Notes: generated by a model from the letters alone, not told the origin. A stretch of DNA of 40,388 bases from Actinomycetes bacterium (GCA_965662415.1 CBFIHB010000001.1:1-40388), one strand, 5' to 3'. Shown: positions 1-40,388, counted from the first letter of the stretch. Numbers and translations are program-made.

Positions 1-11
1 CGGGAGGAAAC

Positions 12-689
12 ATGCAGGTTGACATCAAGGCCGGTCCGGCTTTTGCCTATGGCGAGGTGACTTTGGCGCCTAACGCATCGGTGCGGGTAGAAGCAGGTGC
101 CATGGCGATGCAGCGGGGTGACATCACGATTGCCACTTCCACGCAAGGCGGGTTCTTGAAGGGGCTCAAGCGCACGATCGGTGGGGAGAGCTTCTTCGTT
201 AATGACTTCTCCGCTGGAGGAAGTGGTGGTGTGGTCGGTGTTGCGGCTGCGCTGCCGGGCGACATGACGTTGGTGGATTTGCAGGGAAGCACGGCACTGA
301 TGGTGCAGTCGGGATCGTGGATCGCGTCTGATCCTACGGTCGATGTCGATTCCAGTTGGGGCGGCGGAAAGATGTTCTTCAGCGGTGAGGGACTGATACT
401 GCTGAAGTGCACCGGGCAGGGCCAAGTACTGGTCTCGGCGTACGGGGCGATCGTGGATGCCAACCTCTCTGATGGAGAGACTATGACCCTCGATACAGGG
501 CATGTGGTCGCATTCGATGAGACCGTCAAGTACTCCGTTCGCAAGGCGGGAAGTTGGAAGACCACTCTGCTCGGCGGTGAAGGTCTAGTCACTGACTTCA
601 CTGGGCCCGGTCGGGTGTGGATGCAAACACGCAGCACTCCGGACTTCGTCAACTGGCTGAAGTCTGTATTGCCGGGGAACCGGAGCTAG
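12..689 (+). CDS. AIM24 family protein (DUF124/TIGR00266-like)
   Basis: 225-aa ORF with a GGGAGGAAAC Shine-Dalgarno just upstream of the ATG. Gly-rich all-beta type sequence ([21 protein letters not shown]) matches my recollection of the AIM24 family. The 3' end overlaps the copA 3' end by 41 nt. Confidence 0.75.
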
Positions 690-2913
690 CGAAGCGCCGC
701 AGCCGAAGGCTGTTCGTCACGACGAACACCGAGGAGAAGGCCATGGCCGCTCCGGCGATCATCGGGTTTAGCAGGCCGGCCATCGCGAGCGGGATGGCGG
801 CGACGTTGTAGGCGAAGGCCCAGAACAGGTTTCCCTTGATGGTCGCGAGTGTGCGGCGCGACAGGCGGATGGCATCGACGATGCTGCGAGGATCCGAGCG
901 CATCAAGGTGATGTCGCTGGCCTCGATGGCAACATCGGTGCCTGACCCCATCGCCATACCTAGGTCCGCCTGGGCCAGGGCAGCCGCATCGTTGACACCA
1001 TCACCCACCATCGCCACCCGGTTGCCTCGAGCTTGGAGATCGGCAACCGCGGCGATCTTGTCTGCGGGTAGCACTTCTGCCACTACTTCAGTGATCCCCA
1101 ACTGATCTGCGACGGTGCGAGCAACTGCCGTGTTGTCACCGGTGACCATGATCGGCTCGAGGCCAAGTTGCTTCATCTGTTCGATCGCGACGGCACTTTC
1201 CGGCTTGATCGCATCGGCAACTGCGATCGCACCGATGAAGGTGCCATCCGATGCACCGGAGATCACGGTGCGGCCCAGGTGCTGTTGTTCGCGGATCCAC
1301 GACGTCGCATCGTCGGGGATAACTACTGCCCACTCATCGCGGAGCCACGAGGCTTTACCGGCGACGATCGCTCGACCTTCCACTACTCCCTGCACACCTT
1401 GACCCTGGGTGCTGACGAAGGACTCGACCGGGTGCGGCTGATCGATCGCAGCCGTGATCGCCTGGCCGATGGGGTGCTCGGATGCAGACTCCACGGATGC
1501 GACTACCCCGAGGACGTGGTGGGGGTCGCGAGGGTTGGACTGATCACCTGCGAGGACATCGACAACGGTCATGCGCCCCTCAGTGAGGGTCCCGGTCTTG
1601 TCCAAGACGATCGAGGTGACCTGGCGGGTGGCTTCCAAGATCTCTGGCCCGCGAATGACGATGCCGAGCTGCGCACCGCGGCCGGTGCCGACCAATAGGG
1701 CAGTGGGTGTGGCAAGGCCCAGGGCGCAGGGGCAGGCGATGATCAATACGGCCACCGCAGCAGTGAATGCGAAGGTGATGCTCTGGCCAGCGAGCACCCA
1801 ACCGATCACGGTTCCGATCGCCAAGACGATCACTATCGGCACGAAGACAGCCGACACCCGATCAGCCAAGCGTTGCACAGGCGCCTTCTGCGCTTGGGCC
1901 TGTTCGACCATCGTGGCGATCCGTGCGAGCTGAGTGTCCGCTCCAACTTTCGTTGCTCGGACAATCAAACGTCCTGACGTGTTGATACCGGCGCCCACCA
2001 CATCATCGCCCGGTGCCACCTCGACCGGTACCGGCTCACCGGTGAGCAGACTCATGTCCACCGCAGAGTGCCCGTCAATCACCTGCCCGTCAGTAGCAAC
2101 CTTCTCCCCCGGTCGGACGACGAATTCATCGCCTACCACGAGTTGATCAATGGGTATCCGCTGCTCGGTTCCATCCTTGATCACCGCAACATCTTTCGCA
2201 CCCATCGTCATCAAGGCAGTGAGCGCCTGGCTGCTGCGCTGCTTGGCGCGAGCTTCGAAGTAGCGGCCAAGCAGGATGAATGTGGTGACGGCTGCTGCGA
2301 CCTCGAGGTAGATCTCGCTGGCGCCACCGCCTTGGGTTGGCAGTAAGTGGAATGACATCCGCATACCCGGCTCGCCGGCACCGCCGAGGAATAGTGCGTA
2401 CAGCGACCACAGGAAGGCAGCACCCACGCCCATCGAGACAAGCGTGTCCATGGTGGCGGCGCCGTGCCGAAGATTGATCCACGCAGCACGATGGAATGGC
2501 AATGCGCCCCACACCACCACCGGCGCCGCGAGCGTCAAACTCAGCCACTGCCAATAATCGAACTGCAACGGCGGCACCATCGCGAGGATGACCACCGGGA
2601 TTGTGAGGATCGCACTGACGGTTACCCGTTGCCGAAGATCAGCTACCTCTGTGTCTTCGCTGACTTCGTCGTCGTTCGCTTTGGTGTCCGGTTGCGATGC
2701 TGTGTAGCCGGTGGCTTCGACGGTCGCGATCGCGTCGGCAACGGAGATACCTTCAGGAAGAACGACATGAGCGCGCTCGGTGGCGTAGTTGACAGTGGCG
2801 CTGACCCCAGCCATGCGGTTGAGTTTCTTCTCAACCCGTGCGGCGCACGAGGCGCACGTCATCCCACCGATGTCGAGGTCGACCTCGGTGCCGTGCTGGG
2901 TGGGTATGGACAT
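649..2913 (-). CDS. copA: copper-translocating P1B-type ATPase
   Basis: N-terminal HMA domain [16 protein letters not shown], membrane CPC metal site ([13 protein letters not shown]), DKTGTLT phosphorylation motif and [13 protein letters not shown] hinge. 754 aa. Confidence 0.95.
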
Positions 2914-2920
2914 CTGCGTA

Positions 2921-3136
2921 TCAGGCGATCAGTTCGTAGCCGGCTTCATCTATCGCCGCACGCACGGCTTCGATATCGAGCTCGGCGTCGCTCGCGACGG
3001 TCACGGGCGAATCGCCGCCTTCGACTAGATCGATCTCGACGCTCGCAACACCGTCGATCTCGCTGATCTCCTCGGTAACTGCGTTCACGCAATGACCGCA
3101 GGTCATGCCGCGGACGGTGTAGGTGGTGCTGGTCAT
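2921..3136 (-). CDS. copZ: heavy-metal-associated copper chaperone
   Basis: 71 aa with the [13 protein letters not shown] motif, 7 nt upstream of copA. Confidence 0.9.
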
Positions 3137-3144
3137 GGTGACTC

Positions 3145-3426
3145 CTAGCTCTTCACGAGACGCGCAACGGCGTCAGAGGCTTCCTTGATCTTTTCGTCGG
3201 CCACATCCCCGCCTTCGACGAGTGCATGTGCAACGCAGTGCCCGAGATGATCCTCGAGGAGGAGGAGGGCAACGGACTGCAGGGCCTTCGTGGTAGCCGA
3301 GACCTGGGTAAGGACGTCGATGCAGTACGTGTCCTCTTCGACCATCCGTTGCAGCCCCCGCACCTGGCCCTCGACCCGCTTGAGTCGCTTCACCAAGGCG
3401 TCCTTATCGGCCTCGTAACCAGGCAC
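3145..3426 (-). CDS. csoR: CsoR-family copper-sensing transcriptional repressor
   Basis: 93 aa with the DUF156 signature KRLKRVEGQVRGLQRMVEED.YCIDVLTQ plus HCVAH (Cys/His/Cys ligand pattern). GTG start preceded by AGGAGGAG. First gene of csoR-copZ-copA. Confidence 0.9.
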   Translation of the reverse strand: MPGYEADKDALVKRLKRVEGQVRGLQRMVEEDTYCIDVLTQVSATTKALQSVALLLLEDHLGHCVAHALVEGGDVADEKIKEASDAVARLVKS

Positions 3427-3444
3427 CGCTCCTCCTAGAGTGAT

Positions 3445-3461
3445 ATACCCCCCTAGGGTAT
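3445..3461. promoter_or_regulatory. candidate CsoR operator, ATACCC-N5-GGGTAT pseudopalindrome
   Basis: ATACCCCCCTAGGGTAT lies 19 nt upstream of the csoR start. Its arms ATACCC/GGGTAT are reverse complements and resemble the known GC-rich TACCC..GGGTA type CsoR boxes. On the minus strand it overlaps a TATATC -10-like hexamer. Confidence 0.55.
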
Positions 3462-3465
3462 AGGG

Positions 3466-4995
3466 CTAATCGCAGACGAGGTCGCTCGGGGGCACCTTGC
3501 CAGCCAGCAGATAGGCGTCGACGGCGTCGTCGACGCACGTCGAACCCTCCCGGTAGGCCGTGTGGTTGACAGCATCCCACGTGACCAGATGACCGTCCTC
3601 GAGCGATTGCGCCAGAGCCAACCCCCACGAGTGCGGCGTGGCCGAATCTCCCGTAGTGGAGACGACCAAGATCGGCGGCGCGCCTGCCGCTCTCGTGGGT
3701 GAATCGCTACCAGTCGATGCCGCTGGCCAGTCCGCACGCACGAGCAGACCCCACGCCAACGCCTCACCGAAGGTTGGGGCTTCCATCTGCCAATCGTCAA
3801 CCAGTTGCATCACGCGTGCTTCGTCCCCGTCAAAAGGCCGATCCGCGCAGGAGACGGCATAGAAGGAATCCGTTGAGTTGTCCAGGTAGCGGCCATCGAC
3901 CGAGCGGCTCGTGCGCTCGTCTACCAACGCGAGCAACGCGGTCCCATCGCGATTATCAACTGCTTGCTTGAGAGCATCACGGAGCCTTGGGTAGTCACCG
4001 TCGGGGAAGTACAGGAAGGAGATCACTGCGTAATTACCGAGCGACTCGGTGAGTTCCCGGCCATCAGCGGTAGGCAGGGGTTCGGTGTCCAGATCTGCCA
4101 GGAAGGCGCGCAGTTGCGTCGCAACATCTGCGGCGTCACCATCGAAAGGACACGAGCCCGATACGGCGCATTCCTGCGCAAAGTGCTCGAAGGCTGATTC
4201 GAATGCCACCGCCTGGCCGAAGGTGACCTCCTCTTGACTGAGGTGAGTCGGAAGCACACCGTCGAGAACCATGCGCCCCACCGTTTCGGGAAAGAGTTCG
4301 GCGTACGTTGCGCCGAGCGCCGTCCCGTAGGACTTTCCGATGTAGTTCAAGACGGGTTCGCCCAGCGCCGCGCGCGCGATGTCCATGTCGCGAGCCACGG
4401 ACACCGTGTCCATGTACTTCCACAGTTCGGAAGCCTCCGCCTCGCAGGCTTCAGCTACATAGGAGGAGTCTTCGACGATCTCTCGGCCTTCCTCGACAGT
4501 GTCTGGCGTTCCGTCAGCCGCGAAAATCGCATCGATCTCGGCATCGCTCAGGCATCGCACCGGTTCGCTCTTGCCGACGCCCCGCGGATCGACACCGACG
4601 ATGTCGAACGATTCACGGATCGCGGGTGAGACCACGATGTCCGCGGCCTTGGCGTAATCGAAGGCACTGCCTCCCGGGCCGCCGGGATTCAAGAAGACCG
4701 CTCCGATCGATTCCCCGGTCGCGGGGATTTTCGTGAGTGCGAGTTCGACGGTCTTCCCATCGGGTTCGTCGTAGTCCATCGGCACCTGAACCTTGGTGCA
4801 CTCCGCTCCCCCGCACTCTCGCCAATCGAGTTCTTGCCCATAGAACCCGGCGAGTGGATCAACCTCAGGAGACGGTGAGTCCTCAGTTGGCGTGGGTTCC
4901 GGTATCGGCGGAGGCACCGCCTGGGGGGTACTCGAGCACCCGGCGATGAGCAGGCCCGCGATGAGCAGGCCACCCAGAGATCTCCCAGCGTGCAT
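3466..4995 (-). CDS. secreted lipoprotein alpha/beta hydrolase, tripeptidyl-aminopeptidase (TAP)-like
   Basis: I trimmed the ORF track start (5181) to the ATG at 4995, which gives MHAGRSLGGLLIAGLLIAGC with an LIAGC lipobox. Nucleophile elbow GKSYG. The C-terminal part looks TAP-like. Confidence 0.8.
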   Translation of the reverse strand: MHAGRSLGGLLIAGLLIAGCSSTPQAVPPPIPEPTPTEDSPSPEVDPLAGFYGQELDWRECGGAECTKVQVPMDYDEPDGKTVELALTKIPATGESIGAVFLNPGGPGGSAFDYAKAADIVVSPAIRESFDIVGVDPRGVGKSEPVRCLSDAEIDAIFAADGTPDTVEEGREIVEDSSYVAEACEAEASELWKYMDTVSVARDMDIARAALGEPVLNYIGKSYGTALGATYAELFPETVGRMVLDGVLPTHLSQEEVTFGQAVAFESAFEHFAQECAVSGSCPFDGDAADVATQLRAFLADLDTEPLPTADGRELTESLGNYAVISFLYFPDGDYPRLRDALKQAVDNRDGTALLALVDERTSRSVDGRYLDNSTDSFYAVSCADRPFDGDEARVMQLVDDWQMEAPTFGEALAWGLLVRADWPAASTGSDSPTRAAGAPPILVVSTTGDSATPHSWGLALAQSLEDGHLVTWDAVNHTAYREGSTCVDDAVDAYLLAGKVPPSDLVCD

Positions 4996-5030
4996 GGCAC
5001 CCACGGTAACCCGGCACGTACCCTGATCTT

Positions 5031-5843
5031 GTGGGCCGAAGCAAGAAGGACTCCGCGGATCTCTCCGCGTCGATCGACGCTGCGGTGCAAAAAGGCCTAG
5101 ATCTCGTCGATGTCTTTCGTGGGGCGCCGGCTGGGCGCCGGGAACTCGAGCGCCAGGCAAGACAGAGTGCTCGACAAGCACGGCATGTCCAGCGAGCCTA
5201 CGCGGCGCGCAAGGCCCAGGCCCAGGCGCTGACTATCGGCGGCACGGCGGTCAGTGCGTCGACCGGGACGGTCGGGATCATCGACCTGCTCGCCACCAGC
5301 ACTGGTGATGTCGCCTGGTTCGCGGTCTCGGCCATCGGCGCGGTTGCCGCGGTCATCGGTGCGCGGGCCTGGCGTCGACTCCTGCCTCCGACCCCTGTCC
5401 CCACGATCGAGACGGCACCCGCCCTTCTTCGTCGGGGCGCAATCGGACACGAATCGGTCGCGCGGTACACAGCGGTGCGTGTACAAACCGTTCAGGTGAT
5501 TCGCGCGATCGAACCCCTGCATGCAGATGCAGCCACCGAGATCCGCTCCGCGGACTCCCAAGCCGCCCCCGCGCTGAACGCACTAGCCGAGCGGCTACGA
5601 GTGCTCGACGAAATGTCACGCAAGATGCCTGGAAGTGCCGCGGCCGATTCCGCCCGGGAGTCAGCGCGGGCGGTAACCGAACAACTCGATCGAGGCTCGG
5701 CCGGATACGACGTTCTCTTGGCAGCGGCTGCTCGGTTGCTCGCCGAACCGAGTCTGGCGCGTCCGGTGCCTGAAGTTCTCGAGCCGGCATCCTCGGCGTT
5801 AATCGCCTACGCGCACGGGCTACGTACCGCCTCGCAGATCTGA
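5031..5843 (+). CDS. hypothetical membrane protein (Ala/Arg-rich, one or two predicted TM segments)
   Basis: It is the longest ORF in the interval and is G/C-rich at third codon positions. It has a hydrophobic stretch (GIIDLLATSTGDVAWFAVSAIGAVAAVIGA) between helical Ala/Arg/Gln-rich regions. GTG start. I recognise no family. Confidence 0.5.
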   Translation: MGRSKKDSADLSASIDAAVQKGLDLVDVFRGAPAGRRELERQARQSARQARHVQRAYAARKAQAQALTIGGTAVSASTGTVGIIDLLATSTGDVAWFAVSAIGAVAAVIGARAWRRLLPPTPVPTIETAPALLRRGAIGHESVARYTAVRVQTVQVIRAIEPLHADAATEIRSADSQAAPALNALAERLRVLDEMSRKMPGSAAADSARESARAVTEQLDRGSAGYDVLLAAAARLLAEPSLARPVPEVLEPASSALIAYAHGLRTASQI

Positions 5844-5855
5844 GTCACTGCTTCT

Positions 5856-7055
5856 TCACGCCGTAGCTCGGACGGCCGGATCCTTCAACTGCACCATCGC
5901 GGCCTCGAGCACGGTGCGTGGGCTGCCGCCAGCGAAAAGCACGATGCGTTCGTGCTCCAAGGCCTCGAGCCGTCTGACCGTTTGCTCCTGTGTTGACGCA
6001 TCCGCGATCTGCTCCACCTGGGCGCGCATTTCCTCGTTGATCAAGTCGACGTCCGCCCCCACCTGAACGGTGAAGACGTCCCGGAACAAGCCGATCAGAT
6101 CCACGAGGGCACGGTCGACCTCATCGGTGATGAGGCGTCGTCGGCGTCGTTTATGTTCTTTGGCGATGATCTTGGCCTCATGATCGTGGGACCGTTTGAG
6201 CGCACCGGAAAGGCGCGTGACCCCCTCGGCGTAGTAACGCGATCTAAGTTCGGCGATCTCTTCGTCATCGAGGTGATCCGCTCGGGCCTCAGCGACCGCA
6301 CTAGCCGCATCGAACACCTCACCAGCTGCCGAGACGCAGGCCGCAAGGTCACGCAATCCCATCGGTGCACGCAGATACTGCTGGCGTCGTTCCCGGGTGC
6401 TGGGATCAGTTGCTAGCGCGCGAGCACGGCCGATATGTCCTTGCGAGGCACGCGCAGCGAAAGTGGCGATGGTTGCGTCGACTCCACACGATTCGACCAG
6501 CATCGCACTGATGTCCTCGGTGCTGGGGGTACGAAGACCCACCTGGCGGGTGCGCGAGGAGATCGTCGGCAGGACGTCTTCCACACTGGGTGCGCAAAGC
6601 ACCCAAACGGTGTGGGGAGTGGGTTCCTCGAGAGACTTCAGCAGGTGGTTCGCCGCGTGATCGTTGAGTCGGTCTGCGTCCTCGATCACGATCACTCGCC
6701 ACATCGCACTCATCGGAGATTGCGCTGCCATGGATATGAGTGGCTCTACGTGCTCGAGCAAGATGTCCGACCCCTCGGGGATCACCACGTGGACATCCGG
6801 GTGACCGCCGTGATCGGCGGTCCGACAAGCCTGGCAATGCCCGCAGCCAGATTCCTCGCAGACCAATGCCGAGGCAAAAGTGGTGGCCGCTCGGGACCGT
6901 CCCGATCCCGGTGGACCGGTGATCAGCCAGGCGTGAGACATCCCCGGTCCGGGTTCACCACGAGTGATCGCTTCGGCATCCCGGACAGCGGCAGTGAGGA
7001 CCTCGACCGCATCGTCTTGGCCGATCAACCCGGACCACAGCACCGGGATGCTCAT
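5856..7055 (-). CDS. holB: DNA polymerase III subunit delta-prime
   Basis: Degenerate P-loop GPPGSGRS, Zn module CEESGCGHCQAC, SRTR sensor-like motif. ATGA overlap with the tmk stop. Confidence 0.9.
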   Translation of the reverse strand: MSIPVLWSGLIGQDDAVEVLTAAVRDAEAITRGEPGPGMSHAWLITGPPGSGRSRAATTFASALVCEESGCGHCQACRTADHGGHPDVHVVIPEGSDILLEHVEPLISMAAQSPMSAMWRVIVIEDADRLNDHAANHLLKSLEEPTPHTVWVLCAPSVEDVLPTISSRTRQVGLRTPSTEDISAMLVESCGVDATIATFAARASQGHIGRARALATDPSTRERRQQYLRAPMGLRDLAACVSAAGEVFDAASAVAEARADHLDDEEIAELRSRYYAEGVTRLSGALKRSHDHEAKIIAKEHKRRRRRLITDEVDRALVDLIGLFRDVFTVQVGADVDLINEEMRAQVEQIADASTQEQTVRRLEALEHERIVLFAGGSPRTVLEAAMVQLKDPAVRATA

Positions 7056-7672
7056 TGCCGAGCCTTGAGAAGTTCAGTTACCCGCGCTCGGATGGTCGCG
7101 GCGATCGTGTCCTTCGAGTCAGTCGCATCAAGCACGAGGTAGCGCTGCGCGTCATCTCGCGCGATGTCGAGGAAGGCTTGCCGTACGCGTCGGTGGTAAT
7201 CGATTGGCTCAGACTCCAAGCGATCGGGGCGCTCCACCCGCGAGAGCCCGACCTGCGGATCGATATCGAGCACCACAGTGAGATCGGGGACGAGTTCGCG
7301 GGTTGCCCACAGACTCAGATCGCGCACGTACTCAGCTCCGAGATCACGTCCAATTCCCTGGTAGGCGACCGAGGAATCGATATACCGATCGCACACGACA
7401 ACGGTTCCTGAGTCGAGTGCGGGTCTGATCACTCGCTCCACGTGCTCTCCGCGGGCGGCGGCGAACAGCAGTGCTTCGGCGCGGGGATCGAGCCCGGAGT
7501 ACTCGTTGCCGAGTAGAACTGCGCGGATGGCTTCACCGGCCGGAGTACCGCCTGGTTCGCGGGTCCGCAGGACGCTGCATCCCTCAGCGGTGAGCCACTC
7601 CGCGAGCAACGCCTCCTGGGTGGACTTACCCGCGCCCTCACCACCCTCGAAGGCGATGAACGCTGCACCCAT
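7052..7672 (-). CDS. tmk: dTMP (thymidylate) kinase
   Basis: P-loop FEGGEGAGKST, TREPGGT, DRY motif. 206 aa. Confidence 0.95.
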   Translation of the reverse strand: MGAAFIAFEGGEGAGKSTQEALLAEWLTAEGCSVLRTREPGGTPAGEAIRAVLLGNEYSGLDPRAEALLFAAARGEHVERVIRPALDSGTVVVCDRYIDSSVAYQGIGRDLGAEYVRDLSLWATRELVPDLTVVLDIDPQVGLSRVERPDRLESEPIDYHRRVRQAFLDIARDDAQRYLVLDATDSKDTIAATIRARVTELLKARQ

Positions 7673-7674
7673 GG

Positions 7675-10311
7675 CTACTTCGTGCTCCCGGCGGTCGCCT
7701 TCTTCGCAGGCTTCTTGGTCGACTTCTTGGTGGCCTTCCTGGTCGACTTTCGAGCCGTCTTCTTGGCCGGCCCGCGCGCCTTGCGTTCAGCAATGAGGTC
7801 GCTGGCTCGTTCGATGCTGACGGTCATCGGATCATCGACCACGCGCAAGGTCGCGTTTGTCTCGCCGTCGGTCACGTACGGGCCGAAGCGCCCCTCCCGT
7901 ACGACGATCATCTTGCCGGTGGTCGGATCGGCGCCCACTTCGCGCAGCGGTGCTGCCGCTTGACCCCGTCCGCGGCGCTGCTTGGGCTGCGCGAACAGTG
8001 CGAGAGCCTGCTCCAACGTGACCGAGAAGATCTGATCCTCACTGTCAAGGGAACGCGAATCAGTGCCCTTGGTGAGGTACGGGCCGTACCTGCCGTTTTG
8101 CGCCTTGATCTCCTCGCCATCGGCCGGATCGACACCGACGATGCGGGGCAAGCTGAGCAGTTTGAGAGCGTCCTCGAAAGTCACCTGGCTGGGCTTCATG
8201 TCGCTCAACAAAGACTGGGTGCGCGGCTTGGCGGACTTTGGGGCGTCGCCGGGCAATTCCTCAAGGACGTACGGGCCGTACCGGCCGGACTTCACCACAA
8301 CGGTGAGCCCGGTTTCCGGGTTGGTGCCCAACTCCCGATCACCCGAGGGTTCGGCAAGCAATTCCTCGGCCTGAGCAGCATTCAGTTCATCGGGTGCCAG
8401 CCCGACGGGGATGTTGGCGCGCTCCTCACCCCGCTCGACGTACGCGCCGTAACGACCGACTCGCAGTGATGCGTCGCTGTCCTTGATGGGGAAGGTGGCG
8501 ATCCCGCGGGCATCAATCGATCCCAGATCCTCCGTGAGCACCTTGACGCCAGGGAAATCACCATTGACGCTCGTGCCGCCGCGCCAAAAGGCTTCGAGCT
8601 GCTGTACGCGATCAATCTCCCCACCGGCAATCATGTCCAGCACGTTCTCCATGTTCGCCGTGAAGTCGTAATCGATCAGTGCCGAGAAGTGCTCCTCGAG
8701 AAGGCGGATCACCGCGAAGGCGGTGAAACTCGGGACCAGCGCCGAGCCCTTCTTCCATACGTATCCGCGATCCAAGATGGTGGACATGATGGAGGCATAG
8801 GTGGATGGGCGTCCGATGCCGAGTTCCTCGAGTTTGGCCACAAGTGAGGCTTCGTTGTAGCGCGCCGGTGATTTAGTCGAATGCCCTTCGGCCGTCATCG
8901 ATTCAACGGTGACGCTCTGACCCTCCGCCAATTCAGGAAGCTCACGATCGTTGTCGTCGTTGTTAACATCCTTGAGGGCTGCCATGAAGCCCGGGAACGT
9001 GACGACGGTTCCCGAAGCGGTGAACTCGACTGCCCGACCATCGCTCGCCTCCGCCGACAACTTGACGGTTGTAGTGGCGGTTTGCGCATTGACCATCTGC
9101 GAGGCGACGGTGCGCTTCCAAATGAGGTCGTACAAGGCGAACTCATCACCGACAAGCTCGCCGGCGACCGCTGCCGGAGTGCGGAAGGCATCTCCGGAGG
9201 GCCGGATCGCCTCGTGCGCTTCTTGGGCGTTCTTCACCTTACGGTCGTAGCGACGCGGTTGATCGGGAACGTAGTCCGCTCCGTACAACTCACGAGCCTG
9301 GGTGCGAGCAGCGGTGAGCGCCTGCTCGGACAAGGTGGTGGAGTCGGTTCGCATGTAGGTGATGTAGCCGTTCTCGTATAAGGACTGCGCGACTCGCATC
9401 GTGCGCTGCGCACCCCATCGCAATCGGCTCGAGGCTTCCTGCTGCAGCGTCGAAGTCATGAACGGTGCCTTGGGCTTCTTCGAAGCGGGCTTTTGCGCGA
9501 TCGATTCGACAGTGAAGGCCTTGTCGGCAAGGGCTGCCACCAGGTTCTGGGCGCCGGTCTCATCCAGGTGCACCGCGCCGTCTCGGGTCAATTGGCCGTC
9601 GTCGTTGAAGTCGGCACCGGTTGCAACGCGCTGGCCGTCGATTCCGGTAAGTCGGCCCGGGAAGGGGCCGGGCAGGAACTCACCATCGATACCCCAGTAC
9701 TCGGCCGGAGTGAAGGCGATGCGCTCGCGCTCCTTGTCGACCACCAAGCGCACGGCCACCGACTGAACGCGCCCAGCTGACTTCGCTTCCCGACCGATCT
9801 TCTTCCACAGCACCTCGGACACGGGATAGCCGTAGAGGCGGTCGACTACGCGCCGGGTCTCCTGCGCATCGACCAGTCGCATGTCGAGTTCACGTGGATG
9901 CTCGACGGCTTCACGGATCGCCTCCGGGGTGATCTCGTTGAAGACCATGCGCTTGACCGGGACCTTGGGCTTAAGCACTTCGAGCAGGTGCCAGGAGATT
10001 GCCTCGCCTTCGCGGTCCTCGTCCGTGGCGAGCAGGAGTTCGTCGGCGTCTTTGAGTGCCGCCTTCAATTCCTTGATCGTCGCCTTCTTGGAATCGTGGA
10101 TGACGTAGTGAGGTTGAAAGGCGTCGTCGACGTTGACGGCGAGCTTGGCCCAGGGCTTCTTGCGGTGCTCGGCGGGGATCTCCGAAGCCTTGGAGGCCAA
10201 GTCCCGGACGTGCCCAACTGAGGCCAACACCGTGTAGTGCTCGCCGAGGTAGCCGGCGATCTTCTTGGCCTTGGCTGGCGATTCGACGATCACCAACGTG
10301 TTGTCCGGCAC
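7675..10311 (-). CDS. topA: DNA topoisomerase I (type IA)
   Basis: Toprim LVIVESPAKAKKI and TDEDREGE, active-site GYITYMRTDS, Lys-rich C-terminal tail typical of actinobacterial TopA. GTG start. Confidence 0.97.
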   Translation of the reverse strand: MPDNTLVIVESPAKAKKIAGYLGEHYTVLASVGHVRDLASKASEIPAEHRKKPWAKLAVNVDDAFQPHYVIHDSKKATIKELKAALKDADELLLATDEDREGEAISWHLLEVLKPKVPVKRMVFNEITPEAIREAVEHPRELDMRLVDAQETRRVVDRLYGYPVSEVLWKKIGREAKSAGRVQSVAVRLVVDKERERIAFTPAEYWGIDGEFLPGPFPGRLTGIDGQRVATGADFNDDGQLTRDGAVHLDETGAQNLVAALADKAFTVESIAQKPASKKPKAPFMTSTLQQEASSRLRWGAQRTMRVAQSLYENGYITYMRTDSTTLSEQALTAARTQARELYGADYVPDQPRRYDRKVKNAQEAHEAIRPSGDAFRTPAAVAGELVGDEFALYDLIWKRTVASQMVNAQTATTTVKLSAEASDGRAVEFTASGTVVTFPGFMAALKDVNNDDNDRELPELAEGQSVTVESMTAEGHSTKSPARYNEASLVAKLEELGIGRPSTYASIMSTILDRGYVWKKGSALVPSFTAFAVIRLLEEHFSALIDYDFTANMENVLDMIAGGEIDRVQQLEAFWRGGTSVNGDFPGVKVLTEDLGSIDARGIATFPIKDSDASLRVGRYGAYVERGEERANIPVGLAPDELNAAQAEELLAEPSGDRELGTNPETGLTVVVKSGRYGPYVLEELPGDAPKSAKPRTQSLLSDMKPSQVTFEDALKLLSLPRIVGVDPADGEEIKAQNGRYGPYLTKGTDSRSLDSEDQIFSVTLEQALALFAQPKQRRGRGQAAAPLREVGADPTTGKMIVVREGRFGPYVTDGETNATLRVVDDPMTVSIERASDLIAERKARGPAKKTARKSTRKATKKSTKKPAKKATAGSTK

Positions 10312-10408
10312 TTATCCGTCCTTCCGATCCAGCGTTGCCTTGTTCGAGGGCAACGGAGTCTGACGGTAGGACACCAAGGCGTGTCAACTCCGCACCGCCC
10401 CCGGAAAG

Positions 10409-10457
10409 CCGACCGCCCGGGGCATTCCCCTATGGGGAATGAGGCACCCGGGCGGTC
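10409..10457 (-). terminator. nested GC-rich hairpin downstream of hppA (candidate intrinsic terminator)
   Basis: Outer 12-bp perfect stem CGACCGCCCGGG / CCCGGGCGGTCG encloses an inner 8-bp stem CATTCCCC / GGGGAATG. It starts about 25 nt past the hppA stop. Only a weak U tract (CTTTCC) follows on the minus strand. Confidence 0.55.
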
Positions 10458-10481
10458 GTCCGAAATCCGGAAATGCGGTGT

Positions 10482-12788
10482 CTAGGCGTTGGCGCTCTCC
10501 TGGTCGCCGACCGCGATCGGACGGCGCTTGGAGATGACCACGGCGACGATGACCACGGCTGCCGCGGCGATCGCAATGCCCCAGCGGACGGCCGTGTTGG
10601 CACCATCGCCGATGCTCAAGGTCACAACCGCAGGCGCAACGAGCAGCGCCACCAGGTTCATCACCTTGATCAGCGGGTTGATGGCCGGGCCGGCGGTGTC
10701 CTTGAACGGGTCACCGACGGTGTCACCGATCACTGTTGCCGAGTGGGCCTCGGAGTTCTTGCCGCCGAAGTGTCCATCCTCGACGAACTTCTTGGCGTTA
10801 TCCCAGGCGCCACCGGAGTTGGACAAGAACACGGCCATCAGCACGCCCGTGGCAATGGTGCCCGCGAGGTAGGCGCCCAGGGCACCGACGCCGAGGCCGA
10901 AGCCCACAGCGATCGGGGTGAGCACCGCCAGCAAGCCGGGGGTGACAAGCTCACGCAGTGAATCGCGGGTGACGATGTCCACCACGCGGCCGTACTCGGG
11001 CTTGGTGGTGCCCTCCATGATTCCGGGTATCTCGCGGAACTGACGACGCACCTCGAAGATGACTGCACCGGCTGCGCGCGAGACGGCGTTGATGGCCAGC
11101 CCCGAGAAGAGGAAGACCACAGCGGCACCGATGACGAGGCCAACCAGGTTCGAGGGATTGGCGACGTCGAGCACGCCGTAGTACTGGATGTTTTCGCCGA
11201 TCTCGCCGATTGACCCACCGATTGCAGCCGAGGTCTTTTCCGCAGCGCCGAACACGGCTTCGCGGAAGGCACCGAACAGCGCTGTTGCCGCAAGGACTGC
11301 GGTGGCGATCGCGATGCCCTTGGTGATGGCCTTCGTGGAGTTGCCAACGGCGTCCAGCTTGGTGAGCACCTCGGCGCCCTCGCCATCGACATCGCCGGAC
11401 ATCTCAGCGATGCCCTGCGCGTTGTCCGAGACCGGACCGAAGGTGTCCATGGAGACGATGACACCCACTGTGGTGAGCAGGCCGGTTCCGGCCAGGGCGA
11501 TTGCGAACAGGCTCAACAGGATCGTGCCCGCGCCCAGCAAGAACGCGCCGTACACGGCGGCGCCGATAACCAAGGCGGTGTAGACGGCCGACTCCAGACC
11601 CAGGGAGATGCCGGACAAGATGACCGTCGCGGGTCCGGTGAGCGACGTCTTTGCGACGTCGTCGACCGGGCGTCGGTTGGTCTCGGTGAAGTACGCGGTG
11701 AGTTGCTGGATGACCGCGGCGAGCAAGATGCCGATGAACACCGCTCCGATCACGAACCACTGCGGGCTCAAGGAATCGCCTACCTCGGTAGCAGCGATGC
11801 CCCCGAGACTCTCGATTTCGCTCCAACTGCTCGGCACCCACACGAAAACGGCGGCGATGACGAGAATCGCGGAAATAACGGCGGAGATGAAGAACCCGCG
11901 GTTGATCGAGGACATGCCCGAGCGGTCCGTGGGCCGCGGGGAGACGGTGAAGATGCCGATCACGGCGGTGATCACTCCGATAGCCGGGATGATCAACGGC
12001 AGCACCAGGCCGAGTTCGCCGAAGGCCGCGCTGCCGAGGATGAGTGCGGCGACGAGGACAACGGCGTAGGACTCGAACAGGTCCGCTGCCATGCCAGCGC
12101 AGTCGCCGACGTTGTCGCCGACGGTATCCGCGATGGTCGCGGCGTTGCGCGGATCGTCTTCCGGGATGTTCTGCTCGACCTTGCCAACGAGGTCCGCGCC
12201 GACATCCGCCGCCTTGGTGAAGATGCCGCCACCGACACGCATGAACATGGCGAGGAGCGCTGCACCGAAGCCGAAGCCTTCTAGGACCTTGGGGGCCTCG
12301 CCCGCGTAGACGAGGACCACAAGCGCGGCGCCGAACAGACCCAGGCCGACAGTGAACATGCCGGCTACACCGCCGGTGCGGAAAGCAATCCGCATCGCTC
12401 GCTGCTCACCGGACTCCTTGGCCGCGGCCGCAACGCGCACATTGCCTCGGACCGCGAGCCACATGCCCATGTAGCCGGTGATGCCGGAGAAGACCGCGCC
12501 TACCAGGAAGAAGATGCTGCGCCCGATCCGCTCGCTATTGGTCTCCGCAGGAAGTAGGAATAGTAGGAAGAAGACGACAACCGCGAAGATCGACAGCGTC
12601 TTGAACTGGCGGTTCAAGTAGGCGGCGGCGCCCTCCTGGACGGCGGCACCGATCTCCTTCATCCGCTCCGTGCCTTCGCTGGCGGCAAGGACTTCGCGCA
12701 CGAGGACCCCGGCTACCGCGAGGGCAGCAAGGGCGATGACGGCAACTATCACCACGAGAACGACGTTGTTCCCGGTCAACTCGATCAT
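10482..12788 (-). CDS. hppA: K+-insensitive H+-translocating membrane pyrophosphatase
   Basis: Polytopic membrane protein with GGAWDNAKKFVEDG and GNSTKAITKG. The Lys in the GNxTKA position is the K+-independent signature. I chose the ATG at 12788 (MIELTGNN) because AGGAGAAA precedes it; the ORF track starts at 12821. Confidence 0.93.
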   Translation of the reverse strand: MIELTGNNVVLVVIVAVIALAALAVAGVLVREVLAASEGTERMKEIGAAVQEGAAAYLNRQFKTLSIFAVVVFFLLFLLPAETNSERIGRSIFFLVGAVFSGITGYMGMWLAVRGNVRVAAAAKESGEQRAMRIAFRTGGVAGMFTVGLGLFGAALVVLVYAGEAPKVLEGFGFGAALLAMFMRVGGGIFTKAADVGADLVGKVEQNIPEDDPRNAATIADTVGDNVGDCAGMAADLFESYAVVLVAALILGSAAFGELGLVLPLIIPAIGVITAVIGIFTVSPRPTDRSGMSSINRGFFISAVISAILVIAAVFVWVPSSWSEIESLGGIAATEVGDSLSPQWFVIGAVFIGILLAAVIQQLTAYFTETNRRPVDDVAKTSLTGPATVILSGISLGLESAVYTALVIGAAVYGAFLLGAGTILLSLFAIALAGTGLLTTVGVIVSMDTFGPVSDNAQGIAEMSGDVDGEGAEVLTKLDAVGNSTKAITKGIAIATAVLAATALFGAFREAVFGAAEKTSAAIGGSIGEIGENIQYYGVLDVANPSNLVGLVIGAAVVFLFSGLAINAVSRAAGAVIFEVRRQFREIPGIMEGTTKPEYGRVVDIVTRDSLRELVTPGLLAVLTPIAVGFGLGVGALGAYLAGTIATGVLMAVFLSNSGGAWDNAKKFVEDGHFGGKNSEAHSATVIGDTVGDPFKDTAGPAINPLIKVMNLVALLVAPAVVTLSIGDGANTAVRWGIAIAAAAVVIVAVVISKRRPIAVGDQESANA

Positions 12789-12972
12789 GTTTCTCCTAGG
12801 TCTCGGCAGCGGCCGGACCAATGCCCCGTACTCGACCTAGCATCGGCGCCCGCCTCGCGATCCGGCGCAGTCTACGCAAGTCAGCACGGTGAGGGTGTTC
12901 GGGTTACGCACTTACCTGCGCGCCCCTAAGTGGCGTGCGCCACACCTTCGGAAGCGGTCACGACCCCAGCCG

Positions 12973-13314
12973 CTAGTCGAGAGCCTCTGCGAGCGTCTCG
13001 TGGAGTGGAATGAGCGCATCCAATCCGGTGAGGGTGAACACCTTCTTTACCCGTGGCGAGGTGATGACCAGTGCGAGCGATCCGTCCGATTCGCGCAGAT
13101 GCTTCAAGGCCGTGACGAATACCCCCAGGCCCGTGGAGTCCAAGAAGGTGACCTCGGTCAGATCGACCACGATTCGCGCGCCGGGTTCGGTCACCTCACG
13201 GAGAGTCTCGCTCAGTGCGGGTGCAGCATGGGCATCGATTTCACCGCTGACGCTGATCACGGCGACGCCGTCACGTACTTCCCTGTCGATACCGAAGGAC
13301 CCAGCTGCGTTCAC
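12973..13314 (-). CDS. STAS-domain anti-sigma-factor antagonist
   Basis: The C-terminal 113 aa read VAVISVSGEIDAHAAPALSETL...VVDLTEVTFLDSTGLGVF...LTGLD, a classic SpoIIAA/RsbV-like STAS domain. Start is uncertain: GTG at 13314 or GTG at 13332. The 222-aa track ORF is an over-extension. Confidence 0.75.
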   Translation of the reverse strand: MNAAGSFGIDREVRDGVAVISVSGEIDAHAAPALSETLREVTEPGARIVVDLTEVTFLDSTGLGVFVTALKHLRESDGSLALVITSPRVKKVFTLTGLDALIPLHETLAEALD

Positions 13315-13352
13315 AGCAGCACTGTGGCACACCTGAGCCGCACAATGAGCCA

Positions 13353-15644
13353 GTGTCCGTGAACTCGCCAGCTCTCGCTGCGCTCGCCGCCTGGCAAGAA
13401 CAGCGTCCGGAGTCGATCGCCGAAGTGCTTTCGATACCCGCCCGACAGGGTGAGACGACCTCATGGCCTTCGTGGATCCCTGACGAGGCGGTAGATCGAT
13501 GGGTAAGCAGGGGTATCGATCGCCCCTGGCTCCACCAGACGGTGGCAGCCGAGTACGCGCGCGGCGGACAGCACGTGGCGTTGGCGACCGGCACGGCTTC
13601 CGGCAAATCGCTTGCCTTCGCGATGCCCATCGTCGCGGCAATCACGGAGGGTGGATCCTCGCCGTTGGCTGATCCGTGCGCGCTGTACCTGGCACCGACG
13701 AAGGCCCTGGCCGGCGACCAGCTTCGTTCGTGGCGGGAGCAGGAGCTGCCCGGGGTCCGCGCAGCGATAGTCGACGGGGACACCGATCGGGATGATCGCG
13801 CTTGGGCCCGCAAGCACGCGAATGTGGTGCTCACGAATCCGGACATGCTGCATTACTCGTTGCTGCCCGGACACGAACGTTGGTCGCGGCTGCTGCGCAA
13901 CCTGCACTTCATCGTGATCGACGAAGCGCACGCCTATCGAGGGGTGTTCGGCGCACACGTCGCGTGGGTGATTCGCAGGCTTCGACGTCTGGCCGACCAC
14001 TACCGCAGTTCGCCAATCGTCATCGCAGCATCGGCTACCACTGGATCCCCTGAGCGTTCTATCGCCAACCTGATCGGTGCTCCGATCGTCGCGGTCACGG
14101 CCGATTCCTCACCTTCACCCGAACGCACGGTGGTGCTTTGGCAACCGTCGCCAACTCCGGAAATCCCAGAACCGTCGGCAGCGCGCGATGCAGCCTTCCT
14201 CACTTCCTCCGCGGTGGCGTCGGGCAGTCAAGTCCTTACTTTCCTTCGAAGTCGGCGGGCTACGGAGTACGTGGCTGATCTGGTGCGTCGACAAACCAAT
14301 GACGACGAATCCAGCATCGCCGCTTACCGAGGCGGCTATCTCGCCGAGGAGCGCCGGGAACTGGAATCGGGGCTGAGATCGGGGACTATCCGCGCTCTGG
14401 CCACCACCAACGCTTTGGAATTGGGTATCGACATCGCGGGAGTGGACATCGTCATCACCACCGGCTGGCCGGGGACCCGGGCCTCTTTGTGGCAGCAGTT
14501 CGGTCGCGCTGGTCGAGCCGATGCGCCGTGCGCTTCGGTGTTCATCGCTCGCGAAGATCCCTTGGACACCTTCATCATCGAGAACCCCCAAGCACTCACG
14601 GATGCACCCATGGAGGAAACGGTCTTCGACACCACGAACCCGCACATCCTCAGACCGCATCTGTGTGCGGCTGCCGCCGAGTTGCCAATAACCGACCTCA
14701 CTGGCGGATGGTTCCCCGATACGACCGAGAGTGTGCTTGGTGAACTGACAGATACCGGGCTGCTGCGCCAACGCCCGAACGGCTGGTACTGGACGTCGAC
14801 CAGCCGGGCACACGATCTGACCGATCTGCGCGGCACCGGGGAGACCGTGCGCATCGTCGAAGCAGGCACCGGCCGTCTGCTGGGAACGATCGACGCAGCC
14901 GCATCGCATCGCCATGTCCACGACGGCGCGGTCTACGTGCATCAAGGGGTGACCCATATTGTGGATCGACTCGATCTAGCCGATTCGGTGGCGATCGTGA
15001 CGCAAGAGAATGTCGACTACACGACATTCGCTCGCGACATCAGCGACATCCGTATCACTTCGATCGAACGTGTGTGGCCTGGTCCGGGTGTCACTATGCA
15101 TACGGGCACCGTGGAGGTCAGCTCGCAAACGGTCGGCTATGAGCGCCGCGGGCTCGATGGAACAGCCCTAGGAGTGATCGAGTTGGACCTGCCACCGAGA
15201 GTGCTCACCACGCAGGCGGTGTGGTGGACTCTCGACTCAGACTTGATCGAGCGCTCCGGTCTGGACGATCTCGCCGGTGCGGTCCACGCAGCCGAGCACG
15301 CAGCGATCGGCCTGCTTCCCTTGTTCGCATCGTGCGACCGCTGGGATATCGGCGGGGTGTCGACCGAACACCATCCCGATACCAGTGCAACCACGATATT
15401 CGTCTACGACGGAGTCCCCGGGGGTGCTGGCTTCACAGCTAGGGGCGCACAGGTGTCGATGGACTGGATCGGTGCAACCGCCGCAGCAGTTCGAGGTTGC
15501 CGATGCGAAAACGGCTGCCCCGGGTGCATCCAATCTCCTAAGTGCGGCAACGGCAATGATCCGCTGGACAAGAAGGGAGCCATCACCGTGCTCGAGGCGA
15601 TCCACACGGCAGCATCCACGCGACCCACTACCGACGATCAGTAA
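13353..15644 (+). CDS. DEAH-box helicase with C-terminal MrfA/DUF1998 Zn-ribbon (helicase/secretion-neighborhood helicase)
   Basis: Motif I ATGTASGKSLAF, motif II VIDEAHAY, and a C-terminal Cys cluster CRCENGCPGCIQSPKCGNGN. Same family as B. subtilis YprA/MrfA and M. tuberculosis Rv3649 (from memory). Confidence 0.9.
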   Translation: MSVNSPALAALAAWQEQRPESIAEVLSIPARQGETTSWPSWIPDEAVDRWVSRGIDRPWLHQTVAAEYARGGQHVALATGTASGKSLAFAMPIVAAITEGGSSPLADPCALYLAPTKALAGDQLRSWREQELPGVRAAIVDGDTDRDDRAWARKHANVVLTNPDMLHYSLLPGHERWSRLLRNLHFIVIDEAHAYRGVFGAHVAWVIRRLRRLADHYRSSPIVIAASATTGSPERSIANLIGAPIVAVTADSSPSPERTVVLWQPSPTPEIPEPSAARDAAFLTSSAVASGSQVLTFLRSRRATEYVADLVRRQTNDDESSIAAYRGGYLAEERRELESGLRSGTIRALATTNALELGIDIAGVDIVITTGWPGTRASLWQQFGRAGRADAPCASVFIAREDPLDTFIIENPQALTDAPMEETVFDTTNPHILRPHLCAAAAELPITDLTGGWFPDTTESVLGELTDTGLLRQRPNGWYWTSTSRAHDLTDLRGTGETVRIVEAGTGRLLGTIDAAASHRHVHDGAVYVHQGVTHIVDRLDLADSVAIVTQENVDYTTFARDISDIRITSIERVWPGPGVTMHTGTVEVSSQTVGYERRGLDGTALGVIELDLPPRVLTTQAVWWTLDSDLIERSGLDDLAGAVHAAEHAAIGLLPLFASCDRWDIGGVSTEHHPDTSATTIFVYDGVPGGAGFTARGAQVSMDWIGATAAAVRGCRCENGCPGCIQSPKCGNGNDPLDKKGAITVLEAIHTAASTRPTTDDQ

Positions 15645-15976
15645 CCGGCTCGTGCGCTCGCTTTGATGACGTCCGCGGTGCTCCACCTCGACAACGTGGT
15701 TGGGCTGGGGAGCGCGACCTCGACTGTCACATCTATCTCGTGCCACACACAACCATTCAGCTGCGCGCCATAGGAATCGGCGATCGAAGCAGCTGCCGCG
15801 CAACTTCCCTGCCGCGCCGCGGCCACTGCTGCGAGATCGGCCACCATGGAAGCCTGTGCGTGGGTACCGACCCAGTGAGCAGTGGCTGTCGTCGCAGCGA
15901 TGAAGGTCACAAGTCCGGTAAGGATCGCCAGCGCGAAGACAGTGGCGAACCCGTCCTCGGATTTCATCCTTCTCAT
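15638..15976 (-). CDS. TadE-like pseudopilin (helicase/secretion-neighborhood TadE-like protein)
   Basis: 112 aa from the ATG at 15976 (ATGA overlap with the upstream stop). Short charged N-terminus MRRMKSEDG followed by the hydrophobic helix FATVFALAILTGLVTFIAA. Its stop overlaps the helicase stop by 7 nt. Confidence 0.7.
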   Translation of the reverse strand: MRRMKSEDGFATVFALAILTGLVTFIAATTATAHWVGTHAQASMVADLAAVAAARQGSCAAAASIADSYGAQLNGCVWHEIDVTVEVALPSPTTLSRWSTADVIKASARAGY

Positions 15977-16362
15977 GGACCTACTCCCGTCTCCCACGGG
16001 ACGAGCGCCTGCCGCTGCATAGGGACTGCAAGTCCCGACAGCAACGGACCGAGCAAAGTGACTTCGCGGCGCACCGTCACCGTCACACCCTGGGGGGAGG
16101 GCGCGACGGTGACGGTGGTTCGCGGATGCGCCGTCTCGACGGACATGCGCACCGCATCCGGCGGGACACCACGGGCAATGTCCCGCGCGGCTGTGTGAAC
16201 GGCGTCTTGCAGACCTAGCGCTGAAAGCGCCACAAAGACCATCGACATTGCGATGAGCGCGACCACAGCAATGATCGGAATGGCGAAGGCGCTCTCTGCG
16301 ATCACGTAACCGCGATCGGAACGAGGTCCACGCTTCACGATCTGCAATTCCGGCCGTGTCAT
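15973..16362 (-). CDS. TadE-family minor pilin-like protein
   Basis: 129 aa from the ATG at 16362. It has ...SDRG/YVIAESAFAIPIIAVVALIAM, a G/xxxxE prepilin-type motif followed by a TM helix. Confidence 0.72.
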   Translation of the reverse strand: MTRPELQIVKRGPRSDRGYVIAESAFAIPIIAVVALIAMSMVFVALSALGLQDAVHTAARDIARGVPPDAVRMSVETAHPRTTVTVAPSPQGVTVTVRREVTLLGPLLSGLAVPMQRQALVPWETGVGP

Positions 16363-16382
16363 GGGATCGGCGATTCCGTCGA

Positions 16383-16601
16383 TCAGGCGCCGAGCATTGC
16401 CGAGAAGGCGCCTTGCACCACGGTCCAAATCAAATCCCGGACAGCCTCGCTCGTCAGCAACTTGATGAGCACGCCGCCCAGTCCAGCGACGGCAACGGTG
16501 CCTACTGCGTACTCGGCAGTAGTGAGACCTTGATCGTCCTTCAACCGACCTAGCACACCGGTGTCGGTCTTCACCTCTTCTTCGATAACTGTGGTGGACA
16601 T
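16383..16601 (-). CDS. Flp-type pilin (DUF4244-like)
   Basis: 72 aa from the ATG at 16601, preceded by AAAGAGG. The Flp motif is DDQG/LTTAEYAVGT followed by the hydrophobic VAVAGLGGVLIKLL. The 148-aa track ORF is an over-extension. Confidence 0.8.
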   Translation of the reverse strand: MSTTVIEEEVKTDTGVLGRLKDDQGLTTAEYAVGTVAVAGLGGVLIKLLTSEAVRDLIWTVVQGAFSAMLGA

Positions 16602-16753
16602 GTTCCCTACCTCTTTCGTTTCGCGGCGGCTATCGACCCTCGAAGCGCCCGACATAACGCTCGCTGTTCTCAAGAACAAGCGGCAGGGGTCGGTTGGAGC
16701 CTGGGGGAACGCCGCACGCCACCTGTGGACGACGGACCGAGCGATCACCCTCG

Positions 16754-17362
16754 CTAGGACAAGAGCGCTGTCGCGAAGCCGGCGATAACCGGCACCACTC
16801 CGACCAGAAGAAACGCTGGTAAGAAGCACAGAGCTAATGGCGCAACCGCACGCACTCCGGCTGAGCGCGCGGCAACCTCCACCTGTGCACGATGCGCGTG
16901 ACGCATGTCGACCGCTGCGGCATCCAAGACGATGCTGATCGTCGCCCCGGTCTGCGCGGACCGAATCACGGCACTGGCGATCGGCGCCAGGGCTTCATCA
17001 TCGAGCAACGGCGCCCAGGCAAGCGTCTGCGGTGCACCCAAGGCGACGGAGGCGCGAACCGCTTCCAATCGCGATTTCAGTGGTTCGTCGACCGTCGCAC
17101 TGACCACTGTCAAGGCATCGTGCACACTCGCTCCAGCTGAAATCGCCGCGCTCATCAGATCCGCTAAGACTGGCGCCTGCGCTGACAAGCCAAGGCGCGT
17201 TCGCTCTCGTTGAGCGCGGGTGCGACGTGCTTGCGCTGGGGAGATGCTGTCGGTGTGTGCTCGACCGTTGCTTCGGAGCAGAGCGTGAAGTCGGCTTGCC
17301 GCTCGGGAGCCGAGGAATACCCATACCGACGCGGCTACGAAGCAGGCAGCAAGAAGCCCCAT
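16754..17362 (-). CDS. type II secretion system F-family membrane protein, TadC-like
   Basis: 202 aa with N- and C-terminal TM helices flanking a soluble helical domain. GAGGTG SD overlaps the upstream stop. Position matches tadC in Tad operons. Confidence 0.75.
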   Translation of the reverse strand: MGLLAACFVAASVWVFLGSRAASRLHALLRSNGRAHTDSISPAQARRTRAQRERTRLGLSAQAPVLADLMSAAISAGASVHDALTVVSATVDEPLKSRLEAVRASVALGAPQTLAWAPLLDDEALAPIASAVIRSAQTGATISIVLDAAAVDMRHAHRAQVEVAARSAGVRAVAPLALCFLPAFLLVGVVPVIAGFATALLS

Positions 17363-17368
17363 GACACC

Positions 17369-18076
17369 TCACCCTTGATTTAATGCCTGATCCACACGCC
17401 CGACTATGTGGCGAGACCACACCACCCCGATCCCGGTGAGTCCGGCTGCAGTAGCGAGCACGCTGGCTCCGATCGGTGAGCCGAAGAACCATCCGATCGG
17501 ATCAGCGCCGAGGAGATAGCCCAGGGTGATCCCGATGACCGGAAGCAGACTCAGCATGCGAGATGTAGCGCGCGGGGCCGCCAACTCACTACTCAGAACG
17601 TCTCTGAGTTCGAATTGAGCTTGGACCGAAAGGGAGAGCCGATCTATCGAGGACGCCAGACCGGAACCATGCGCGACCCCGACGCTCCAACATGCTGCGA
17701 GCTGGCGAAGTTGCTGAGCGAGTTTGGGGTTGTCTCGGGCATCCTGACGAAGTCCGCTTTCCACAGCTTCTCCGAAGTGCGAGGCCGCAAGTGCCCGTGG
17801 CCATAACGGTGGCTCCCCGGCCGAGCGTTCGAGTGCGGTCACCGGTGTGCTGCCGGAAGCCAACTCCGCAGCCAGCGCCCGCAGTCCTTGCACGAATCGT
17901 CGTTGTGGCTCAGATCGCCGGTCCCGCCAACCTCGGACCGACAGCCACGTTCGAAGATCGAAATCCTGAGTCCCGCCCGTACCGCCCAAGGCCCGCATCC
18001 GCATAGATCCAGCACTAGGGACCACATGCCACACGGCTAGCGCCACGGCACCCGCGGCGAGAAACTCGATCAACAC
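17369..18076 (-). CDS. type II secretion system F-family membrane protein, TadB-like
   Basis: I chose the GTG at 18076 ([16 protein letters not shown]...) because it forms a GTGTTGA overlap with the ATPase stop. The track start at 18331 lies inside the ATPase gene. Confidence 0.75.
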
Positions 18077-19212
18077 GCGCTGCGACTCGAAGACGTACTC
18101 CCGAGCAGCCCGGTCAAGGGTTCGGTCACCACGAATCCATTGCGTTCCACGAGCCCATGTATTCCCTCGACTAGACGGGCACCCCCCGGACCGCGCGCGA
18201 TATGCACGACTGCGTCGACAGCGGATGCGAGCAATGCATGCACTGCCGAACGATCCACGCCCGCGGTCAATCCCAGAGCCTCGATGCGCGCTGGCAGATC
18301 CTGGGGCGAATTCGCGTGCACGGTGCCACACCCACCTTCGTGCCCGGTGTTCAACGCCATGAGCAAATCGATCACCTCCGGGCCTCGCACCTCCCCGACC
18401 ACAACGCGATCGGGCCGCATCCGTAGGGACTGACGAACCAGATCACGCATCGTGACCTGACCGGCGCCTTCCACATTCGCTGGCCGGGATTGCAAACGCA
18501 CTACATGCGGGTGGCGCGGTTGTAACTCTGCTGTGTCCTCGACCAGCACGATGCGCTCGTTGTGCGGAACGAGCGCGAGCAGCGCCCCGAGGGCAGTCGT
18601 CTTTCCCGTGCCCGTGCCACCAGTCACCAAGAAGGAAGCTCTTCTTGCGACCAGATCACGCAACACCGCTGCACTTACTTCGTCGACCGTTCCGCGCTCC
18701 TGGAGTTCGTCGAGCGAGAAACCGGTTCGCCTCGGGATCCGGAGCGAAACGCAGGTCCCATCGGTGGATATCGGCGGGATCACGCAGTGCAGGCGTGCAC
18801 CGTCAGGCAGTCTGGCGTCCACGTACGGGCTGGCCTCATCGAGGCGTCGCCCCGCCCAACTCGCTAATCGCACCGCTATTCGTCGCACGTGATCCTCATC
18901 GTGAAACAGCATTCCCCTGCTTTCCAAGCCAGCACCACGATCAGCCCACACCTCACCCGAAGTGGTAACGAGGACATCTGTCACGTCCGGCTCGTTCATC
19001 AGGCCTTCGAGAGGTCCGGCACCCACCAATTCCCGGCGAACCTGACCGACCACCCCCATCAGCGCGGCCTCGTCTAGGACCACTCCCTCGCTTCGCAATG
19101 CCCGCACCACGTTGGCAGGAGACGCATCCCGACCCTCGCTTAGCAGTCGGGTGCGGACGCGATCGGCTACGCCGACCACGGAATCGGATGCCTCGGTCGC
19201 GATCGCGCTCAT
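18070..19212 (-). CDS. TadA/CpaF-type secretion ATPase (helicase/secretion-neighborhood ATPase)
   Basis: Walker [17 protein letters not shown], Walker [12 protein letters not shown], His box [13 protein letters not shown]. The ATG at 19212 makes an ATGA overlap with the CpaE-like stop. The track start at 19566 is an over-extension. Confidence 0.9.
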
Positions 19213-20306
19213 GCGGCACGCCTGCGTTCGCTGGCACCAAGGATTTCCTCGACTATCGCCAAGCAGGCTGTCGAGTAGGAACGCGGCAGTGCCGGGAGTT
19301 CGCCTTCGTCCGATCTCGAAGGCATCGACGGTACGAAAGGCAGCGTCGCTAAGAAATCCGCGCCCAGAGCGTGGGCGATGTCCTCTCCTGCGACCCCCTT
19401 GGGGGTGGTTGCCTGCACCAAGACCACCTGCGGGACGCGGGTGCATAACCATTCGTAGCGCCGGGCCGCTGCCGCTGCGGCGCGAACGTGATCGCCCACC
19501 ACGAGCACCGCCCTCGGCGCGTGCTCGAACACAACGGGAAGCACGTTGTCGTTGGTTAAGGGGCAATCGACCACGACGAAGTCATGCGAGCGCCTCGCCG
19601 ATGTCAAAACGGCATTCATCGTCTCGGCAGATAACCCGGATTCCTTGCTTCCTCGCGTACAGGACAAAACAGAGACATCGGCAACCTTGGGTAGTGCTGC
19701 GTCAAGATGGCCGGCAGGTAGGTGACCGCTCACGTGACGCAAGTCCGTCCACCTCGCGCCATTGGCTTCCTCGGCACCCATAAGCAGATCCATGCCGCCA
19801 CCCCACGGATCTCCGTCTATAACCAGGGCGCGGGCACCACGCTGACTTGCGACCACCGCGAGATTCGCACTGAACGTCGAAGACCCCACTCCCCCGCTGC
19901 CTGCGAATACCGGGAGGACTACACCGTTGCGTACAGGCCCTTCAGCGCATTCACGGAAGGCATCCAGCAACCAGCGTTCACCTTCGGGCAGTTCCACCAC
20001 GTGTTCAGCGCCGAGCTCGACCGCGAAGCGCCAGACATCCCGCTGAATGCCGGCATCGGCATTGCTCATGGAATCGCCCTGATGGACGACCACCACGCGC
20101 GCTCTGCGCCCGGGCACTTCGTCCACGATCGCATCCGATCCGACTATCACCAGCGGAGCACTGAACCAGTGCGCGAAGCCGGAGCCGATATCCGAGGCAA
20201 CTTGCACCTCGAGTGCGGCGCTGGATGCGAGGCGGACTATCTCGTCGATCAATGGCAAGGACGAGGAGATGAGCAATGGACGGTTCTGGTCGGTCAGTTC
20301 TTCCAT
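19209..20306 (-). CDS. CpaE/TadZ-like ParA-fold protein with degenerate P-loop (helicase/secretion-neighborhood CpaE-like; Ssd-like)
   Basis: N-terminal receiver-like region followed by a ParA/MinD-like domain. The deviant Walker A reads AGSGGVGSST instead of KGGxGK[ST]. Confidence 0.82.
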   Translation of the reverse strand: MEELTDQNRPLLISSSLPLIDEIVRLASSAALEVQVASDIGSGFAHWFSAPLVIVGSDAIVDEVPGRRARVVVVHQGDSMSNADAGIQRDVWRFAVELGAEHVVELPEGERWLLDAFRECAEGPVRNGVVLPVFAGSGGVGSSTFSANLAVVASQRGARALVIDGDPWGGGMDLLMGAEEANGARWTDLRHVSGHLPAGHLDAALPKVADVSVLSCTRGSKESGLSAETMNAVLTSARRSHDFVVVDCPLTNDNVLPVVFEHAPRAVLVVGDHVRAAAAAARRYEWLCTRVPQVVLVQATTPKGVAGEDIAHALGADFLATLPFVPSMPSRSDEGELPALPRSYSTACLAIVEEILGASERRRAA

Positions 20307-20436
20307 GACTGCACTCTGCGCTCGTACAGACGCTGCGTGGAAGCCTCAACTTCACAGCTGTGGATGACGGTTATTGCCCTGTGGACGGCCATGTCGAAGT
20401 TGCCGGAGGTTCACTTTCGACAGGTACCGTGATGCC

Positions 20437-21219
20437 ATGCGCGGGGCGGCGTTCTTCGATCTGGATAAGACGATCCTGGCCAAATCCAGTTCGTTTGCCT
20501 TCGCTCGTCCCTTCTTCAAAGAAGGGCTCATCGGTCGCAGCGACGTTATCCGCAGTGCCTACGCGCAGTTCATGTTCCATGCCTCGGGTGCCGACCATGA
20601 TCAGATGGAGGCAATGCGGCAGTACATGTCCGATCTGGTCACCGGATGGGAAGTCGAGCGGGTGCAACAAATCGTGGCCGAGACCCTCGACCAGATCGTC
20701 GATCCGATGGTCTACGCCGAAGCCGTCGAGTTAATCGAAATGCATCGCGAGGCCGGCCTGGACATCGTGATCATCTCTTCGTCTGGCACAGATGTCGTCG
20801 AGCCGATCGGGGAGCGCTTGGGAGCTGATCTCGCGATCGGCACCCAAGTAGCTATCGAAGAGGGTCGGTACACCGGCGAGATCCTTTTCTACGCATACGG
20901 AGAAGGCAAGGCGGAGGCGATGCGAACTCTGGCGGCCGAGCGCGGCTCCGACCTCGCTGAATGCTTCGCATATTCCGATTCCCAAACGGATCTGCCAATG
21001 CTCGAGGCCGTCGGCTACCCGGTGGCCGTGAACCCCGATGCCGCGCTGCGCGCACTTGCAGCCGAACGTGACTGGCCGATCATCGACTTCGCCAAGCCCG
21101 TGGCAATGCGGCGAACCATCGAGCCCCGCCAAGCCGTCGCCGCTAGTGCCGGAGTCGCGCTAGGTGCCGTCGCCCTCGGCATTACCTGGTACGCCCGGCG
21201 CCGCAGCCTGCGCACCTAA
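20437..21219 (+). CDS. HAD-IB family hydrolase (SerB-like) with C-terminal membrane anchor
   Basis: Motif I FFDLDKTIL, IISSSG, AYSDSQTDLPML. C-terminal hydrophobic tail AVAASAGVALGAVALGITWY followed by ARRRSLRT. I chose the ATG at 20437 over the track start at 20374. Confidence 0.85.
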   Translation: MRGAAFFDLDKTILAKSSSFAFARPFFKEGLIGRSDVIRSAYAQFMFHASGADHDQMEAMRQYMSDLVTGWEVERVQQIVAETLDQIVDPMVYAEAVELIEMHREAGLDIVIISSSGTDVVEPIGERLGADLAIGTQVAIEEGRYTGEILFYAYGEGKAEAMRTLAAERGSDLAECFAYSDSQTDLPMLEAVGYPVAVNPDAALRALAAERDWPIIDFAKPVAMRRTIEPRQAVAASAGVALGAVALGITWYARRRSLRT

Positions 21220-21220
21220 C
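21196..21220 (+). repeat. left copy of perfect 25-bp direct repeat CGGCGCCGCAGCCTGCGCACCTAAC
   Basis: Identical 25-mer at 22337-22361. This copy encodes the last codons and the stop of the HAD gene (RRRSLRT*). Confidence 0.95.
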
Positions 21221-21230
21221 ATTTCCGCTG

Positions 21231-21285
21231 AAACCTGCAGCAAGCGTCACAAACTTTCGAATTTGCGACGCTACCTGCAGGTCTC
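21231..21285. repeat. 55-nt palindromic hairpin element, copy A
   Basis: AAACCTGCAGCAAGCGTCACAAACTTTCGAATTTGCGACGCTACCTGCAGGTCTC. The arms ACCTGCAG..GCGTCACAAA and TTTGCGACGC..CTGCAGGT pair into a stem of about 20 bp. It matches copy B at 48 of 55 positions by hand alignment and abuts the stop of the DUF559 gene. Confidence 0.9.
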
Positions 21286-22198
21286 AGTGCATCGACGCGT
21301 GTAGTCGCCGCGCGAGCGAAGCCGAGCGCAGGTCTCCCATGCCCCAACGAACCACGCGATAGCCGGCCTCACGGATCGCGTCCTCCCGCCGCTTCTCCGC
21401 ATACAGCGATTCGCGATCGACGTACTTCAAGCGGCCATCTGCCTCGCCGACCAGCAAGAAGTCATCCCAGAGGAAGTCCACCCGCGCAATAAACGCGCCC
21501 AGGAGTGAGCGCAGTTCCACCTGCATCCGTGGGAGCGGGATGCCCCGCTCAACGAAATAGGCGAATGACGCCGACTCCAACACACTTTCGCGAACGCCAT
21601 CCACAAGTTCTGCCGCACGCAGAAGGCGTCGACACCCGCGCCGCCCGCGCCACCGGTCCCTTTGAGCTATCACCGCGGCCACGTCGAACTTCGATAAGCG
21701 CGCCCCCGCATCACCGCAGACCAGGGACTGCGCCAGCGACCCGTATCGGGTGATGTCGATCCAACTTCGCAACGCGGAGGCGACGGGCACGCGCCCCTCA
21801 TCCACTTCACCCTCGAGGAATGCGCGTACTCGAAAATCGACCCCACCGCGGGACCCCGACCAACGCCCGGGGGGAACAGCGAGTTGCACGTTCGTAGGCA
21901 CCGAAGCCACTGGCACCCCGTGCATCAGCGCGGCGCTGGTGTCGCAGACAACAGTGCCGGGAGTGCGAATCGCCGCCGCCACCGCGCGATGGATGTGCTC
22001 GACACGTGCCCGAGCATGCGGGTCAAGGTCGTCGTACGTGCTCTCTCCAGCCGGCAGATAGGCGCCGTGTCCGATCCGTAACCAGGCACCCGATCGCACT
22101 CGGTGTCGAACCTGATCACCCGACAGCCCAGCCTCACGTGCATCAGTGATGAGGGCCAAACTCGGGAGCCGGGGATCGGGTTCTGCACGTCGTGGCAT
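21284..22198 (-). CDS. AbiEi_4-like wHTH / DUF559 (Vsr-like PD-(D/E)xK fold) domain protein
   Basis: The N-terminus LITDAREAGLSGDQVRHRVRSGAWLRIGHGAY is typical of AbiEi_4-type wHTH domains. The C-terminus VDFLWDDFLLVGEADGRLKY...REDAIREAGYRVVRW matches the DUF559 core. I chose the ATG at 22198; the track start at 22279 lies inside hairpin copy B. Confidence 0.72.
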   Translation of the reverse strand: MPRRAEPDPRLPSLALITDAREAGLSGDQVRHRVRSGAWLRIGHGAYLPAGESTYDDLDPHARARVEHIHRAVAAAIRTPGTVVCDTSAALMHGVPVASVPTNVQLAVPPGRWSGSRGGVDFRVRAFLEGEVDEGRVPVASALRSWIDITRYGSLAQSLVCGDAGARLSKFDVAAVIAQRDRWRGRRGCRRLLRAAELVDGVRESVLESASFAYFVERGIPLPRMQVELRSLLGAFIARVDFLWDDFLLVGEADGRLKYVDRESLYAEKRREDAIREAGYRVVRWGMGDLRSASLARRLHASMH

Positions 22199-22257
22199 GT
22201 CCCCGAGCCTGCGTCGCCGAGCGAGCTGAGAGCAACCGACCATCCACAGGCGCACCC

Positions 22258-22312
22258 AAACCTGCAGCGAGCGTCGCAAGAATCCGAATTTGTGACGCTA
22301 CCTGCAGGTCTC
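22258..22312. repeat. 55-nt palindromic hairpin element, copy B
   Basis: AAACCTGCAGCGAGCGTCGCAAGAATCCGAATTTGTGACGCTACCTGCAGGTCTC, in the same orientation as copy A. It lies between the stop of the 22331-23119 gene and the DUF559 start, so it can also act as that gene's terminator hairpin. Confidence 0.9.
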
Positions 22313-22330
22313 GGCGTTATCGGCCAGCGG

Positions 22331-23119
22331 TTAGAGCGGCGCCGCAGCCTGCGCACCTAACCCGATCGCCGAACCGAACCAGCCGAAGTAGGCGGCCATG
22401 TCTCCTGTCGCATAGGCACGGATCGCTTTGACGTAAGCGGGCCTGCCTAATTGCAGCATGCCTGTCTCCGGGACCGAGAACAAGGACGGATCCACACCTC
22501 GTGCTGCGAGGACCAAACGAACAGCAGCGCGCCCGAGTAGTCCCGATCCCCAGGAGAACGGACGCGCACTGAGCAGCTCGGCATGAACGATGCCGGCAAC
22601 GGCGAGCGCCGGAGCCTGTTGACCTTCGGCCACCAAGTCCGCCAGCAGCGCCATCCTGCCGGCCGCAGCGGGCGCGCTCGGCGCATCGATCGCCACCCGC
22701 AGTGGATCATCGGGAACCTCGACCTCGGTCCGCGGACGTCCGAGTTGGTCTTCAGCTACATGTCCATGGGCGGCCACCGCATGCAACCGGGCGAGGACCT
22801 GCAGCGGAGCTTTCCCCCAGGTTTCGACAAGGGCCGGGACCTCGGCCGTGATGGCCTGGGCGGATCCGAGCACCCGGCCCATGGGCGAGTCTTCGACAAC
22901 CACCACGTCAGCACCATCGATAACCGCGGAATCCCGTGACCCACGTTGCCTCGAGCCACTCGTGAATTCCACGGCCTCCGCGCGTACGTCACGCCGCCAC
23001 AGCAATGCATCGATCTGCCCACGCGCTTGATCCAAGTCCTCTCGGATGCCCTCGATGGCCATCAACCGATCCACTGCCTGGGCTAGCGCGTCCGTCACGG
23101 CCTGCACGCTAGTGGGCAA
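22331..23119 (-). CDS. conserved hypothetical protein with degenerate Fic-like motif
   Basis: VHAELLSARPFSWGSGLLGRAAVRLVL aligns by eye to the Fic core HPFx[DE]GNGRxxR, but with Arg in place of the catalytic His. Start uncertain: TTG at 23119 or GTG at 23107. Its position corresponds to Rv3662c (from memory). Confidence 0.6.
   Translation of the reverse strand: MPTSVQAVTDALAQAVDRLMAIEGIREDLDQARGQIDALLWRRDVRAEAVEFTSGSRQRGSRDSAVIDGADVVVVEDSPMGRVLGSAQAITAEVPALVETWGKAPLQVLARLHAVAAHGHVAEDQLGRPRTEVEVPDDPLRVAIDAPSAPAAAGRMALLADLVAEGQQAPALAVAGIVHAELLSARPFSWGSGLLGRAAVRLVLAARGVDPSLFSVPETGMLQLGRPAYVKAIRAYATGDMAAYFGWFGSAIGLGAQAAAPL
22337..22361 (+). repeat. right copy of perfect 25-bp direct repeat
   Basis: Identical to 21196-21220. 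Here it lies antisense within the last 9 codons of the minus-strand gene 22331-23119. A plus-strand relic reading frame ends RRRSLRT* at 22360. Confidence 0.95.
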
Positions 23120-23200
23120 TCCCGGTCACTTCCATCGACGAATCCGTCGCGTCAGGAGCGTTGATTTGGTTAGGTGGAACCACTCGAGGAAAGGACCGCC

Positions 23201-25168
<1,968 letters not shown>

Positions 25169-25219
25169 CCCCTGCCGCTAGCCTGATGCGTACTGTCAGC
25201 AACCTGACTCGGAGGCGAG

Positions 25220-25621
25220 ATGGCTGACCAACAGAGCCTGGGGACCTTGGTATCCAAGGTCGTACGGGATGCGAAGGCACTGCTGAACGCTCAGGTTGCG
25301 CTCACGCGAACCGAGGCGCAAAAGACCGGTCAGCAGGTGGCGGTCGTCTCCGTCTTCGGCATCCTCGCACTGGCGGCTGTGTCCATCGCTGGACTGTTCG
25401 GGTTGATCGCCTTGGCTTTCGGCTTCGTCGCTCTTGGACTACCCGAGTGGGCCGGGTTCTTGATCGTGGCCGGCATCTTGATCCTGGCAGCGGTGATCGC
25501 TGGCATCGTCGCCAAGGTTCGATCGGGCAAGATCACGGGACTGCACGTCGCACAAGCCGAGTGGCAAGCCACATCGCAGGCGGTATCCGAGGCGGTCGGT
25601 CGCCCGGCGATCGGCGACTGA
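25220..25621 (+). CDS. small membrane protein, actinobacterial holin-X (Phage_holin_3_6)-like
   Basis: 133 aa with an amphipathic N-terminus followed by two TM helices (VAVVSVFGILALAAVSIAGLFGLIALAF, WAGFLIVAGILILAAVIAGIV). GGAGG SD. Confidence 0.65.
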   Translation: MADQQSLGTLVSKVVRDAKALLNAQVALTRTEAQKTGQQVAVVSVFGILALAAVSIAGLFGLIALAFGFVALGLPEWAGFLIVAGILILAAVIAGIVAKVRSGKITGLHVAQAEWQATSQAVSEAVGRPAIGD

Positions 25622-25628
25622 CCGAAGC

Positions 25629-26024
25629 TTGTCCCGCAGTAGCGAGCGCCCGCGCGACCGTCTGGGTCGCCCGTTGGATCACGGGGATTCCCGCGCCTTC
25701 CCGACTGTCCCTGATCGTTCGGATCTCGCCGGGCCGCAAGCGTGGGTTGAAGGCATCGAATACGTGGCTCAGGGTCTTCCTTTCCACGCCCACGAGGTGT
25801 TCGAGCAGCGATGGAAGTGCTGCCCGGAGACCGAGCGCGATTGCTGGCAAGCTTTGGCGCAGTGGGGAGCAGCAATCACGCAACGCGAACGGGGAAACAG
25901 CGTTGGGCAACAGCGTCTGGCCGAGCGGGCCCGCGAGAGATTGATTCGGGCACAACGTGAGTCGGCAATTCCCGACTATGTGGACGCGCAGCGAGTTCTT
26001 GACGAACTAGCGCAACTCACATGA
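25629..26024 (+). CDS. DUF309 domain protein
   Basis: G..YV..G.PFHAHEVFEQRWK......RDCWQALAQWGAAITQRERGN matches my recollection of the DUF309 signature. TTG start; start uncertain. Confidence 0.65.
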   Translation: MSRSSERPRDRLGRPLDHGDSRAFPTVPDRSDLAGPQAWVEGIEYVAQGLPFHAHEVFEQRWKCCPETERDCWQALAQWGAAITQRERGNSVGQQRLAERARERLIRAQRESAIPDYVDAQRVLDELAQLT

Positions 26025-27197
26025 GCCGTTGGGTACCGCCGATCTCGCGTCTCCAGCCGCATCGAGTGCCGATCGGATCTCGGCACTCGTCAGCGCGTAG
26101 GAAATGTCTTCATCCGTCATACCCGTCGCGAAGACCATTCCGTGCACTTCTCCAAATTCATCGGTAAACGGGCCCCCTGAGTTGCCTTGCTCAACCCGTC
26201 CGCGCAACACGTAGACATCGCGCTCGACTCCGGGTTCGCCGTAGATGCTTTCTCCGCGCGCGAGGACCTGTGTGCGAACCCGCACTGGCAAAGCACTGAA
26301 ACGTTCACCCCTCGGGAAGCCCGCTACCACCGCGGAATCCCCTGCGGACAGCGTCGATCGAGCTAGGCGAACCGGACGAGCTTCTAGTCCCGACGCGCGG
26401 ACGAGCGCAATATCGGTCTGTGGATCGAAGTACACGACCTCGGCTCGCTTGGAAATCTGTCCGGGACGTACGCGCACGGTGAGGTCTTCAACGCCGGCCA
26501 CCACATGCGCATTGGTCACCACCAGATCGGGTTCGAGCGCGAAGCCCGATCCGGAGACGAGAACATCGCATCCCGGCGCGACACCGCTGAGCCGAACGCT
26601 TGAGTTGCGGATCACCTCCACCGCCCCACGAGCTGCCGCGGCAACCGGGGGCTCGACTTCCTCCCCCGGGACAGGTGCCAAGCCGGCGAACACCCTGGGT
26701 ACCGCCGTCGTTCCCACGAGATCACGCAATTCGGTAAAGGCAGAGCGGGCGGCATTCGGTAGGGCCCGATCCATCGTCGTCAGGACAGTTGATCCGCTCA
26801 CCTGGCGGGTCATCTCACTGCGGGGCAGGTAGGTCACGACACTGGCGATGACCCACGCCACGAGTGCGAGGGCCGCCACATTGAGCAGGGCTCCCGCTGA
26901 GCTGTCCACGAATCGAACCGGGCGCCATGTGATCGAATCGCGGAGCCTGCGTCCGAGCATGGACAAGAGCGTTTGTCCGATCAGCGCACTGATCAAGATT
27001 CCGACGGCTAACGCGACGATCCGCAACGTCTGCGCATCGATGAATCGCTCGACGACAGCGGGTAGCCACAACACCGCCAGCAATCCACCGCCCAAGAACC
27101 CGAGGAAGGACAATGCGCCGGCCAGGAAACCCTGACGCCAGCCAACGAGAGCGAAAACGATGATCGCCCCGATCATTAGCCAATCGACGAGGTTCAC
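26007..27197 (-). CDS. marP: MarP-family membrane serine protease (CvpA-like TM domain + trypsin-like domain)
   Basis: Four N-terminal TM helices, then the catalytic triad contexts TNAHVV, DIALV, GNSGGP. The GTG at 27197 makes a GTGA overlap with the upstream nudix stop. Confidence 0.85.
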   Translation of the reverse strand: MNLVDWLMIGAIIVFALVGWRQGFLAGALSFLGFLGGGLLAVLWLPAVVERFIDAQTLRIVALAVGILISALIGQTLLSMLGRRLRDSITWRPVRFVDSSAGALLNVAALALVAWVIASVVTYLPRSEMTRQVSGSTVLTTMDRALPNAARSAFTELRDLVGTTAVPRVFAGLAPVPGEEVEPPVAAAARGAVEVIRNSSVRLSGVAPGCDVLVSGSGFALEPDLVVTNAHVVAGVEDLTVRVRPGQISKRAEVVYFDPQTDIALVRASGLEARPVRLARSTLSAGDSAVVAGFPRGERFSALPVRVRTQVLARGESIYGEPGVERDVYVLRGRVEQGNSGGPFTDEFGEVHGMVFATGMTDEDISYALTSAEIRSALDAAGDARSAVPNGSCELR

Positions 27198-27850
27198 AAC
27201 TCGACCTGCATCTCGCGGGTGCTGTCCCATGGAAGGGTCCAGCCGGAACGCTCGAAAAGACCGGAGAGGACTCCAGCGGTGAAGCCCCAGATGAGCATGT
27301 CGTGGACTACGAAGCCCGGACCTCGATAGCCGGAAGGGTGGGCAACCGTATAGCGGTTTTCCGGATCCAACAGATCAGTTACGGCAACACGCTCGACCCT
27401 GGAAACCTCCGCACGGTCTTGGACCGCGATCTCGTTCGGCTGGCGCCACCACCCCAGCACCGGCGAGACGACGTAATCGCTGACCGGGAGCCAAAGATCC
27501 GGCAGCACACCGAAGACCTCAACTCCTTGCGGCTGCACGCCGGTCTCTTCGTGTGCTTCGCGCAGCGCTGTAGCAATGATGTCCTCGTCGGTGTCCTCGA
27601 ATGCCCCACCGGGGAAGGCAGGCTGTCCGGAGTGGGCCACAGAGCCGCGTGCCCGCTCGATGATGAGTATGTCCGGTCCATCACCGAAAAGGACAAGGAC
27701 TGCCGCCGACCGACCGATGCCATCACGCGGCAGGAAGTTGGTCAGATCCTCGGTCTTCGCATCTCGCGTAGCTCTCGCTACCGGTTGCAGCCACTCGGGT
27801 AATCGCGAGAGGACTGTCTCGTCGACGAAGCCGGTACGTCGCCAACTCAT
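27194..27850 (-). CDS. NUDIX hydrolase, CoA pyrophosphatase type
   Basis: Nudix box GGAFEDTDEDIIATALREAHEETGV preceded by a NuCoA-like motif LIIERARGSVAHSGQPAFPGG. Confidence 0.82.
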   Translation of the reverse strand: MSWRRTGFVDETVLSRLPEWLQPVARATRDAKTEDLTNFLPRDGIGRSAAVLVLFGDGPDILIIERARGSVAHSGQPAFPGGAFEDTDEDIIATALREAHEETGVQPQGVEVFGVLPDLWLPVSDYVVSPVLGWWRQPNEIAVQDRAEVSRVERVAVTDLLDPENRYTVAHPSGYRGPGFVVHDMLIWGFTAGVLSGLFERSGWTLPWDSTREMQVEL

Positions 27851-28497
27851 CGTTCGATGCCGAGGTACTCGCGAAGTAGAGCGTTGAAGTACTCAGTGCC
27901 CGGCAGGGCGCCATCGTGACGACCGACGATCACCCCGCGTTCATCGACGAAGAACGTGACGGGCGGGCCGGAGATCGCCATCGCCCCGCGGATCGTGCCA
28001 GCTTGATCGACAACGGAGGGAAAATCGGCTTCGAAGTCCGCCATCATCTGCAACGCAGAAGAGTCACGGTCCTGGATATCGACCCCGAGAAACTGCACGT
28101 CACCACGCAACTCGGAGGCAGCTGCAGCCAGAATCGGCATCTCGGCGATACACGGTGGGCACCATGACGCCCAGACGTTGACCACGAGGGGCTTGCCGCG
28201 CAACTTCGACAGATTCACGTCCGGTCCGTAGCCGAGGCAGCGGAATGTGAGGGCCGGTAGCCCGGGAATCGCCGCATCGGCATCGAGATCGCTCGGAGGA
28301 CAGGGGTCGAGGCCTACTTCGTCGATCAGTGGCAGCAGAGCCGGATCCTTCTCGGTCGTCTCCTGAGTCGAGGGGACCGGCTCCGACGTCTGCTGAGCCT
28401 GTGCATCCGATGGACCCGCTTCATTCGCACACGCCGCGCCAAGGACCGCCGTGATCGCAAGTAGGGCTGCCAAGAGCAGTGGGCGTTGCACTCTCAT
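27847..28497 (-). CDS. TlpA-family thiol-disulfide oxidoreductase (secreted thioredoxin-like)
   Basis: Signal peptide [23 protein letters not shown] and active site [12 protein letters not shown] overlaps at both ends. Confidence 0.85.
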
Positions 28498-29183
28498 GCC
28501 CGACCCTCACTGCGCACCAACCTGGCCGCCTCCTGCCGATCGGTGGGGCCTTCACCGAACGACGGACACCAACGCGCGATCGAACAAGCCCCGCACGCCG
28601 GCTTTCGCGAGTGACACACGCGCCGGCCGTGCCACACGACGTAGTGCGAAAGCATCGTGTAGTCCTTCTCCGGGAACAGCAAGGCCACATCTGCCTCGAC
28701 TTTGTCGGGGTTCTTGTGCTCAGTCCAGCCGAAGCGGCGGGCTAGACGACCGAAGTGGGTGTCCACGGTGATGCCCGGAATGCCGAAGGCATTACCGAGG
28801 ACGACATTCGCGGTCTTACGACCCACTCCGGGAAGGGTCACGAGTTCTTCGATTTCGGCAGGAACCTCACCGCCGTAGTCATCGCACAGGCGTTGGGCGA
28901 TTCCTTGGATCGTTTGAGCCTTCTGCCGGAAGAAACCGGTGGGTGTGATGAAGGATTCCAATTCCTGGCGATCAGCACCGGCGTAATCCGCTGCCGAGGG
29001 GAAGACAGCAAAGAGGGCGGGGGTCACCTTGTTCACTCGCTGGTCGGTGCATTGGGCGCTCAATACCGTGGCGACCAGAAGTTCCAAAGGCGTGGTGAAG
29101 TCGAGTTCGCAGTGGGCATCGGGATAGGTATTCGCCAACGCTCGGAAAATCGCTCGTGCCTGTTCACGAGATCCAGGCCGCAT
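28494..29183 (-). CDS. nth: endonuclease III
   Basis: Hh[14 protein letters not shown] and an Fe-S cluster loop C-x6-C-x2-C-x5-C ([17 protein letters not shown]). I chose the ATG at 29183; the track start at 29435 is an over-extension. Confidence 0.92.
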
Positions 29184-29371
29184 GGCAGTCGACTTATTCC
29201 CCACACCCGCAAGGGTAAGCGCCCGCCGAGACCCCGGTGAACACGCGACCCACCCGCTCGAAGCACCGACTGTTTCCCCACTGCATGGACCCTGTCCTAT
29301 CGGCGGTAACACACCTACGACAGAATGCCGGTACCAGAGGACTGAGGTTCTTGAACGAGAAGGGCAGGTTC

Positions 29372-30046
29372 GTGGACGACGTTCTGGCCAGCACACCGCT
29401 GTTCTCCGCGCTTGATCCGCAGGGTGCAGCCGCATTGCGGTCGTCCCTACAAGAATTCCGCGTGATCAAGGGCCAAGAACTCTTCCACGAAGGCGAACCT
29501 GGGGATCACCTCTACTTGATCCTCGAGGGCAAGGTCAAACTCGGCCACGGCTCGCCGGACGGCCGCGAATCCTTGATGGCGGTGCTCGGCCCAGGTGAAA
29601 TGTTCGGAGAGCTCAGCCTGTTCGATCCCGGACTTCGCACCTCCACCGCAACAGCACTAACCGACGCGATCGTTCTCGGCCTAGGCAACGAGCAACTGAT
29701 GCCACTGTTGGAAGGGCGGCCTGAAGTCGCAGCCGCACTCCTGCAAGCACTCGCTCGTCGGCTTCGGCGCACGAACGAAGCTATGGCCGATTTGGTGTTC
29801 TCCGATGTGCCTGGGCGCGTGGCAAAGGCCTTGATGGAACTCGGTGAGAAGTTCGGAACGCTCACTCCCGAAGGTTTGCTTGTCACACACGACATGACCC
29901 AAGAGGAATTGGCTCAACTCGTCGGCGCATCCCGCGAAACGGTCAACAAGGCGCTCGCGGAGTTCGGACACCGCGGCTGGATCAAACTGGAATCCCGTCA
30001 GGTGCTGATCATCGATGTCGAGCGACTGGGCAAGCGAGCTCGTTAG
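29372..30046 (+). CDS. crp: Crp/Fnr-family cAMP receptor transcription factor
   Basis: cNMP-binding FGELSLFD...RTSTATA and [26 protein letters not shown]. The GTG at 29372 gives [14 protein letters not shown], like the mycobacterial Crp N-terminus, and GAGAAGGGCAGG lies upstream. Confidence 0.9.
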
Positions 30047-30063
30047 TCAAGGCGCTGGCGCAC

Positions 30064-30897
30064 CTATTCGTCTCCTTGGCTCGCAAGGAAATCCAACTGC
30101 GCTCGTACCGTCGCTTCGGCAGCTGGCCAGACCTCGCGCGGCACATCCGCATAGACAACTTCGACCACGTCGCGCGCGTTGACTGCTCCTCCTGCGACGG
30201 CAGCTCGAACCTGAGACAGCCGCTCGTATCGGTGCGAGATGTAGTACTCGACCACCCGCTGCGGATTACTGATCACCGGGCCGTGCCCCGGCAGCAGCAC
30301 ACTCACATCCGTTTCAGCACAGATTCGACTCAACTCATTCAAACTCGCGAAGTACTCAGCCAAGCGACCGTCGGGATGCGCAACCAGCGACGTTCCTCGA
30401 CCCAGCACAGTGTCGCCGGTTAGCACGGTTCCATCTACGAGCAGGCACACGCTGTCTGAAGAGTGACCGGGAGTCGCGAGTACCGACATCGCTAAGCCTT
30501 CGATGTCGATCACCTCTCCGGATGCCAGCGATTGCGGATCGCGGCTACCAGGGCCGGGGGTGGCATGGCGCGGATCCCATGCCCGTACGTCCACCCCGTG
30601 GCGCTTAGCGAACTCCGGGGCTCCAGCGGAGTGGTCTACGTGACCGTGCGTCAAGACGACTCCCGCCACGCGGTGTCCACGTTCCTCAATGCGTTGCTCG
30701 ATCGCCTCGCGATGCCCACCCGCGAGCGGCCCAGGATCGACAACCACGCACGCCGATTCGCGGTGTCCGACTATCCAGGTGTTGGTGCCGTCCAGCGTCC
30801 ACGCCGATGCATTGGGGGCCAGCACGCACTCGGTCACGGGTGTGACTTCCCCCCCGGTCCACGGCTCATCACCACCGATGAGGATCCGACCGCTCAC
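30064..30897 (-). CDS. MBL-fold metallo-hydrolase
   Basis: THGHVDHSAG (HxHxDH) with downstream His/Asp ligands. GTGA overlap with the upstream stop. Confidence 0.85.
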   Translation of the reverse strand: MSGRILIGGDEPWTGGEVTPVTECVLAPNASAWTLDGTNTWIVGHRESACVVVDPGPLAGGHREAIEQRIEERGHRVAGVVLTHGHVDHSAGAPEFAKRHGVDVRAWDPRHATPGPGSRDPQSLASGEVIDIEGLAMSVLATPGHSSDSVCLLVDGTVLTGDTVLGRGTSLVAHPDGRLAEYFASLNELSRICAETDVSVLLPGHGPVISNPQRVVEYYISHRYERLSQVRAAVAGGAVNARDVVEVVYADVPREVWPAAEATVRAQLDFLASQGDE

Positions 30898-31529
30898 AGC
30901 AACTCGGCTCCGTCGGTCTCGGCTCGAGCCGGACCTTCGATGCCCGAGGCCAGGACCTCACCGCTTGACGCATCAATCACATCCCACGTGCCGTCTCCAC
31001 GTAACCGGGGCAACTTGGCGCGGACCTCGCAGCTATCTTCAAAGACCCCGCCAACAAGGCCTTCGAGCACAGCCGAAGTCGGACGCAGCATCGGCAACTC
31101 GCCGCGGCCGTGTAATCGCAGGGCCTCGCGGGGTTCTAGCCAGACCATCGCATCCGCCTCGCTCGTACTGAGTTCACCACATTCATCGGTCTCAGCCAAA
31201 TAGAAGAAGACGTCGTAGCGACGCTCTTCGATTTCGGGCGTTACCCACCTATCGATCAATGTGCAAGTGGTCACGTGAATCGCTACTTCCTCGAGTGTTT
31301 CACGCACTGCGCACGCCAGTAGCGGGTCAGGATGTTGGTGATCAACTGCATCAAGTCCGCCTCCGGGAAACACATGCATACCCGGGGCGAAGGCCATCGA
31401 GAGTGCTCGCCGCATCAACAAGACTTCGCCATTTCGAATCAGCACCATCGTTGCCGCCGGCCGCGGCTCGGGTGGGACCCAACGGCCGTCTCCGGCTAGC
31501 AGCGAGGACTGCCGGGTGCGACGATCCAC
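30894..31529 (-). CDS. NUDIX hydrolase
   Basis: Nudix box GGGLDAVDHQHPDPLLACAVRETLEEVAI. GTG start 2 nt after the ridA stop. Confidence 0.75.
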   Translation of the reverse strand: MDRRTRQSSLLAGDGRWVPPEPRPAATMVLIRNGEVLLMRRALSMAFAPGMHVFPGGGLDAVDHQHPDPLLACAVRETLEEVAIHVTTCTLIDRWVTPEIEERRYDVFFYLAETDECGELSTSEADAMVWLEPREALRLHGRGELPMLRPTSAVLEGLVGGVFEDSCEVRAKLPRLRGDGTWDVIDASSGEVLASGIEGPARAETDGAELL

Positions 31530-31531
31530 GG

Positions 31532-31999
31532 TCAGTCGGAGACCTCGACGATCATTTCCACTTCGACCGGGGCATCCTTCGGCAGCGCGGCGACACCTAC
31601 TGCCGAGCGCGCATGTACCCCGGCTTCCCCGAAGATCTCGCCCAACAAATCGCTCGTTCCGTTGATGATCGCCGGTTGCCCGGTGAAGTCGGGGGCGCTG
31701 GCGACGAATCCGACAACCTTCACCACCTGGGTAACACGATCGATGTCACCAACCACCGACACGATGGCAGCGAGTGCATTGAGTGCACACACCCGCGCGC
31801 ACTCGATAGCTGTCTCTTGATCGACATCTGCGCCGACCTTGCCCGTGGCGATCAACTCCCCGTCCACGAGTGGTAATTGCCCGGAGGTGTAGACCATGTT
31901 CCCCGAGCGCTGTGCGGGGATGTAGGACGCAAGTGGTGCCGCTACCTCGGGCAGGGCAAGGCCCATCTCGATGAGCCTGGTGCTTGTCGCCATATCCAT
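31532..31999 (-). CDS. RidA/YjgF family protein
   Basis: 155 aa with SGQLPL..G..., ARSAVGVAALP..APVEVE, typical of the RidA family. Confidence 0.88.
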   Translation of the reverse strand: MDMATSTRLIEMGLALPEVAAPLASYIPAQRSGNMVYTSGQLPLVDGELIATGKVGADVDQETAIECARVCALNALAAIVSVVGDIDRVTQVVKVVGFVASAPDFTGQPAIINGTSDLLGEIFGEAGVHARSAVGVAALPKDAPVEVEMIVEVSD

Positions 32000-32008
32000 C
32001 TACTCCGC

Positions 32009-32167
32009 TCAGCCTTCGATGGGACGCTTGAGATAGGCGACCATATTCTCGGCATTGGGCCCAGGAACCACCTGGACGAGTTCCCACCCGTCTTGTCCCC
32101 AGGTGTCGAGGATCTGCTTGGTGGCGTGGATCAACAGCGGAACGGTCGCGTACTCCCACTTCGTCAT
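32009..32167 (-). CDS. DUF4177 domain small protein
   Basis: 52 aa from the ATG at 32167. MTKWEYATVPL...LDTWGQDGWELVQVVPG matches the DUF4177 pattern. Confidence 0.68.
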   Translation of the reverse strand: MTKWEYATVPLLIHATKQILDTWGQDGWELVQVVPGPNAENMVAYLKRPIEG

Positions 32168-32239
32168 GGTCGCCAGCGTATCTGCTGCACCGCGCAACGT
32201 CATCGGCTACATGACTAGGTACGTGAATAGGGTGGAGTA

Positions 32240-33229
32240 GTGAGTGAAGCCCTCTGGCCCGGCGTCAGCCTGCACGTCGTGTCCGGCAAGGGAGGCACCG
32301 GAAAGACCACTGTCGCCGCAGCGTTGGCAATGTCTCTAGCTAGGGATGGGCGCCGCACTTTGCTGATGGAGGTCGAGGGTCGTCAGGGCATCGCGCAACT
32401 ATTCGACGTCCCACCGTTGCCGTACGAGGAGCGCAAGGTGGCGGTCGCACCCGGGGGTGGTGAGGTCTGGGCCCTTGCAGTCGATCCGGAGGATGCCCTC
32501 CTGGACTATCTCGAGATCTTCTACAACCTACGGCGGGCCGGATCTGCGTTGCGGCGGATGGGCGCGGTCGATTTCGCAACCACGATCGCCCCCGGCCTGC
32601 GCGATGTCCTGCTCACCGGCAAGGCGTGCGAGGTGGTTCGACGTTCGGACAAGGACGCCTCGGATGCCTACGACGCAGTAGTCCTCGATGCACCTCCGAC
32701 TGGGCGGATCACCCGCTTCTTGAACGTGAACAACGAAGTCTCTGGACTAGCGAAGGTCGGCCCCATCAGGAACCACGCAGATCTGGTGATGGGTGTCATC
32801 GCCTCACCTCGCACCGCTGTTCATCTGGTGACCCTCCTCGAGGAGATGCCTGTGCAGGAGACGGTGGACGGAGTTGCCGAACTCCGTGAAGCTGGACTGC
32901 CGGTAGGCGGAGTAATCGTGAACATGAACCGCACGCCGGTTCTGACCGATTCGGAGATGGCACTAGCCATTGCCCACGAACTGCCGTTAGCGGAGATCAC
33001 AGACGTCGTGTCTTCCACAGGGCTGGCAACCAAGGCTCCGATGATCGCCGAAGCACTCATTCGCGAAGGTGATGACCACGCACTGCGAGTAGAACTCGAA
33101 CGCCGCGAGTTCGCGCGTCTGGAAGACCTCGACGTGCCGATCCTGCGGCTACCGTTCCTCAGCGGCGGAATCGACCTCGCCAGTTTGTACGAACTATCGA
33201 CCGACCTCACCGAGCAGGGTGTGCGCTGA
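32240..33229 (+). CDS. ArsA/Get3-like P-loop ATPase (first of pair)
   Basis: Deviant Walker A SGKGGTGKTTVAAALA and DAPPTGR. GTG start with GGTGGAG SD. Confidence 0.85.
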   Translation: MSEALWPGVSLHVVSGKGGTGKTTVAAALAMSLARDGRRTLLMEVEGRQGIAQLFDVPPLPYEERKVAVAPGGGEVWALAVDPEDALLDYLEIFYNLRRAGSALRRMGAVDFATTIAPGLRDVLLTGKACEVVRRSDKDASDAYDAVVLDAPPTGRITRFLNVNNEVSGLAKVGPIRNHADLVMGVIASPRTAVHLVTLLEEMPVQETVDGVAELREAGLPVGGVIVNMNRTPVLTDSEMALAIAHELPLAEITDVVSSTGLATKAPMIAEALIREGDDHALRVELERREFARLEDLDVPILRLPFLSGGIDLASLYELSTDLTEQGVR

Positions 33230-34371
33230 TGGATGCCCCTCACCTGAAGGTCGACGAACTCCTCGATGATCCGGGGGTCTCGATCCTGGTGTGCACCGGC
33301 GCAGGCGGTGTGGGTAAGACCACTACCGCTGCGGCCCTGGCATTGCGCGCCGCCGAGCGCGGGCGTCATGTCTGTGTCTTGACGATTGATCCCGCTCGCC
33401 GCCTTGCGCAAGCCATGGGCCTGACCGAACTGGACAACAACCCGCGCGAGGTCCCCGGTATTGACGGCTCCGGCTCGCTGCACGCCATGATGCTGGACAT
33501 GAAGCGCACCTTCGACGAAGTCGTCGAGGCGCATGCCGATCCCGAACGCGCTTCGCAGATTCTCGATAACCCCTTCTACCAAGCGTTGTCGTCGTCCTTT
33601 GCCGGGACTCAGGAATACATGGCGATGGAGAAACTCGGTCAGCTGCATGCGGACGCCGAGGCGCCGTGGGACCTCATCATCGTGGACACACCGCCCTCGC
33701 GTAGCGCACTGGATTTCTTGGACGCTCCCGCTCGTTTGGGTTCCTTCCTCGATGGTCGCTTCATCCGCATCTTGACCGCCCCGGCGCGCGGCGCGGGGCG
33801 AGGCCTCGGTCGACTTGCTGTCGCAGGGTTCGGGATCTTCACCGGGGTGTTGAGCAAAATCCTTGGCGCGCAAGTGCTCGCTGATGTCGGCACGTTCGTC
33901 GCCGCGATCGACACCACGTTCGGCGGATTCCGCGAACGGGCTGACGCCACCTTCTCCTTATTGCAACAGCCGAGTACCGCGTTCCTTGTGGTCGCTACCC
34001 CGGAGAGCGACGCACTCCGGGAGGCGTCGTACTTCGTGGAACGGCTTCAGCAGGAGGACATGCCACTGGGGGGCTTGATCGTAAACCGGGTGCAGGAAGT
34101 CGATCAGGATCTCATGACCGCAGACACCGCGGCGGCTACCGCCGAGCAGTTGGCTGCGACGCGAGGTGAGGATGATCTCACCGCCCGTCTTTTGGATCTG
34201 CACGCCGCTCGGCTGCGCATCCGCGAACGCCAGCATCACTTAACCGAACGTTTCAGCGGAGCCCATCCGGGCGTCGCGAGCGCTCAGGTACCCGCGCTCG
34301 CAGAAGACGTGCACGATCTCGAGGGCCTACGCGAGGTAGGCGAACTGCTCGCGCTTGGCCGGTCGGTCTAG
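33229..34371 (+). CDS. ArsA/Get3-like P-loop ATPase (second of pair)
   Basis: Walker A TGAGGVGKTTTAAALA and DTPPSRSALDFL. Its start overlaps the upstream stop (TGATG). Confidence 0.85.
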   Translation: MDAPHLKVDELLDDPGVSILVCTGAGGVGKTTTAAALALRAAERGRHVCVLTIDPARRLAQAMGLTELDNNPREVPGIDGSGSLHAMMLDMKRTFDEVVEAHADPERASQILDNPFYQALSSSFAGTQEYMAMEKLGQLHADAEAPWDLIIVDTPPSRSALDFLDAPARLGSFLDGRFIRILTAPARGAGRGLGRLAVAGFGIFTGVLSKILGAQVLADVGTFVAAIDTTFGGFRERADATFSLLQQPSTAFLVVATPESDALREASYFVERLQQEDMPLGGLIVNRVQEVDQDLMTADTAAATAEQLAATRGEDDLTARLLDLHAARLRIRERQHHLTERFSGAHPGVASAQVPALAEDVHDLEGLREVGELLALGRSV

Positions 34372-34718
34372 GAAGCGCGAGTCGGGCTAAGGATCGCGCG
34401 GCGCTCGTACTCAGTCTGCGCCGTCTGCAGCAGATTCCTCCACGAGGTTACGTGCGGACGACGACGCAGGAGTGCCCGACGCTCCCGTTCGGTCATGCCA
34501 CCCCAGACTCCGAACTCAACACGGTTATCGAGGGCATCAGCCAGACACTCGGTGCGCACGTCGCAGCCCATGCAGATCGCCTTGGCGCGGTTCTGGGCCG
34601 CCCCTTGGACGAACAGTGAGTCCGGATCGGTGGTTCGGCACGCTGCCCGCGCGGCCCAGTCGCTGTCCAAGGACGTCACGTCGCTTCCTCCTGCGAATGT
34701 TCGATGGTGGTCGGCCAT
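34368..34718 (-). CDS. whiB: WhiB-family Fe-S transcription factor (WhiB4-position)
   Basis: Four Cys (ACRTTDP ... CMGCDVRTEC), a GVWGG turn and a basic C-terminus. Divergent from ponA, as in mycobacteria. Confidence 0.9.
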   Translation of the reverse strand: MADHHRTFAGGSDVTSLDSDWAARAACRTTDPDSLFVQGAAQNRAKAICMGCDVRTECLADALDNRVEFGVWGGMTERERRALLRRRPHVTSWRNLLQTAQTEYERRAILSPTRAS

Positions 34719-34763
34719 GTCGTGGACGCGGACAGTACGCCTGCCGCACCGGGCAGGCTAGGG

Positions 34764-34812
34764 TAAAAAGCACCATGTATAAATAGTCGTTTATAACTAT
34801 GCAACTAAACGA
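34764..34812. promoter_or_regulatory. AT-rich island in the whiB/ponA divergent intergenic region, with TATAAA-N6-TTTATA palindrome
   Basis: Hand count gives about one-third GC over roughly 50 nt, against a visibly GC-rich background. The palindrome is at 34778-34795, and TATAAT-like hexamers occur on both strands. Confidence 0.4.
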
Positions 34813-35024
34813 CCCTCGATTTCCCTCATACACGTGCGTGTGGACACTTGGAGGGGACACGCTCACAACGGGCCCGTGACGTAATTGCGACACAAATCGA
34901 TGCGGCTTGCACTACCTCCGACGCGATCGTGCCTCGTATTGGTAACCCGTGACCGTTCTTCGCCATCCGGATGACCGCCGCCTACCGCGGGTAAGGGAAC
35001 CCTGGCGCTTACCCTGGTCGTCCC

Positions 35025-37703
35025 ATGAGTATGCGATCCGACGAGGCTTACGACGAGGCTTACGACGACGCCTCGAGCGCTCGGCGCCGCCTCAGTCCAC
35101 TGGGCGTCCTCGGCCGTCTAGGCGGATTGGTCGTGGGGGCGGTGATCGCCGGTCTCATCGTCGGCTTGATGGTGATGCCCTTCGCTGGCGCCGCCGGGGT
35201 CGTGACACGGGATGTCATCACCGATTTCGAATCCCTCCCCGACGCACTGAGTACACCCCCTCTGCCCGAGCGTTCGGTGATCCTCGCTTCGGACGGCTCG
35301 CTCCTGGCAACGCTGTACTACCAAAACAGGGTCGAAGTCCCCCTCGAGAGCATCGCCCCGGTGATGCGTCAGGCGATCGTGGCCATCGAGGACGCACGCT
35401 TCCTTGAACACAACGGAGTCGACGCACGAGGAGTCGTCCGAGCGTTGGCCCGGAACACTACGGCCGGCGAGATCGAGCAGGGCTCATCGACATTGACGAT
35501 GCAGTACATCAAGAACGTCCTGGTGAACCAGGCCACTTCCGCCGAAGAACTCGACGCAGCACGAGGGGACAGCTTCACCCGGAAGATCCGGGAGGCACGA
35601 CTTGCCTTGGCTTTGGAGAAGCGCTTCAGCAAGGGCGAGATCCTCGCTCGCTATTTGAACATCGCGTACTTCGGATCGGGTGCATACGGAGTCGAAGCTG
35701 CCGCACGCCGCTACTTCTCCAAGCCGGCCGCCGAATTGAACCTGACCGAAGCCGCCACACTGGCAGGCATTGTCAAGGGACCGACTGCTTACGATCCACT
35801 GCGCAATCCGAACAACGCCGCACAGCGGCGCAACGTCATCTTGAACCGCATGGCGCAGCTGGGTTACATCTCTCGCGAGCAAGCTGACCGTGCAGCCGCG
35901 GTCCCGATGGAAGACGTACTGAATCCGACGCGCACCTCCAATGGATGCACGTCGTCATACGCACCCTTCTTCTGCGACTACGTCCTGCAGACGATCTTGA
36001 GTAGCGAAGCGTTCGGCGAGACTCCCGAGGAGCGCGAAGCATTCTTGCGTCGCGGCGGTTACACCATCCGCACCACCCTCGATCCAGGTATTCAGCAGGC
36101 GGCAACCGAGACAGTCAACGAGTTCATTCCGTCGAAGGATGACAGCCGCAAAGCCGCGGCTGTCACCATGATCGAACCCGGAACCGGCAACATCATCGCC
36201 ATGACCCAGAACCGTGATTGGGGAACGTCGGGAATTGGGAACACCACCTACAACTACAACACCGATCGCGCGATGGGCGGCACGATCGGTATGCAGGCCG
36301 GATCGACGTTCAAGATCTTTACCCTCGCAGCCGCACTCGAAGCGGGGATCTCGCCTTTCGAACCGATCAGTTCGCCGAGCCCGGCTACGTTCGAAGGTTT
36401 CGTGAACTGTGAGACCGGTGTTCCGTTCCCACCGGTCACCGTCCGCAACTCCACGACCGGCGGCACCTTGACGATGGCGCAAGCCACCGCCTTCTCTACG
36501 AATACCTACTTCATGGCGATCGAGGAGCGCACCGGTCTGTGTCGCCCAGCGGAGATCGCTGAAGCGATGGGCGTCTTCACCGGCGGCGGCGAGGAACTCC
36601 CGCGAGTGCCCTCACTGACTTTGGGCTCGGCCGAAGTGACTCCGCTGGCCATGGCCAACGCGTACGCCACGTTCGCCGCGCACGGCGAGTACTGCGCGCC
36701 ACGCTCGATCCTGGAAGTCCGTGACCGCGAACAGCGCCGGATGCCGATTCCTCCGGAGGACTGCACCCAAGTGGTCGATCGCCCAGTGGCGGATTCTGTG
36801 ACCGAACTCCTCACCGGCGTGGTTGACGGACCGATCTCAGGACGAACTGGCGCGCGCATGTCCCTCGGCGATCAGCCCGCCGCCGGCAAGACCGGCACCA
36901 CGAACGATTCAGCGGCGGTCTGGTTCGCCGGCTACACACCGCACGTTGCTGCCGCTGTATGGGTTGGTGATCCACGTGGCGGCTTCGCACATCCGCTAAA
37001 GGACATCACCATCAACGGCCAGTACTACTCCCAGGTGTTCGGTGGCACGCTCGCCGGACCGATCTGGAAAGCGAGTATGGAGGCCGCTCTCGCCGATAAG
37101 CCGATCGAACAGTTCAACCTCGATACCGGGCTGCCGACAGCCGTCTTCACCGTCAACAAGATCCCCGACCTCGTCGGTCTGGTCAATTCGGACGAGATCC
37201 TGCGACGCCTGGCCGAGAACGATCTCGAACTCGGATCCCTGGCGGAGGTAGACGCACCGCAGCCGGCGGGAACGGTGGTCAGCCAGAATCCCCCCGCTGG
37301 TGGCACGGTGATTCCGGGCAGTGGCGTGGACATCGTCGTCTCTACCGGTTTCAACACGATCCCCGAGGGCCGCGGATCTCCGCTGCAGGACGCCATAACT
37401 CTGATGGAGCGCGCGGGCTACGGCGTACAGCTGGTTCCTGCGAACGATCCGAACTCTCCCCCGAACGTGGTCATCGCGCAGTCGGTTCCCGCGCAGACCA
37501 TCATGCCCGTGGGCACCGTAGTCACGCTCACCTTCAACAACCTCGGCCAAGATCCAGCACCGGATCCAGCACCGGATCCAGCACCGGATCCCGCACAGCC
37601 TCAGCCAGCACCAGCACCGGATCCCGCGCAGCCGCAGCCGGCACCGCAACCCGCGGACCCCGGTCCAACAGAGGTGCCAGCACCGATCGTGCCGATTGAG
37701 TAG
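35025..37703 (+). CDS. ponA: class A penicillin-binding protein (transglycosylase/transpeptidase) with PASTA domain and Pro-rich tail
   Basis: GT51 motifs EDARFLEHNGVD and GSSTLTMQY. Transpeptidase motifs STFK and KTGT. PASTA-like segment IPDLVGL...VVSQNPPAGG. C-terminal DPAPDPAPDPAPDPAQPQPAP tail. Confidence 0.93.
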   Translation: MSMRSDEAYDEAYDDASSARRRLSPLGVLGRLGGLVVGAVIAGLIVGLMVMPFAGAAGVVTRDVITDFESLPDALSTPPLPERSVILASDGSLLATLYYQNRVEVPLESIAPVMRQAIVAIEDARFLEHNGVDARGVVRALARNTTAGEIEQGSSTLTMQYIKNVLVNQATSAEELDAARGDSFTRKIREARLALALEKRFSKGEILARYLNIAYFGSGAYGVEAAARRYFSKPAAELNLTEAATLAGIVKGPTAYDPLRNPNNAAQRRNVILNRMAQLGYISREQADRAAAVPMEDVLNPTRTSNGCTSSYAPFFCDYVLQTILSSEAFGETPEEREAFLRRGGYTIRTTLDPGIQQAATETVNEFIPSKDDSRKAAAVTMIEPGTGNIIAMTQNRDWGTSGIGNTTYNYNTDRAMGGTIGMQAGSTFKIFTLAAALEAGISPFEPISSPSPATFEGFVNCETGVPFPPVTVRNSTTGGTLTMAQATAFSTNTYFMAIEERTGLCRPAEIAEAMGVFTGGGEELPRVPSLTLGSAEVTPLAMANAYATFAAHGEYCAPRSILEVRDREQRRMPIPPEDCTQVVDRPVADSVTELLTGVVDGPISGRTGARMSLGDQPAAGKTGTTNDSAAVWFAGYTPHVAAAVWVGDPRGGFAHPLKDITINGQYYSQVFGGTLAGPIWKASMEAALADKPIEQFNLDTGLPTAVFTVNKIPDLVGLVNSDEILRRLAENDLELGSLAEVDAPQPAGTVVSQNPPAGGTVIPGSGVDIVVSTGFNTIPEGRGSPLQDAITLMERAGYGVQLVPANDPNSPPNVVIAQSVPAQTIMPVGTVVTLTFNNLGQDPAPDPAPDPAPDPAQPQPAPAPDPAQPQPAPQPADPGPTEVPAPIVPIE
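37551..37650 (+). repeat. coding tandem repeat (12-nt unit GATCCAGCACCG x3 plus diverged longer units)
   Basis: Three perfect consecutive 12-mers at 37551-37586, followed by two copies of a unit of about 33 nt (GGATCCCGCRCAGCCKCAGCC.GCACC). Confidence 0.9.
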
Positions 37704-37710
37704 TGCTGAG

Positions 37711-38175
37711 TCACATACCCAGCGCGGACTTCACCAGCGCTGCGACCTGACCACCGTCTGCGCGGCCCTTCACCTTCGGCTGCACGATCTTCATGACCTC
37801 ACCCATGGCCTTACCGCCCTCAGCGCCTGACACCGCTACTTCGGCTACCGCTGCGTCCACGATCGCCCGCACTTCGTCTTCGGACATCTGCGCGGGCAAG
37901 TACTCCTCGATGATCACGAGCTCCGCGCGCTCCTTGTCAGCCAACTCAGTTCGACTAGCGTCGTCGTAAGCCTCGGCGGCTTCGCGGCGCTTCTTGGCCT
38001 CGCGACCCAGCACGGTGATGACGTCGTCGTCGGTCAACTCGCGCGCTTCCTTGCCCGAGACCTCCTCGGTGGTGATCGCCGCGAGAACCATCCGGAGGGT
38101 TCCGGACTTCACCTCGTCGCGACCCTTGATGGAGGCGGTCAAATCCGATTGCAGACGATCCTTCAACTCGGCCAT
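37711..38175 (-). CDS. GatB/YqeY domain protein
   Basis: 154 aa from the ATG at 38175. LKDRLQSDLTASIKGRDEVKSGTLRMVLAAITTEEV and the C-terminus KAMGEVMKIVQPKVKGRADGGQVAALVK match YqeY. Confidence 0.85.
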   Translation of the reverse strand: MAELKDRLQSDLTASIKGRDEVKSGTLRMVLAAITTEEVSGKEARELTDDDVITVLGREAKKRREAAEAYDDASRTELADKERAELVIIEEYLPAQMSEDEVRAIVDAAVAEVAVSGAEGGKAMGEVMKIVQPKVKGRADGGQVAALVKSALGM

Positions 38176-38225
38176 GGGCGCATCTTGCCACCGCCCACCC
38201 ACACCGCCCGTGCGATCATGGTCCG

Positions 38226-39104
38226 GTGAACACCAGCGGACGCCTCTTCGCCTCCGCCGTTGTCGCCGGACTCGGTGCTTTGGCCTACGCCCGTTGGGAG
38301 TCCGAGCGCTTCACGCTTCGCCGCGCCACCGTCCGCGCGCTGCCCACACGGCAGCCCGATCTGCGCGTTCTGCACCTATCGGATCTGCACCTGGTACCAG
38401 GGCAGCCAAGGAAGAAGGCTTGGGTGTCGAGCCTGCGTGAACTCAATCCCGATGCAGTGATCGCCACGGGCGATTTCTTGTCGCATAAGGACGCGATACC
38501 CGAGGTCATCGAAACTCTCGAGCCGCTGTTCGACATTCCCGGTGCCTTCGTGCTGGGCAGTAACGACTACTACGCCCCCAAGCCGATCAACCCTGCGCGC
38601 TATCTGCAAGGACCTTCGGGTCTGCAACCAAACCGTCCGATGCTTCCGTGGCAGGACCTAGTTGCCGGACTCACCGCCGGCGGCTGGCTCGATCTCACGA
38701 ACACCAAGTCCCGGCTCAAGGCAGATGGTCGCGAGATAGATATTCGTGGCGTAGACGATCCGCATATCGGCAGGGATAACTACGACGACGTCGCAGGCGC
38801 ATTCGATCGTGGCGCCGATCTCGCCCTAGCCGTTGCGCACGCGCCTTATCTCCGCGTACTGGACCCGATGGCAAACGACGGTGCGCACTTGATCATGGCC
38901 GGCCACACGCATGGCGGTCAGTTACGCGTCCCGGGCTACGGCGCGCTGGTTACCAACTGTGATTTGGATACCAAGCGTGCACGTGGACTCAGCGAGCACA
39001 AAGGCAGCGCTCTGCATGTGAGTGCCGGCCTGGGTACCTCGCCCTACGCGCCATTCCGTTTCGCCTGCCCGCCCGAAGCCACGCTGCTAACGCTCACGTC
39101 CTGA
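38226..39104 (+). CDS. membrane-anchored metallophosphoesterase
   Basis: N-terminal TM segment, then HLSDLHL, TGDF, GSNDYY, GHTHGGQ calcineurin-like motifs. GTG start. Confidence 0.85.
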   Translation: MNTSGRLFASAVVAGLGALAYARWESERFTLRRATVRALPTRQPDLRVLHLSDLHLVPGQPRKKAWVSSLRELNPDAVIATGDFLSHKDAIPEVIETLEPLFDIPGAFVLGSNDYYAPKPINPARYLQGPSGLQPNRPMLPWQDLVAGLTAGGWLDLTNTKSRLKADGREIDIRGVDDPHIGRDNYDDVAGAFDRGADLALAVAHAPYLRVLDPMANDGAHLIMAGHTHGGQLRVPGYGALVTNCDLDTKRARGLSEHKGSALHVSAGLGTSPYAPFRFACPPEATLLTLTS

Positions 39105-39290
39105 GCACGGCGCCCGCCTCACAACCGACGTGGTTCGCTCGCGGTGGCGGCGAAACGAACTTCGAGTCAGCGTCCCTCTTCGCTGCCGTTCATCGCTCAG
39201 ACGGTTCGGGTTTACGCCCATCTCCCCACGCCCGCTGGGAAGTGCCCCTCGGCTAGACTCCGCTGGCCCGCTTGGCACTCATCGGGCGCT

Positions 39291-39364
<74 letters not shown>

Positions 39365-39371
39365 CTCTGGT

Positions 39372-39399
39372 GGGGCAGGAGCCACTCGGCTCTTGCCCC
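39372..39399 (+). terminator. hairpin after tRNA-Pro
   Basis: GGGGCAGGAGCC-ACTC-GGCTCTTGCCCC forms a 12-bp stem with one G-U pair, followed by the pyrimidine-rich ATCTCTCTTCC. Confidence 0.5.
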
Positions 39400-39421
39400 A
39401 TCTCTCTTCCAAGGAGGTCCG

Positions 39422-40388
<967 letters not shown>

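Follow-up and report, generated by a model that had tools for sequence, protein, structure and literature searches.

A hairpin-bracketed single-gene cassette at a HAD/Fic-like junction of actinobacteria as a candidate unit of gain, loss and exchange

We propose, with moderate confidence, that positions 21221-22336 of the window (the whole 40,388-nt stretch of DNA from an Actinomycetes bacterium, GCA_965662415.1) form one discrete cassette, complete in itself and with a single gene, which is gained, lost and exchanged as a whole, as a hairpin-end or homing-like selfish element would be. The cassette lies between a HAD-IB hydrolase gene and a Fic-like gene, and its parts are as follows, in positions of the window.

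20374-21219: HAD-IB hydrolase open reading frame (ORF), C-terminus ...ARRRSLRT*
21196-21220, plus strand: left 25-bp repeat, comprising the final 7 codons of the HAD-IB hydrolase gene and its stop
21221-22361, equivalently 21196-22336: indel unit of 1141 bp, comprising the cassette and a single repeat copy, from the empty-allele alignment
21231-21285: downstream hairpin, a 55-nt palindromic element that overlaps the cassette gene at its stop codon and lies 10 nt from the left repeat
21284-22198, minus strand: cassette gene, with its ATG at 22198 and 304 codons followed by a stop
22232-22250, minus strand: conserved upstream motif, in the space that separates the start codon from the upstream hairpin, CCTGTGGATGGTCGGTTGC on the gene strand
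22258-22312: upstream hairpin, the second 55-nt palindromic element, with the Fic-like stop codon on one side and the cassette gene on the other
22337-22361, plus strand: right 25-bp repeat, antisense to Fic-like codons ...LGAQAAAP
22331-23119, minus strand: Fic-like ORF, C-terminus ...GLGAQAAAPL*

Repeat scans, shuffles and folding confirmed the order direct repeat (DR), hairpin, gene, hairpin, DR that a preliminary description of the window had reported, together with its pair of 25-mers and its pair of 55-nt elements, which are in direct orientation and identical at 48 of 55 positions (87%). The 25-mer, CGGCGCCGCAGCCTGCGCACCTAAC, occurs as two direct copies against a chance expectation of 0.00 in shuffles, and no third copy was found in the whole window with up to 3 mismatches allowed. 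The right copy falls in the final ~10 codons of the Fic-like gene and also terminates a relic plus-strand ORF (...RRRSLRT*), and the last codon and stop of the Fic-like gene (22331-22336) come from the cassette side. The Fic-like label itself comes from sub-threshold matches (Pfam Fic at 18 bits, cutoff 24; PADLOC SoFic at 1.4e-4). The cassette had been described as wedged between a convergent gene pair; HAD and the Fic-like gene are indeed convergent, but the Fic-like and cassette genes stand in tandem on one strand, with HAD alone converging on the two.

Empty alleles of this locus were found. Metagenome contigs that are 99.3-99.8% identical to the window (L054-L056; loci are labelled L throughout) miss exactly 1141 bp. 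L054 aligns to 26619-22337 and 21220-19977 at 99.5-99.8% identity, with the 25-mer included in both segments, and L055 and L056 gave the same outcome. In these alleles HAD and the Fic-like gene converge with a 60-nt overlap, a single 25-mer is retained and both ORFs are intact, the Fic-like ORF continuing via ...AAAPGVPGNAEGDGT* into HAD antisense; hairpin and cassette gene are absent. The preliminary description had anticipated an empty site with the two genes directly convergent, one 25-mer and at most one hairpin, and these contigs supply one that has no hairpin. It had also noted extra similarity upstream of both repeat copies (CTCGGCATTACC / CTCGGCGTTATC), which we rejected as part of the duplication, the breakpoints relative to the empty allele being exactly the 25-mer. 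The right-hand 12-mer of that similarity begins in the outer flank of the hairpin (GGTCTCGGCG), a sequence that also adjoins hairpin copies at other loci. Two further pairs come from other lineages. In one, L124/L126 (occupied) and L033, the flanks are 96.8% identical, the edge of the indel is the hairpin itself, and L033 has one hairpin at the HAD/Fic-like junction. In the other, L061 and L062, with flanks ~91% identical, 1232 nt stand against 10 nt. Dozens of more distant relatives lack the cassette and have HAD and Fic-like genes that are directly convergent or overlapping. The best reading of these sequences is that the cassette-free overlap would be the ancestral, still-circulating allele. 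Each indel taken by itself could be a gain or a loss, neither direction being proven, and host recombination between repeats, by loss, would be enough for every empty allele.

The hairpins that delimit the cassette belong to a larger family. A degenerate palindrome pattern matches only these two sites in the window, where 0 are expected, and both copies fold into long hairpins (DNA dG -17.5 to -22.9 kcal/mol, z -2.7 to -6.8), with values of -19.8 and -22.9 kcal/mol on the two strands for the downstream hairpin and -18.8 and -17.5 kcal/mol for the upstream one. The pair brackets the cassette gene in the window, L001, L002, L003, L010, L051, L060, L061, L101, L124 and L127. As the preliminary description had expected, further copies are dispersed in the genomes, at ~4-9 per MAG when exact-pattern copies in fragmentary MAGs are counted, and most of them sit at other gene ends, away from the cassette gene. 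The family has a fixed frame of 50-56 nt in which the CCTGCA/GTC/GAC/TGCAGG positions are invariant, and it shows strong covariation (89.5% of cells paired; 109 double-sided changes vs 49 in shuffles). Copies sit 8-20 nt from stop codons, and when both neighbours of a solo hairpin were called, these were convergent in 18 of 28 cases and divergent in 0. The hairpins have no T-run and for that reason fail a simple scan for intrinsic terminators. Several cassette-less junctions hold a solo hairpin, which could be a native terminator instead of a scar.

These positions bear on an alternative that the preliminary description had itself offered, in which a bidirectional terminator was duplicated locally and a gene was captured later. 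Family hairpins do normally occupy convergent junctions, the L033 junction holds one of them, and at L024 an 85-nt direct duplication of a gene end plus hairpin surrounds an unrelated, inserted secreted-protein gene, so that bracketing needs no cassette protein in cis. At the HAD/Fic-like locus, however, the alternative fails, since no hairpin is present in the conspecific empty allele. That allele has the 60-nt overlap and no spacer, and L062 has a gap of 13 nt, so the hairpins come and go with the gene. The order DR-hairpin...hairpin-DR is also not that of one unit in tandem, and the hairpin-gene-hairpin design is repeated at unrelated loci; we consider terminator duplication very improbable.

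In its traits the hairpin family resembles the tuberculosis Rho-independent terminator motif (TRIT), a set of conserved palindromic hairpins at gene termini that is restricted to Mycobacterium, largely bidirectional and present in 147 copies (Gardner et al. 2011, PMC3152330). The likeness lies in multi-copy hairpins of conserved sequence at gene termini, compensatory changes and a bias toward convergent genes. The hairpins studied here probably differ in sequence, and they do differ in host lineage (MAGs labelled Candidatus Nanopelagicales or Actinomycetes) and in number (~4-9 exact-pattern copies per MAG vs 147); nor is there any report of TRITs that flank one particular gene family or travel with a cassette. 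Because TRIT is reported in Mycobacterium only (PMC3152330) and the likeness is one of traits, we treat the family as a TRIT analogue and not as a member.

The preliminary description had likened the layout to that of REP elements and RAYT genes. These genes, the REP-associated tyrosine transposases, and their REP elements are said to have been treated by Nunvar in 2010 and by Bertels and Rainey in 2011. Part of the comparison stands, in that a single-copy gene is flanked by a dispersed palindromic repeat and gene clades go with differing palindromes. It is a mere analogy, however, because there is no HUH/Y1 transposase: Pfam found neither an HUH/Y1 nor any other transposase domain in the cassette protein or its family, and the protein has instead a wHTH/AbiEi plus PD-(D/E)xK-like fold. 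Copy numbers appear low in the fragmentary MAGs, and gene and hairpins together vary in presence among conspecific strains and are swapped as a unit. A related alternative is that the gene encodes a domesticated, RAYT-like factor, that is, a single-copy and mostly vertical host gene acting in trans on the hairpin family in its spread, maintenance or termination/processing. The hairpins are dispersed and two copies flank the gene in nearly every lineage having it, different members of the protein family go with different palindromes, and the authors of the TRIT study proposed an unknown factor that binds conserved hairpins (PMC3152330). We nevertheless find such a factor improbable, given that the gene is missing from conspecific strains and that the MAG JAIOXK retains four hairpin copies with the gene absent at the HAD/Fic-like site. 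Exact-pattern copies number ~4-9 per MAG rather than hundreds, the HUH/Y1 domain is lacking, and the hairpin variants of a single genome form a heterogeneous set that does not cleanly track the cassette protein.

Palindromic brackets are also found around relatives of the cassette gene, as the preliminary description had supposed for other family members. Nine of the 12 members examined, at no fewer than 5 unrelated sites, are bracketed by near-identical palindromes of their own, with paired-palindrome scores of 17-52 vs a control maximum of 12; 41 neighbouring control genes had no such palindrome pairs, and paired flanks were absent in three of the 12 members (L141, L142, L144). These hairpin-bracketed relatives suggest that gene cassettes with hairpin ends make up a large class in actinobacteria that has gone unrecognised. 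With empty alleles, dispersed hairpins and flanked relatives all found, the overall interpretation of an inserted unit with a duplicated target is supported, and none of the outcomes that the preliminary description had named as refuting it was observed.

Comparisons between lineages indicate that the cassette is exchanged whole. Between L010 and CAYPSE, a pair of close hosts, the flanks have 85-98% nucleotide identity and the whole cassette 50-70%, with the transitions at the repeat positions. Protein identities are similarly incongruent, at 96 for HAD and 91 for the Fic-like protein vs 63 for the cassette protein in one case, and 80 for the Fic-like protein vs 51 for the cassette protein in a second. 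No co-conversion tracts were visible in the flanks, and no cassette copies were found on viral contigs, there being no known vector. Between the window and L001, cassette and flanks co-diverge uniformly, and inheritance is therefore mostly vertical. The repeat is perfect and host-specific, with 25 nt in the window, 23 in L001, 23 in L003 and 26 in L010; in L060 it is identical at 50 of 51 nt, it has decayed in CAYPSE and L051, and none was detected above background in L002, L039, L061, L077, L120, L124, L127 and L134. These states, as read from the sequences, would fit resets of the repeat at different times. In L010 the Fic-side repeat reproduces the HAD end of its own host without a mismatch, and the inner boundary of the cassette is common to several host clades (window, L001, L003, L010).

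This single inner boundary would be expected of an integrase- or integron-type element, in which the 25-mer serves as an att core or attC-like site for a recombinase encoded elsewhere, and so would the Campbell-like design in which a new Fic-like 3' end is supplied from the cassette side. Integron cassettes, too, are single promoter-proximal genes delimited by imperfect palindromes folding as hairpins (attC), and a solo hairpin could be a landing site for a circle of gene plus one hairpin (L033 vs L124). Yet no integrase, transposase or other recombinase is encoded in the cassette, as had been stated from the outset, or within ~10 kb of it at the syntenic loci; there is no IntI, attI or array, and each cassette has its own operator-like region. 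The repeat varies from none detected to 51 nt, many lineages having the cassette without a repeat, and the hairpin consensus has no integron R/L core boxes (GTTRRRY/RYYYAAC), the GTTAGGT at the repeat edge being the HAD stop codon in antisense. An element of this type seems to us scarcely credible. Repeat lengths of none detected, 23-26 and 51 nt are likewise unlike those of a fixed-stagger transposase. Identity as a RAYT, an integron cassette or a classical transposon was rejected (no HUH/Y1, IntI or transposase; variable repeat length).

The cassette protein carries a wHTH of AbiEi type at the N-terminus, followed by an AbiEi-like middle domain and, at the C-terminus, a putative DUF559/Vsr-like domain of PD-(D/E)xK type (VDF...GEADGRLKY), the last an assignment supported only at the level of family or profile. 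Searches by HMM, profile and fold point to AbiEi plus a DUF559/Vsr-like domain for the family; in the protein itself, AbiEi_4 (PF13338) scored 24.8 bits vs a cutoff of 25 and DUF559 had no Pfam match. At E<=10 Pfam returned AbiEi_4 and a spurious SinI match and nothing else, and NCBIfam gave no match of any kind. Among 34 homologues, 23 matched AbiEi_4 and 11 matched DUF559 (PF04480), and the family-wide Pfam matches are AbiEi_4, DUF559, MTES_1575 and AbiEi_1. Compared by profile, the family matches the DUF559 structure 3HRL in positions 240-304 (E=0.003), where Lys takes the place of the usual DUF559 His that 3HRL has in the alignment, and D241, E252, D254 and K258 of the C-terminal motif are invariant in the family alignment. 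The predicted fold is confident (pLDDT 92.4); Foldseek relates it to AbiEi (6Y8Q, E=2e-5) and Rv2827c (1ZEL, E=1e-3), and, more weakly, its C-terminal domain to the 3R3P catalytic domain (target TM 0.64-0.67, E ~0.15). PADLOC classes the protein as an AbiEi match at 1e-6. With the AbiEi antitoxins of type IV AbiE systems (6Y8Q; Rv2827c, 1ZEL) it shares the N-terminal wHTH and the N-terminal/middle architecture; it differs in having a DUF559-like nuclease-fold C-terminus in place of an AbiEii partner, since no AbiEii nucleotidyltransferase toxin gene was found in the window or at any syntenic locus, where the cassette has one gene and its neighbours are HAD and Fic-like. With free-standing homing endonuclease genes (I-Bth0305I, Vsr-like EDxHD, 3R3P) the cassette shares a small, autonomous nuclease-fold gene between conserved genes, presence or absence at one fixed site, intact empty alleles, and a patchy, incongruent phylogeny. 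Unlike the cassette, homing makes no target duplications and needs no terminal hairpins; the fold match is also weak, and co-conversion tracts were not seen.

The AbiEi likeness admits a further explanation, in which the cassette gene is a passive accessory gene for defence or regulation that varies between strains and lies at a hotspot of recombination. Its hairpins would be insulators or terminators, and host recombination, slippage and horizontal transfer between relatives would move it, the protein having no share in mobility. Both PADLOC and Foldseek group the protein with AbiEi antitoxins, and in other lineages unrelated inserts (ADH plus an MFS transporter, a P450, a NYN-like protein, an ABC permease) occupy the HAD/Fic-like junction. 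The solo hairpins have terminator positions, the unrelated gene at L024 is likewise bracketed, cassette GC content equals that of the flanks, and the window and L001 co-diverge uniformly. We regard a passive gene as possible, if only tentatively, as it leaves unexplained the paired, locus-specific palindromes at 5 or more unrelated loci against 41 controls without them, the exchange breakpoints at the cassette ends and not inside the well-conserved flanking genes, and the match of the L010 Fic-side repeat to its host's own HAD end. The missing AbiEii partner and the failure of the hairpins, lacking a T-run, in the terminator scan also speak against it.

On our preferred reading, of a cassette that moves as a unit, the design in gene orientation would be a hairpin, an operator-like motif, the 304-aa wHTH/DUF559-like nuclease-fold gene and a second hairpin, the hairpins being part of a lineage-wide family of gene-end palindromes (TRIT/REP-like). 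Insertion would occur inside the 60-nt HAD/Fic-like overlap and duplicate 25 bp of it, so that HAD and the Fic-like gene both keep complete ends, the cassette side contributing a new last codon and stop to the latter. Loss may occur when the 25-bp repeats recombine or replication slips from one to the other, a step that the near-identical palindromes would probably assist by pairing, or when the two hairpins recombine and leave one solo hairpin; in exchange between lineages the repeats would mark the breakpoints. Transposase-independent precise excision of Tn10/Tn5 occurs by slippage between short target duplications and is stimulated by terminal inverted repeats. The cassette resembles it in having direct repeats outside mutually complementary palindromic ends and an exact empty site with one repeat kept, and differs in having no transposase and in a repeat that consists of 25 bp of overlapping coding sequence vs a fixed 9-bp target duplication; by this analogy, Tn10/Tn5 excision may serve as a model for the loss step only. 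We infer that the cassette protein is the driver of mobility, its nuclease-fold domain perhaps acting on the empty junction or on a hairpin/cruciform and so promoting insertion. If the protein drives insertion, the cassette would be a homing-like or hairpin-end-directed selfish element and not a housekeeping gene.

The conserved motif upstream of the cassette gene (core CCTGTGGAT..GTTGC; short form CTGTGGAT) is probably an operator or promoter of that gene, judging from its sequence and placement. Its partly palindromic form would fit autoregulation, and the cassette protein may bind it and autoregulate as AbiEi does. The motif keeps its relative position in L001, L002/L101, L003, L060, L061, L120, L124 and L127, is palindromic in L127, and appears in reverse-complement form, TTATCCACAG, upstream of a distant member of the family in L143.

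The preliminary description had placed a pair of 25-mers and a pair of 55-nt palindromes around a single gene, and scans of the window bore out both the coordinates and the 48/55 identity of the palindromes. The 25-mer CGGCGCCGCAGCCTGCGCACCTAAC is found exactly twice in the 40,388-bp window; no third match is present there even with three mismatches, and none is expected from shuffled sequence. The two 55-nt elements lie just inside the repeats in direct orientation, are the only matches to the degenerate palindrome pattern in a scan of the window, and both fold into long hairpins (DNA dG -17.5 to -22.9 kcal/mol, z -2.7 to -6.8). The arrangement is as follows.

21196-21220: left 25-mer, at the end of the HAD-IB hydrolase (HAD) ORF, ...ARRRSLRT*
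21231-21285: 55-nt hairpin element, first copy
22198 down to the stop codon at 21284-21286, minus strand: cassette gene, 304 aa, the sole gene between the repeats
22258-22312: 55-nt hairpin element, second copy
22337-22361: right 25-mer, antisense to ...LGAQAAAP near the end of the 262-aa Fic-like ORF

The HAD ORF matches PF12710 (5e-34) and TIGR01490 (1e-58), and the similarity of the 262-aa ORF to Fic is sub-threshold only. The description of a convergent pair enclosing the cassette holds for HAD, which converges on the cassette gene, but not for the Fic-like gene, which lies on the cassette gene's own strand. Foreign composition was rejected for the cassette, whose GC content equals that of its flanks.

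The unit in the window is a discrete, hairpin-ended, single-gene cassette that is polymorphic between near-identical strains. The predicted empty site was found in a survey of metagenome loci anchored on the Fic-like neighbour, where three contigs (L054-L056), 99.3-99.8% identical to the window across 4-7 kb, lack precisely window positions 21221-22361 (1141 bp). These contigs have a single 25-mer, no hairpin, and a 60-nt overlap of HAD and the Fic-like gene. Both ORFs of the empty allele are intact: HAD ends in ...RRRSLRT*, and the Fic-like protein continues to ...AAAPGVPGNAEGDGT, as compared with ...AAAPL in the occupied allele. Since these breakpoints are exact, the additional 12-mer similarity upstream of both 25-mers, to which the preliminary description had also pointed, is rejected as a longer duplication. 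Two further occupied/empty pairs were recovered. Occupied loci L124/L126 and empty locus L033 have flanks 96.8% identical and differ by an indel of about 1 kb bounded by the hairpin, of which one allele has two copies and the other has one; in the pair L061 and L062, with flanks about 91% identical, L061 carries 1232 nt at the point where L062 carries 10 nt.

In relatives that are occupied, the same slot is filled by homologues 40-91% identical, in the gene order Acs, Fic-like gene, cassette gene, convergent HAD and Rv3660c-like gene, with a hairpin on either side of the cassette gene in nearly all syntenic cases. Dozens of more distant relatives have no cassette gene, and their HAD and Fic-like genes abut, overlap by 4 nt (CTAG) or are separated by a short gap, from which we infer that the cassette-free convergent arrangement is ancestral. 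In many distant relatives (L080-L093, L100) the overlap is exactly 4 nt, the palindromic CTAG serving as both stop codons.

The Fic-like/HAD junction is a general insertion hotspot. Unrelated inserts occupy it in L091, L096, L105-L107, L113, L117, L119, L129 and L131, some of these lineages being low-GC; judged by eye from their sequences, these inserts are a P450-like gene, an NYN/LabA-like protein, an ABC permease and a zinc-ADH-like gene, the last accompanied in some cases by an MFS transporter. The presence of unrelated inserts at the same junction in other lineages favours the main rival explanation, namely that the cassette gene is a passive accessory AbiEi-like gene residing in a recombination hotspot, as does the match in GC content between cassette and flanks. 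Individual junctions show further complexity. In L097 the 3' end of the Fic-like gene (about 2990-3080) carries about four tandem 18-nt units that hold its stop codon (GTCGTCCCCTGAGTTGGC), the downstream hairpin is the only one of the two that occurs, and between cassette and HAD lies a further insert with a long minus-strand ORF (4080-5133). In L026 an additional 241-aa ORF (5887-6612) separates the upstream hairpin from a cassette gene that has diverged strongly (44-51% identity with others), and no second exact hairpin was found in that locus.

The cassette is exchanged as a unit; it was inserted where two genes overlap, and part of the overlap was duplicated. The close hosts L010 and CAYPSE (a MAG represented by L007 and L036) are 96% identical in HAD and 91% in the Fic-like protein, as against 63% in the cassette protein; at the DNA level both flanks are 85-98% identical and the whole cassette, hairpins included, is 50-70% identical, with the transitions in identity coinciding with the two repeat positions. 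Likewise, L002 and L026 are 80% identical in the Fic-like protein and 51% in the cassette. By comparison, cassette and flanks co-diverge between the window and L001 and between L003 and L051. Inheritance is therefore vertical for the most part, the unit being replaced as a whole only now and then.

The direct repeat exists because the target is the overlap of two genes, part of which was duplicated; both genes therefore keep complete ends, the cassette side providing the Fic-like gene with its last codon and stop. In lineages whose two genes lack an overlap (L061/L062 and clade A), no repeat above background was detected. The repeat is perfect and lineage-specific in the window (25 nt), L001 (23), L003 (23) and L010 (26), and matches at 50/51 positions in L060, in which it seems to span all of the predicted gene overlap. 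It has decayed in CAYPSE (16/19) and L051, and is at background in L002/L101, L026, L039, L061, L077, L120, L124, L127 and L134. The Fic-side copy in L010 is identical to the host's own HAD end; CAYPSE has the same HAD end as L010, and its Fic-like tail differs at 5/23 positions. Such variation suggests that the repeat was reset at different times, through re-insertion or conversion from the HAD copy, and speaks against steady constraint. Universal constraint through concerted evolution was rejected given the decayed repeats and the many occupied loci without one, and a fresh fixed-stagger target duplication in each lineage was rejected given that lengths vary (none detected, 23-26 and 51 nt) and that the inner boundary is common to several clades. 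In L010 the downstream hairpin and the right direct repeat have a G-rich tract between them (GGGAGGGGGGGGGGAGGG; about 2140-2165). The C-terminal coding end of HAD, ...ACCTGGTACGC (TWYA; window 21180-21192, and in all loci), opens with ACCTG like the hairpin arms (ACCTGCAG), which may be chance or may be tied to target choice.

Most cassettes at the Fic-like/HAD site carry a conserved motif, CCTGTGGA(T/C)(A/G)G…GTT(T)GC, after the upstream hairpin and ahead of the start codon. The window copy is:

22232-22250, minus strand: motif reading CCTGTGGATGGTCGGTTGC (short form CCTGTGGATGG…GTTGC)

The motif is palindromic in L127 (CCTGTGGACAGGCGTTTGCCTGTCCACAGG), and a distant family member, L143, carries TTATCCACAG upstream of its gene. 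It is probably an AbiEi-style operator, and resembles a DnaA-box core (TGTGGATAA). A promoter/terminator scan returned nothing at the hairpins or upstream of the cassette gene.

The cassette hairpins belong to a TRIT/REP-like family. The preliminary description had raised the prospect of further copies in the genome. When 185,579 species-representative genomes were scanned with the shared frame ACCTGCA-N6-GTC-N16-20-GAC-N6-TGCAGGT, 50 stretches matched; almost all belong to about a dozen actinobacterial MAGs, each of which has about 4-9 exact copies spread over different contigs. L002 has a third copy between an antiporter gene and Acs. Among 54 distinct copies, 89.5% of stem cells are paired, compared with 30-40% when the partner columns are slid; double-sided changes number 109 (49 +/- 8 in shuffles), and none of 500 shuffles reached the covariation score. 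Solo copies usually lie 8-20 nt from stop codons, and of the 28 for which both neighbours were called, 18 have convergent neighbours and none has divergent ones. Because solo copies are dispersed at other gene ends, the hairpins are not exclusive to the cassette gene. Nearest to these hairpins among published elements is the mycobacterial TRIT family of conserved-sequence palindromes at gene termini, which comprises 147 mostly bidirectional hairpins (Gardner et al. 2011, PMC3152330); an Rfam search with the hairpin gave no matching family, only chance sub-threshold matches.

In about 440 kb of Fic-like-anchored loci, 17 of 19 relaxed-pattern hairpin matches are immediate neighbours of the cassette gene, and for two of the three occupied/empty pairs, hairpins and gene are present or absent together. 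The stricter proposition that hairpins never occur at cassette-less junctions fails, since folding of the gaps reveals solo family members in L033, L065 and L067. Folded gaps at the cassette-less junctions of L098 (3492-3565; dG -68 kcal/mol, z -8.1) and L068 (4196-4342) contain other, very strong solo palindromes of unrelated sequence, which may represent either native terminators or scars left by cassettes of another type. We also rejected genome-wide tracking of hairpin variant with cassette protein variant, as the 4-6-nt variable box differs among the copies of one genome and gives no clean signal. A second kind of hairpin-bracketed insertion, one without an AbiEi/DUF559 gene, is seen by ahcY in MAG JAIOXK (L024), where a direct duplication of about 85 nt (815-895 and 1685-1765) brackets a minus-strand ORF. 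Each copy consists of the upstream gene's last 4 codons, its stop codon and a hairpin of the same family; the ORF, 118 aa as listed, encodes an apparently secreted protein unrelated to the AbiEi/DUF559 gene. That an unrelated gene is bracketed similarly again favours a passive passenger.

Paired palindromes are a recurrent trait of the protein family, being carried by members at five or more unrelated loci. The preliminary description had asked whether other DUF559 paralogs are flanked likewise; other members have pairs of their own at unrelated sites, with scores above the control maximum.

Best local alignment of upstream against downstream flank of family members (control, 41 neighbouring genes: maximum 12, mean 9.2)
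Window, Fic-like/HAD: 37.5
L134, Fic-like/HAD, different palindrome: 34
L125, Fic-like/HAD: 52.5
L077, Fic-like/HAD: 25.5
L139, Pseudonocardiaceae, ArsR-type regulator side (tRNA-synthetase side by synteny with L141): 20
L135, Rhodococcus, dnaK operon/dynamin-like genes: 17
L143, upstream of BipA, 53-nt hairpin, 49/53 identical: 43
L146, upstream of BipA, different hairpin, inverted: 24
L145, DUF3107/ferritin-like, 64-nt hairpin: 41.5

Three members at various sites (L141, L142 and L144) gave no paired-flank signal (8.5, 11.5 and 10).

The assignment of the protein to AbiEi_4 and to DUF559/Vsr is supported at the level of homologues and family profile. For the single protein a Pfam search gave AbiEi_4 just below the cutoff (24.8 bits; cutoff 25) and no DUF559, and an NCBIfam search no match. 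Among 34 homologues, 23 match AbiEi_4, 11 match DUF559 and 3 match REase_MTES_1575; the family profile matches DUF559 structure 3HRL (E=0.003) over the C-terminal 65 residues, and D241, E252, D254 and K258 are invariant within VDF...GEADGRLKY. In a confident AlphaFold model (pLDDT 92.4), Foldseek matches AbiEi antitoxin 6Y8Q (E=2e-5) and Rv2827c (E=1e-3), and the C-terminal domain resembles the Vsr-like homing endonuclease I-Bth0305I (target TM 0.64-0.67, E about 0.15). PADLOC calls AbiEi only. The family is very large: clustered at 50% identity, it amounts to 40,388 clusters for E<=1e-3 and to 5,500 for E<=1e-30. Such proteins are abundant in actinobacteria, mycobacteria and rhodococci included, under the conflicting annotations 'very-short-patch-repair endonuclease', 'AbiEi antitoxin' and hypothetical protein. 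A PD-(D/E)xK survey places Vsr/DUF559 among 'house-keeping genes' that 'do not transfer laterally', and a full-text literature search returned no paper tying DUF559 to AbiEi or to flanking palindromes.

The cassette is best seen as a variant of repeat-bounded mobile or accessory cassettes, or of REP-associated genes, with a low but real probability of being a separate class of element. It lacks the HUH domain that would make it a RAYT, and the IntI and core sites that would make it an integron cassette (a GTTRRRY at the repeat edge is the HAD stop codon in antisense and is not conserved, reading CTAGG in L001, L003 and L010). With no transposase and a duplication of varying length, it is not a classical transposon either, and with no AbiEii partner gene it is not a complete AbiE toxin-antitoxin pair. 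A viral vector was rejected, since hairpin pattern and protein family are both absent from IMG/VR contigs and a PHROG search gave no matches; having no known vector is likewise in keeping with a passive gene in a hotspot.

Tn10 and Tn5 undergo transposase-independent precise excision, and the geometry of that process is that of the cassette's repeats and hairpins. Loss of the cassette probably proceeds by recombination or slippage between repeats or between hairpins. The cassette itself may promote gain through its wHTH/nuclease-fold protein, by a route that resembles homing or is directed by the hairpins. An excised circle is predicted to have the junction …hairpin-TTTCAGCGGAAAT-25-mer-CTCTAACCGCTGG…hairpin. 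We think it rather unlikely that the family of about 300-aa AbiEi_4-wHTH/DUF559-like proteins is an unrecognised class of autonomous single-gene mobile cassettes, each with its own palindrome pair and self-acting protein, and a source of TRIT/REP-like hairpins at actinobacterial gene ends. Were it so, the wHTH and PD-(D/E)xK-fold protein would recognise and cut hairpins, cruciforms or the empty junction, insertion and excision would take place at convergent gene junctions, and solo hairpins would be scars or landing pads.

One member of a vaguely defined family is now precisely delimited as a presence/absence cassette, which raises the testable hypothesis of a hairpin-ended selfish or defence cassette without a classical recombinase. 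The family is also linked to a second question, the origin and binding factor of conserved-sequence, TRIT-like hairpins at gene termini. The near-identical occupied and empty alleles, with their defined 25-bp junction, are concrete substrates for work on binding, cleavage and excision. Should the protein prove to act on its own hairpins, it would open a new enzymatic way of mobilising DNA; otherwise the locus would still be a clean natural case of insertion into overlapping convergent genes tolerated through partial duplication of the overlap.

Some annotations met along the way merit comment. ARAGORN calls a 95-nt tRNA-Asp on the minus strand at window 23870-23964, inside the acetyl-CoA synthetase ORF (23174..25168), which is almost certainly a false positive. 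The CAYPSE assembly breaks within the cassette gene, its contig ends L007 and L036 overlapping by exactly 55 nt, as would fit strain heterogeneity or a second cassette copy in the sample. MAGs CAYPSE and CAZQRR (loci L007, L010, L014, L016, L029, L031, L034-L036, L044 and L046) are titled 'uncultured Rubrivirga sp.' (Bacteroidota/Rhodothermia) yet have actinobacterial HAD/Fic-like synteny and the same hairpin family, and these labels look wrong.
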